From the NCBI GenBank assembly GCA_001643675.2, contig LSRY02000009.1, forward strand, positions 496,001-560,000: a stretch of 64,000 nucleotides of DNA. Reading direction: 5' to 3'. The position numbers and the translations under genes were made by a program. Shown one piece after another: positions 1 through 64,000 of the stretch. The notes below the pieces were generated by a model that ran no database searches, was not told where the DNA came from, and was given only the letters and a program-made list of their open reading frames with translations. The stretch is from Monocercomonoides exilis PA203 (Eukaryota > Protista > Preaxostyla). How positions within the stretch are numbered: position 1 is the first letter of the stretch; the number at the start of each line of letters is the position of its first letter.

Positions 1-1996
1 TCGGGAAACAAAGCAAAACACGGGCGGGAGCTGTTCATTCGATGCAACGTATTCGACCGTCAGTTATCTCCGAAGTTGATTTCACTCAATATAGAACCTC
101 AGTCCATCGGCGACAACAGTGTTGCTGGTGTTGAACTGGATGTATCAGCAGACGAAAGCCTCATCCGCAACTTCCTCAACCGGGTGCGCTATGTTCTGGG
201 CGAAGTGGCATTTGCGGATATGTCTGGGGAAGACGAGCGGTTGGAGTGCCAATACGAACAGACACCGTGTTTGAGTGTGAACGGGGCTTCAGACCATCTT
301 TCGGTGTCTGCAATGCAGTGGAGCATCAGCATCATCAGCACATCCAGCATCACTGGACAGCTTTCTCTGGTATCTACAGAGCTGAAGCCAATGAGCAGCG
401 ATGCAGATGCTTCAGTGATCGTTCTGTTTGGATCTGCCATTCATTCGACATCAGAAGGAAGAGAAGTAGTCAAATGTGGGAATGGAACGCTGATTCAATC
501 AGTCAACTTTGAGATTGACTATCGCTTTGAGACAGACAAAGAATGCATTTTTGGGCAGGACGATGGCAGTTCGACTGTTAAAAACTGTGCTTTTTATTTC
601 AGTTTGGGCAATGCGAAGACGATAAATGCATCTTTTTTGCATGTCGGTGCAGGGACATTCACGATGGACAACACGTCGTTCAAGTCTTTTATGCTGAGTC
701 GCACGTTTTTTGAAGTCAATGTGAGTGCGTTTTTGAACTTGAGCAGAGCAACCATCGAGAAATTTGCGTTGGGAAACGGATCGCTTCTGGTTGGAGAGGA
801 AGGAGCGACCGTTGTTCTTCAGAATTCTGTGTTCAATGACATAACAGCGTCTTCTCATCTTCTGTCGCTAACTTCTCCTTCGTCGCTTGTGTGTGATTCT
901 CTTACCGTGACTTATGTCAGATCGGATGGATCTGCATTGCATGTTCGTTTTGACAGCCCTGAGACAAATTCTGCAATTTCTTCTTCTTCTTCAACAGAAC
1001 AGCACAACAGCAGTCCAATTGTCTTGAATTACTGTAATTTTGAACGCATCACTTCAACCGATCAGTCATCTCCCATTATTTTGTTAGACAGATCTTCCAT
1101 TCCAATCAACATTTCGCAATTGACCTGCAAAGATTGCTCAACAAACAGAACAGAAGGTGCAATTCTTCTGTTTTCTGGCTGTGAACGCATTTCCATAAGC
1201 AAAGCAGATTTAACAGGAAAAAGAGCATGCAGCAATGAAATGGAGAATGGTGATTTTATTAGAAATCCAACTTTATACAAGAATTTTTATCAAAATACTT
1301 CTCATCTCTCAAAACAGCTTCAGCAACAACAACAAGAACAGCAAGATTCTTTGTGTTCTTGGAGCGGCTCTCTCTTGCATTTTGCCAATTCTGTTGTCTT
1401 TGCCGATTCTCTGAGCATCTTTTCATCGTCCCTTGGCGCACTGTCTATACAAAGTTCATCTGTCACGCTGTCACATTATTCCTTCTACAATAACTCCGTC
1501 TGCTCAGCCAAATATTACTCGGCCCAGAGAAACATCCATTGCGTGGGAGATTCCAGCACTGCAGAGAGCAAAGGCTATCTCTCCATCACCAGCCTGGGGA
1601 GCGGGATAAGTACACTCAACACTTCACTGTGGATCGCCAACGAAGGATGCGAGCTGGCAGACATGCCGCAGAGAGTGCTCAATCCGCTGTTTGTTCCTCG
1701 ATTGTCTGAAGCAATTTATGAGGTAAGCTCATCTGTCTCAGCTGTGTCTAATGAATTATCGAGGATGTTGGGTGAGAATGTGCGGGAAATGCAGTACGCA
1801 TTGAAGGGGCTGGATCTGTTTCCGTGCAGCGAGCTGAGTTTGTGCATTGTTCCGGAGGGAAATGAGAACAACTCGATTGCTCTGCCGATAAAAGAGAATG
1901 ATTTCGTCAATGAAACCCAAATACAAATGAATATTTCGGAGGATGTTTTTAATCCAACAAAGTTTAATACGACGTTTGTTGCACTCAGAATGACAA

Positions 1997-2027
<31 letters not shown>

Positions 2028-2376
2028 TTCTTCTTCTTCAACAATTGTCCAAACACCTCTTATACGCCTCACAAAGCACAATTCAAGCAGCAACAATACC
2101 AATTCCACCGATAACATCAAAGAAATAGAGCAAAGAACACACACGTGGCTGGTGGCTGGGCTGATAGTGGCTTCGATTATTCTTGTTGTGGTAGTTGTGG
2201 TGAGCATTGTTCTGTGTGTGCTCCTGGGGAGAGCGAAGAACAAGTACAAGCAGATGGAGAAAGTGCCAAGTGATACGGCCAGTGGCTCTGGTGCTCGTCA
2301 GAATGAAAGGCAGAATTCTGAACAGTTTGTCACACTGCCTCCTTCTGCGCTTGATGCGTGGAGAGACTCGGATTGA
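1..2376 (+). CDS. C-terminal part of a large type-I membrane/surface protein (beta-helix-like repeats, single TM, short tail); 5' end outside the window
   Basis: Frame +1 is open from base 1 (SGNKAKHGRELFIRC...) to TGA at 2376. Hydrophobic TM WLVAGLIVASIILVVVVVVSIVLCVLL is followed by basic residues. Shares the 'LCSWSGS', 'SAQRNI.C', 'SLWI...GC.L' and 'PLF.P' motifs with the 9.4-19.4 kb protein. Confidence 0.85.
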
Positions 2377-2386
2377 TGAGGACGCT

Positions 2387-2417
2387 GTGTATGTGTATGT
2401 GTGTGTGTGTGTGTGTG
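2387..2417. repeat. (GT)n microsatellite
   Basis: Direct inspection; lies just downstream of the stop codon. Confidence 0.9.
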
Positions 2418-2980
2418 AAGGATTGGAAAATATAGTTATTTCATAGAATAGTTGCGATATCATTGTTATCTCTTAGAAAGAAGATTTTATAGTTTTGGCT
2501 TTGAGATGCTGAGAAAGTTTTGCTTGGGAAAGAGGTTAATATTTGCAAAATGTTGAACAAATTAGAATAAATATCTACACTTTTGTAAATGTGGGTTATT
2601 GAAATATTTATGAAAAGGATAAGCAAAAAATACAAAACCAAATCAAATAATGTTATATTAGCATATTCGGCTTTTTGTTTATATTAAATTTTTTATTTCA
2701 AAGAATTTCATCACAACACTTTAAATAGAAAATTACGAAACGCACACTAAACGTATACTTTAAAAAAATTATTTTTTGTCAAATTTATCGTTCTTTCTTA
2801 ATATCCACTTCTGTAACAAATAATTTCTCTAATGACCATTTTTCCTTTTTTAGCAACTATTTCAAAATGAGCTAAATAAATATTTTCTTTCCATTTCTGA
2901 TAAAAAAATGGAGAATAAATCACAATTTTTAAAAAAAAATTATTTCAATTATTGGTGAATTAGAAATGTTTAATATATTT

Positions 2981-3237
2981 GGGTGATTATTTTTGAAATC
3001 ATAACTTTTTTCGGAGTGTTGATTTGTCAAAAGTTAAATTTCTTTAAAGAGGAATTATTCTTTCAAAAGAAAAAAAATCATGAAAAATGTTTAAAACAAC
3101 AATGTTTGAGATTTAAATCAAGTTTTAATTATATTTGAAAGGAGATACATCTTTTCAGTATTCATTCATCATATTCAAAGTGAATTTTCAAACCAATATT
3201 TTTGAATGAAAAAATGTGTATTCAATAATAATCTCCT
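2981..3237 (+). mobile_element. 257-bp MITE, copy 1 (GGGTGATT termini, ATTT target duplication)
   Basis: Starts GGGTGATTATTTTTGAAATCATAAC and ends in degenerate AATAATCTCCT; ATTT on both sides. Same length and similar sequence as 39636-39891 and 55133-55389. Confidence 0.7.
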
Positions 3238-3918
3238 ATTTATAAAATTTATAAATATACAGTATGGATGATTGAAGCAATTTTCACACATTTGTATTAA
3301 TTGAGGGAATAGCTGGGTTTCTCGCCAAGATGCAATTATTAATTATAGTTGAGACAACACCACTGTCAACAGTTTTTGAAAGCGTCCACCATCGATAACA
3401 CTAACAATATTTTATGGTACAATATTTTTTGCTTCATGAATTTTGTTCCATTCTTCTCTGACAAATATTATTCTCAATTTTTGAATTTTTCTGAAATTAT
3501 TTGCATAGTTTCGGTTGATTTATTATCAAAAGATCGAAGAAAATGTTTGGAACAAATCTCAGTTTTTTTCATAGTGGCAAAAATTTTGTCCCATAATTAT
3601 TTAAAAAAAAAAGAAGGAAATTTTTTTATGGTTTTTTCAATTTTTTTTTCAAAAAATATTTATTACTCAATTTTTAATAACTAAAAACTATTATTGCACA
3701 TGAACCAATTCATATGTTTCCAAAGAAAAAAAAAGAAATGAAAAACATCTCATTTGCGTTGAATATAACTACACCAAAATTTTTGCAACATCGAAAAACT
3801 CACATTCTTAATCGAAAATATTATATTCAAGATGGGAAATTGAATTATCTTCAAATCATTAAAACGTTCAAAATTTTTTATTCATATCAATTGAGTTGCA
3901 TCAAGTTAAAAAAAAGAG

Positions 3919-4283
3919 ATACAGTTTGTACAAAAATTACCAGACAAGATCGATATCTCAATAACCGCAAGAAGAAAAATTCTGTTTATTTTCCTCAAAA
4001 TATATCTCATCAATTCAAACTCATTTAATATACAAAACTTTCAAAACTTCCTCTTTTTTGCTCTTAGTAATTTTATTATGAATTTTCGGAGAAACTAAAA
4101 ATCCTATTTCTCAGAAATTTCAATCATTAATTATTTCTGAGTGAAAAAGAGGAAAATATGAAAGTTTTGTATATTAAATGAGTTTGAATTGATGAGATAT
4201 ATTTTGAGGAAAATAAACAGAATTTTTCTTCTTGCGGTTATTGAGATATCGATCTTGTCTGGTGTTTTTTGCACAAACTGTAT
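3919..4283. repeat. Foldback/palindromic repeat
   Basis: 3939-4043 is the reverse complement of 4159-4263 (105 bp); degenerate pairing continues towards a centre near 4100. Confidence 0.9.
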
Positions 4284-4455
4284 TTAAAGGAAGGTGCAAT
4301 TTAATATTCCGTAATTCATCAAAAAAATCAGATAAATATTTTTTTTGTTCAAAACAAAAATTTTCCAAAAACACCTATCGAATTTGAAAGTAGACCTTTG
4401 CGACAAGGAAAAATATAGCGATGCATGTCGGTCGAAAGACAAAACCTATGTCGAG

Positions 4456-4457
<2 letters not shown>

Positions 4458-4504
<47 letters not shown>
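4458..4504. repeat. Poly(T) tract inside the hAT element end
   Basis: 47 consecutive T. Confidence 0.9.
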
Positions 4505-4508
<4 letters not shown>

Positions 4509-5042
4509 AAATACAAAATTCAAAATGTGTTTAATTTTTCTGAAATATTTTTCTTATATCTGAATTTCTTTCTGACTTGTATATTCGATATAAATACATT
4601 TATGCATGAACGAAGAAATATATTTAACTTGTTTTGAAAATACCATTTTATGAAATTTCAATCGTGAAAGGAAAAAGCCAACAATAATTATTGAAAACAA
4701 AACAAATTTTTTTGACGAAAGAAGATGAAACAATAACAATAAAATGTTTCAATCAAACCTAAAAAAATAAAAAAATTGAAATACAAAAACAATAGTTCGA
4801 TTAATGAATATATTCAATTTCAGTTTTGATTATAGAAAAATAACAAATAAAGAAAATTGAAGTTATGCAATTTATTTTCGTTATCAACTGTCTGTTTTAT
4901 TATTTTTGAATCTTTAAATGATCCATTGTTGACACTGCCAAATGAAAGTTGCCTTTTGCCTACTATAAAATTGAATTTGTGCATAACAAATAAAATTGGA
5001 CTTTGATGAGCTGAAGCATAAATTAATAATAAAAGTCTATCT

Positions 5043-7875
5043 TTAATGTGAAGAAGAAGAAGAAGAAGAAGATCTGGAACCAGCACCGAGCATGTTTCTG
5101 TTGTTCTTCATCCACTCCTTCCTGTACACTCTGTCAGCGCTGTCGTATGCGACCACTGAAAGAGACTGGACGCGCCAAGCAATGCGGAACATGACACACA
5201 CTTCGGCATGCATCGACGTCCGCTGGCCCCGAACAGACTCGGCTGCTCTTTCAGCAGAACGAGAAAGCTGAGAAACAGAAGGGAGGGATTGAAACACAGC
5301 TGTTGGATGGAGTGACTGCTGTTGCAGCTGAAGCTGTTGTTGAGGCAAAAGTGGATATGATGATGATGATGATGATGTGCTTATTGAAGATGTTGCTCCA
5401 GAGAGAGCTCTGTCGAACGTTTGAGGAGCAAATGAAGAAGAAGAAGAAGGAGAAGGAAAAGCAGATGGAGTGAGTGAGGAAAGCTGATTGTTTCGTGCTA
5501 AGATTTCATAATTTGATGGAAGTGAAGCCTGAGAAGATGGTGAAATAGACGCAGGACGTTGAGGAGGAGGATACGAAGGAGGAATCGATGTTGAGCAATG
5601 AGGTGCAGATGCTGGCGATGGAGAAATTGATCTCATTGGACGGTTGCCTTGTTAATTTGCTGTTTGTTGAGTGTTGTCTGTGATGGGATCAAGAATAGGA
5701 ACATCACGTGTTGCAGAAGGAGCTGCTATTCGATTAAGCGTTAATTGAGAAGCAGAAGGAGATAGAAGCACAGATGGAGTATCAGAAGATTCATTCTTAG
5801 AAGATGAATCATTTGTATTTTCTGTGCTTTCTTTTTCTTCCTCCTCTTTTAATTGTAGTTCTCTTTCTTTCTCTTTCTCTCTCCCTCTCCCTCTCCCTCT
5901 CAATTTCTCTCTCCTTCTCCCTCTGCATTTCGTCCTCAGCTCTCTTCTGCGCATCTGCCAGCACATTAACGGATTGAACATCGACAAACCAGAATGCCAC
6001 CTCAATTTCTGTTCTCGTTATCTGCAAAGCAGCTCTTATCCCCAGCGCCTCCAGTTGCTTCTCATTCAGCAACCGCTGACGCCCCTTTTCCTTCTTCTCC
6101 GCTGCTTCTTTCTTCTGCTTGTCACGAATCTCAGCAAACTTCTTCTCGTCCTGCAGCCTTTCCGCTTCTTCTTCTTTCTGTTCAAATTAAATTAGGCTCA
6201 ACTCAATTTCTTCCTCCTTCATCTTTTCTGCAAGCGTCTTCTTCTCCTTCTTCTGCTTCTGCCTTTCTTGATCTTCCATTATCTGTTGCTCATCCCTCAG
6301 AATCTTCACAATCGTAATGTTTTCTTTGCCTTCCTTTTCCAGATCCAATCTTCTCTGCACACATCGCTCTTCAATCTCCAGCTGTTTCAACTTCTCAGCC
6401 ATTGCTGCTTCCCTCCACTTCTCCTGTTATTTATCTAGCTGCACCTGAATCTTCCTTTCTCTTTCAACCATCCGAACTCTTTCGCTCACTCGCTCTGCTT
6501 CGTGTTATCAGAAACTGTTATTTTTAAACTATTCGTCTTTCGAGTCATCTGCTTGTGCCTATTTCGCTTCTGTTTAGCCTTTGTTCTTCTTGTCGTTGTC
6601 TTCAAAAAATCAGATTAGTAAACAATACATCATCTCCTGCACCTCCCTCCAACCAATTATTTTTCTTGATCTACTATTTCCTATTGATCCTTCAGAAGTG
6701 TTTGTTAATTGCGATTCACAAGATCTCCGTAAAGGAATCCTTCATTCTATTTCTCATGTGCTCGTCTTGTGTCTCTGACTCCATCTCACGCAGATACAGC
6801 ACACTCTCATTCATGCTGCTCGGCATGCCACCCCTCCGCTTGTGGTTGATGTGCGACCAGCTACAGCTCTCTTACTTCCTCCTAACTTTTTTTATTTCAT
6901 TCTGAATCACGCAGTGCCACAAGTCCTGCTGCTGCTTGACACAACTTTCTGTCCAATGACAATCGTGTCCAGCATCCAAAGATATATCGAATCGACGTCA
7001 ACTGAAGCAGATGAAGGTGAAATAGAAGACGATTGCAAAGAGATGAGTACATCGTGTGAAGTGAAAGATGTTATAACATTTGAAATAGTTGTAACAAACA
7101 ATGAAGCTGGAAAACGTGAAGAGGAAGAAGTGAAAGAAGCTGGTGATGAAGATATGCTGCTGTTTTGAGGGGAAGTTATCTGAGGAGGAGTTTGTGAGTT
7201 TTGTCGTCTTGCATCAGTATTTTCTTTCTGTTGCCGTTGCTGTTGTTGTCTATTGTTTGACTGCGAATGTTGCTGAGAATTAAAAATAAAATAATTTTGT
7301 TCTGTCATTTGTGAATTTGCTTCGCTTGATTGTAAAATCTTACCATGAGTGGATAATGGATAGAAAATAGTTGGTTCACGATTTGTTGCGCATGTTGTGA
7401 ATGTGATGCAGATGGTTTTGAAGAGAAAGCATCTGATTATAAGAAACAGCATAAGGATGGGATTGCAGGCTCATCCCAGGGAAATATTGCTAGACGAGGA
7501 AGCTTCTGGAGGAGGTCTGAACTGCAGCTGGAATTTCTGCTGTTTCTGTTGCTGCTGTTGATGAAGCATTTGCATATTTTGGAGTTAGTTTTGAATAGGA
7601 CGAAGCACTTGCTGTTGTTGAAGCTGTGATTAAAACAAAAGATTGGGGCTAACAAAGGTGATGTTCTGGGATGTGATAATGGTGATTGAGGAGAGAGAAG
7701 AAGGAGAAGAAAAATGAATGGAAGGAGAAGAAGAAGGAAGAGAAGATGAATGATAAGAAGTAAGATTGGAAAGAGAAAAAGAGGAAATGTTGGAACAATG
7801 AGAAGTGGAAGAGAATTTTAGAGATGGAAGAAGAGGAAATAAATGAACAGTGAAAAGATCAAAAAGGCACACCAA
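5043..7875 (-). pseudogene. Decayed host-like gene fragment (Ser/Gln-rich and coiled-coil segments) carried inside the hAT element
   Basis: Chain of minus-strand ORF pieces (7630-7875, 7437-7655, 6907-7452, 6187-6402, 5809-6072, 5652-6005, 5043-5636) broken by stops and frameshifts; GC-richer than the element ends. Confidence 0.6.
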
Positions 7876-8506
7876 TAATTTCCCAACAAATTGTTATTCT
7901 TCATTTTCTTCTTTTGCTTTCAATACTAATTCAGCTTTCTTCTTTAAAATCTTTTGAAGTTTCTTTTTCTTTTTCTGATTTCCAGTATCATAATCGAATT
8001 TTAAATGTCTCCAAATACTCGCAGCTTCTTTCTATTTCCATTTGAATGAAAACTTTTTCCACAGGCAGATGTTGTAATAACGCACAAATGTTTGTTGTTT
8101 ATTTCAAATCAATATCATCAACATTGACAATTCCATCAAACTTCTTTTGTTATTCATCGTATTTGATAATAAAACAATTATTTTTGTCAAACCTTTTTCA
8201 TGTGTTAACCTTCTATTTCCACAAATCTGAGTTTGTTATTAAAACTCAAAATGTGTAATTATTATGGAATGTTATTTGAAACTTTTATTTTTGAAAATAA
8301 CGTTAAAAATATTAATATCTGAAAGAAGATGAAATGTTTAATAAAAATGTTGAATTGGACAAATAATGAATTAAATCAGATAGATAAACACTCAATTTCT
8401 TTAAAGAACTTAAAAATATTTCAAGCTATAAATGGCATTTTTAACAAAATTGAAATGAAAGTCAATTTCTGAATAAAAAGAAATGTTTTCAAAAAAATCA
8501 TATCCA

Positions 8507-8572
8507 TTCGACAGATAGATCTTTTCGACCGACTAATCTTTCGACCGACTGATCTCGACAAAGATCTGTCGA
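8507..8572 (-). repeat. hAT subterminal repeats (TCGACCGAC/GATC units), probable transposase-binding sites
   Basis: The reverse complement matches the GATCAGTCGGTCGAATA tandem units at 41369-41428. Confidence 0.75.
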
Positions 8573-8948
8573 TAACCCATTGATATTTTTAAAAATATAA
8601 AAATAAAATATTCGTTTGTTATAATCTTGTGAAAATAAAGAATTAATAAATAAAGAAATTGAATAAAAACGGAAAAACTTAATCTTGTTTTGTTGTTTTT
8701 TCGTTTATCAAAAAATAAAGCATTAGCTGACAGTCTTGTCGGTCGACTTGTCGAGCCATGAAAAAAATGTCGGTTTGTCGCAAAGGCCTATTTGAAAGTG
8801 TTGGAATTGATTGTTTTCAATCTTTGAAACGTGAAAATAAATAATGAACAGTAAGGAATTATTTAAAAATTGTTATAATAAATTTCAAAAAATAAACAAA
8901 AAAAATATATATTTATAAAATTAATATTTTAAAAACTCCTTTTTGCAA

Positions 8949-9020
8949 GCGGTAGTAGTATAGTGGTTAGTACTTCACGTTGTGGCCGTGATAACCTGGG
9001 CTCGAATCCCAGCTACCGCA
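8949..9020 (+). tRNA. tRNA-His(GTG)
   Basis: Acceptor stem GCGGTAG/CTACCGC; anticodon arm TCACG-TTGTGGC-CGTGA; T arm CTGGG-CTCGAAT-CCCAG; downstream T-run Pol III terminator. Confidence 0.93.
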
Positions 9021-9193
9021 TCTTCTTTTTTGGTTTTCAAAAAGAAAAATAATTTTTGTGCATCAAGAAGAAGATTGCCACTTGTGATGGTGTAAAATAT
9101 TTTTGATTTATGTTTTATTCATTTTAAAAAGAAAAGAGAAATAATTTTTTAGAAAACAAAACGGAAATAATATTGAATCTTGGAAAAATTACA

Positions 9194-9265
9194 TGCACCC
9201 TATGGGGATCGAACCCATGACCATTGCCTCATAAGAGCAAGACTCTGCCGCTGAGTTAAGGGTGC
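9194..9265 (-). tRNA. tRNA-Ile(TAT), intronless
   Basis: Minus strand: acceptor GCACCCT/AGGGTGC; D arm ACTC/GAGT; anticodon arm TTGCT-CTTATGA-GGCAA; T arm ATGGG-TTCGATC-CCCAT; downstream T-run. Confidence 0.9.
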
Positions 9266-9370
9266 TTGTTGAAGACAAAGCTTTTTTTCTGTTCAGTCGA
9301 AAAATTCCATTCAAAACCATAATTTTGTGAGATATTTGAAGTTTTCATTTTTGATTTTTGTCCATATGCA

Positions 9371-12300
9371 ATGAAAACAACACAGGCAAGATTGAAATTA
9401 TTTACTTGTATTACAATTTGTTTGATAGCTTCTTGCGGAAATATTTTTGCAATTCCTCTTGAGAATGGAGATTCATTGCATTTATATAAATTATCAAACC
9501 CTGTTGAAATTACAAAAATAAAAGGGAATTCGATGGAGAAGAACTATTCTAGTATGTATTTTATTGTTTATTCTTTCTCGTAAATACTTGAATATTGAAT
9601 AATTAGGTGCACTTATTAATAATATAAAAATAATTAATTCCACAACAAAAATTTATCAGATTAATTTAAACTATGATACCCCTTCTGCAGCTATTTATGT
9701 CAATGAAAATTCTCAATTTAGAGTTGAATTTTGTTCTTTTGTTGAACATTTTGATCCAGTAATTTTTCCAATTTGCTGTTATGGAAGTGTTCATTTGAAG
9801 AATATTTCTCTTGTTACAAAAACACATAATTCCTTCCATTCTTCATTATCTCACACAAATGGCTATTCTAAAGATGTGTTAAATGGAGATCTTCATATCA
9901 CTTCATCATCTTTTTCTTCTTTTTCTACTCTTTCGAAGCCATTTTTATTTTTCGCTTCATTTCCATCACTAAGATTGAGCTTATCATCATTTGATAACAT
10001 CACAACTCCCTCTTCTTTCAACCCTGCTACATTTTTTACCACTTCATTTTTGACTTCTTCAATTAACAGCTGTTCTTTCAATTCTGTCACTGATGTTCTA
10101 ACGGGAGGCATTTGTTTGCCAATAAATACCCCTTCTCATTCATTTGCATCCTTCAACAATTCATACACAAAATGCACACGATCTGGAAAAGCCAACACAG
10201 CATTCTCTGGCGAAGCAGGAAGGCAAGTCATCGCAGCAACAGCCTCCTTCGATGAAGACACCTTCTTCCAATGCACTGGCAGCGACGGCGGAGCCATCAG
10301 CGCGTCCGGCCAAGCAACAGAGCTGTCTATCCACCACTGCACATTCGAGCGCTGCAAAGCCACTGCCGGCTCTGGCGGTGCAATCAACTGCAACTCTATT
10401 TCCTCTCTGGACGCGACTGACTCCATCTTCCGCAGCTGCGAGGCGCCCAGTGGCAGCGGTGGAGGAATCTGCACAACTTCTCTCTCAAATTCAGTGCGTG
10501 TGGCAGGCTGTCTGTTTGAGCAGTGCAGCGCATCCTCTCACGGTGGAGGTGTGTCCCTTACGCAGTCGACTGCTATCCCCCAGAACATGACACTGGATTC
10601 TGTGCGGTTGGAGCATTGCTCTGTCAAAAGTGTGTGCGGAGGCGGGTTTTACTGCGACAGCGAGCATCTGGCGCTGGTGATGATGTACTGCCGCACGTGG
10701 AACTGCTCAGCGCTGCAGTTGGGAGGAGGGATGATGTGTGTGTTCAGGCAGAGCTCAACAGCAGCCAATGCTGTGTTCCGCGCATGCGGGTGGTGGGACA
10801 ACAAGTACAGTGGCAGCAGCAGCAGCAGCCAAAATGCAATGAAAGGGAGCGACATCTACTTGGCAGTGGGAGAGACGGGGCTGTTCCAGTCGAGGAACCC
10901 GTTCAATCAGTCGTTTGTGGTCAGAAGCGACTGGCAAACAAGAGCAACGGCGTGTATCAGGAGAGACACTGAAGAGGATGTGCGGGCAGATTGGCTGCCG
11001 TACCGCTGGCTGGAGGTGTATGTGGACGGCTCCTTTGCAGCAGAGGCAGACAACGCAGGGTGCGGCTGGACGGTTGAGACTGCATGTGCAACGATCAAGC
11101 AGGCGCTGCTTAAAGCAGAAGTTGGCAAGGAAACGAACATCAGACTGGAGAATGAGGTGTCTCCAGCATGTCCTATTGATTTTGGTGCGAGGACGATCCA
11201 TCTCATTGGCCCTCTCGGAGACACGTGGATGAGCTCATCCAAATTGGACAGCTTTGTGTGTGGAAACGGCATCAACGCTGTCCTGCACGTGGCACAAGGC
11301 ACACTCACCGTGGAGAACTTGAACTTCCGCCACAACCGCGCCACAAACCCGTCCCCATCGCTGCTGCTGCTTTCAGGGGCAGGAGGACTGCTGCAGATCA
11401 ACAGTACTCAAGTGGAAGGCTCGCTGTCATCGACATTTGACCGCCCACTCTTCGACGTTCAGGCAGGCACTTTGCTGCTGTACGGGATGCTCCTGTCGAA
11501 TGTTGTGCTGACAGGTGCCTCGGTCATCAGCCTCTCTGGCCGTTCTGCTGTCTCATTCACACTCAGCAGCGGGAACTACTCGAATGTGACAAGCGAAAGC
11601 AACACACCGCCAGTGTTGGATGCCTCGTTGTATGCCGCTGACTACTTTCTACTGTTCAACAACACCACATTCGGAGACATCAACGCTGCTAATTCCAAAC
11701 ACGGAGGCTGCATCGCACTGAACTTTGCGTATTCTTCTTCTTCATCGAATCCTTCTGCTGTCGTGTTCAACAAATGCCGGTTCTTTGCGTGTTCTGCGTC
11801 TGTCAGCACACGAGCAGGCGATGAAGGATATGGCGGGGCAGTCTATCTCCTGCTCAGCCGCGACTGCACCACGCCGATCTTCTCTAAGGACACCTCGTTT
11901 TATTTCAGCAGCGCCGAAGCAGGGCCAGCCACTCCGCAGCAGAACAACGCAACAATTGGGCGTGATGTCTTCTTGCAGGCGCCGTCATTGCTAGCCAGCG
12001 TAACCAATGCCACATTCCCGTTTGCCCTGAGCAGCTCTTCCATCCACACGAAGGACAATGCGCTTTTTGGTACAGACAGCCAGATCTTTCGCGATGTGGA
12101 GATAAGCCTGCTGTGGATTCTGGAGGGCTACTACGAAGCACGTTTCTACTTCGACGCCACAACACCCTTTGGGGATGAGCGGTGGTGTGGAGACGAAGCT
12201 TTTCCTTGTGAGACAGTGTCTTCAGTGGTTGAGCGAATATTAACACGACATTCAGAAGGAGAACTGAATAAGATCGCGTTCTGCATCAAAGGGGAGACGG

Positions 12301-15300
12301 CTATTGTGAAGCACTCAGTTATATTTAGAGTGTCGATAGAGCCAGCGGCTGGTTCTTCTGCTTCTGCTTCTGCCTCTTCTGCTTCTTCTGATTCTGATTC
12401 TTTGATTTCGCCTTCTGCTGATGGAACTTCCAATAAGTTTCTTTCAGATGAAAAAATAATCGATTCCTCTATTTCTTCAGTCAAACCATCATTTTCATCA
12501 TCGTCTTCTTCTTCTTCTTTATCATCCGCATTTTCCTCTTCTTCTTCTTCATTCAACAGACCCTCCAACCCCGCCTCAGCCACGCTCCGTCTGGACATCT
12601 CTGCCTCCTCCACCTCAGAGCACGAGCTTATCATCACAGGCGCATCAGGCTCTGTGAATTCACTGGAGCTCTCCAGCATTTCTCTGCTCATCGACTCTGC
12701 CTCTGGCTGCTCGCCCAGTCTGAAGACAATCATCTACGTGAATTTCCCGGCAGCTGTGCTGCTAATCAGCAAGTGCCACTTGTCATCGGCTCAGTCCAAT
12801 GCAAATTTTGGTGTTCCTTTCGTCACAGCAGACACAGGCACACTCGAACTGACAGAGTTTGTGTTGAATGCGCAGATGTTTGCGTGCTCTTGCTTTGTGA
12901 TCCGTTCAAATGACCCGCAGAGGTTTGACTCCTGCACATTTGCCGGCAACACACAGGAGAAAGATCCCTGGTTCGTGATATCAGAGCCAATCACAAGCTC
13001 CGTTTCAAACAGAAAACAGCAGAGTTTCTATGATTCCTATGATTCCTATGATTTCTTTGGAAATAACCAAAACTCTCACTCAGAAAGCAACGCAGCAGCG
13101 TCTGTGACATACCAAAACTGCACGATAAACTCTGTTCAGATTCCGAACAGCAATTCTCCCTCATTTTTGTCGACATCGCACCACATCGACCTCAGCCTCA
13201 TCCGCTGCAACATCACAAACACACTTTCTTCTTCATCAGAAGAAGGAGGAGCGTTCAATGTGACGCTGCTGTCAGAAGGGAAAATGACAGTCACAAGCTG
13301 TCTGGTGGAGAACTGCTCAGCGGAGACACACTCGAAAGGGAAAGGCGGTTTTTTGCATCTGCACTGCCTCGCAAACACAGAGCATTTCGTCTTTTCAGAC
13401 GTCAGTTTCGTCGGAAATGCTGCGTTTTTGGGCAAAAACGTGTTTGTTTCGTGCTCGGACTTGAATGAAACAGTGAACGGAATCACTTTCAACTTGGATT
13501 TGTCTGAATGGACGGAAGATTTATTGGCATTTTCTGGCAGCGACACAAAGCAATTTACCACTCCAATTGATCTCCTTTCGTTTCTCATTGATTTCTCGTC
13601 TGATTCTGTTTATGTGTCGCAAAAGGGTTTTGACGTAGCACGGTGCGGAAGCGAAAAACTGCCATGTTCATCGTTTTTCACTGGATTTATCCATTCATCT
13701 GCATATTCTTCACAGAAGAGGACATTTTACTTGGAAATATCGACAAAAGTGGAAGATTCATATGATTTGTCCAACTGTTCCATTGTGAAAAGCGGGGGTG
13801 GAAGCACAGCGTCATTGAACTTGGCCTCAGAAATCGATGGCAATGACTCCACGCCAATCATAACGAACAGTGAAAATCTTCTTCTTGATTCAATTGCACT
13901 GTCTGCTCCAGCAACATTTACGTATGTTCAGAAAGTGCTTATTCAATCAGCATCTCTTTCTGATGGATTGACACTTAATAAATGCTCGTTTTCCGTTCTA
14001 AGTTCTTCTTCTTCTTCGGTTTTTATTCCATTTTCTTTGGTATTTGCAACAAGTGGATTTCTGAACATCACTCAGTTCACATTAGATAAGTCATCATTCT
14101 CAACTCCTGTTTTTATTATCACTCAAATTGTTCAAGCGAACATTAACTCGATGAATGCATCATCAATCACAATTGCCAATGCTTCGTTGTTTGCATTGCC
14201 AGCAACGACAACCGCACAAACAATGAATGCTTTCTCTTCCACTCTGACTTTTGAAAACTGCCATTTTGATTCTGTGAACATAACATCAACCTCAACCACG
14301 TCTTCAGGCACAAGCACAAGCACAGCTCTTTCTTCTCTTATTTCTAACACGCTTTCATCAGCTCTTGTTCTGTCCAACTGCTCATTCCACAGTTGCTGCT
14401 CGTCTTCATGTGCAGAAGGAGGAGGGATGCGTATTAAGTTGGATTCTGGCGGCTCACTCAGTTTGAAAGGAGAATCTGAAAGTGCTCTTTCGGAGATCGT
14501 TTCGTGTGCCTGCTCAGCGTCTGCTGGCAAAGGCGGGTTTTGCTATCTCGAATGCATTGACACGAATTTGGATTTTACTTTTTCAGCTCTCCTTTTCAAT
14601 GAGAATAAAGCAAAACAAGGCAAAAACATGTACATCAAGTGCGATGACCTGTCCAGCGCAATAACAACTTATCGCTTGGCATTCAGCTTGGACAAATGGC
14701 TGAACGACATCAATGGCTTTGTTGGCAGTGACGATGGAGATTTCCCTGCAGACGAGCCAATGGACTTGCTATCGTTCCTTGTGGAGTACTTCAATGCCTC
14801 TATCTCTGTGTCTGCCAGCGGGGTGGACGTTTTGAGGTGCGGCTCACGCTTCATTCCTTGCCAGACGCTGAAAACAGGATTTGCGCACATGCCTAAGGAA
14901 GAAGGGGAGAAGCAGCTGTTAATCACTAATTCGACAACTGTATCGTATCAGTTGGACTTGTCAAACGTGACAATGTGCTCATCCACAAAAGCTAGTGCTG
15001 AGCTTGTTTTTGACTCTTCTCTGGACTCGTCGGACGCAATTGGAGAATTGCTGTCAAATAGCGAAGTTCTTATCTTTGACTGCTTATCTTTCTCTCTTCC
15101 CTCAGTTTTTACTCCACTTTGTGAGTGCCTCATACGTTCTGTGTCTGGCTTACTCAGTCTTCTCTCGTGCGATTTCAATCACAAAGAAGGCGATGAGGAT
15201 CCATTGAACTATTCTTTGGTGAGTGTGGTGTCTGGAACAGTGCTTTTGGATGAAACTATCATTCGCTCTGTCTCTTCTAACACTCCGCTGATGCTGCTGA

Positions 15301-18300
15301 GTCTATCTGCTGTGAGTGGAGTGATCACTCGATGCACTTTTGACAAGTTAAATGTTTCTGGTTCTTTGATATCTCTTGTTCCTTCTAATGCAAATGGTGA
15401 TATCTTCACTCTGAATGTGAGAGAAACCAACTTCACAAACTTGAATGAGACTTCTTCATCTTCATCTTCTCCACCAGAAGGAAGCAGCGTCATCTTCGCA
15501 CTCAGCACATTCACACAGTCAGCCATCGCTCTGTCGAACTGCACAATTGCCAATTGCAGCAGCCCTGCCTGCACCAAAGGTGGTGCGATGCTGATGTCAC
15601 TGCCACATTCCAACAGCTACTTCGAACTTGTTGATTGCGCACTCATTCACTGCAGCTGCAACACAGCTAGCGGAAACGGTGGCTGCCTCTTTCTCGACTG
15701 CCAGTCGCCTTCTTCTCCGTCTCTCTCTCCTTCGCCGCTGCATCCGATTCTACCGTTTCTGCTGAAAAACCTGAGGTTTACTGGAAATTCGGCATTGACA
15801 GGGAAAGATGTGTACATTAACTGCACTAGTTTCAGTCACTTGCTGTATCTCAATTTCGAGTTGGATGTTACTCAACTGTCTGAAAACTGTTCAACTTCTT
15901 CTTCTTCTTCTTCTTCTTTTTCAATCTACGTCAACGCAACCTACGACACATCTCAACTGTGCTCGCTCCTCCAGTTCTATCGAGCCAGTGAAGTCTACAT
16001 CCAGTCAGATAGCAGTGAAAGTGGAAGTGAAAGTGGAAGTGGAAGAGGAAGCAGAAGAATCAGTAACAGTTATATTAACAGTTATATTAACTGTAACAGT
16101 AACAGCGGAAGCGACAGCAACAGCTGTGGAGCGCAAGACACACCCTGCCGCACACTTGAGGAAGGAGTGCGGCATCTGTCAGACAGCGGAGCAAGAAAGG
16201 TGCATCTGATGAGCAATGTGACTGTGCTGCACCCGACAGCATTCAGCAGCCTTTCTTTGGTGCGCAGCAGCTCTGAGAGTGTTGCGATTGCGTTTTCACG
16301 CCAACTGGCAATTGAAGACGAGGCAGCGGTGCTCATCACAGGAAGCGTGAACATTGCAGACTTTGCGTTTTCACTGGGGATCATCGCTTCTTCTGTCGAC
16401 AAAGCGCTGATGCTCCAAAAGAGCGGGAATTTTGTTGTTGATGGCTGTGTCTTTTGTGCGGCTTCTGATTCTCGATGGCTGGATTATGCGGTGATTTCGG
16501 TGGAGTCAGGCACTTGCGAGATTGTCGGATCGACTGTGTCCAATCTCGAGCTGAGAAGCGCTTTTCTAACGACTACAAGTACGTCTGCTCAAAGATCAAG
16601 AACTGTAAAGTCGTTTTGCTCTTCTTCTTCGTCTTCTTCTTCTTCTTCTTCGTCGTCGTCTTCGTCTTCTTCTTATTTATCTACTTGTTCATCTTCATCT
16701 TCATCTTTACATTCATCATCATCATCATCATCATCATCTTCTTCTTCTTCTTCTCCTTCCTCAATCAATGCCGACCGGAGTGTGATTATCACAAGCACCG
16801 ATTTCAGCGACCTCCGCCTCGACCAGTTCTGTCTGTTTGTGTCTGATTCCCTTCTCAGCTTGGCTGACTGCACATTCAACCACATCTCGCTGGAGCTCAA
16901 CAACACCATCATCGACAGCAGCTGCTGCCATTTGACTTCTCTTCATTCATCGTCTTCGATTGACTTCGTGTCGTTTTCGGGTGTGGCGTACAATAATCCT
17001 GTGCTTGACACAGAAAAGTCCATTCATGTACTCACTGTGAGCAATTGCAGTGGGGCTGCTGTGTCAATCAGCAGGCTGAGCATTCAAAACTGCGCACTTC
17101 CGCTGAAAAGAGGCAATCTTGCTGTGTTTGAGAGGTGCGATGCTCTGTCGCTGGAGAAGTGTGTGTTTGACAATGAGCAGAATCAACAAGCACTACAACA
17201 ACAACAACTGCAGCAGCAAAAATTGACTCACTCACAGAGAAATAATGTCAATGAAGAGCAACTTTTAAGCAGTGAAGACTCAGCCCTGTGTGGATGGACA
17301 GGGTCGATGGTTGACTTCATCAGCTGCCGCGCTGTTCTGACCGACGTGCAGTTTCTGAACTCGCCTGAAGGAGCTGTCTATCAGGATTCAGGCAACATGA
17401 CACTCACAAAGTGCTCCTTTCAGAAGAACTGCCCTTCGTTCCCTGCTTATCCAAGTGCACAGCGCAACCTTGTCTGTGAAGGTGGTACGTTGAGTGTGTA
17501 TTCGCCAGTCGCAAGCGATTCAGGGGTAGACGGGGATTCGCATTGGATATCGAGTCTGGGATGCAGTCTGCAGGGCGATGCAGAAGTCAACCGCGCTCCG
17601 CTGTTTTCCCCTGTGATTGGCAGCGCAGTGGCGACACTTGAAGAAGATGGGGCTGTGAAAGTGGCAATCACTGGAAGGATGATGATTCCATGCAACTTGT
17701 CATTTGAGCTCAAGTCGAAAGTGGATGACATCGAAAAGCTGACAGCATGTGAAATCACAAGCTTTGTGAATGAGACGTATGTGATTGGAGCAATCCCGCT
17801 GAACTTGTATTTGAGTGCAACATCAGCAAATAACATTGAAATCCGGCTGCGCTTCTTTGCGGCTCGGGAGCATCAAAACAACAAGCACGTCATTGAGACG
17901 TCTGCATTTGCCATGTTGACTGATTCAGTGGATCCGTCTCTGCGCATCAAGCCTGCGGCTGCTGAAGAGCCAGACGCCATTCGACCGATCTTCATTGCGT
18001 TTCTGGTTGTTGTGTGTGTGTTAGTGGCTGTGCTGGTTGTGCTGGTTGTTCTTGTTGTCTGTTATGTGCAGTCGCATCGTCGTTCCTCACAAGCAGAGGA
18101 AAAAAGAGTGCTGAGGGAGAAAGAGCAGAGCAGGAGACGCTATGAAAACGATAGAAATTCTTCGAATGCTGCAAAGAGAAGCAAAGCAAAGCCAATTGAA
18201 CAGAAACAGAGGCAGCAGCAACAACAACAGCTGGATGGCTCCTCTTCAACCACACTGCTTCTGCCAGTTAGGGATGATTCATTGGCAGATGATGATTCAA

Positions 18301-19400
18301 TTCCTCAGATGAATTCTTCTTCCTCTGCTTCTTCCTCTTCATCATCATCTTCTTCTTCTTTTCCTCTCTCTCCTTCCTCCTTGTCCATGTCTCAGAGCCG
18401 AAGAGAAATAGAAATGGTTCCAATGGAATCCACCAGCTCGCCTGCTTCTTCAGACGAGTTAGATTTCATTGATGACTCATCCACACCCACACCCACACCC
18501 ACACTCACAAAGGAGCAGAAAAAGAGGAACAAAGAGAAACAACAACAACAACAAAAGAACAGAGAAAAAGCTATTTCGATTGCGAAAGAAAGCGGAAAGG
18601 GAAGCCAAAGGCGTTCGTTGGATGAGTCAGCAGACAGTTTTGTGCCATCAGAAGAGATTGAAATGAAAAACACAAACTTCGAATCGGATGGATTTGGAAG
18701 GCAAACCCACAATTTGGCACAGGAAATGAGCGCACGAACAGAAGATGCCTCGCCTCCTTATTCTCCCCCGCTTGCTTCTTCTTCTTCTTCTTCCTCTTCC
18801 TCCTCCTCCTCCTCCTCTTTATTGAGGCAACAACAGCAGCAGCAGCAGATGAAGAGTCTTCTTCAGTCTTCTGATCCTCTTCTCACTCAGAAAGACAAAT
18901 TGCCTCGTTCTCAGCCGTCTTTTGCAGTTGCCTCGCCTTTCTCGCCTTTCATAGGCACTGATCAAAACAGCACAGCTCCTTTTAACACACAGAACGGAAA
19001 GAATTCTTCTTCTTCTTCTTCTTCTTCCTCTCTTTCTTCTTCCTCTTCTTCCTCCTCCTCTTCTTTCTCTTCTCCAGCAGCCCAGCTCCTCAGAGGAGCA
19101 AGGCCAATGAGCATGTCACAAGCACAACTACAGACACAGCTTCAATCATCACCTTCTTCTTCACCTTCTTCTCCTTCTCATTCTTCTTCTTCTTCGCCGC
19201 TCCATCCTCTTTCTTCTCAGCACTCTTCTTTTCATTCACGGCAGCTTTCTTCACATCGGATAAACTCTCGCCTTAATTCCCAACCTCCGCAAAAAGGATC
19301 TTTTGCCGGCTCTCCCTTAACAAACAGCGTTCAAAGCCCAAACTCTCCGGGAAACCAACTGCTTTATTCTCCAACTTCATTGAGAGCGCGGCATGATTGA
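9371..19400 (+). CDS. Giant (~3324 aa) type-I surface protein: signal peptide, GGAI/beta-helix (Pmp/pectin-lyase-like) repeats, five 'CG...C' modules, TM, Ser/Gln-rich cytoplasmic tail; join(9371..9551,9607..19400)
   Basis: A 55-nt intron GTATGT...TTAG (9552-9606) joins the signal-peptide ORF in frame to the 3201-aa ORF. Repeated GGAI/GGG and N.A..G.D.F motifs; TM IFIAFLVVVCVLVAVLVVLVVLVVCYV. Confidence 0.88.
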
Positions 19401-19928
19401 TCCTTGTGTTATTATGCTTCTGCCTTTCATAAAAATTATGGATAATAGTTTTTAATTTTAAACATTTTCGAGAAGCGGTTTGTTTTTTTTGGTTTTATTT
19501 CTTCCATTTTTTTTTAATAAGTATTTTAATTTTATGCAATAATTATTTGCATAAATTATATTATTCACCATCAAAATTTAAAATGGAATCTTTATATTTA
19601 TTGATTATTTTTAAGATCAATCATTCACGAAGGGAAAAAAGAAAATGATTGAAAAATGAAACATTATTTTCATATTCTGCTTTTATAGCGAAAAGTGTAC
19701 AACACATTTTATTCTAGAAAATGAAGTTAACATTTCGAAGTTTGATATTACAGATTTTAGTCATTTTTTTTGCGAAGTTTGATGGTTTTTTACATCATGT
19801 CATTCCAAAAAACACTGTAAATGCTGCTGATTACAAACATATTTGTTGAAAAGTAATTGACAACAACTAAGGTTTGTTTATTTTAAATTAGGTTACGCTT
19901 GTTAAATTTTCCCTGAATTTTAGTATTA

Positions 19929-20618
19929 ATGTTGAACATTCTTTTTTCATTTGCAACACTCGTGTCTTGCCAATGCTATGATTTTGGATCTTCATTCCCA
20001 TCGTTCTCGTTCCCGTCATTTTCATCGGGATGCGGCGGAAGCTCATGTGCTTCATCTCCATCTCCTTGCTCTGCTCCTTCCCCTTGTGCTTCTCAGACAA
20101 CATTTGTTGTTCCAACAACATATGCTGCCCCATCACCATGCCAGCTCCCACCCCCACCAAGACAAGACTCTGCGTCAGATCGCTTCAACTTCCACCGTGA
20201 TGCAGCTAACCGCCAAGCCAACCAGGATTGCATGAGGGCCAACGGAAATTGCCAAACAAGCAATGCACGAAATGCTGATGTTGCCAATTGCGACAATGCT
20301 AGAGTTAAGGCTGATGCTGATCTTCGCTCAAAGAACAACCGCTTCACTGAATCAAACTTCGATGAAGTTTTGTGCCACAAGAAGAAGGCACGCACAGAAT
20401 GCGGTGACTCATCTGCACGCACAGCCAATGTGGATATGGATGCCGGAAAGAGCTGCCGTGCTGCTCAAAATTATAACGACAACTCTCAGAACCAATTCTG
20501 TGCTGGCCGTGATAACAGCTGCCGTGCTGAAGATAGCTGCCACAGCGATGCTAATGCATGCAATGCACGCTCGTGCTACACAACCCCACGTGGATGCAGC
20601 TGCGGATCAGCGTTCTAA
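19929..20618 (+). CDS. Secreted Cys/Asn/Asp-rich hypothetical protein (229 aa)
   Basis: Clean ATG-TAA ORF in an AT-rich background, with an N-terminal hydrophobic signal-like stretch, a Ser/Pro/Cys region and a repetitive N/D/A/C C-terminus. Confidence 0.85.
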   Translation: MLNILFSFATLVSCQCYDFGSSFPSFSFPSFSSGCGGSSCASSPSPCSAPSPCASQTTFVVPTTYAAPSPCQLPPPPRQDSASDRFNFHRDAANRQANQDCMRANGNCQTSNARNADVANCDNARVKADADLRSKNNRFTESNFDEVLCHKKKARTECGDSSARTANVDMDAGKSCRAAQNYNDNSQNQFCAGRDNSCRAEDSCHSDANACNARSCYTTPRGCSCGSAF

Positions 20619-20876
20619 ACCAATAGTCTATTCAGATTTACAATCAATTTCATTTTAATTTTTTGAACGGAAAAAGCAAAGCAACTTTATTCAATAACAA
20701 AAATTTTTGTCAAAAACACATTTATAAAACACGAAAAACATAAAAAAGAAAAGAAAAGAAAAGAAAGAAACGATAACACTGCAATTTACACAAACATGAA
20801 GTGATTTGCTTCTAATAGTTTTGTGACGAATGAAAATGAAGTGAATGGGGTATGCTTCCATTTCTGACGCAATTCT

Positions 20877-22136
20877 TCACCTTGGAAAAAAAGATTTTTT
20901 GAATAAACTTTTTTCAAAATCGTCAAATCTATCTTTCATATTCTTCCTTTGTCTCGATTCCTCTTCAACTAATTCCTCGGATCTAAATACTTTCCATATG
21001 AAAATTTTTTCATCGGAAGTTCCAATCATAACTTTTTCTCCGGTCGGACTAAGTGTAAGAAATAGTGCTTTTGACTTTACTCCTTCCATGTTCGCCATTA
21101 ATTTCATAGAAGGATAATTCCATACGCTCACTGAAGGCTCTGGATCGCTATGAATTGTTATGACCTCTTTTTCTTTAGGAGCGCAGTCAACACCACATAT
21201 CTGACCCTGTGTCTGAATTGAAGAAGCAACGCAACCCTTCAACAGATCCCAAAACAGCAATCGACAGTCAGCACCACCTCCTCCCGTGACCAGCATCATC
21301 GGATCCCAACGGCACCAACAAAGCGCTTTCACTGCAGCTGTGTGCGATTGCAATGCAAGCTTTGACTTTTCCAAGTTGCGATGGTCAAATAAAAAGACTT
21401 TACCATTATTTCCTCCTGAAGCTAAGTGAAGACGATCAGGCGACCATTTGAGGCAGCATACTTCGTCAACATGCTCACTCACGCTTGAAATGAGCGCCTC
21501 TTTTATGCGCAAATCCCACAAACAAATTTTTGAATCAGAACTTCCTGTTCCCAATGTCAATCCATTCCAATCAATAGAATTTATACGTCCGGAATGCCCT
21601 TTCAAAGTTCTTAATTGTTTTTGCTGAGAAACATCAAAAATTCTAATTTCCGAATTTTCAAATCCAGCTGCAAGAGCAGAATTAAACGAATTGTCATCCC
21701 ACTTTACGCAGCTTACTTCAGAAAGTGGATCGTCTTCCGTCCTATTAAGTTCAGTAGTTTTGCTAGAAACATGAGCCCAGAGGTATATAGTCTCTCCAAG
21801 TGCTATTGCAGCGATATCCTCATTGCCCCAATCCAATATATTGTGATCTTTAACGAAAAAAACATGATTTTGTTATAAGGAAAAAAAAAACTTTCATACA
21901 GAAATTTTGAGAAATATCTGTAAATTTAGCGAAATTTTTAATTCATGCATTAATGGTATTTGGAAATAGACGAATAATAAACCTGGAGCATCAAGAATTC
22001 TTTCAGGATTTGTATCAATTGTTCTAAGTGATGTGAGAGTTGAAGCTTGCGACTGTATCTTGTATGGCGCTGCTAAAGAATTTAAATCAAAGCAATATTT
22101 AGGGGAAATGAATCTTATAAAACGATCTTGAAGCAT
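20877..22136 (-). CDS. CDC20: Cdc20/Fizzy (Cdh1)-family APC/C activator, WD40; complement(join(20877..21847,21900..21917,21983..22136)), ~380 aa
   Basis: C-box-like DRFI; after splicing, ERILDAP-DISQNFY-HNILDW; HSGRINSIDW, LASGGN, HTAAVKALCW and VTGGGGAD WD40 motifs; two GT-AG introns (65 and 52 nt). Confidence 0.85.
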
Positions 22137-22476
22137 TTAAATTCGTTTTTTCCAAAATTACTAAACCATATTAAATTTTCAAATCGAATTGAAAAATCAG
22201 ATGAAATTTCATTTTTGAAAAGGAGTTTGTTTGATGCAAAATGCTTATTGCATAAATTTACAAATGGAAAATGGAAGTATAAAGCTTGCGTGAATTACGT
22301 TCACTTTCAACATGAATGAAAAAGTATTGAAATTGAGTTACACCATTAACACGATTTGTATTTCAAAATTGTTAAAGTGACTATTCGAAATATATCTAAT
22401 TTTTAATTTTTTTCAATTTAATATATATATTGTTATAAATTGGTATATGGTTGAATGTCAGAAAGTGAAGAAAATA

Positions 22477-24694
22477 TAGTCAGGGACAAAACCCGGGACA
22501 AGGACAAAACCCGGGACACTTCAGTCTAGAATATTTTTTTTGAATGTTTTTTTAAAACAATTCCAAATCAAAAAACAATTCTTGATAAACTTTTTTGATT
22601 TCATCCTTTGAATGCACGTCAAAACAATTGTCTTTTCAATAAGAAATTATATCAAATAGAATGATCAAACTTCCATTAATCATATGAAAAAAGCAAACGT
22701 TTCTTCGCCTCTCCCTTTCAACAAATTATCACCGATTAAGGCCTCAGCAGAGTTTCGCCGGCTCCCTTCAAAAGTTGAAAAAGTTGATTATCTTCTGAAA
22801 CAAGATGGAATTAAACCTTCAGATCTTGTGAAAGATAAAATTATTACTCATTCTTCCATTTACCGGCATATGGCTTCAAAAAAAGCAGGGCGTGATCCTC
22901 AACATGCTGGCAGGCCAGGGCTGTTCAATAAAGAAGAAATAGAGGAAATAGAAGATTGTGCAATTGCACAAATATCATCCACAAACAAATTGACAGTTTC
23001 AGACATAATCAGATTCGTGTGTTGCTATTTGTTTGTTTTATTTTTTAATTGTGCATTTTTGATAGTCAGAAAATGTGATGATGAAGAAAAAGAAGGAATG
23101 CACACAAACGACTGAAGTCAGGAAAATCAGCAAAAAATGGGCACGCAGGTTGATAAAGAAAAGTGGATTACTGAAATTAATTAAACCAACTTTTATAGAT
23201 CTTCAGCGCCTTCAAGCATCCACAATAGAAAATATGAGGAATTGGTTTTCGTTGTTAAAAAATGTTATTGATGATTATAATATTTCATCAGATTTAATTA
23301 TCAATATGGACGAAACTGGCATCTTGATGAAGCAGTCGGACGAGGAAATAGTAGTTACAAAAGAATCTCAGCATGCATTTTTACCAGAAGCACAGAGAAG
23401 GAAAAATGCTACATTATTTTTTTCTATTTTTGCAGATGGGACGTCACTTGATCCAATCATGCTATGGCCTTCTCAGACCATTTCCGAGGATTTAAAGGAA
23501 TTGAAGTATCATCGAATTAACTGTTTGGCAAATGGGACAGGCTGGATGACAAGAAGAGATTTTGAAAAGGTTATGATAGAAATATTATTGCCAAAAATTA
23601 ATGAGAAAAGAGTTGAGCTTCATGGACAGTCTTCCTACGCTTTGATTATACTTGATGGGCATTCCTCTCGCCTTAGTTTTCCAGTGATATCTTGGTGCAG
23701 AGATCATTTAATCCATTTATTGATTCTTCCATCACATACAACACATCTCACTCAGCCGCTGGATAGGTTTGTATTCGCGCATTTCAAAAACAGCCTAAAA
23801 AGAGCATTCTCGGTTCCTTCTGATTCGTCAATTTCTTCTTACAGAAAATCATTAATTCCAGCAGTATCAGAAGCGGTTAATAACTCTCTCTCTCCAAGAA
23901 TTGTGAAAAAGTCATTTGAAGCATGCGGAATTTTCCCGTTAGACCCTTCTGTCGTATATCAGTGCCTCCCGCAGAAAATTGAAGCCCCTTCGACATCAGA
24001 AAAAGTGGTAAACAATTCTTCACTTTCATGCAGAATCAGCATGAAATTAATTACAGGAGATAATTTTTTCGAAAGCTTTTCCATGCAATTCGAAAAAAAA
24101 AAGAAAAGTCAGCAAAATAGCTCAGTAACAAAGCAGGATGGTACAATGTCTGAGGTGAAGGAATTATCTAATGTGAAGGACAAAAGTTCAAATGAAACAG
24201 GACCTGTTGAAAATGTCAACTTTCAAAACCATGGAAGGAAAACAATTATTCACGATGATGTTTCTTTGGAACAATCTGATTATTCAGAGGATCAAAAAGA
24301 GCAACGAGATACAATAGAAGAAGAGATTCTTTTCCCCAGTGAAAAAAGGAAAAGAAAACTAACTTCAGAAAGCAAATGGGGATCCATCTTCAATTACAGT
24401 TAAAAACATTTAATGTGAGTCACAAATTATTTATTCTTTGCTTATATAAACATGATTCGACATAATTCAACAGTGCTTTGTTTTAAATTGCCTTTAAAGC
24501 GCCAATCTTTTTTAACTGATATTTTAATTGCAAATTCAATTCAGATATTTTCATTTGGCTTGTTCGATCCACACAAATACACGAAAAACTCGATCATCAG
24601 TATATTTTTCCATGAAAAAGTGTTGAATTGTGTCAAAAAAAGCTAAATGGAATATCCCGGGTTTTGTCCTTGTCCCGGGTTTTGTCCCTGACTA
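22477..24694 (+). mobile_element. pogo/Tigger-type (IS630-Tc1-mariner group) DNA transposon, apparently intact
   Basis: ~41-bp TIRs TAGTCAGGGACAAAACCCGGGACAAGGACAAAACCCGGGA; TA target duplication (22475-76 and 24695-96), confirmed by the empty site in the opposite foldback arm (~25461-25471). Confidence 0.95.
22684..24403 (+). CDS. DDE_1 (pogo/CENP-B-like) transposase, DD35D; join(22684..23016,23066..24403), ~556 aa
   Basis: NMDETG, ILDGHSSR and QPLDRFVF catalytic motifs, with 35 residues between D2 and D3; N-terminal HTH-like region (GRPGLF); 49-nt GT-AG intron joins the two ORFs in frame; C-terminal KRKRK. Confidence 0.9.
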
Positions 24695-25976
24695 TACATC
24701 ATTTATTATTCAAATTTTGTTAACTTATTATCGAAATTGGTAAACTTCTCATTCAAAATTAATAAAATACAGTATTTTTAAAAAAAAATTTTTTTTGTGA
24801 AAAATTGGTTTTTGGCTGAATGTTAGAAAGCGACTAAAATATTATATCATTTTATTATTCATTAATAGGATGAGAAATAGAACCTCTGATATTATTATTT
24901 GTCGAAAAACATGAAAATTTTTTGATTTTCCAGAAAAAACCATCGTCATTGAAATCGAATAGTTTTCAAATTAATTCTCCTCACACCGTTACACTATGAA
25001 TAATTCAATCGTAGTAAAATTATTTATTTCAATTTAACAAACTTATTAAAACAAATTTCACAACTGAATAAATCCATGAATGCATTTTCGGAATTCATCT
25101 TTTATTATTAATTGTTTGCCTTTCGATCTTTAATTTCAAATAACATTTTTTGATTGAATAATTCATAGTGTAACGGTGTGAGGAGAATTAATTTGAAAAC
25201 TATTCGATTTCAATGACGATGGTTTTTTCTGGAAAATCAAAAAATTTTCATGTTTTTCGACAAATAATAATATCAGAGGTTCTATTTCTCATCCTATTAA
25301 TGAATAATAAAATGATATAATATTTTAGTCGCTTTCTAACATTCAGCCAAAAACCAATTTTTCACAAAAAAAATTTATTTTTAAAAATACTGTATTTTAT
25401 TAATTTTGAATGAGAAGTTTACCAATTTCGATAATAAGTTAACAAAATTTGAATAATAAATGATGTATTTTCTTCACTTTCTGACATTCAACCATATACC
25501 AATTTATAACAATAAATATATTAAATTGAAAAAAAAATTAGATATATTTCATATTATTGGAAAACAAACTTCGAAGAATTGGAATACCAAGAATTTATAA
25601 TTAATGGTGAAATCAAAAAATTCAAAAAAAATTAAATAAAAAATTTGTAGGGTATTTGTTGCAACAGTGTTATTCGTTTCTAACAAAAATGAAATTCAAT
25701 CTTATCGATTGCATATTTCAACATTTCAAATTTATATAGAAAAGTTATACAGAAATATATTGGTGAAAAATATTCAATGTTCCATCGATCAAAAAACATG
25801 CAGCTTATCCTTTTCGCACGTATACTTCTTGCTGACAAATTGTTGTTGCTCGATGTTCCCCAAGTTATTTCTATCGAAAGCCAACATACTCGCTTTATTT
25901 CTCAATTGAGTTATAACAGTGTTAATTCGAATGGAGGCAATTAAAACGATGCATATTTACAAACAAACAGAATACG

Positions 25977-26035
<59 letters not shown>
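25977..26035. repeat. Poly(A) tract
   Basis: 59 consecutive A. Confidence 0.9.
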
Positions 26036-26037
<2 letters not shown>

Positions 26038-29000
26038 AAGAAACGAGGAGCATATCCTGCAATTCCAAAGGATTGAAACTAGTCACATCAACAACAATTG
26101 TTTCATTTTTGAGATTATTCAACACTTCGGCTGAACTGAAAAATGTGGCAATTGAACATTCTTCCTCACAATTTATGCTTATAACAGAAAAGTCGAGTGT
26201 TATGCTGGATTCCTGCATTTCCCACCAAAAATCATCAACTCCTTTTCATTTACATAGCGGGTCAATATGACTCACAAACATGAGTTCAATGCCAAAAAAG
26301 AATGCTTATTCATCCGGGCTCGTATTTTCATCTGATGATTCAAATTCGGCCATGATGAGAAATTCCATCATTTCAGATCTGGATATTTCTTCATCAGACA
26401 ATTATCTTGTTTCAGGGAAGGGAAAAGTGAAGTGATTTCTAACTGTTCCTTCAGGAACATGTCTGTGAAATCATGCAAGAAAAGTGATTATTACATGGAG
26501 CATTCATGCTATTCGAGTTCGATGGAGAACACACTCATTTGTTCATGTGTGAATGCTTTTGAAGGAGGAATTTCGAGTGGGTCCTATTCTTCTCAAGAAT
26601 TTGTCTGCAAAAACACAACAATAAGCAACGGATAAAGAGAAACAAATGACCTTCAGAAAAAAGATAAAATGAATATTACAGATAGTCAATCGTTTTCGTT
26701 GTGTGAATGGGTTGATTGCACAGCACCATGAGGAGGGGCTCTTTATGTTCATGAAAACGAAAATGCTATTTTGACTGTTGAAAATTGTTCATTTTCAAGA
26801 CGCATTTCTTGAACAAGAGGTGGCGGAATATATGCATTGAAAATCGCTGAATGGATTGCTCTTCATTCATTATTTTCTCAATGCTCAGCACAAGTCGCCT
26901 CGGATTTTGGAGGAGGATGAATTATGGCACAGTTTGTGTATGTGCAATCAATGGTTGATGATTGCAATTTTCAAAACTGTTCTTCGGGAAACGATGCAGG
27001 AGCAATTGATCTGCGTCCAACGAAAACTCAGAGGCAGAAGAAATGCATTATTTATTCATATTTTATAAAATGTTGTGTATGAAACTCTTCAAATTCTTGG
27101 GGAGGAGCAATTGATCATTGGAATTGCGCTGATCAAGTTATTATCTCAAATTGTCTCTTTTGTCATTGTTATTCAATGGATGGAGGAGGCGCTATCGGGA
27201 TGTTAATTAATACAAATAATGATGGAATTTTACTTTTCTTCTGTTTTTTTCACAATAACACATGCGTAGAAGCTGGGCATGATATTTTTCTTCGAAGTTC
27301 AGCAGCAAACAACATTGATTCCACCTGTTTCTCGACCAGGCAAACAACAAACAGAGTCAGTACAGGTCATCATTCTATAGTCAATCATAGCGAATGGCTA
27401 AGAAACGATTTTGGAAGAATCAGATTTGTCTCTTCAGTTCAAATGCGGCCGAATGCCATTGATACATATTCGTGCGGAATAAATGAGTCTCATCCACGCA
27501 GCACAATCAGTCATTGTTTGACCCAACTAATTCCTGAATATGTGACTGATATCGAAATACTCACTGGAACAATTATCGAAACAAATAGTTTTAATTGTGA
27601 AACAGACAATTTTACTGTTTATGGCCAAAGAGATTTAACAACAATAATTCAAACAGAACTAGAGTCTGGTTGTTTGTCTCTTTTTTCAGTCTCAACAGGC
27701 ATCTTGTCTGTCAGAGACCTTGTTCTTGTGCACAACTCAGCACATGCAAATAATAGAGCTTCGAGGCTATTTGAGATCACTGGAGCAGGAGAGATGCTTA
27801 TAAGTGGTTTGAACATATCCGCCGGAAATGGGCAATCTTCAGAAGCAGCATTTTCAACAGAGCTGATAAATGTTCAGAATGGGATGTTTCAGATGGAACA
27901 TGTGAACTGGGCAAAGACTATCTCCACAACTTCGTTATTTTCACTTTCTTCAACAAATGAAATTACACTGACACTTTCAGAATGCACTTTTGATGGAATT
28001 GAAAGAACAACAAGCGGAGCGGCTGTGATGTCGTTTTCCAGCGATAAGATTAACATTGATCTGAATTCAAGCACTTTTGAAGGATGTGGAAGTTCAAGTT
28101 CAGAGAATGGAGGATCGATGATGCTATTCGCAGGGAATGGAAATGAAGTGAAAGTGAATGGCGGATCTTTTGATGGATGCTTTTGTTCGGCATCCAATGG
28201 TCTTGGGGGTGGAATCCTTCTTCGATTATTGAATGAAAATCCAAATTTCCTGATTTCTTCTTCATTCGGAACAAACACGGCCAAATGAGGAAGAGATATT
28301 TTCGTTCTTTCTCCAAACCTTGAAGTGACTGCGAAATCGAAAAAGATCTCATGTGTAACAGCCTCTTTGGATACACTTGACAAGGTTAGAGGATATGACA
28401 ATGGAAACAACAGTGTGGCTATTCCTCTGTGCATCTATCTCCTTCACACACCGGAAGAAATATATGTGAGCAATTCTGAGGCATCTTATCACTCATATTG
28501 TGGAATTGTTCAATTCCCATGTTTGACTTTGAAGCATTCAGTCATTCGTCAAACAGGAACAAAGAAAGTGACTGTGAGTGGAATGATTATGATGAGCGAT
28601 GAATTGACCTTTGCTGGACAGAAGCATGAAATCCGAGGAAGCAATGATCAAAGTGGTTGGACAGTCTCCGATTCAACTTCATCATTCAACTCAGCGATGA
28701 TAACAGCAAGTGTTGAAACAGAATTATCAAAGCTCATCTTCTCTCTTCCTTCTTCTCTTTCACACTCCACTTTTATTTCTTCATCTTCATTACTGACATT
28801 GTCTCATTGCTCTCTTTCTCTTCAAATGCATTCATCAGAAATGGAATTTCTATTCTTATCTATTGAATCTGGTACCTTGGTTATTGATTCTTTTTCAGCT
28901 TCATCGATATCACTGAGAGAAAATACATTGATCTCATTGATAGGAAGTAGTACAAATAGCGAGACAATGAACACCAAATGGTTGAATATGACGAAATGCA

Positions 29001-32000
29001 CTTTCACGGAAATCGAAAGAGTAACTGGAAGTGGAGGCTGTATCAACATTGACAACAGCAATGATGAAAATTCAAATGGAGAAATAAATATTGAAGAATG
29101 TGTTTTTGATAGATGTTCTGTGCTTGCTGATGAAAGCAGAGGAGGAGATATCAATGCCCTGTTGAAAGGGAATACGCATTTGAATATCACTTCATGCACA
29201 TTCACAGGATGCACTGCATGAAATGAAGATGAGAAAACTGGATTTGGAGGAGGGATGGCACTGAAGCTGATTGATGACTATTCTTCGTTTGTGATCTCAT
29301 CTCCTGTTTTTGAAGCAGATAAGCCAAATACTGCTAAATATGGAAATGATCATTTTGTTGAATCATTGAACTTGACAAAGAGCATCACAAACACCTCTCT
29401 TCCATTTGTGCCAGAGAATCTGGATGATATTACGTTGGATTCAATGAGAGGTTTTGATGGAAATGATTCAACGAATGCCATTCCATTGATCTATTTATGG
29501 CTTTCACTTGGAGCACAGATATTTATTGGAGGCGATGGAAAAGATGTTTGCACTTGTGGTCTTTCAGATTATCCGTGTCTGTCAATCGATTGTTGTTTGG
29601 ATCGATTGCCTGAAGGAAATGAAAGGAAAATAAACATCATTGGAAAAGGAATTCTTCAAAAGAGTGTTGATGTGAGTGGCCTTTCAATGTGCTCAAACAA
29701 TGAAGAAATGTGCTCTTTGGAATGTGTTTCATCGCTTGAAGAAGCTGAAGGAGCAGCAATGAAGATTTCTGGAATTACTAAATTTGAATTTATTAACTTT
29801 ATGATTCCATCTTCATTCACAGGTGGAGTCAATTATTTGATGCATGTTGACTCAAGCGATGGATTATTGACTTTGAAAGACTGTTCATTCACAAAAAATG
29901 AAGAAGCAGAGAAGAAAAAACCGATTTTGGGCTGATCAAGGCAGATGGAGACACAGTTCAATTGGAATTAGTGGCAATGCAATCACTCTGCTTTTCAAAG
30001 GATGTTATTTCTGCGCTGCCAACAACGATATTGAATGTGAAAAACCTGACAATGAAGAATATTGTTCTGGATGGGGTCAGTGGATTGAGGATATTAAAGA
30101 GTTCAGGGAGAGAAAACAGAGAAAATAATGAAGTTCAACAAGATATTATTATTGAGTGGAGTTCGTTCAAAGAAGTCACTAAGAACACAACAGAGAACAT
30201 TCCCATCATTAGAAATAACAACGATGATGAGCCATTGATAATAGTGATACGAAATACAACGATGAAGAAGCGTGGAGGATCGAAATGTGGAAAGGGAGGG
30301 GTAATATTTTCTGTGTTGAACGAGGGAGGAAGCTTTGACTGTTCATTTTGTACGATTTCTGAGTGCTTCTGCTCAACCACAGGAAGAGGTGGGTGGATGT
30401 TTCTGGAGTGCACCTCGACAGCTGAGCAACCTCTGAATTTTGTTTTGTCGAATATCACCTTCAAAGATAACTCAGCGTTCAGAGGAAGAGACGTGTATGT
30501 GAGATGCCACTCAATCGAAAATCAAATTGTTGATGAACAATTCCTGTTGGACTTCAGATTGCCATTTGTGAAAGAATTGGCAATGTGGGGATATGAAACT
30601 GACTCTTTTGTGGGGGAAGAAGATCTTCTGCTGAGTGTTGTGAAATACCAGAGCGAGACGATTTTTGTGTCTATGACTGCAGACAATCACGCAGATAGCA
30701 AGCAATGTGGAAAGTTCAACATGCCTTGGAAGTCGTTGAATGTTGGAGTTCAGCACATTATTCCTTCATCATATTCACAGCTGTTGATCTTGGGGCAAAC
30801 AGAAATAATTGTGAAATGTGATGTGCATGATGTGATCATCCGTTCGCTGCAATCTCCTTTAGCAGCTTTGGTGTATCTGAACTCAACAATTGTTGGCAAT
30901 GAGGGAAATCTAATCACAATCTCAGAGAAAGTTCGGATTGAGAGATTGAAATTCAACTTTGTTCAGTTATTTTTGTATTCAGGCAATTCTATTATCCATG
31001 AAACAAATGGCCAATTATCTCTTTCATTTGTTGATTTTTCTTCGATTGGCCACTCAGAAAACATTGAAGCTGCTATTCCAAACTCAACATTGCTGAGTAT
31101 CGAAAATGGAATTCTTCATATTGACAACTGCTCAGTGTCACTCCTATCATTCAAGAAATCGTTGTTTCTGTTAAATGGGGATAAGATTTCATTGATGAAT
31201 GTGAGACTGGAAAAAGTTGAAGCAATTTCAAATGTGTTTGAGATTGGCAATTGTGGAAAAATTGCATTGAATGGAGTATCAGCGGATGGAGTGAAGCCGT
31301 CTGATGGTTGTATCATTGTGATAAACGATTCAATTTCAGAAACCGTTTCCATTGGAATCTGCTCATTCAACAACTGTTCAAGGAACTCAGAAGGCGCTTC
31401 TGTTTTCTCGGCTTCATCAACCTCTGCTCATTTCGAGTTTTCAAACTGTTCTTGCACGAATTGCTATTCTCTGTCTGACAAATGAAGTGTTATTGAGGTG
31501 CATGATGCGAAGGATGTTTCGATGGATTCTTGTCGATTTATTGGAGTGCTTGCGAAAGAAAGTGAAAACAAAAGAATAAACACTTTTGAAGATATCTGTC
31601 AATGGAATGGATCACTTGTCCATTTGTCAAATTCTTCGTTAGTGATGAAGGATGTGATAATTTCTAATTCTTCATTTGGCGGAATATCCATATCTTCTGG
31701 AAATGTGACAATTGAGAAAGGAGAATTCTTCGACAACAATCCATTCATTGAAAAATATCCATCAGTGAGAAGAAACATTGTTTGCTCAGATTTTGCTTCA
31801 TTGACCATTACCAGCTCGAAAGGAGGAGATGGACAAGAGAAAAATACTTCTCTTTGGATCCTTAACGACGAATGCACCATTGGTGGAATAGAAGGAGAAA
31901 GGTCATCGCCTTTCTTCATTCCAAAACTGGAAGATATTTCTCTGAACGAAAATGGAAGCAACATTGGAATTAAATTCTAGGGATCACTTTTTGTACCATG

Positions 32001-33630
32001 TGATTTGTCATTCAGATTGATATTCAAAACAGGGGATGTGGAGTTGGTTGAGACATATCAGTTTGATGAAAACAGTTTTGTGTCTGAAGATGAAGTGATT
32101 GGAACAATCCCATCAGAAAATATTTCAGCAATTGCAGATGAAACAGAGGTGTCAGTGATGATATTGTTTGGAAAACAATTGTCTGCAACTTCTCCTCTGA
32201 TTCTGAAGAACAAAACGGAATCAAAGGCAAAAGGAGATGATTAAGTTGTTGAAGGAGGGAAAGAAGGAAAATCATATTGGTTGTTGATTGTGATTGTACT
32301 TGTTGTTTTATTGTTGATTGTTCTCATTGTATCAATAATTTTGGCAATTCGATGGAGAAATTCAAAAGAAGAAGCAAAAAAATACAAGGAGATTGTTGAT
32401 GATAATATCAAAAAGGATCCGAAGCCGATTGAGATAGTGACGATGGAGATGTCACCAGAGGAGCAGTAGAGGAGAGCTGAGAGGGAGGCAGAGAAGAAGA
32501 GCGAAGAGATAATAAAGAAAAGAATAAATGGAAAGGAGATGGTGCATTCGGAGTCTGAAGAGTATTTGTTATCTGAAAGTGGATCGACTGAATACATTCT
32601 GAGGAAAGATTCAGATAAGATTCCTGATTGGGCATTGGAGAAGGTTGATGATGAGGAAATTAGAAAACAGACTCCATTTCCATCCATTTCATCCACTTCA
32701 ACAACTGATTCTGATTCAACATTTGTCCGAGGTGAGGATCTGTGCCCGACCACCTCATCCATGTCGAATCTGGTGGATGCAATAGCGTGCTCATCTCCTC
32801 ACGAAAAGCTGATTGTGGATCTGAGGGATTCACTGTTCATGTTGTTGCATGGAAGGAACGAGAAGAAAGAGATAGCAATAGGCACTCTTCAGGAGAGAGA
32901 GATGACAGCTGCTCAGATCCTGTTCTGGGTGGTGAATGGAGCACTGCACTCATCTGACGAAATGGACAATCCTCTTTCATCTCTTGCCAATCTCAGTCCT
33001 CACGTTGTGCCGTTCTCAGAGCACATGGTGATCTGCATTGTGATGCACTCAGACTTCTTATCTGATGATGATTCAGACTCGTCTTCCATCTCTTCATCAA
33101 CTGTTGTGACTTCAACTTGTAATGATGATGGCGACTCTCTTCCCTCATCAGCATTTGAGGATGATGAAGATAGTTTCAAAAAAGAGTGCCTGAGGTGGAA
33201 GGCGCCAGAGCTGCAGATGAACAAGAAGATGAAAGCGACAAAGGAGTCAGTGGCATTCTCGATTGGGATGATGCTGTGGGAGTATTTGACTCTCAAGACT
33301 CCGTTTGGAGAGTATGAGGCAGTGATTGCAGGGGAGAAGATTGTGAATGGGGAGAGGCCGAGGCTGGAGATGGCAGAGGAATCTGGTCTGTTTGGGGTGA
33401 TGCAGAGCTGTCTTTCGGTAAAGGCTGAGGGGCGGCCCGCGCTGATGGAGCTGAAACGAACATTTTTTGGGAAGTTTCCGGCTGAGGCGATGGTGATGAC
33501 GATGACAGATACGATGTGCTGTGAGGAGTCAGAGGAGTCGGAAGAGTCAGAGGAGTCAAAAGAGAAGGACAGCCAAGCAAGGTACATTCGTCCTTCTTCA
33601 ACGATCATGAGTGACGAGACGAAAAAGTGA
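26035..33630 (+). pseudogene. Pseudogene of a large receptor-like membrane protein (beta-helix/Cys modules, TM, kinase-like C-terminus)
   Basis: Co-linear + strand ORF pieces (27176-28288, 28325-29221, 29255-29935, 29962-31485, 31498-31980, 32005-32244, 32281-32469, 32539-33630) separated by stops and frameshifts; TM at ~32278-32350; RWKAPEL...FSIGMMLWE...PF...GERP kinase C-lobe motifs. Confidence 0.85.
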
Positions 33631-33954
33631 TGGGTGAAAGGAACAGAAGCAAAGACAAGTTGTAAAGCTGAGAAGAGGTTTTATAATTTTTGTTGTTCTT
33701 GATTTTTGAATATTTTTGTTTTTTCATTTGTATTTGAATATTTTTTTCAATTAATAGTCAATTTCTTATAATTTTCCGTTTTCTTCACTTTTTGTGTGAT
33801 TTAACTTTTATGTTGTTGTTTTTTGTGCCATTTGCGTTTTTTGAATTGTTTAAATTATAAGTTCTTTTACAACACCATTTTTTCTGGAGAAGGATCTAAG
33901 TAGAATTTTGTGGGGCTTTGCTTCCACACATCTGCTGATCAATTGTTTTATTTT

Positions 33955-33985
33955 TTCATTCATTCATTCATTCATTCATTCATTC
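33955..33985. repeat. (TTCA)n microsatellite (second tract at ~34178-34199)
   Basis: Direct inspection. Confidence 0.85.
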
Positions 33986-36524
33986 CATTTTATAACTCCC
34001 ATTTGATTTTTGGTTGAGCATGTTTTTCGTTCATCTTCTGCCTTTGAGACGAGAAGAACAAGCCAGGAGCATTGGAAAATGCTTCTTGACAAGCGATCTT
34101 GATTCCTTTTGAAAGAAAGTGATCTTCATTTATTTTTACAAGTCGATCAATCCTCTTCTCCAGTGACTTGATTATCTTTCATTCATTCATTCATTCATTT
34201 CGCATTATGTATTCATCACCCGTTGTATTATTGAGCTTGCAAATTGGATTGAAAAGATAAAAAACAAAGCAATCGAAAACACCAAATTGTTTTTTCTTTT
34301 GTCATTGATGAGTTTCTTTTCAAAAGCCAAAACTTTGAAATTGAATCAGAAAATCAGAAATCCTCATTTACCAACAAGATCCACTTATTCTTTTGAGTGG
34401 ATGATCAAACAATATTTTGACTCACTCAAAGATTATTAGTTTCTCGTTCAGTTTCCTCTGCCATTTTCAAAAGGATCAAAATTTCACATTCAAGAACATC
34501 TGAAATTTCTTTTGAAACACACAGATTAAAACACCTTTGTTCTTCAAACACACGCACAGTTCAGTCATTTTTTGAAAAAGTGGCTCATCTCCTTTTTCCT
34601 CTTTAATAACAAAAGTCTCATTTATTGTTTCTTTTGCCTTTGCCCAGTATTGAACAACAATGTTTTATGAAAGTAAAGAAAGAAGCAATTCAAAAAGCAA
34701 ATTGCCCACATTGTGGTTGAATGACTTATGAAAAAGGATTGCGAAAAAAGGATGGAAAGATTCATCAAACAAATGAAAATGGTTTCATAGAATATTATGA
34801 ATTTTTCCTTTTGGATTGGACTGGAAAAGCTATTCAGGATATTCTTCAAAAACAATTTCATTTGAACAAAGCAATCAAAGTGACATGTTTTATCACATCA
34901 ATCATATTTCCATAAGTCTTTGTGAAAGATTTCTTGGATGAAGGACTCATTCAACTGTGACTGTTCTTCATTTTCATTTCTTTGCCTCTCTTCCACTTAT
35001 TTGTCATTCTTTTTCCCGTAACGATCCCACTCATCTTTTTCTGTGAGTTGATTATTTTCAACTTTTCGAACAAGTTGCAAATCTAATAATCGATTCACAA
35101 ATATTGAATGATGTCTTTTTCTTTCTTTTTTGAAATAAACAGGTGAGCAATGGATTCTTAATTTTGAGCAACAAAGAAAAAATGTTGAAGACTGTATTAG
35201 TTTGTTTCCAATGAGGAAAACTCACATTCCATTAAAAAATGAAAATCAAGAAATTTTTATTATCATTTCTATTTATTTTATGAAACATAACGTTTTCAGA
35301 AAATAAACTTCAAAGGTGTGCAACAAACAATTACAACTATTAATTGGCAAATTTTTGATTTCGAAAGAAAAAAGTTGGTTTTCTCCAGCTTCATTTGTTT
35401 CAACGTTATCCCCAAGTTTCCATTCAAGAATTGTGGTTCAACAACTCCAACAAAAAGATTGTGAAACATTTGCACAACAGAGAATGTCACAAACAACAAC
35501 TGGTTTCCAATCGTTGCCCAGAATGTGATCGTTGCCAATGGAGGTTCAGACATAGATGCATGTGGCATTCCTCAAAAAACACAAATGAACAAAATGCCTA
35601 AAGATGATGTCACCAAAGAAGAAGAAGAAGAAGAAGAAGAAGAAGAAGAAAAAGATGATAAAGAAAAAGAAGAAAAACACGAAGAAGATAATGACCAAGA
35701 AGGAAAGAATACATATATAATTTCATTTGCCGAGGAGGGACATATGAAAACAATGATAGCTTAGACGAAGGCGAAGAAGAAGAAGACGAAGATCTTATCG
35801 AGATGTCATATGTTGAATATATGCTAACAGAAGATGTTCTCAACATCACAACCTCATTCTCTGCTCCAGCAGACAATGCTTTGACGACATAGTCCAAAGA
35901 CGAGGGCAAAGTGTCTTTTTATAAATTCTTTTCATCTCCAATTGCAGTGAAAATATCGGGTCCGTTCTCATTGTCTTGCTCTGCAAAGATAAGATTGTCA
36001 ATTTCAACAACAAGTCTGATTTCTTCCGTTTGGAAAGGATACGGATAGAAACGTCTTCACATTATATAGATAAATACAAAATGCACGCATGCTGATATTT
36101 TCATTCAAAATTTAAATTGTTGCATTTCGTTGTTCTTCCGATTTCCAAAAATAAACAGAATGAATTTCATCGTTCGCAATGTTTTTCCAGTGATTGACGT
36201 TTGCATGCAAAATAATACAATTAATTCTGCAGGATAGATTCATTCGCTGATCTCTCATCTTTCCAATGGATAATCTCGTTCAAAGAAAACAGTTTGATCA
36301 TTCGATCCATAACAAATAAAGAAAAATCGAAAAAGCGTTGTTTTTCTTTAAAATCCTTGGCCGGGATGTCAACAAAAGGAAAAACAGTTTGAGCACACGT
36401 GTTTTATTTGATTGTTTTGTGTTTTTATATTTCAACTGCTTCTTCTACCAAAACATGTGCTCGTTCAATGTGAATGGCTGATATATTGTTGCTTTCATGA
36501 ACAATTTTTTTAAAAAAGAAAAAA

Positions 36525-37940
36525 ATGCAGGAGGCGGACAACACAAAAATGTTCAATGGTTTGCAATTGTTATTGCAAGTGAATTTTTGCTTATTGCATT
36601 TTTTCTTTGTTTTTTATTGAAGAATTGTTTTGCGAACTGGAAGATTGCGATGAGGAAGATCAGAAACAAAAGGTTAAAGAGCTGCATGTAATAATTGATG
36701 GAATGAATGAGGAAGAATTTAAATCCGTTATCACAAAAGAACTGTTTGACAAAATATACAGAATATTTGAAGAAAAGAAAATTTCTTTGGAAAATGCATT
36801 CATACTGCTAAAGCACATTGGATATTGCAAAGTGATGAAAAATGTTTGGTTTCTTCATTTTGAAGAATCTCCGCTGAGCAAAAGATTGGTAAAGATGATT
36901 AAAGATGGAAATGAGAAAAACGAAAGAATGAATGAAAATTTTCTTGCCAATCTTTGCGAATGCTATCTTTTGCTGAACGATCATTTTGATTGGGAATTAT
37001 TTTCTGTTTGCATTCCCTGCATTCTAAAAGTTGCATCGAACAAAGAGGAAAATGAAGATACTCAAGAGGAAAAGGAAATAGCTTTGCTGGCATTGAGCAA
37101 CATATACGAAAGATATTTAGTATGTGCATTTTCACTTTCTTTTTTATGCCTTCACTTTTTATAATTTTTTCTTATTAGTTTGTGGATAAAAAATTGTATT
37201 TGAATGAGATAACAGAAATAATCCAATATCACCAGGAACACCACAATCTGACTCGGCTTGCCTATCAATCTGCTTGGCATTTTTTGTATTGCAGATTTTG
37301 CAAAGACGAAAGCTTGAAAGGTATAGTTGTGAATGAGCTGCATTTCGCGAGAGAAGCCAGAAGAGAACTTGAAGAACTGTCGAAATGTATTGACTGGAAG
37401 AGAAAAGGAGGGGAGGAAGGAGAAAAAGAAAAGAAAGAAATGGTCATTATTATTAGATGGTTGACGATATTGGGGTCATATTTTTTCAGATACGGATTGC
37501 GAAATGAAGAGCATTTTGGACTTATTGGCAGTATTATGGGAGTTCTTCGAGCATCAAAGGAGAATTATAAAAGAATTTACAAGATATGTATTGATTCATT
37601 GAGCAAAGCAGCGAGAAATAGAGCCTTGAAAGTTGATGACTTTTTGAGCATTGGGGCTGCTGACTTTGTTTTGGAGGTGGTTGCTCAATCACATGTGATC
37701 AATATGCAAACTTCGGACTGTTTGGATTTTTTCAAGATCCTTTGCGAAAGATTGAGAAGCGAAAGAGAAATAGAAAGCGATAAAGCGAAAAGAAAAGAGT
37801 TGAAAAGAAAAGTGCTTGATAAGTTAGAGGAAGAAGGATACGAAGATTGCATCATCGGGCTTCACTGTTGCATATTTGAAGATCCAATAATTGACTTATA
37901 TTTGGTTCGATACATTGATGATTATCTTGTTTATTGCTGA
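36525..37940 (+). CDS. Lineage-specific multigene-family protein ('YHQEHHNLTRLAYQSAW...EEEGYED'), paralog 1, apparently intact; introns 36559-36622 and 37120-37178; start approximate
   Basis: The GT-AG introns join ORFs 36607-37164 and 37182-37940 in frame; clear similarity to the paralogs at 38432-40085 and 52070-53548. Confidence 0.75.
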
Positions 37941-38082
37941 TCCGTTGGCTTTTTGATTCATCTTGTGTTTTTGTCTTTGAACTTCATTTGATTTGAACAA
38001 AATACTTGTTCTTCTTTTTTTTCTGTTTTCAAGAAAAGTTAATTTTCTTTTTTTCGAAAAGCAACTTTATTCCACTTCTGAA

Positions 38083-38084
<2 letters not shown>

Positions 38085-38172
<88 letters not shown>
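38085..38172. repeat. (TTA)n followed by poly(T)
   Basis: Direct inspection. Confidence 0.9.
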
Positions 38173-38431
38173 CACATTTCAGATTCAATAAAGCAGAGTT
38201 TTTTTGATTTCTTCCAGGCATATTTCAACTTTTTCACTCTTCTTCAAGAATACTAAATATTTAAAACAACCATTTGTGATTCCTTCTTTCTTTCTTTCTT
38301 TCTTTTCTTTGTTGCTTTTCAAAGAAGCGAGTTGAAAACAGACAAAAAAAAAGGGTTCAAATGCTTGCAAAATCAAAAAATGAGAAAATATAAAGAAAGA
38401 ATTTTTGATTCGCAAAAATCAATGTAATTTC

Positions 38432-40085
38432 TCAAATACTCACAAAATAATCTGAAATATTCAATGATATGTCATGATAATGTTTTCTGTTAAAAAAATC
38501 TATCACTTCAGAGAAGCTTGTGATGATGTCTTCGTATCCTTCTTCTTCCATCTTTTCGAACATCTCCATTTTCATCAACTTTCTTTTCGCTTCTTCCATT
38601 TCATCACACTTCTTCCTTTTCAATCGGCATGAAATCAAATCAAAAAATACCAACAAATTCCAAACTCTTCCATCTTTCAACGTTGATTGAATTATTTCCT
38701 CCATAAAAGCATCAACTGCTCCCCCATTCAGCAAGTTTTTCACACCCCTTTTGTCCTCTGTAAGTATCAATAAATGAATGCACTGATCGTTGATTTCTCT
38801 GTAATTATCTTTCGCTGCTCGAAACACCTGAACAATGCTGCTGACAAGTTCGGCAAACCCTTCATTCCACACTTGGCACAAACTGAAGAAAAATTCCAAT
38901 ATTTGCAGCCAACTCAATATTATGCCCATCTCTTTCTTTTCTTTTCCTCCTCCTCCTTCTTCCTTTGCCTTCCAATCAATGCATTTCGAAAGCTCATCCA
39001 GTTCACTTCTTGCCTCTCTCACAAAATGCAGCTCATTCACAAAAACTTCTTCCAGGTATCTGTCGTTGAGTAATCTGTCAATTAAAAACTTCCAAGCCGA
39101 CTGATACGCAAGTCGCTTCAAATTGTGATGTTCCTGGTGATAATGGATTATTTCTGTCATTTCGTTCAAATACAGTTTTTTTTCTATTTTCTATTTAAAA
39201 AAATTACAAAAAGAAAGCGAAAAAACTCATACATGATATCCGAAGCAATTCGAGGCAAGCAAAGCCATTTCCACTTCCTTTTGGACTTTCTCGTTTTCCT
39301 CTTTGTTCAAAGCGACTTTCAGAATGCATGATGCACAGATCGAAAATAATTCGAGTGAAACCCTACCATTAAGCAAAAGATAGCATTCGCAAAGGTCAGC
39401 CAGCAGTCTTTCATCCCTTTCCTCCTTTTTCTTGTGTTCTTCAACAATCATCTCCTCAAATCTTTTGCCCAAAGAAGAATGCTCAAATTTTGAGTTGCTT
39501 GTGCGCTTTAATGTTTTGCAGTATCCAACGTGCTTTAGCAGCAGAATGATATTTCCAAAATTTATTTTCTTTTCATCAATCATTTCATGAATTTTGTCGA
39601 ACGGTTTGATTCTGAAAAAAAAATTGAATTCATTTGGGTGATTATTTTTGATGTCATATTTTTCCATTCAAATTTTTCGGTTTGAAAAAACTCCCTTGAA
39701 CATTAACAAATAAACATTGAAAAGAGAAATAGCATTTTCATAAGTCCATCGTTTTCAATTCAACTTAGACATTTGTTTTTGAAACAGTTCTGATGTCTTT
39801 AGCAATTGAATGAAAAATCTTTACACAATGGCAAACAATCTTTGAAAAAACAGCACACCGAAAAAAGTTATGATTTCTAAAAGAATCACCCATTTCTATC
39901 CATTTTTTCCGCTTGTTCATTCATTTTAAGGATTTTCTGTTTCTGCTCATCCTCGTCACAATCTCCAAGCTCAGAAAGCAACTTTTCAAACAAAAAAAAT
40001 TATGAAATAAAATCTCAAAAATCAAGGATTCAAATGCAACAATCCAGGCAAACCAGTGAACTTTTTTGTGCTATTGTTCTCCTGT
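38432..40085 (-). pseudogene. Paralog 2 of the same family, coding exon disrupted by a MITE
   Basis: ORFs 38432-39169 and 39227-39667 match paralog 1; the upstream coding part lies beyond the MITE at 39636-39891. Confidence 0.8.
39636..39891 (-). mobile_element. 256-bp MITE, copy 2, ATTT target duplication
   Basis: Termini GGGTGATTATTTTTGA...AAAAGAATCACCC; ATTT at 39632-35 and 39892-95; removing it restores the frame AEKMDRNEFNFFFRIKPFDKIHEM. Confidence 0.88.
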
Positions 40086-40214
40086 ATTTTTTCAAAAAAT
40101 ATTGTAATAGAAAACAATGCCATTTTTATCATTCATATTGAATGAGCGCACGTTTGGAAAGAAGAAGCAGATGAAATATTAAAACTCAAAATAAAATTTA
40201 AAAAAATATGTATA

Positions 40215-40853
40215 TTCGGCATGATCCGAAGATATCGTCATCTTCAAAGCACACCTATTCATAATTATTTTATCTTTGAGACATATTTGAAGAACGAATA
40301 TATTTGTTTTGTGTATCGTAAATATGTTTTCTTCGTATTTAAAATTACATTCAAATGATAGTTATTTTTTTGTTTCATGGGTTTTGATCAAAATTAATTA
40401 TTTTATTTTTGAACTAAAGTTCTTTGAAAAGAAGGAATATCAAAATAAATTCATTTGCTCTTTGATTCTTAAAACATGTGGAAATATTTATCATTAATAT
40501 AATTTTTTAAAAAATCACAAATAAATGTGAAATCAATATTGAAAAATATATTTTTGTTAAAAGGAATTAAATTGCATCTTTCTAGAATCCAAAAAATTAT
40601 TGTTGATGATTATCTCACATCGTTTTTATTAAATACAATATTTTTCATGTAAATTTGATGGAATTGTATCACTCAAAATATTTATTTTCCTATTTATTAT
40701 TTTTATCACAAAAATAGAAAATATATTTTTTTCCCAAAGACATTCACTTCCGAAATGCAACAATAGCATAACATTAATGACCAATGCAATGTTGAATTTC
40801 AGACAAAATTTCATTAAGATCTGAGGATGACGATATCTTCGGATTATACCGTA
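40215..40853. mobile_element. ~640-bp non-autonomous TIR element, TA-flanked (Tc1/mariner-like MITE)
   Basis: TTCGGCATGATCCGAAGATATCGTCATCTTCA at 40215 versus TGAGGATGACGATATCTTCGGATTATACCGTA ending at 40853; TA on both sides; AT-rich non-coding interior. Confidence 0.7.
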
Positions 40854-41032
40854 TATTCACACCATATTTCTATGCGCAACAATCTTTGGCTATGTATTTT
40901 GAAGAGCAGAAACCTTTTATAAAATATGTTTGTTGTAATGGATGTTTTGATCAAGAAATTTTTTTGTTCAAAAATGTCATTCTGCAAAATTTAATAGAAG
41001 TGAATGAATTTGTCTTTTTGAATTATTAATTG

Positions 41033-44000
41033 TCAACCTTTGCGACAGACCGACATTTTCCAATATGTTCGACAAGTCGACCGACAATGCAAAATATTTC
41101 TGCAAAAATTAATTTTGTTTTCATTTTTTTATTCGTTTTTTCTTATCATAGTATCTCTATTATTTGATTTTTTAAATAGAAAAACAAACAAATCAACAAT
41201 TCTCTTTTTTTGATGGAAATGAATAATTTAATAAATTTTTACTAATATGAATTTGATTTTTCATGGTTTCGAAATTAAAAAATTATCAAAAGTCCATGAA
41301 AAATAACTTATTGTCCTTTTTTTGATGAAAGATTTTGTATTTTTCACTTGTTTCAAAAATTCATTTTTTCGACATAGATCAGTCGGTCGAATAGATCAGT
41401 CGTTCGAATAGATCAGTCGGTCGAACGGAAAAATTGATTATTTGATAGATATCATGATACAATTAATAACATATGAGGATTTTTTAAGAAGCTTGCCTTT
41501 GGAATTACAAAACAGTGCAAAATCAAAAGAAATCGTTTGAATTTTACATAATTCAAATTTTGACAGAAACTTTTTTATTTCTTTTTTTTTTTCAAAAGAG
41601 TGCTGCATTAAGCAAAAAAATAGAAGAGCTGAAAAAAAGTGATTGTTCATTTGTTGAGTTGAAATGTTCAAAATCAACAAATTTTGGAAAATGTTTGATT
41701 TTTTCCAGTTTTGATCAAAAATTATATCATTTCATTTGTTGTGATTATTATAAAGTTTGCAGGCATCCTAATTACACTGGAGAAGATATAGGAAAAGTTC
41801 ACTTTGAAATTCAAAAAAATTCAGTTTGGATAACTTATACGCCTGTGAAAAATGATGGAACATTGAAAAAAGATGGACATATTTATTATTTGTGTCCAAA
41901 CAGCAAAGAAGGAGTTAATTGTGGAGTTTCCGGAAGAAAAGGATGTGATCGAATAATTAATCATCAATGTCCCCTTTTGACATATTCATCAATCGTCATA
42001 TTTATGAAGCAGGATCATCCTCTCAAACAAGCAACTTATTACTCAAATAAAAATGAGTTCCATTTCATTTTCAATATGATTTATTGAAAAAACAATTTTT
42101 GAGGTTAATTGGACATTGTAACATTGCATTTTTGTCCGCTTATTCATCTGAGTTTAATAGTTTCATTTCTTCTCTTATACAGATTTCTCAACAAAATCCA
42201 TCATTTTCTCCCGAAACCATATTTCCCACATTGAATTACAGAAAACTTTCAGCAATAATTCATGACGAAGTGGAAGGTGCAATTAAAGAAAGGGATGCTG
42301 CAATTTTCAATTTTTCAGTCGGTATAATGATTGACGGTGGAGTAATTGCGGGCAAAAAGTACACGGCTGTAACTGTGGTTCCGTTGAATCCAGGTGCAAA
42401 GCCAATGTTTTATAAATTAGTTAAAGTGTGCTACACTTCCTTTGATTATTCGCAACTTGCAGTCCAAATTATAACAGAAATAAAAGATATACACGGAGAA
42501 GTTCGGTGTTTTTGCACAGACGGCTTGCTTCCTCAGAAGCTTGCAATTCAGAGCCTTTCAAAAGAAACCACAACAGCAAAATCTTTGTCATTTTACAAAG
42601 GAACACCACCAATTTTTATTTATTTGTAGCAACCATTTATTAAACCTAGTTGTTTCTCATTATTTCAAAAACAACGAATTCTTTCGAACACAGAAAGATG
42701 CAATTATTTCATTTACGAAACAAGCGAAGGTGATTTCCCGAAGGCAACCCTCAACACCAAAATGCCCTTCTTTCATAGAAACAAGATGGCTTTACATTTT
42801 TGATATTTGTTTTTTTATTAGAAATCATTTTCATGATAATAGTTTTTCAAAATTGCAGGAATTGGTTTTTATCGAAAATGTGATCAAATGTGAACTTCTA
42901 TTATTTCCCTTAAGAGAACTTCAATTGCAGTTCGAAAAAGATGAAACAAAGTTGGGAGATGTGTTCACTCTGCTGGTGAAAGCATTTGCTCGCTACTCAT
43001 GGATGCAGGACCTTGAAGAATTCTCAGAAGAAAACTGGCAATCTGGTTTATGTGATATTATAATCCTTTTGTTTAATTTTTTTTTGCAGGTGATAGGGGA
43101 AACCTGATCTCTATGGCCTTTTCATTGACTCCTGGAGGGAGAAATAACTATCAATTGGGTTCTTTTTCTGAGTCTTACAACCAAGAATTGAAAAGGCTGA
43201 AAGCGAAATACGAACTTGTTTTTCGTCGTGAAACATTGGATCAAACAACGATACACTCGGAATCAGAAACAAATCAACAAAACTTGATTCAAAATACTTC
43301 TGAAAAAAGGAATCCATTTTGCACATTTGAGCAATCAAAACATATGCCATCCGCTTCTTTTTCGTCTTCGTCATTCGAATCCTTTTTCGATTCCTCCCCG
43401 TCGTCTTCATGTTTTTCTGATTCTTCATCAAGTTCGCCTTCAAATTCAACATCAAATTCACCTATGAACGTAGGACAGATTTCATCAAATCAAGTAATCG
43501 ATTATGATCTTCGAACAAATCTCTTCGAAAAACGACGTGAACGAAAAAATAAATTATTTTCGAATACCTCGAAACAAATCTTTGAGTCCAGAAGTCCAAT
43601 TGATAGCGATATTTTTGAAAATAAATTATCATTCGATTTGCCTTCTTCTTCGTCAACATACTCATTTAACCCTTTCGCAATTGATTCGTTTTATTCAGCA
43701 CTTCAGTCACTTAATCCATCACTCTCTGATAACTCAAATAAAGACTCATCCATCATTCCTCCGTCAAATCAGTCTTCTTCAGCCAAAGTTATTGAAAAAA
43801 AAGAAAACTCATTTCCAGGATATTCTCGAATTGTTCAACTTCTTCAAATAATCGAAGAAAACTCTTCAACAAAATGTGAAGAATCTTCTTTTAAACATAT
43901 GGGGGAAACAGATGAAACAGATGAAGATGAATATGGACTATTGCAAGCCGAAAGCGATTCTGAGGAAGATGAATATACTGAAAAATCAGAGACTTCTTCG

Positions 44001-44600
44001 TCAACAATGAAAGAAAATGTTTTTCACAACACTCGTAACAAAAGACGAAAAGAAAATGAAGATTGTTCTGAAGAAAAAGGAAAAAATGAAACGGATGATT
44101 TGGATGATGATGAAGAAAAGAAAAATGAAGAAAATGAAGAAGATATTGTTTTCATTGGTTCAAATGAACAAATTGAAATTGGAACTCTAAAAAATTTGGA
44201 GCAAAAAGTTAAAGAAACAAGAAAAATCCAAGAGAAAATTAATATGGACTTGTTCATAAGAATGAAAAGTGGATTTCATGGTTTCATATCAAAAGTGTTT
44301 CGATACCAAACTGAAAACTTCAAGGAAAAGCTAGAAGCTTTGTATTCTTCATTTCTTCTTGATTGCCATCAATCATATCTACAGAATAATTTATTTGTTT
44401 TGTTTTCAGAAATTTGCAAATCTGGCATATTTCATTCGATATTTTCGAATGTTTGTTTCGCCTTGGCTACGTTTCCGTGCAGCGAAGCTTCTTGTGAGCG
44501 CCTCTTTTCTCGACTTCGACGTATTGTTGGGGATAGGAGACACTCTCTTTCTTTAGAAACTCTCAATAATTTACTTTTTCTTTAGTTTTTTTTTTCATTT
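41033..44600 (+). mobile_element. hAT-superfamily transposon: 5' end plus transposase gene; 3' TIR not found
   Basis: Degenerate terminus TCAACCTTTGCGACAGACCGAC...TCGACAAGTCGACCGACAA; subterminal 17-bp tandem repeats at 41369-41428; transposase follows. Confidence 0.8.
41454..44585 (+). pseudogene. hAT transposase with three frameshifts (intron 41535-41598)
   Basis: BED-like Cys/His finger (LCPNSKEGVNC...IINHQC), IMIDGG, FCTDG, CSNH, ETRW and C-terminal dimerisation motif PCSEASCERLFSRLRRIVGDRRHSL; frame changes near 42075, 42620 and 43085. Confidence 0.85.
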
Positions 44601-44978
44601 TTGTTCAATTAACATGCTCCTTTGTTATGAATCATATCACGCTTTTATATAAAAAGCTAAATCTTTTTTTGAAAATTTGACAATTATGACTTTTAACTTC
44701 ACATCTCCATAAGTTCAAAAACAAACATTTTTTTGATGTTAAAGTTGAATTTATTTTTTGATATGATGCATTTTCAAACAAAAATTGTGAACATTCTCTT
44801 ATCTGCTCATTCACGAACAGCATTTCCCTGCAAAAGCATATGTTAACAATTTATGACGTCACTCAAATGCTGACTTCCTCATCGATTTTCTTAAATATCT
44901 ATCTTCCATCTTCTTATTAGTAAAACTTTTGATCATTCCAGCAAAAAAAGTTATAATCCTTCAACTGATTGAAAAACT

Positions 44979-47900
44979 TCAAATTTTCTTAACTTCTCTT
45001 ATAAATTCTTTCAAGATGTCACATGTTGAACATCTCATGCGTATTCCATGAATCCATTTTGCACGCTTCCGCTTTTTTTTGCATAAATTTGATATTTCCT
45101 CCAAGCTAATTGCATCTGATACAGTAAGAATTGTCATCCCTTTTGTAAAATGAACAATAAATTCTCTCTTTTGATTTTTCAAGCTCAATCTTCCTTCAGA
45201 ATAGTGCTGTACACATGATTTCTCAATCTCTTTCATTGAACTTCTTTCAATCTTAATCATATCTGGCCTTTCTCCTTTTTCAATCTTGTCTCCAGCAATC
45301 ACAGCGTCGTTCTCACAAAACTGTATCTAATGTGTCATGCACTCCCACAGCATCATCCCGATTGAGAATGAAACTGACTCCTTTGTTGCTCCCATCTTCT
45401 TGTTGATCAGCAACTCAGGCGCCTTCCACCTCAGGCGCTCTTTTTTGAAATAATCTTCATCCTCAAAGGCAGAAGAAGGGAGAGAGTCACTATCATCATC
45501 ATCGTCTTCGTCGCTTGCAGATGTGACAACAGTTGACGAAGAGATGGAGGATGAATCTGAATCATCTGATAAAAGATCTGAATGCATCACAATGCAGATC
45601 ACCATGTGCTCTGAGAACAGCACAATGTGAGGGATGAGGTTGGCAAGAGATGGAAGAGGATTGTCCATTTCGTCAGATGAGTGCAGTGCTCCATTCACCA
45701 CCCAGAACAGGATCTGAGCAGCTGTCATCTCTCTCTCCTGAAGAGTGCCTATTGCTATCTCTTTCTTCTCGTTCCTTCCATGCAACAACATGAACAGTGA
45801 ATCCCTCAGATCCACAATCAGCTTTTCGTGAGGAGATGAGCACGCTATTGCATCCACCAGATTCGACATGGATGAGGTGGTCGGGCACAGATCCTCACCT
45901 CGGACAAATGTTGAATCAGAATCAGTTGTTGAAGTGGATGAAATGGATGGAAATGGAGTCTGTTTTCTAATTTCCTCATCATCAACCTTCTCCAATGCCC
46001 AATCAGGAATCTTATCTGAATCTTTCCTCAGAATGTATTCAGTCGATCCACTTTCAGATAACAAATACTCTTCAGACTCCGAATGCACCATCTCCTTTCC
46101 ATTTATTCTTTTCTTTATTATCTCTTCGCTCTTCTTCTCTGCCTCCCTCTCAGCTCTCCTCTACTGCTCCTCTGGTGACATCTCCATCGTCACTATCTCA
46201 ATCGGCTTCGGATCCTTTTTGATATTATCATCAACAATCTCCTTGTATTTTTTTGCTTCTTCTTTTGAATTTCTCCATCGAACAACAAATATTATCAATG
46301 CAATTAATAGTACAACAACAATTGCAATGCAAACAATCAATAACCAATATGATTTCCCTTCTTTTCCTCCTTCAACAATCCTTTCATTTCCATTCGCCTT
46401 TGTTTCACTTGTATTCTTCAGAATGAATGAATTTGTTGAGGAAGGAGAATCAGCTTTTCCAAAAAGGATGCACATGCTCACTTCTGTCTCGTCTCTCACT
46501 TTCTCCAATTCTGAAGATGAAATAATTGAATGGATCTCATTCTCTGACACACAGTCTTCTTCATCAATTCCTTTTTTCACGATTTCCTCTTCAACTCCTT
46601 CTTTCATGTTTATCTTTGCTGACAAATTGCATGGCAGAAGCAACTTCCCATGAATGATCAGTTCTTCATCCCCATTTGGCTGAGAAATATTCTTCACTTC
46701 TTCCAAAACAGGGATGAAAAATGATGATCCTCTTTCTGAAGCTATCCCTCCCAATTGACATCCCTCGTCTAATATCCACAACGATGTGTTTGGCAACATT
46801 CCATCTCCCCCTTTCACACTCACAACATCCAATTCACCATTCCCTTCACAAATCACATTCCTTCTGGCTGATGGATATCCCTCAACAGATGGCTTGTTGT
46901 TTTCAAACATACCATTTTCAATCTAGGTGCTCCCTCCACTCACCCACAGCCCACCTGCCTTGCTATTTCTGATTGTTGTTTCCATCATCTCCACATAGCT
47001 GTTCTCAATATCAACCAATGACCCATTCCATTTGCACAATCCTTCTTTTCTATTGTTTTTTTCATTGACTATTTCATCTTCTCTTTCTCCATCAAACACA
47101 CACACCTCAATCCTCACATTCTTTGAATTCCCGATCTGCATCATGCTTCCCTTGTTCACCGAATTCTCGCATTTTCCAAACGAGCAGTACAGCACGCTCA
47201 CCTCTTGCTCAGCTTCTTCCATTCCGATAGCACACCCTTCCGACAGAACGCTCACATTTTCAATAACCATCTCTTTCATTTCCACTTTCGCTTTGCCTCC
47301 CACCATTACCACATCGCTTTCACATTCAATGTTTGTGATGATTGTCTCAACCACTTCCACTTTTGACTCTTCACAAAATGAAAGCACTTATGCTGATGAA
47401 TGAAGATTCCTGAATGCTGAATCAAATATCCTCAGCTCTCTTCTTTCCACACTCACAACTGAACTGTTCACTTTTTATTCAGTTTCGGTTGTACAGAATT
47501 CACATTTTTGTATCTCCATTGATCCGTCCTTCACTTTGAAATGATAAAAGTGAGTTGCTTCAAATCCATCTTCAAACTCGAATGAGCACTTCTCCACAGC
47601 GATTTCATTCACAAACTCCATGACGCAATCATTCTCTGCTGATTTTTCAATATCCGATTTCAACTTCACAATCGCTTGGGAATTTTTGAATGAATTCACA
47701 TTCAGATCCCCAATCACACAGTCGCCAGAAACAACTCCTTCTCCGTCAATCAGAATCGCATTCATCACACCTTGCTCAATGTGGTCAATCCCACAATTGA
47801 TACTGGAACAAGGATTGGTCTGAGCCCCACATCGTCTGCCATCCGCCCCTGACCCGTTCAAAAACACTTGAAGCCCATAAAAGAATGTTATCAGCGGAAT

Positions 47901-49230
47901 CAGATCAACATCTGTCTCACCCTCAACATCCCTCCCGCAGATGGAGTTGTCTGAGTTCAATGATTCCTGGTTGAAGTTCAAAGCAAACATCGTTTCGTTG
48001 ATCTGTCGAATAATTGAGTAGCATTTGATGAATATATCTTTCCCAACAAAAGCCTCATTCATACAAAACATGATATTCACAATGAAAATCCTCAGGCATG
48101 GTATCTGAGTTTCATCAGCATAGTTAACATTTGGATCGGCTCCATTGATAAACAGTCCTCCGCCGCGCCCTGTATCAGTCGAGCATTTGCATGTCGAAAG
48201 CGTGCTCCCATTCACTTTCAAAACAGATTCTTCGTTCTTCAGCTCCACTTTCATTCCTCCTCCTTCATCACTCAAAGCGCTTTTGCAACTCTTCATTGCA
48301 CACTCTTCTATCGTGCACTCCACTCCATTCTCAAATGATCCCACTTCAACGACGCTCGCTCCAATCCCTTCCTTCGTAATGTTGGAAAATGAGCATCCAA
48401 CAACTCTCAAAACAGGTCTGTTGCTATTTGCATTTGAATGAGTGTTTTCCTTTTCATTCATCTGGCTTTCTTCCTCCATCATCGATATCAGACTTCTTTC
48501 TGTAATACCAGCAAACGAAATGTTCACATTCTGAAATATCACCTCAATAACACTTTGGCTGAACGCAATGAACCCTTTCAATTCGTTGATCTTATTCAAC
48601 GTGCTGCTTTGAATTGCTGCGCTCCCTCCATTCACTCTCATCACGCAATATCCTGCGGTCTCTGTCAACCCTGTCAACGATCCAAATGAACAATCTGTGA
48701 CAGATAAATGTGTATTTGCTCCAGAGGATTCAATGAATACTGCATGATTGGTGGTAATGCTAGGTTTGGTGAATGATAAATTGAAGAATGACAGACTCAC
48801 ATTCGACGATATCATTGAACCATCATCCAAATCATTCCCATCTTCATCAGCAATTGTCACGCTTGTCCCTTTCTTTGTTCCTTTTATCACAACTGCTGGC
48901 GCTTCTGAATCTGGCAAAGTTGGCAACGAAGACAAGAATAATATCGAATGGCTCAGCAACCCTGAATCCCCAACGCTGATCTGGGATTCGCCTTTTCCAA
49001 GTGGCTCATATCTCAGAGAAATTAAGTGATCAATTGATGAACAAGGTGCTTCTGAATACCCACAACAGCTGAAGTCTCCTCCTTTCTCTCTCGAAACAAA
49101 TCCATTCCCACTCCAGTTCGTCCACAAATACACAACCAATGGAATCACATATTTCTCCTCTATCACCTTCCTTTTCAATCTACACAGCTTATCCAACCAA
49201 TCGAACTCATTTGAATCCATCTCTCATTTC
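44979..49230 (-). pseudogene. 5'-truncated pseudogene of the receptor-like membrane protein/kinase-like family
   Basis: ORF pieces 47475-49220, 46923-47387, 46161-46910, 45327-46091 and 44979-45302 with premature stops; TM and RWKAPEL/FSIGMMLWE motifs. Confidence 0.85.
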
Positions 49231-52069
49231 TAATGCTCCTTGTTCACAATTTTTTTCAGATCATATTTAGAAATAAACAGAAAATTTCCACAAAGAGTCT
49301 TAGTGCAACCAATGAAGTCGATAAATTCCATAAAAGGTCAACGAAATTTTCAATCAGTCACAGCATCACTCTTTCTCCATTTCCACTGTTATTGTATCTG
49401 TTGATTTTTGTAGTCCTGTTTGCAGGTGCTTATGATTGAGGAGATAATGAATGAGAAGTGAGAAAAAATGTCACACATCCATGTTGCTTTGCGAAGAAAA
49501 ATGAAAAGGAAATGAGCCTGCTTATGATAAAAATGTGAAATATAAAGAAGAAGAAAGAGATTGATTTGTTTTTTCATTTGTTTCATGTGAAAACTTCGAC
49601 AGAGTTGAGCAACATGCATGCAACTTAGCGAATCGGAACATTAGTGAAGAGAATTGAATAAGGTGATGTTTCAACAAGATCAAAAAACGAAGGATCTTGT
49701 AACTTCCAATTCACCTCCAACATTCTCATCGGCTTCTCTTCTTCCTCAACTTTTCCACTTTTATGACAAAACATGAACAAGTTTCCACTGTTATTTTCCA
49801 TATCTTTTCAAATTCAGCCTTTTGAATATTTTCTCCCATATTATTATGCAATTTCCACAAGGGAACATTTCTGTATCAAATTGTGCATCTTTCAATAAAG
49901 TGAACAACAATTCGTTCGAAAAACTCATTGCTTGTTTAGGAAACGATTGAAGTCCTTTTCTCTTTATCAGTCGTTGCCAATGAAAATATCATCATCACAA
50001 TACTAAAAAGGTGATTTAACAGAATGAAATGAAGAGGAAAAAACACTGGTTCACTTCTTCCCTTAAGCAGAAGTTCGTGTTTGTCAAATAGAATTTCAAC
50101 TGCTTCAATGGTGCGTTGTTCAACTGGTGGATTAGCGTCCTCTGTTTTGAAAATATAACTTTTCAATTCTCCATGAAAATGCATGTGCAAATCTCAAATT
50201 CCTCTCAAATGTGATGCAAAAGAAGAGTTTGTGATTGTGTGTTGAATTCTGGATGTTGAAGAAAAAAGAATTGAAAGATACAAATGAAGAGGATGATAAG
50301 TTATTATCTTTTTTCTTGGAATTTGTCAGAAACTGAAGAATAATATTTTCAGTGATAATCTGAAGTATCAGAAGAAGAAATAACAGAAGAAGAGAAGTGA
50401 GAAAGTCTATTGAACGGAAATGCAAGCGAACAGATGTTTATGTTGCGTTCACTTCACATAAGCAAAACAACTGAGAAATAAGCAATTTTTGTCTTCTTGT
50501 CAATTTCAAAACCAATTTTTCATCATATTTAATAATCTCTTATTATTCAAATGATTTATGTTATCCATTCATTAGTGCAACATCGTATTTTATTTAATTT
50601 CTTCATCTTCTTCAAGTAATCTCTTCTATTGCAAACTGAATCTTCTTTTTTTCTTGTTCTTCAAACTCATCCAATTCTTATTCATTGTCTTCTTCTTCTT
50701 GATTTCATTCTAAATGTTTGTTGCAACAAAAAATGAATAAATTCTTCAGATGATGCCGATTCATTTGAAGAAGAAGAAGACATAGATGATGAAAGAATTG
50801 AATGAGATAATTCATTGTTGAAAATTGTGAAGATGAAAGCCAATATATATCTTCGGAGAAAATCATTGAAATTCTTTTCTTCAGTATCTTTTTCTTCTTC
50901 CGAGCAGAAACCTCTGAATCTTTTTCACTTTCAGCTCAATCTCTTTCTCTCTTACCAACAAAAAATAGGAAATATTGATCAATATCTTTTTCATTCCATT
51001 TCTTTCAGTTTTTCGCTTCCATTTTTTCACAAAAAATCTTCTTTTCTCTAAAACTATTCATCACCAATGCCCAATGTCAGGCATCTTCATTATGTCTCGA
51101 ATATCATCTGTCCACCTTTAATTTTCTTTTCCTGCTTTTCATCTTCTTCTTCAAAGCCATCTAATCCTTCGCTCTTTCAACATCCTGAATGAAAAAATAA
51201 TTATCACTTCAAAATAAATAACAACAACAAACCTTCTTAACATATTTTTCAGTCAATAACTCTATGTTATTCCATTGGTATCTGTTTCCCTCCAATAAAA
51301 ATTCATTATTCCTTCTGTTTTCGACAGATTTGTCATCCAATTCACCAATAGTCCTTTCCAAGGTTATTCCCATCCTCAAATGCATCTATTTCTTGCTCTT
51401 ATGAAACATGTCCAGAAATGTTTTCTTCTCAATTTCATCAGGTTTGTTCAAAATAAATCAGCACTAAACACTTTCTATCGTTTGACATGAGCAGTCATCA
51501 ACAGTCCTCACCGTCCACCAGTGACGTTTTGCAATGATAGACAAAAATTCTCCTATTTTTGGATAATAACAAATAAAAGAATCTTTGCAAAATTTGCCGT
51601 TGGAAATATCTTCACGATTTATCGAACAACATAAAATACACGCACACAAATTTATTATTTCAAAAAAATAAAATAATTGAATTTCATGAACCATACAAAT
51701 ATAATAATCAACAGAATGAATTTCAATTTCAATGCAACTCCAACATTGCCTGATGTTATCACAGGATATATTATTTCCTGTTCTATAGGAAATATTAATG
51801 CTTGGATTTCTCAATTTGTATTTGATATTTCTGTTCAAATATTTCTGTTCGATCGAAGAATCCATTATAAAATATTTCAATTGATAAACCGTTCTTTATC
51901 TTTGAATTATCTTTCAAAAATGTCAGCATATAGAAGGAAGGTATGAATAAAGATATTTTTATGGCTGTTAAGCGTAAATTTTCATGTATTTTTTTCTGTC
52001 CAAACGTGTGTTTATTCAACATGAATATTCAAAATTGTGTTGTTCAATGACTTCAATGCATTTTCATAA

Positions 52070-53548
52070 ATGTAGACGATTAGCATTATTGAAAGATTCA
52101 CTGGTTTGCAAGCGTTGTTGAATTTTAATTCTGAAGAATGTATTTCTTTCTTATTTTTTAAAAGAATTGTTTTCCAAGCTTGAAGATCGCAATGAGGAAG
52201 ATCAGAAACAAAAAATCTCTGAAATGAAGGGGATAATTGATGAAATGAATAAAGAAGAATTTAAATCCGTTATCACAAAAGAACTGTTTGACAAAATATG
52301 CAGAATATTTGAAGAAAAGAAATTACCTGCAGAGAATATGATTTTGCTATTGAAGCATGTTGGATGTGTCAATGTGCTGAAAAATGTATGGGTGCATGGT
52401 TTTGAAGAATCTTCTTTGAAGGAAAAGATAAAGAAGATGATGATTGATGAAAGTGAGAAAGATGAAGGAAAGAGAGAAAAGCTACTGGCAGATCTTTGCG
52501 AATGCTATCTTATGCTGAACATCGGGAATTCATCAGAATTATATCCAATTTGTGTGCCTTGTCTTCTGAAAGTTGCGTTGAAGAAAGAGGAAAACGAGGA
52601 GACTCAGAACGAAGCGGAAATGGCATTACTGGCTTTGTGTTGTATTTGTTCATTATCAGTGTGAACATTTCTATTTCCATTTTGATATTATAAATTTTTC
52701 TTTTTTTATTTTTTCTTTGTTTATTTTTTTCAAAGGAAATGGAGCCAAAACTTTTCCTGAATGAAACAAAAGATATCATCAAATATCATCAAGAACATCA
52801 CAATCTGACAAGGCTTGCATATCAATCTGCTTGGGAGTTTTTGATTTGCCGACTTTGGAGTCAAAAAAGCTTGGAAGATGCCATTATTGATGAGCTGCAT
52901 TTTTGTAGAGAAGCAGAAAGAGAATTAAAAGAACTGATGAAATGTGTTGATTGGAAGAGAAAAGAAGAGATAGAGAAAGGAAAAGAAACGAAAGAAGAGA
53001 TTCATTTAGTGGGATGGCTCCGAACACTGAAAATTTACTTGGAATACAGTGGATTACATGGTAAAGAACAAGTTGATCTTATAAACCTCGTTATTCAGAT
53101 TTTTCAAGAATCAAACGCTGATCAAATAGAAATACGCACCTGGTGCATGAGTATATTTAGAGGAGCAGCTGGTTGCAGAGCAGTGAAAATTAAAGACTTG
53201 CTGGAGAGTGGTGCTGCTGATGTAATCTTGGAGGAAATTTAGCAACCAACGTCGAAGGACAAAATTACATTTAATGGCTTGACATTTTTTCAGAATGTTT
53301 CAAGGAAATTAAATGGAAAGAAGAGAGAAGAAAGGAGAGATGATGAAGATGAAAAAGAAGTGGAGGAAAATGAAAAGGTTGAAAAGGATGATGAAATTGA
53401 AAAAATGAATAGGAAAGTGTTTGAAAAGTTGGAAGAAGAAGGATACGAATATTCCTTCATTAGTTTTCGAGAAAGATTTAACATTCTTAAAAGAGAAAAT
53501 TTTCGTAGTTTATCTTTGGATAGTTTTGATTATTCTGTTAATGTTTGA
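52070..53548 (+). pseudogene. Paralog 3 of the 'YHQEHHNLTRLAYQSAW' family with one in-frame TAG (53240-53242); start approximate
   Basis: ORFs 52167-52664, 52739-53242 and 53279-53548; the last two are in the same frame and similarity to the paralogs continues across the TAG. Confidence 0.75.
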
Positions 53549-54958
53549 GAAAATGAGATGAATTGATTCTTATGAATCAAAAATTTTATTTAAAGAATTA
53601 TTTCGCAATTCAACAAACAATTGAAAGAATTTATAAAAAAAAGTCTGTTTTTATTTTCATCACTGCACAATGGAACAAAGTTTGAAAAAGAATGAATGAA
53701 TAAAAAGAAAAGAATGAAAAAACTGGAAAAAGGAAATAGAAAAACAAAAACAAAAATGACTATTTGAAGGGGAAAAAGAAGAAATCTATGATTAATGCGG
53801 AGTAATGATGATCTTCAAATTAACAAAAACATAAAAATGACAACAAGTGGGAAAAAAATAAATGAAATTGAGATTTTTCGTCAGAATATTTCCAACGAAA
53901 CACTTTTGAACAAACAAGTGGAAAAAATAAATTAACTTTGTTGTTTAATAGGAAATTGACTTTTTTGATGATATTAACTGGGGCTGGGTTACAAGAATGG
54001 GAAAGAAACTATTTGTCATTAAAAGTTTTGCTTTTATGAACCGGAAGAACATGAATTAATAATTCTTATCAGTCATTCATTTCATATGGGGGAAAATATG
54101 AACTTTCAAGCTTTTTTTGCACAAAGCATGAAAAAATTGTTTCACTTATAACATATTAAACTTTATCAGATTTCAAAATAAATTAGATTTTCATATCTGT
54201 AAACAAACATCATTGAAATCAAAACCCAAAGTTTTCCAACATTTCACAAATGTCAAAAAATGAACTCATTTTTTTACAAATTTTTTGATCACAAAAAGTT
54301 AATCAAAAGTTCATAATTTTTCAAAAAAAATGCCTGAAATCAAATATTTTGTCCCATGTTGATAAAAAGATATCATATTATTTAGTTTTTTTTTATCAAT
54401 GTTTAACAAGTATTTCCACGAGCTTTTGAAATTAAGTTCTTTGAATGTTAACATTGTTTTTTACAAATTCTTATTCGCGTTTTTGGAAATTCTTGAAACT
54501 ATCGATATTTATTTTTCCAACAATTTTCACTCATCGTATAAATAAAATAAAATAGAAATCTTGAAGGAATAAGTTAATTTTTTTCAGAAATTCATAAAAC
54601 GTGATTGAAAAATAAATTAGTGTCGCAAATATAAAATGTGGAATTAAATACTTATAAAAACTTTATTAATCAATGTCAAACATTGATAAAAAAATACCAA
54701 AGAATTTGATATTTTATCATCAGAATAAAAAAGAAAAAACTTTTTTCCAGATGCATTATTTTCCAATATAACAAAATTGTTTGTGTGCTTGTTTCATTTT
54801 TTTAAACAGAATTTATCGCGAGATGAGAAAAAAGTTTGGATTCAATAAAAACAAGGTTCAAATAAAAATCAAACCCTAAATAAATTAAATAAATCGAATT
54901 TTGAATCTTTTTGATAATATAGAATGAAGAAAATTTGAATGACTGATATATGTTGCAG

Positions 54959-56015
54959 ATCACAACTTTAAGAAACATTCAGAAACTCGTTTTTATTAAG
55001 ATTTTTTGTGATATAATAATTTTATATACTTTAATAATTCATGATAGGGGTGAATATTTCATTTCTGTAATTCCGTTTTTTTTATGAAAAAAATCAAATT
55101 TTCAAAAACATTGTGGTTATGATCAATTATTTGGGGGATTATTTTTGAAATTATATCTTTTTTCTGGGTGTTGATTTTTCAAAAATTGTTTGTTTTTTAA
55201 AAGAAAATTTTAAAATTCAAAAGAGATAAAGCATGATAATTGTTTCCGAATTCATATGGTTTTTCCGAATCAAAGATAAAAATGTATTCAATAGGCCTTT
55301 TCACATTTCAATTTTTTGATTTGTATTCTTGAAAAATTTTTGCACAGAAATTTTTGTATGAAAAAATTTGATTTTTAAAATAATCACCCGTATTTCAAAT
55401 AATATTTATCGAAATCAATTTATAAAAAGAGTTGTTTCAAATTTTTTATGAAATATTTTCCTTTTTTTCTTTGACAAACAAATGAAAATAGAAGTGAGCA
55501 CTTTATTCAAATATTTATTTTTTTTTCATTTTATCAAACACGTGAAAAAGTGATTATTTGATTTTAACCCTAACACTTTTTTAAAAAAAATGAAAAAATT
55601 TTTTCACAAACCATAAACCTTATATATTGGTTCGGGAGAAAACCATAAAGCAAAAGGAAATCCAATGAGTTCATTTTCACGTATTTTATTCCTTAAAAAC
55701 AATAAAATATAACAAACAAAAAAGAACTTCGAATTACTTAAATTCACATGCTTTGAATTGAAAGATTTTGACAAACAAACCAATTTGAACGAAACTGTGA
55801 AATTTCCAAAAATTGTTAAATTATCAAACAAAAATTTTAGATTTCAATTTGATCATAACCGCAATATTTTCGAAAATTTGATTTTTTTCATGGAAAAAAC
55901 GGAATTACAGAAATGAAAAATTCACACCTAGCATGTTTATAATATTATAACAAATCATTCTGTCACAAAAAATCTGAATAAAAACGAGTTTCTGAATGTT
56001 TCTTAAAGTTGTGAT
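54959..56015. mobile_element. ~1.06-kb element with ~170-bp imperfect terminal inverted repeats
   Basis: ATCACAACTTTAAGAAACATTCAGAAACTCGTTTTTATT...TGTAATTCCGTTTT...GGTTATGATCAA (54959-55126) is mirrored at 55849-56015; no TSD seen. Confidence 0.7.
55133..55389 (+). mobile_element. 257-bp MITE, copy 3, nested in the long-TIR element
   Basis: GGGGGATTATTTTTGAAATTATATC...AAAATAATCACCC; ATTT on the left, right flank altered. Confidence 0.7.
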
Positions 56016-56027
56016 TAACCAATTAAT

Positions 56028-56092
56028 TAAGCCTTTGCAACAAGAGATTTTTTTGATTTATGTGTCGGTCAAAGATGATGTGCAATATCGAG
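56028..56092. mobile_element. Solo relic of the hAT terminus seen at 4391
   Basis: TAAGCCTTTGCAACAAG...TGTCGGTCAAAGA...TATCGAG is co-linear with TAGACCTTTGCGACAAG...TGTCGGTCGAAAGA...TGTCGAG. Confidence 0.55.
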
Positions 56093-57224
56093 TTCGCATT
56101 TTTTCGTTTTTTTTCACTGTATTCGGAAATTTTGGTGACTTTTTAATATTTTTGTCATTATCAATTTTTAATTATAAAATAGATAAATTACCTATTTCAA
56201 GTATTCATTTTTATTGTATTAAAGTACCATAATTTCAACATTGATATTTTTATTGTTGGAGAAATAATCCTTTCTGGCTGTATTTTTGAGTACACTCGTT
56301 TCAGATGAATGGCATTTTCAAATTATAAGCTTTCAAACAAATGTGTGAGATTTTAACTTTTTGTATCTTCAAACTGGCTATTAAATAATAAAGCGAAATA
56401 TATTGATCATTAACTTTTTGTTCTTTATTTGATAAATAAATTAAACTTCAGATTTAACTTTTTCCAACTACAAGAAATCAGCACGTTGTAATATTGGAAT
56501 TGCTCGATTTAATATTTTCGCATTATTTCAAAGATTTGTTTGAGAATAAAGAATGTACAAATGACGTCTTAACAATCAATATTTTACTATTTCAAATTGT
56601 TGAATATTTCAATTTTAGTTTTAGTGTTTTAAAAAATGAACTTTCAAAGATATTTTTGCAAGTTCATTTTTTTTAACTGCTTTATTAACTTATGTTACCT
56701 AAGTTTGAAAATATTTTTTTTTAAATTTCTTGTCATTTCGATGATAATAAAACATTCAAACAAGAATTATCTATTGACTTTGAACTCAACAAATCTTTTC
56801 GAATGCAAATAATCCAATAAATAAATATAATTATTTTCCAACCTTGTTACTAAAAATTAAATGCGTTCAAAAAGTTTGTTTTAACATTGAATTGAAGTTT
56901 TGAAAAGTGACTAATATAATTGTGATTTGTGAAAGGTTTTTATATGAGTTGAACTGTGATATTTGTGTTTTTGTTTCGAATTAATCAGATGGTTGGAAAA
57001 GGAGGAGATGCGTGATTGTAATAAATGAGCTTGAACTTGAAAAATGAATGAGCGTTTCATTAACACAGAATATTGAAAAAAACAGCCAAACAAATAATAG
57101 AATCCCTTCGTTTAAAGTTATCGACTGTTCATTTTCGAGCACACGAATTAATGAAACAAAGATGGAGCTAGTGTTAAGGTCTCATTTGATAATTCCATAA
57201 AACGCTTTTTGGATGAGTGTGCAA

Positions 57225-58631
57225 TGAAGAGTATCAAAAGCGCTTATTGCGCAGAAAAAGGAGGAATGAAAGTGGTGGTGAAGATTGAAGAATCATTTTT
57301 GAAAAATCAATGATTGCTCTTTTTCGATTTGAACGTGCTCGACGGAATCAGAGCGTAGTGGAGAGCTGTTTATCAATGGAGCCGATCCAAATGTTAACTA
57401 TGCTGATGAAACTCAGATACCATGCCTGAGGATTTTCATTGTGAATATCATGTTTTGTATGAATGAGGCTTTTGTTGGGAAAGATATATTCATCAAATGC
57501 TACTCAATTATTCGACAGATCAACGAAACGATGTTTGCTTTGAACTTCAACCAGGAATCATTGAACTCAGACAACTCCATCTGCGGGAGGGATGTTGAGG
57601 GTGAGACAGATGTTGATCTGATTCCGCTGATAACATTCTTTTATGGGCTTCAAGTGTTTTTGAACGGGTCAGGGGCGGATGGCAGACGATGTGGGGCTCA
57701 GACCAATCCTTGTTCCAGTATCAATTGTGGGATTGACCACATTGAGCAAGGTGTGATGAATGCGATTCTGATTGACGGAGAAGGAGTTGTTTCTGGCGAC
57801 TGTGTGATTGGGGATCTGAATGTGAATTCATTCAAAAATTCCCAAGCGATTGTGAAGTTGAAATCGGATATTGAAAAATCAGCAGAGAATGATTGCGTCA
57901 TGGAGTTTGTGAATGAAATCGCTGTGGAGAAGTGCTCATTCGAGTTTGAAGATGGATTTGAAGCAACTCACTTTTATCATTTCAAAGTGAAGGACGGATC
58001 AATGGAGATACAAAAATGTGAATTCTGTACAACCGAAACTGAATAAAAAGTGAACAGTTCAGTTGTGAGTGTGGAAAGAAGAGAGCTGAGGATATTTGAT
58101 TCAGCATTCAGGAATCTTCATTCATCAGCATAAGTGCTTTCATTTTGTGAAGAGTCAAAAGTGGAAGTGGTTGAGACAATCATCACAAACATTGAATGTG
58201 AAAGCGATGTGGTAATGGTGGGAGGCAAAGCGAAAGTGGAAATGAAAGAGATGGTTATTGAAAATGTGAGCGTTCTGTCGGAAGGGTGTGCTATCGGAAT
58301 GGAAGAAGCTGAGCAAGAGGTGAGCGTGCTGTACTGCTCGTTTGGAAAATGCGAGAATTCGGTGAACAAGGGAAGCATGATGCAGATCGGGAATTCAAAG
58401 AATGTGAGGATTGAGGTGTGTGTGTTTGATGGAGAAAGAGAAGATGAAATAGTCAATGAAAAAAACAATAGAAAAGAAGGATTGTGCAAATGGAATGGGT
58501 CATTGGTTGATATTGAGAACAGCTATGTGGAGATGAGGGAAACAACAATCAGAAATAGCAAGATAGGTGGGTTGTGTGTAAGCGGAGGAAGTGCAGAAGA
58601 TAATGAGAGACGGAGTTCGGACTTTGATTGA
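57225..58631 (+). pseudogene. Internal fragment of the receptor-like surface protein family; inverted copy of 46985-48155
   Basis: ORFs 57441-58046 and 58134-58631 reproduce the minus-strand ORFs at 47-48 kb, including their stop codons. Confidence 0.85.
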
Positions 58632-58782
58632 AGATATAAAAAGAAAAGAAATTATTGAGATAATGGAGAAGATGTGGTTTGATGAGTCAAATGTCAGACA
58701 TTGATTGGTTAAGGTTGAAAAATGCTCTTCAAAATGCAATGAAGAATAAAGAATAACAAAACAAGACAAAACAAAAACAATT

Positions 58783-58783
<1 letters not shown>

Positions 58784-58850
<67 letters not shown>
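58784..58850. repeat. Poly(A) followed by (GA)n
   Basis: Direct inspection. Confidence 0.9.
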
Positions 58851-58853
<3 letters not shown>

Positions 58854-59003
58854 AAAATGAGTGGTAATAATTCGTTTCTGATCATGCTTTTAAACAAAAG
58901 GGTGCTTTGGAAAAAAGTAGTTTCGAACTTATTTAATTTTTTCTAAAATTGTTTTTTTGATTCACAAATTTTAATTATTAAATATTGCTCAAAGAAAGGA
59001 TTT

Positions 59004-59059
59004 AGGGTGATTTTTAAACCCGGACTTTTTCAAAAAAGTCCGGGTTTAAAAATCACCCT
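59004..59059. repeat. 56-bp palindrome (27-bp arms, 2-nt spacer)
   Basis: AGGGTGATTTTTAAACCCGGACTTTTT-CA-AAAAAGTCCGGGTTTAAAAATCACCCT. Confidence 0.95.
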
Positions 59060-59201
59060 CTTTATTAATCTATTCAGACATTATCTTTTGATATAAAATA
59101 TTGAAAAAAATAAAAAGATGAGAAAAGATTATGGAAGCATTGAGTGAAATTAAATTCTCAAAGAGATATATTTTAGCACCAAATAAATAATTACTCCCAT
59201 A

Positions 59202-61730
59202 ATGTTTTCAAAAAGAATGGATATTGAATCTTCAAAAAATCCAGAGAAAGTTCCGATTGCACAGGTTCTAGAGACAGCTAAAAAACTACATGAAAAAGGC
59301 GATTTTCAAGGTGTCATGCAATGCTTATCCGTTGCTGAACGAACATACCGCAAAGTTTGTTTCATTTATTTTTGACAATAATTAAGAATTTTGTTTTATT
59401 CATACAGCAACAAGACGCAGAAAGCGAAACACAGGTTCTTATTGCTACTGCACAATACTTATTTGATGGAAAAATGTGGGAACAATTGAACAACCGCATT
59501 GAAGAATTGACAAAAGTCCGTGGACCAATAATTGAGGTTTCATTTTGAGCTTTTGATTCTATGCCCGTAGCTATATAATGATTTTTTATTTGTTTCACGA
59601 TATAGTCATTGAAATCTTTATTTAAGCATTGCTCAAAACTTGCAAAGCAATTACCTGATGGCGAAATTGCTGTCGCACTTATCCAAACCCTTAGAAGAGT
59701 TACAGATGGAAACGTTAGAGCTAATTTTATTTTTCTTTGATTTTGCAAAGAATGTTTTTGTTTATGCGTTCAGATTGCATACGAAGCATTGAGGATAGAA
59801 TTGACAAGAATGCTTACATATATGTATGAAAGGTTGGGAAAATTGAAGGAAGCCGCTGACGTACTGATGGAGGTGCAAGTGGAAACAGCAGGCACGCTTT
59901 CTCGCGATGAGAGAGCCAAAATCCTTATCGAACAAGTAAGATTAAATTTGGCGGTTGACAATTTCATTCAAGCAGGCATTCAAGCGAAGAAATTTTCTCT
60001 AAAGCAAACAGAAAAACATTATGTGCGCATTCAATTTTTATTTATTAATTTACTATTACAAATATATTTTATCCAATTCTTTATCAACTGATGATTAGGT
60101 TGCATATTACACACAAATGATTATGATTCATTTGCACGAAGATGATTACATTTCTGTTGCCAGGGATTATCGAGCAATTTACAAGGCATGCGAAAAAGAG
60201 AAGCTGAAGAAAGATCAAAAATCATTGCAAACAGGCGGATGGGAAGGATGGGAAGACAAAGAAGAAGACGAAGCTGATGCAGAGAAAGAAAATGAAAAAG
60301 AAGAATCAGGAAAAATGGAAATTGACGAAGTCAAAACAAAAGGCGAGAAGAGGAGAGAGAAAGTTATTGCCACGCTCGACATGGCGCTTGCTGGCTTTGC
60401 TTCGTTTGTTGTGATGGCGCCTCTGAGCGAAGAGCAAAGGGATCTGAACATGGACTGCGTGAAGGAGACAAAGGCATCAAGCAAGTTTAAGACTCTTTCG
60501 TATGCTGTGTTATTGCGATTTGAGTTAAGAGCCATTAAAGAGGAGTTTTTATGTTCGAAATTGGGATTACTTTTTTCCCCAGCTTTGTTATTGAAATGAG
60601 TTATTGCATCATTATTGTTGAATTTCAAACGAAAAATAAAAAAAAAAATTCTTTTTAATTTTTAATTTTTATTTCTTTAATTAATGAATACTGTATTTGC
60701 TATTTATCTTTCTTTATTATGAAGAATGGTTGCTGAGTCGTTTTTGAAAGACGAGCGAATCGATCTTCCGATTGTCAAGCAGCATGTTGTGCCTTCTCTT
60801 CTCTCTGAATCTCCAATCTTTGAAGGAAATATTCCTATTGCTGGTTTGAAATACCATCTTTCTCTTTCACATTTCATAAGTTTTTCCCCCAACACTTTTT
60901 TCTGTATGTTTCATTATTCAAATAATTTATGTCGTGCTATTTCTTTGATATTTGCTATTCAGGTGAAAATCGGTGTTCGGTTTTGAACAACAAAGAAGAA
61001 CTGAAGAAAACGTTTTTGGAAAAGTTGTACCAGCGAATAACAGAACACGTATGATTGAGAAATCGAGAAATTACTTATTCGAAAAGACAAGCAATTTGAT
61101 TTTCTATTTTTATTTTTAATTTATTTTAGTGAATTTAATATTTATTTTCCCTTCTTTTTTTCTCACTTTTTATTGATATGATTATGCAACACTGTTTTGT
61201 GCTCTTCACAGGATCTCAGAGTCATTGCAAAGTTCTACAAGCAAATGCATTTCAGTCGCCTTGCTGAACTCCTTTCTCTTTCAAAAGAAGTTTGTGGCTG
61301 TTTATATATATTAAATGCAAATAACTATTTGATATGAAATTTCTTTCTTCTTTCATTCTATTTTTATTTTTGTTTTTATTTATTTTATTTTTTTATAAAA
61401 ATAATTGTTTTTTTAGGAGACTGAAAAAGTTGTTTCTCGAATGGTTGTGTCAAAAGAGATATACGGAAAAATTAATCGACCTGAAGGGTTTGATTAGTCT
61501 TTTTGAATATTTTTTTTCTATTTTATTTGAATTATTTTTCGTTTAAAATTAGAACAATAAACTTTGTGCAGCCTTTTTCATCTGTTGGCGTGTTGGATAA
61601 CTGGACATCATCGGTCACACTTCTTCTTTCCAAAATGGAGCGTGTTTCTCAACTTATTGAAAAAGAAAGAATCACATCAACAATACCAACAGAAGAAGAG
61701 GAGGAGGAACCATCCTCATCTTCTAGATAA
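59202..61730 (+). CDS. RPN5: 26S proteasome lid subunit Rpn5/PSMD12, multi-exon (about 9 introns); start 59202 or 59217
   Basis: Spliced motifs LRRVTDGN|IAYE, EAADVLMEVQVETAGTL, ILIEQVRL, VMAPLSEEQRDL, RITEH|DLRVIAKFYKQMHFSRLAELL, IYGKINRPEG-TINF and LDNW...LIEKE. Confidence 0.93.
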
Positions 61731-61930
61731 GTTTTTTTGACGTCTTGTCATTTCACTTCATGGATTTTAAAGTTATTTTTCATATAATTTTTATTAATAA
61801 ATTTTCAGTGAACCAAATTAAGGGTTGATCGAGTATAGAAAATAATTCTTTATTGAAGCTGAGAAGAGATGTTTGAGCAATTATTAAGCAACATACAATT
61901 TCTTTTTTGATGTAATATTTTCATTTATTC

Positions 61931-63231
61931 ATGTTTAATAGGGATGCCCCCTCTAATAGCCAAATAAAAGAATTAACACAAAACGAGCAACTTGATCCAT
62001 ATAACGTTTTTGTCAAATATCTTCCAAGTCACATAGATGACGCAAAGCTTCACTTAATGTTTTCTCCATACGGATCAATTGAATCAGCAAAAGTCATGGT
62101 TTTATACCTTTTTTTCTTGTTATTTTCTATTTCTTTATTAATTTAAATCAGATTGGAAGAAGTACAGGGGAAAGCTTGGGAATTGGATTTGTTCGATTCT
62201 CAAAGCCAGAAGAAGCACAAGCGGCAATTAAGGCTTGGGATAGGAAGCAATTTGACGGGAAAACATTACTCGTGAGGCTTTCAAATGTGATAAAAGAACC
62301 AGAACCTGATCCTCCAAACATAAATCTTTACATCAAGCCATTGAGCTTTACAACAACGGAAGGTTTTTCCTTTTATTTTTCACAAAGAATTTTATTTTTT
62401 TTAATTAAATTTTGAATGAACATTTTGAAATTAATCAAAGATGATCTATACAAGCTTTTTCAGCCTTATGGAAAAGTTGCAGATGTTAAAATCATGGTAG
62501 ACCCTGTGACCCAAAGGAGCAGGCAAATCGGATTCGTTCGATTTGCTCGTATTGAAGATGCGATTATTGCTCGAAAATCTGTGGACGGCTCACATCTTGG
62601 GCCTCTTTCTCCTCAACTGACCGTTCGCTTTGCGGAGACAAAAGCCAAAAAATTAGAGCGAATCAAACTGAAGCCAGAAAAGACGGACGGAACAGAAGAC
62701 TCCGTCCAAATGCTGCTGGCATCTGTCTCTCACCAGCGAAAGACGTCTAATTTGAAGTATTCAGACGCCCAGCCTCAAACTTCGCAACAGCAACAGCAAC
62801 AGCAGCAGCATCATCAGCGCCAGTCGAGTCTCCACCCCTTCCGCCGCAATCATCACATCAGCTCGTCCATCTCCCCTTCTTCTTCTTCTTCCACCTCCTC
62901 ATCCTCCTCCTCCTCCTCATCATCATCTTCTTCCTCTTCTTCTGTCTCTAAGCATCAGTTAGTTGATGACTCTGCCTCTCGAAACGGAGCTGCGTCGCAT
63001 AAAAGCCAGTCTTTTTCTCCATCTCCGGCGTTTGCGTCGGCTTCGGCGTCTGTTTCACACAGAACACATCTTCTTTCACAGGAGTGGAGAGAGAAAGGGA
63101 AGGTGGAGGCAGCTAACAGGCAGAGAGAGAAAACAATTGATTCTTCTTATTCTTCCTCTTCTTCCTCCTCTTCTTTGGGAATGCCTGCTGTGCTGAGTGG
63201 AGTTAAAGCAACAGCTTCTGCTTCAGCTTAA
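61931..63231 (+). CDS. Two-RRM RNA-binding protein (ELAV/Sxl-like RRM pair) with Ser/Gln-rich tail; introns 62099-62151 and 62363-62440; may extend past the TAA to the window end
   Basis: RNP2 NVFVKYLP and NLYIKPL; RNP1 LGIGFVRF and RQIGFVRF; VRFA motif; the GT-AG introns keep the frame. Confidence 0.88.
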
Positions 63232-64000
63232 TTGTCACCCTTGTCAACATTTTTGCCTCTTCCACCACCTCCTCCATTTACGGCTTCTTCTTCTTCTTCA
63301 CTTTCTTCAACTTGTATTTCAATGAATTCTTCCCCTCCGAATTCCATTCTGCAAACAGCAATGAACTACAATCATCAGCATAGCCATCAAAACAGCCTTT
63401 CTGAACACAAAAAGCAGAAAGAACCGAAAGAGCTGAAAGAAACATCCAGTTCAATGCCAGCTGCTTTGGCTGTTTTAGACACAACTCGGACATTTTATGA
63501 CGGTTATTCCTATGTGAATAGCAATGCTGGTCATAGTGCTGATGGTGATGCTCGTACAAATGATAAATCAAATTTCAGTGCCAACGGCACAATCAATGCT
63601 GTTTCTGGTGCTCTTCAAAGCACAAGGCGTTCACTCCCTCTTCCTCCTCCTCCACCACCACCGACTTTTCGAACATCTTCAAATGTCCCATATAAATTAA
63701 ATTCTGCTGCAAACCCATCACATTTTTATTTGCCGGCAAATTCGAAATATACATCTTTATCCCAAACTTTGCCGGCATATCCTGTAAGTGCCGGAATTAT
63801 TCCTACAAATGCTTCTTATACTTCGAATGATTCATTTTCATCATCATCATCACCTTCTTCTTCTTCTTCAACATCTTCGTCCTCTTCTTTGTCTCTTGAT
63901 CGTTTGCAGCCTTTCAGTCGCATCAATTCCGATAGCACGTATCAAATCTCTGATCCCTCAGTTTTATTCTCATCTTCCTCAAAGAACAAAGAAAGCAACT

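Follow-up and report, generated by a model that had tools for sequence, protein, structure and literature searches.

Positions 4391-8790 of the 64,000-nucleotide stretch of Monocercomonoides exilis PA203 DNA analysed here (the window) are very probably a copy of a non-autonomous hAT transposon family, in which a VPS13-like host gene fragment of about 2.5 kb occupies the position of the transposase gene. The unit is a real Pack-hAT; it belongs to a family of 30 or more copies and is itself decayed. Its cargo is by now a dead pseudogene fragment, interrupted by 12 in-frame stops and 7 frameshifts. The features of this unit, and of a related hAT element further along the window, are as follows.

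4383-4390: left target-site duplication (TSD) TTTGAAAG, identical to 8791-8798
4391-4406, plus strand: left terminal inverted repeat (TIR) TAGACCTTTGCGACAA; this '...GCGACAAGG' end is the 3' end in the orientation of the autonomous relatives
4391-5049: 3' backbone arm, AT-rich and non-coding, with poly-T at 4458-4505 and one GTCGGTCGA at 4427
5043-5636, minus strand: relic open reading frame (ORF) of the cargo, 197 aa, 100% identical over 197 aa to a public protein (P0002) with no name listed
5050-5072: left capture junction within a (GAA)n tract, seen on aligning the window with the donor, with type B elements, and with further copies of the cargo
5050-7573, minus strand (sense is the minus strand of the window): captured VPS13-like fragment, 81.5% identical to the donor, its frame interrupted by 12 stops and shifted by 7 indels
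7574-7895: orphan segment, purine-rich and of low complexity, kept among the cargo copies (matches reach query position 2823)
7896-8790: 5' backbone arm, with GTCGGTCGA at 8525, 8541, and 8738, common to type B elements
8775-8790, minus strand: right TIR, reverse complement TAGGCCTTTGCGACAA, the counterpart of the family's '...GCGACAGAC' end
8791-8798: right TSD TTTGAAAG, identical to 4383-4390
41025-46277, plus strand: distinct though related hAT element with 86% identity to the autonomous L032, about 13 stops in the transposase frame, and its 3' end missing
45327-46091, minus strand: kinase-like ORF in the element at 41025-46277

The left and right TIRs matched at 15 of 16 positions and started with TAGACC... 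and TAGGCC..., respectively, which fits the (T/C)A(A/G) rule for hAT elements, and the perfect 8-bp TSD lay directly outside both termini. A first, sequence-only reading of the window had reported these TIRs and the exact 8-bp repeat, and both were present when the sequence was re-read. The TIR core CCTTTGCGACA, with at most one mismatch, occurred 6 times in the window, compared to 0.85 expected. The subterminal motif GTCGGTCGA occurred exactly 7 times (4427, 8525, 8541, 8738, 41077, 41382, and 41416), and all 7 occurrences were within hAT ends. The arms had a GC content of approximately 0.22-0.27, compared to 0.36-0.51 for the interior. The 3' arm showed 59-64% identity over approximately 700 bp to the matching end of the elements here called type B (L021-L027 and L039) and was colinear in the other cargo copies; the 5' arm showed 63-67% identity over approximately 940 bp to L021-L027. 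Since no transposase was detected in 4391-8790, either by tblastn with four intact transposases of the family (best E 0.69) or by tblastx of the arms, which matched the TIRs only, the element is considered non-autonomous.

The end at 8790 had also been read as co-linear with the 5' end, at 41033-41428, of the hAT transposase element. This was borne out at the TIR with some 50 bp next to it (82%) and at a subterminal-repeat block of about 120 bp (70%), and the likeness did not extend beyond them. By these alignments, the real backbone relatives of 4391-8790 are the TIR-sharing type B elements of 5.1-5.4 kb elsewhere in the genome. Neither tblastn for a transposase nor a Pfam search of the interior gave a match in the type B elements, and their interior had partial matches of 63-69% elsewhere in the genome. 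C58:1470239-1471135, C32:721943-723587, C80:1902323-1903046, and C42:9867-10588 are candidate donors for type B. Open transposase frames of 900-984 aa were present in many places in the genome. The Pfam search of the family transposases reported Dimer_Tnp_hAT (PF05699) as the only domain, in L028 (924 aa; E 3.1e-5) and in L036 (900 aa; E 1.7e-4), both of which share the terminus; in the window, 43113-44585 matched it with E 3.1e-4 and 20.9 bits, just under the cut-off of 21.4 bits.

Pairs of the Ac/Ds type consist of hAT elements that have short TIRs starting with TAG, short subterminal repeats, and 8-bp TSDs; derivatives whose interior has been replaced must rely on a transposase provided in trans. 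The unit at 4391-8790 is alike in its TAG termini, its subterminal GTCGGTCGA repeats, its 8-bp TSD, and its replaced interior. In contrast to Ac/Ds, its similarity to the intact autonomous elements found here is confined to 15 terminal bp and some subterminal stretches, and type B, its nearest relatives in backbone, lack a transposase themselves. After capture, the element would have been mobilised in trans by transposases of autonomous relatives with the same 15-bp terminus, and elements of the L036 type, with intact frames of 900-901 aa, are candidates for this source. The source is proposed from the shared termini alone, since no autonomous element with the same arms of 700-900 bp was found in the genome.

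The donor of the interior was located at C2:662495-665065, which aligned with window 5050-7573 as one colinear block with 81.5% identity over 2575 bp. This stretch lies in a giant VPS13-like gene, within a frame that stays open for 1781 codons, the captured part coming from exon 2, and it is the single closest relative of the cargo copy in the window. An intact parental gene without TIRs, which the sequence-only reading had proposed to look for, is thereby found: TIRs, transposon arms, and a TSD were sought at the donor locus (L019), and none was present. The interior read earlier as host-like, 5043-7875, keeps this character for 5050-7573 and loses it for 7574-7895. This orphan segment had no counterpart in the donor gene or in the type B elements, and elsewhere it gave low-complexity matches only. 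The donor stretch lies in a part of its gene that is rich in low complexity. The genome also contains a second VPS13 gene, and one cargo copy is located 1.5 kb from it.

At the left capture junction, (GAA)n was present in the transposon backbone and in the donor gene alike, where it encodes poly-Ser on the donor minus strand; the right capture junction was in a (CTG)n tract at approximately 7545-7573. Since both junctions are in trinucleotide microsatellites, and (GAA)n is common to backbone and donor, the capture probably occurred by template switching during the repair of an excision gap. The microhomology at the junctions lies in low-complexity repeats and could be coincidental. The capture took place elsewhere than at this locus.

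A different route to the same composite starts from two hAT ends that inserted close together and flanked a copy of the VPS13 segment, the outer ends being then mobilised as a unit. Such a model of neighbouring insertions has been proposed for plant Pack-TYPE elements, and in maize an excess of local hAT insertions in the same orientation is described where the acquisition of new DNA by Pack-TYPE elements is treated (PMC8903248), which speaks for it. Moreover, the orphan segment at 7574-7895 might have been left behind by such a composite, and the cargo copy 1.5 kb from the other VPS13 gene would agree with it. We nevertheless regard this route as unlikely. Both junctions are in microsatellites, and both fall within a single exon of a gene that is intact and looks essential; two insertions there would have broken the donor, barring a duplicate. 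In addition, the arms are long and colinear with a backbone family that already existed. Template switching is the route that we prefer.

The donor gene was further characterised by its protein matches. PF12624 (VPS13_N) matched the exon upstream of the captured part (L019:5326-6204, minus strand) with E 2.4e-22, and with its neighbours included the match reached 81.3 bits, over the cut-off. Positions 326-370 of the VPS13_N profile were inside the captured donor stretch and followed the VPS13_N exon in the correct order. Furthermore, VPS13 proteins of Blattamonas nauphoetae, including KAK2954739.1, aligned in the same order with three blocks, two of them within the captured part and the third immediately upstream of it in the same frame. 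Pfam searches of the donor's downstream 3333-aa frame and of its thirds, where the later VPS13 domains (repeating region, VAB, C-terminal) would be expected, gave no matches, the gene being very divergent and its exons having been searched singly. The donor stretch had 0 stops in 856 codons. Since the captured part aligns with VPS13 of another oxymonad, Blattamonas, the comparison of these sequences gives the direction of transfer as from host to transposon.

The reverse, with the interior being original transposon sequence which the VPS13-like gene on C2 gained by insertion and exonisation, is very improbable. The C2 stretch is indeed the closest single relative of the window copy, and it lies in the low-complexity-rich part of its gene. 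However, a former insertion should not hold VPS13_N positions 326-370 in the right order behind the VPS13_N exon, nor two blocks colinear with Blattamonas VPS13 and in frame with a third conserved block just upstream. Nor does it agree with the lack of transposon arms, TIRs, and TSD on C2, or with the decay of all transposon copies when C2 is open over 856 codons with a third-position excess of differences. Finally, each copy is less distant from the donor than it is, on average, from the other copies. Transfer from the host gene into the transposon is the reading retained in what follows.

In the genome, at least 30 TIR-bounded copies carried the same VPS13 fragment, and the layout of arms plus cargo recurred elsewhere at 20 or more loci, all of them with TSDs of their own. 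A single-copy cargo, or termini that were parts of separate small elements, would have spoken against the earlier reading; neither is the case. The cargo copies were 76-83% identical to the donor and, on average, 71-77% identical to other copies, every copy being nearer to the donor. Stops and frameshifts were present in every copy, with 6-25 stops per copy. Differences between copies were even over the three codon positions (670:747:715), and those between copy and donor were enriched at position 3. On these counts, the transposon-borne copies appear to evolve neutrally, while the donor stayed open. Root-to-tip distances of the copies ranged from 0.23 to 0.43. We infer one old capture, after which the unit was amplified to 30 copies or more; the tree has one outgroup sequence and, taken alone, would also fit two very early captures out of the same gene.

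The family has moved after capture, since two copies (L008 and L009) were 97.7% identical exactly from TIR to TIR and had different TSDs and unrelated flanks. A genome-wide search for TIR pairs with 8-bp TSDs, suggested by the sequence-only reading, returned 151 termini with YARNCCTTTGCGACA, mostly as facing pairs, compared to 0 for the reversed-pattern control. The TSDs were scored on 32 TIR pairs fetched from among these termini: 22 of the 32 had perfect 8-bp TSDs, 4 more had them after a 1-bp shift, and the TSD sequences varied between pairs. A chance origin of the inverted termini and of the 8-bp repeat, or a spread of the copies by segmental duplication, is extremely improbable against these termini, TSDs, and the L008/L009 identity ending exactly at the TIRs, even with the short flanking similarity of L002/L004 and L026/L027 and the two copies in the C53 inverted duplication on its side. 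The earlier claim that the whole unit was inserted here as one piece agrees with the TIRs, the TSD, and the same composite at other loci.

Some pairs of copies, L002/L004 and L026/L027, share short flanking similarity, and on C53 two cargo copies are in an inverted duplication. At the window copy, a separate palindromic repeat makes up the left flank and stops approximately 100 bp short of the insertion, the sequence to the right is essentially unique, and a search for an empty site through paralogous flanks found no related site.

The case resembles the plant Pack-TYPE elements, including maize Pack-hAT (PMC8903248) and Pack-MULEs, which are likewise non-autonomous, have TIRs typical of their superfamily and an 8-bp TSD, carry host gene fragments in the interior with the gene intact elsewhere, and were mobile after capture. 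It differs in the host, an oxymonad protist, and in the cargo, one long fragment (2.5 kb from one exon) here and mosaics of short exon and intron pieces in plants. It differs also in that one capture has been amplified to at least 30 copies, now diverged by 17-30%. In Dothideomycete fungi, hAT-mediated transduplication of histone H3 has been described (Dhillon et al. 2019, PMC6710886). There, as here, host coding sequence was captured and is present in many copies, all inactivated, and purifying selection has kept the original gene intact. However, the fungal cargo is a whole small gene carried by a complete hAT element, and its decay is driven by RIP, whereas the cargo here is an internal fragment of a giant gene in an element with no detectable transposase, and its decay resembles ordinary neutral drift, the differences being spread evenly over the codon positions.

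Gene capture of the Pack type is a known kind of event, and the present case is in the oxymonad Monocercomonoides exilis. Capture by TIR transposons is documented for plants, for fungi, and for C. elegans (PMC2572040); the present case extends this range, as far as those sources describe it, to a metamonad protist. A limited literature search returned no report of such capture in protists. The case is unusually clean, as the donor is identified, the direction is given by another genus, and the timing is readable from neutral decay. The sequence-only reading had spoken of a route for duplicating and shuffling host gene fragments; the duplication of a fragment is upheld, with the donor kept and at least 30 copies made, and the claim is now limited to it. 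The window copy taken alone is, we infer, an old, dead insertion without protein function, and no cellular function is expected of it.

The M. exilis genome contains 35% 'unclassified repeats', and its protein tyrosine kinases overlap repeats (PMC8767320). The present results suggest that a part of this large fraction could be hAT-related. An ORF for a tyrosine-kinase C-lobe is present in the autonomous elements of the L032 type, among them the copy at 41025-46277 of the window, and a weak kinase-like one in elements of the L028 type. Both the 5.4-kb type B family, which was active recently, and the 9.4-kb elements of the L036 type contain kilobases of DNA that is unidentified and does not belong to a transposase. 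It is conceivable, if rather doubtful, that the hAT elements of M. exilis are serial gene-capturers, with the kinase ORFs and the type B and L036-type interiors as further cargo beyond VPS13. If all of these were captures, hAT transduplication would explain a part of the unclassified repeats and the overlap of tyrosine kinases with repeats (PMC8767320).

For the annotation of M. exilis, at least one 'hypothetical protein' (MONOS_8623) is a relic ORF of a decayed VPS13 fragment in a transposon, and the same origin applies to several further short proteins predicted in the public collection. It is likewise conceivable, if rather doubtful, that the approximately 30 VPS13 fragments give rise to RNA, sense or antisense, which acts on the donor gene. 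RNA runs contained 14-27% of the sampled words of window 4200-9000, counted as words and not placed by position.

The sequence-only reading had described a 4.4-kb hAT unit at 4391-8790, with terminal inverted repeats (TIRs) agreeing at 15 of 16 positions and an exact 8-bp direct repeat beyond them, and both were read directly at the two ends. The parts of the unit and the donor locus are listed below (window positions, unless a contig is named).

4383-4390 and 8791-8798: target-site duplication (TSD) TTTGAAAG, directly beyond both TIRs
4391-4406: left TIR, reading TAGACCTTTGCGACAA
8775-8790: right TIR, reverse complement TAGGCCTTTGCGACAA
4391-~5070 and 7896-8790: arms, 59-67% identical to both ends of the type B elements (L021-L027, L039; 5.1-5.4 kb)
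5050-5072: left junction, a (GAA)n tract in which backbone and donor sequence overlap
~7545-7573: right junction, a (CTG)n tract in which donor homology fades
7574-7895: purine-rich, low-complexity segment, kept across copies
C2:659974-665316, minus strand: donor frame on contig C2, 1781 uninterrupted codons, containing the block that matches 5050-7573

The TIR core CCTTTGCGACA was over-represented in the window (6 matches vs 0.85 expected), and all seven exact occurrences of the motif GTCGGTCGA in the window fell inside hAT subterminal regions. Across the whole genome, the terminus pattern YARNCCTTTGCGACA was found 151 times (78 forward, 73 reverse), mainly as facing pairs spaced by 3.3-9.6 kb, and the reversed-pattern control gave 0 matches. 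Of 40 terminus-pair loci retrieved, 32, including the window, had both termini recognised. The search for TIR pairs with 8-bp TSDs that the reading had proposed found perfect direct repeats directly outside the termini in 22 of these 32 pairs; four more had a perfect repeat once shifted by 1 bp, and one had a one-base difference. The flanking repeats were not the same between loci. Therefore, on the basis of the TIRs, the TSD, the genomic termini against the empty control and the placement of the motif, the observation is real and the unit is a member of a large hAT family. Other degenerate termini of hAT type, all with a single mismatch to the TIR core, were seen at 56032-56072, 13615-13625 (minus strand) and 37739-37749, the first being followed by a near-match to GTCGGTCGA. 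A palindromic, MITE-like repeat of about 365 bp (3919-4283; self-match on both strands, 88%) stops about 100 bp short of the insertion, and it recurs at more than 40 other genomic loci (77-85%, both strands).

The interior at 5050-7573 matched C2:662495-665065 as a single colinear block, with 81.5% identity over 2575 bp. No hAT terminus was found within the C2 locus, which thus supplies the intact parental gene without TIRs that had been proposed as a check. The donor exons were profile-searched one by one, unjoined. An exon upstream of the donor frame matched Pfam VPS13_N (E 2.4e-22), profile positions 326-370 fell within the captured stretch, and downstream lies another open frame, at least 3526 codons long. 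A PF12624 scan of the whole genome found only two genes, the donor on C2 and one on C67. About 1.5 kb upstream of the latter (G000:C67:184632-190289) lies a VPS13-cargo copy in head-to-head orientation (L013, G000:C67:179265-183042), a proximity for which a rough estimate puts chance below 1% (given about 30 copies across 82 Mb).

The donor piece (941 aa) was used as query in an exhaustive HMMER search. Besides short relic ORFs of M. exilis, the hits were two long proteins from the oxymonad Blattamonas nauphoetae, one bearing the annotation VPS13 N-terminal (2227 aa) and the other VPS13C (5790 aa, with VPS13_N present). In BLASTP, the donor piece matched the 2227-aa protein in three blocks with their order kept. 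The first block lay just upstream of the captured part, and the other two lay inside it (59 aa at 44% identity, E 2e-12; 337 aa, E 9e-11). These colinear blocks show that the cargo is ancestral VPS13 sequence and that the transposon was the copier, the transfer going from host to transposon.

The cargo is not single-copy: at least 29 more long copies of the interior occur in the genome (68-82% identity), and at least 20 of them have colinear arms on both sides. In an alignment of the donor with 20 copies from transposons, identity to the donor (76-83%) exceeded the mean identity to the remaining copies (71-77%) for each of the 20. This is the expectation for a single capture after which the copies decayed neutrally and independently, given a slowly evolving donor. 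In a maximum-likelihood tree rooted on the donor, root-to-tip distances were 0.23-0.43, the window copy being the shortest (0.23). Differences among the transposon copies were even over the codon positions of the donor frame (670:747:715), and third positions were enriched in copy-versus-donor differences. In-frame stops numbered 6-25 and frameshifting indels 3-11 per aligned copy (12 and 7, respectively, in the window copy), and the donor had neither over 856 codons. Moreover, the VPS13-cargo unit moved after capture: copies L008 and L009 are 97.7% identical, bounded exactly by the termini, with unrelated flanks and different TSDs (ATGAAGAT vs GTTTAACA). Another two copies of equal score, inverted and about 3 kb apart (G000:C53:492158-496120 and C53:499224-503187), have the look of a palindromic segmental duplication and not of two independent transposition events.

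The (GAA)n tract of the left junction also occurs in type B elements, and in the donor it encodes poly-Ser. The junction pattern fits microhomology-guided template switching, by which the VPS13 fragment would have been captured while an excision gap was repaired. Template switching in gap repair is among the models proposed for Pack-type elements. Alternatively, two adjoining hAT ends may be mobilised together with the host DNA between them (PMC8903248); this is less likely, because it needs two insertions within a donor exon, yet the exon is still intact.

The backbone has its closest counterpart in type B, which has TIRs and both arms in common with the VPS13-cargo family. The co-linearity claimed with the window transposase element (41025-46277) held for the TIR plus some 50 bp and for a repeat block of 120 bp, and did not extend beyond these. 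Type B copies reach 99.6-100% mutual identity, and therefore a transposase acting on these ends was recently active. Examples with perfect TSDs are G000:C36:1141272-1146655 and C36:1152781-1158195. The type B interior (about 3.7 kb) gave no transposase or Pfam match; partial matches of 63-69% lie at C58:1470239, C32:721943, C80:1902323 and C42:9867.

No transposase remnant was detectable in the 4.4-kb unit (best tblastn E-value 0.69; tblastx matches at the TIRs only). Open frames 900-984 aa long occur in elements with the same terminus, and Pfam finds the hAT dimerisation domain in two of these frames (L028, E 3.1e-5; L036, E 1.7e-4). Many frames of this type, of several subfamilies and a number of them stop-free, are present in the genome. 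The most plausible transposase source for the VPS13-cargo family is the L036 type, whose 900-901-aa frames are intact, whose 15-bp terminus is the same and whose 5' arm is 61% similar. The window transposase element shares 86% identity with L032, an autonomous element, but its frame is interrupted by about 13 stops and its 3' end is missing.

Some copies contain relic ORFs with 100% matches to short predicted public proteins:

L014:2082-2552
L015:2071-2370
L009:1790-2071
L003:1809-2216 and 2756-3001

Among the matched proteins is the NCBI M. exilis hypothetical protein MONOS_8623 (KAH7819414.1). Since these proteins represent relic ORFs left in transposon copies by decayed VPS13 fragments, they are likely annotation artefacts. 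RNA runs contained 14-27% of the words sampled from 4200-9000, a share that carries no position within the stretch.

Pack-TYPE elements, Pack-hAT among them, have been described in maize and rice (PMC8903248). In fungi, a hAT captured and amplified histone H3 (PMC6710886); as in M. exilis, the amplified copies are all dead and the original gene is intact. The M. exilis genome paper gives DNA transposons only in bulk (4.5%), with 35% unclassified repeats (PMC8767320), and in a literature keyword search no reports of them turned up for Monocercomonoides or any other protist, where "them" means gene-capturing elements of this kind. Therefore, the M. exilis case is a further instance of an already known kind of gene capture.

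The 9.4-kb L036-type elements (L036-L038) have about 5 kb of additional DNA, whose ORFs of 200-330 aa gave no Pfam match. One VPS13-cargo copy holds a 5.3-kb insertion (L004:4322-9662; G000:C2:1086594-1091934) with only the head (aa ~8-225) and tail (aa ~777-924) of a distant hAT transposase (~30% identity), and the edges of the insertion showed no recognisable family TIRs. Downstream of and opposite to its transposase, the L032 type has a 302-aa ORF (L032:4313-5218, minus strand) whose match to PK_Tyr_Ser-Thr (E 9.2e-8) is confined to the C-lobe. The ORF may stem from a second capture of a host gene, independent of the VPS13 one and with a bearing on the kinase/repeat overlap reported for the M. 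exilis genome. The same kinase-like region is present in the window transposase element (ORF 45327-46091, minus strand). The L028-type autonomous hAT has a second ORF of 347 aa (L028:1050-2090, plus strand) with a weak Pkinase match below the cut-off (E 6e-4).
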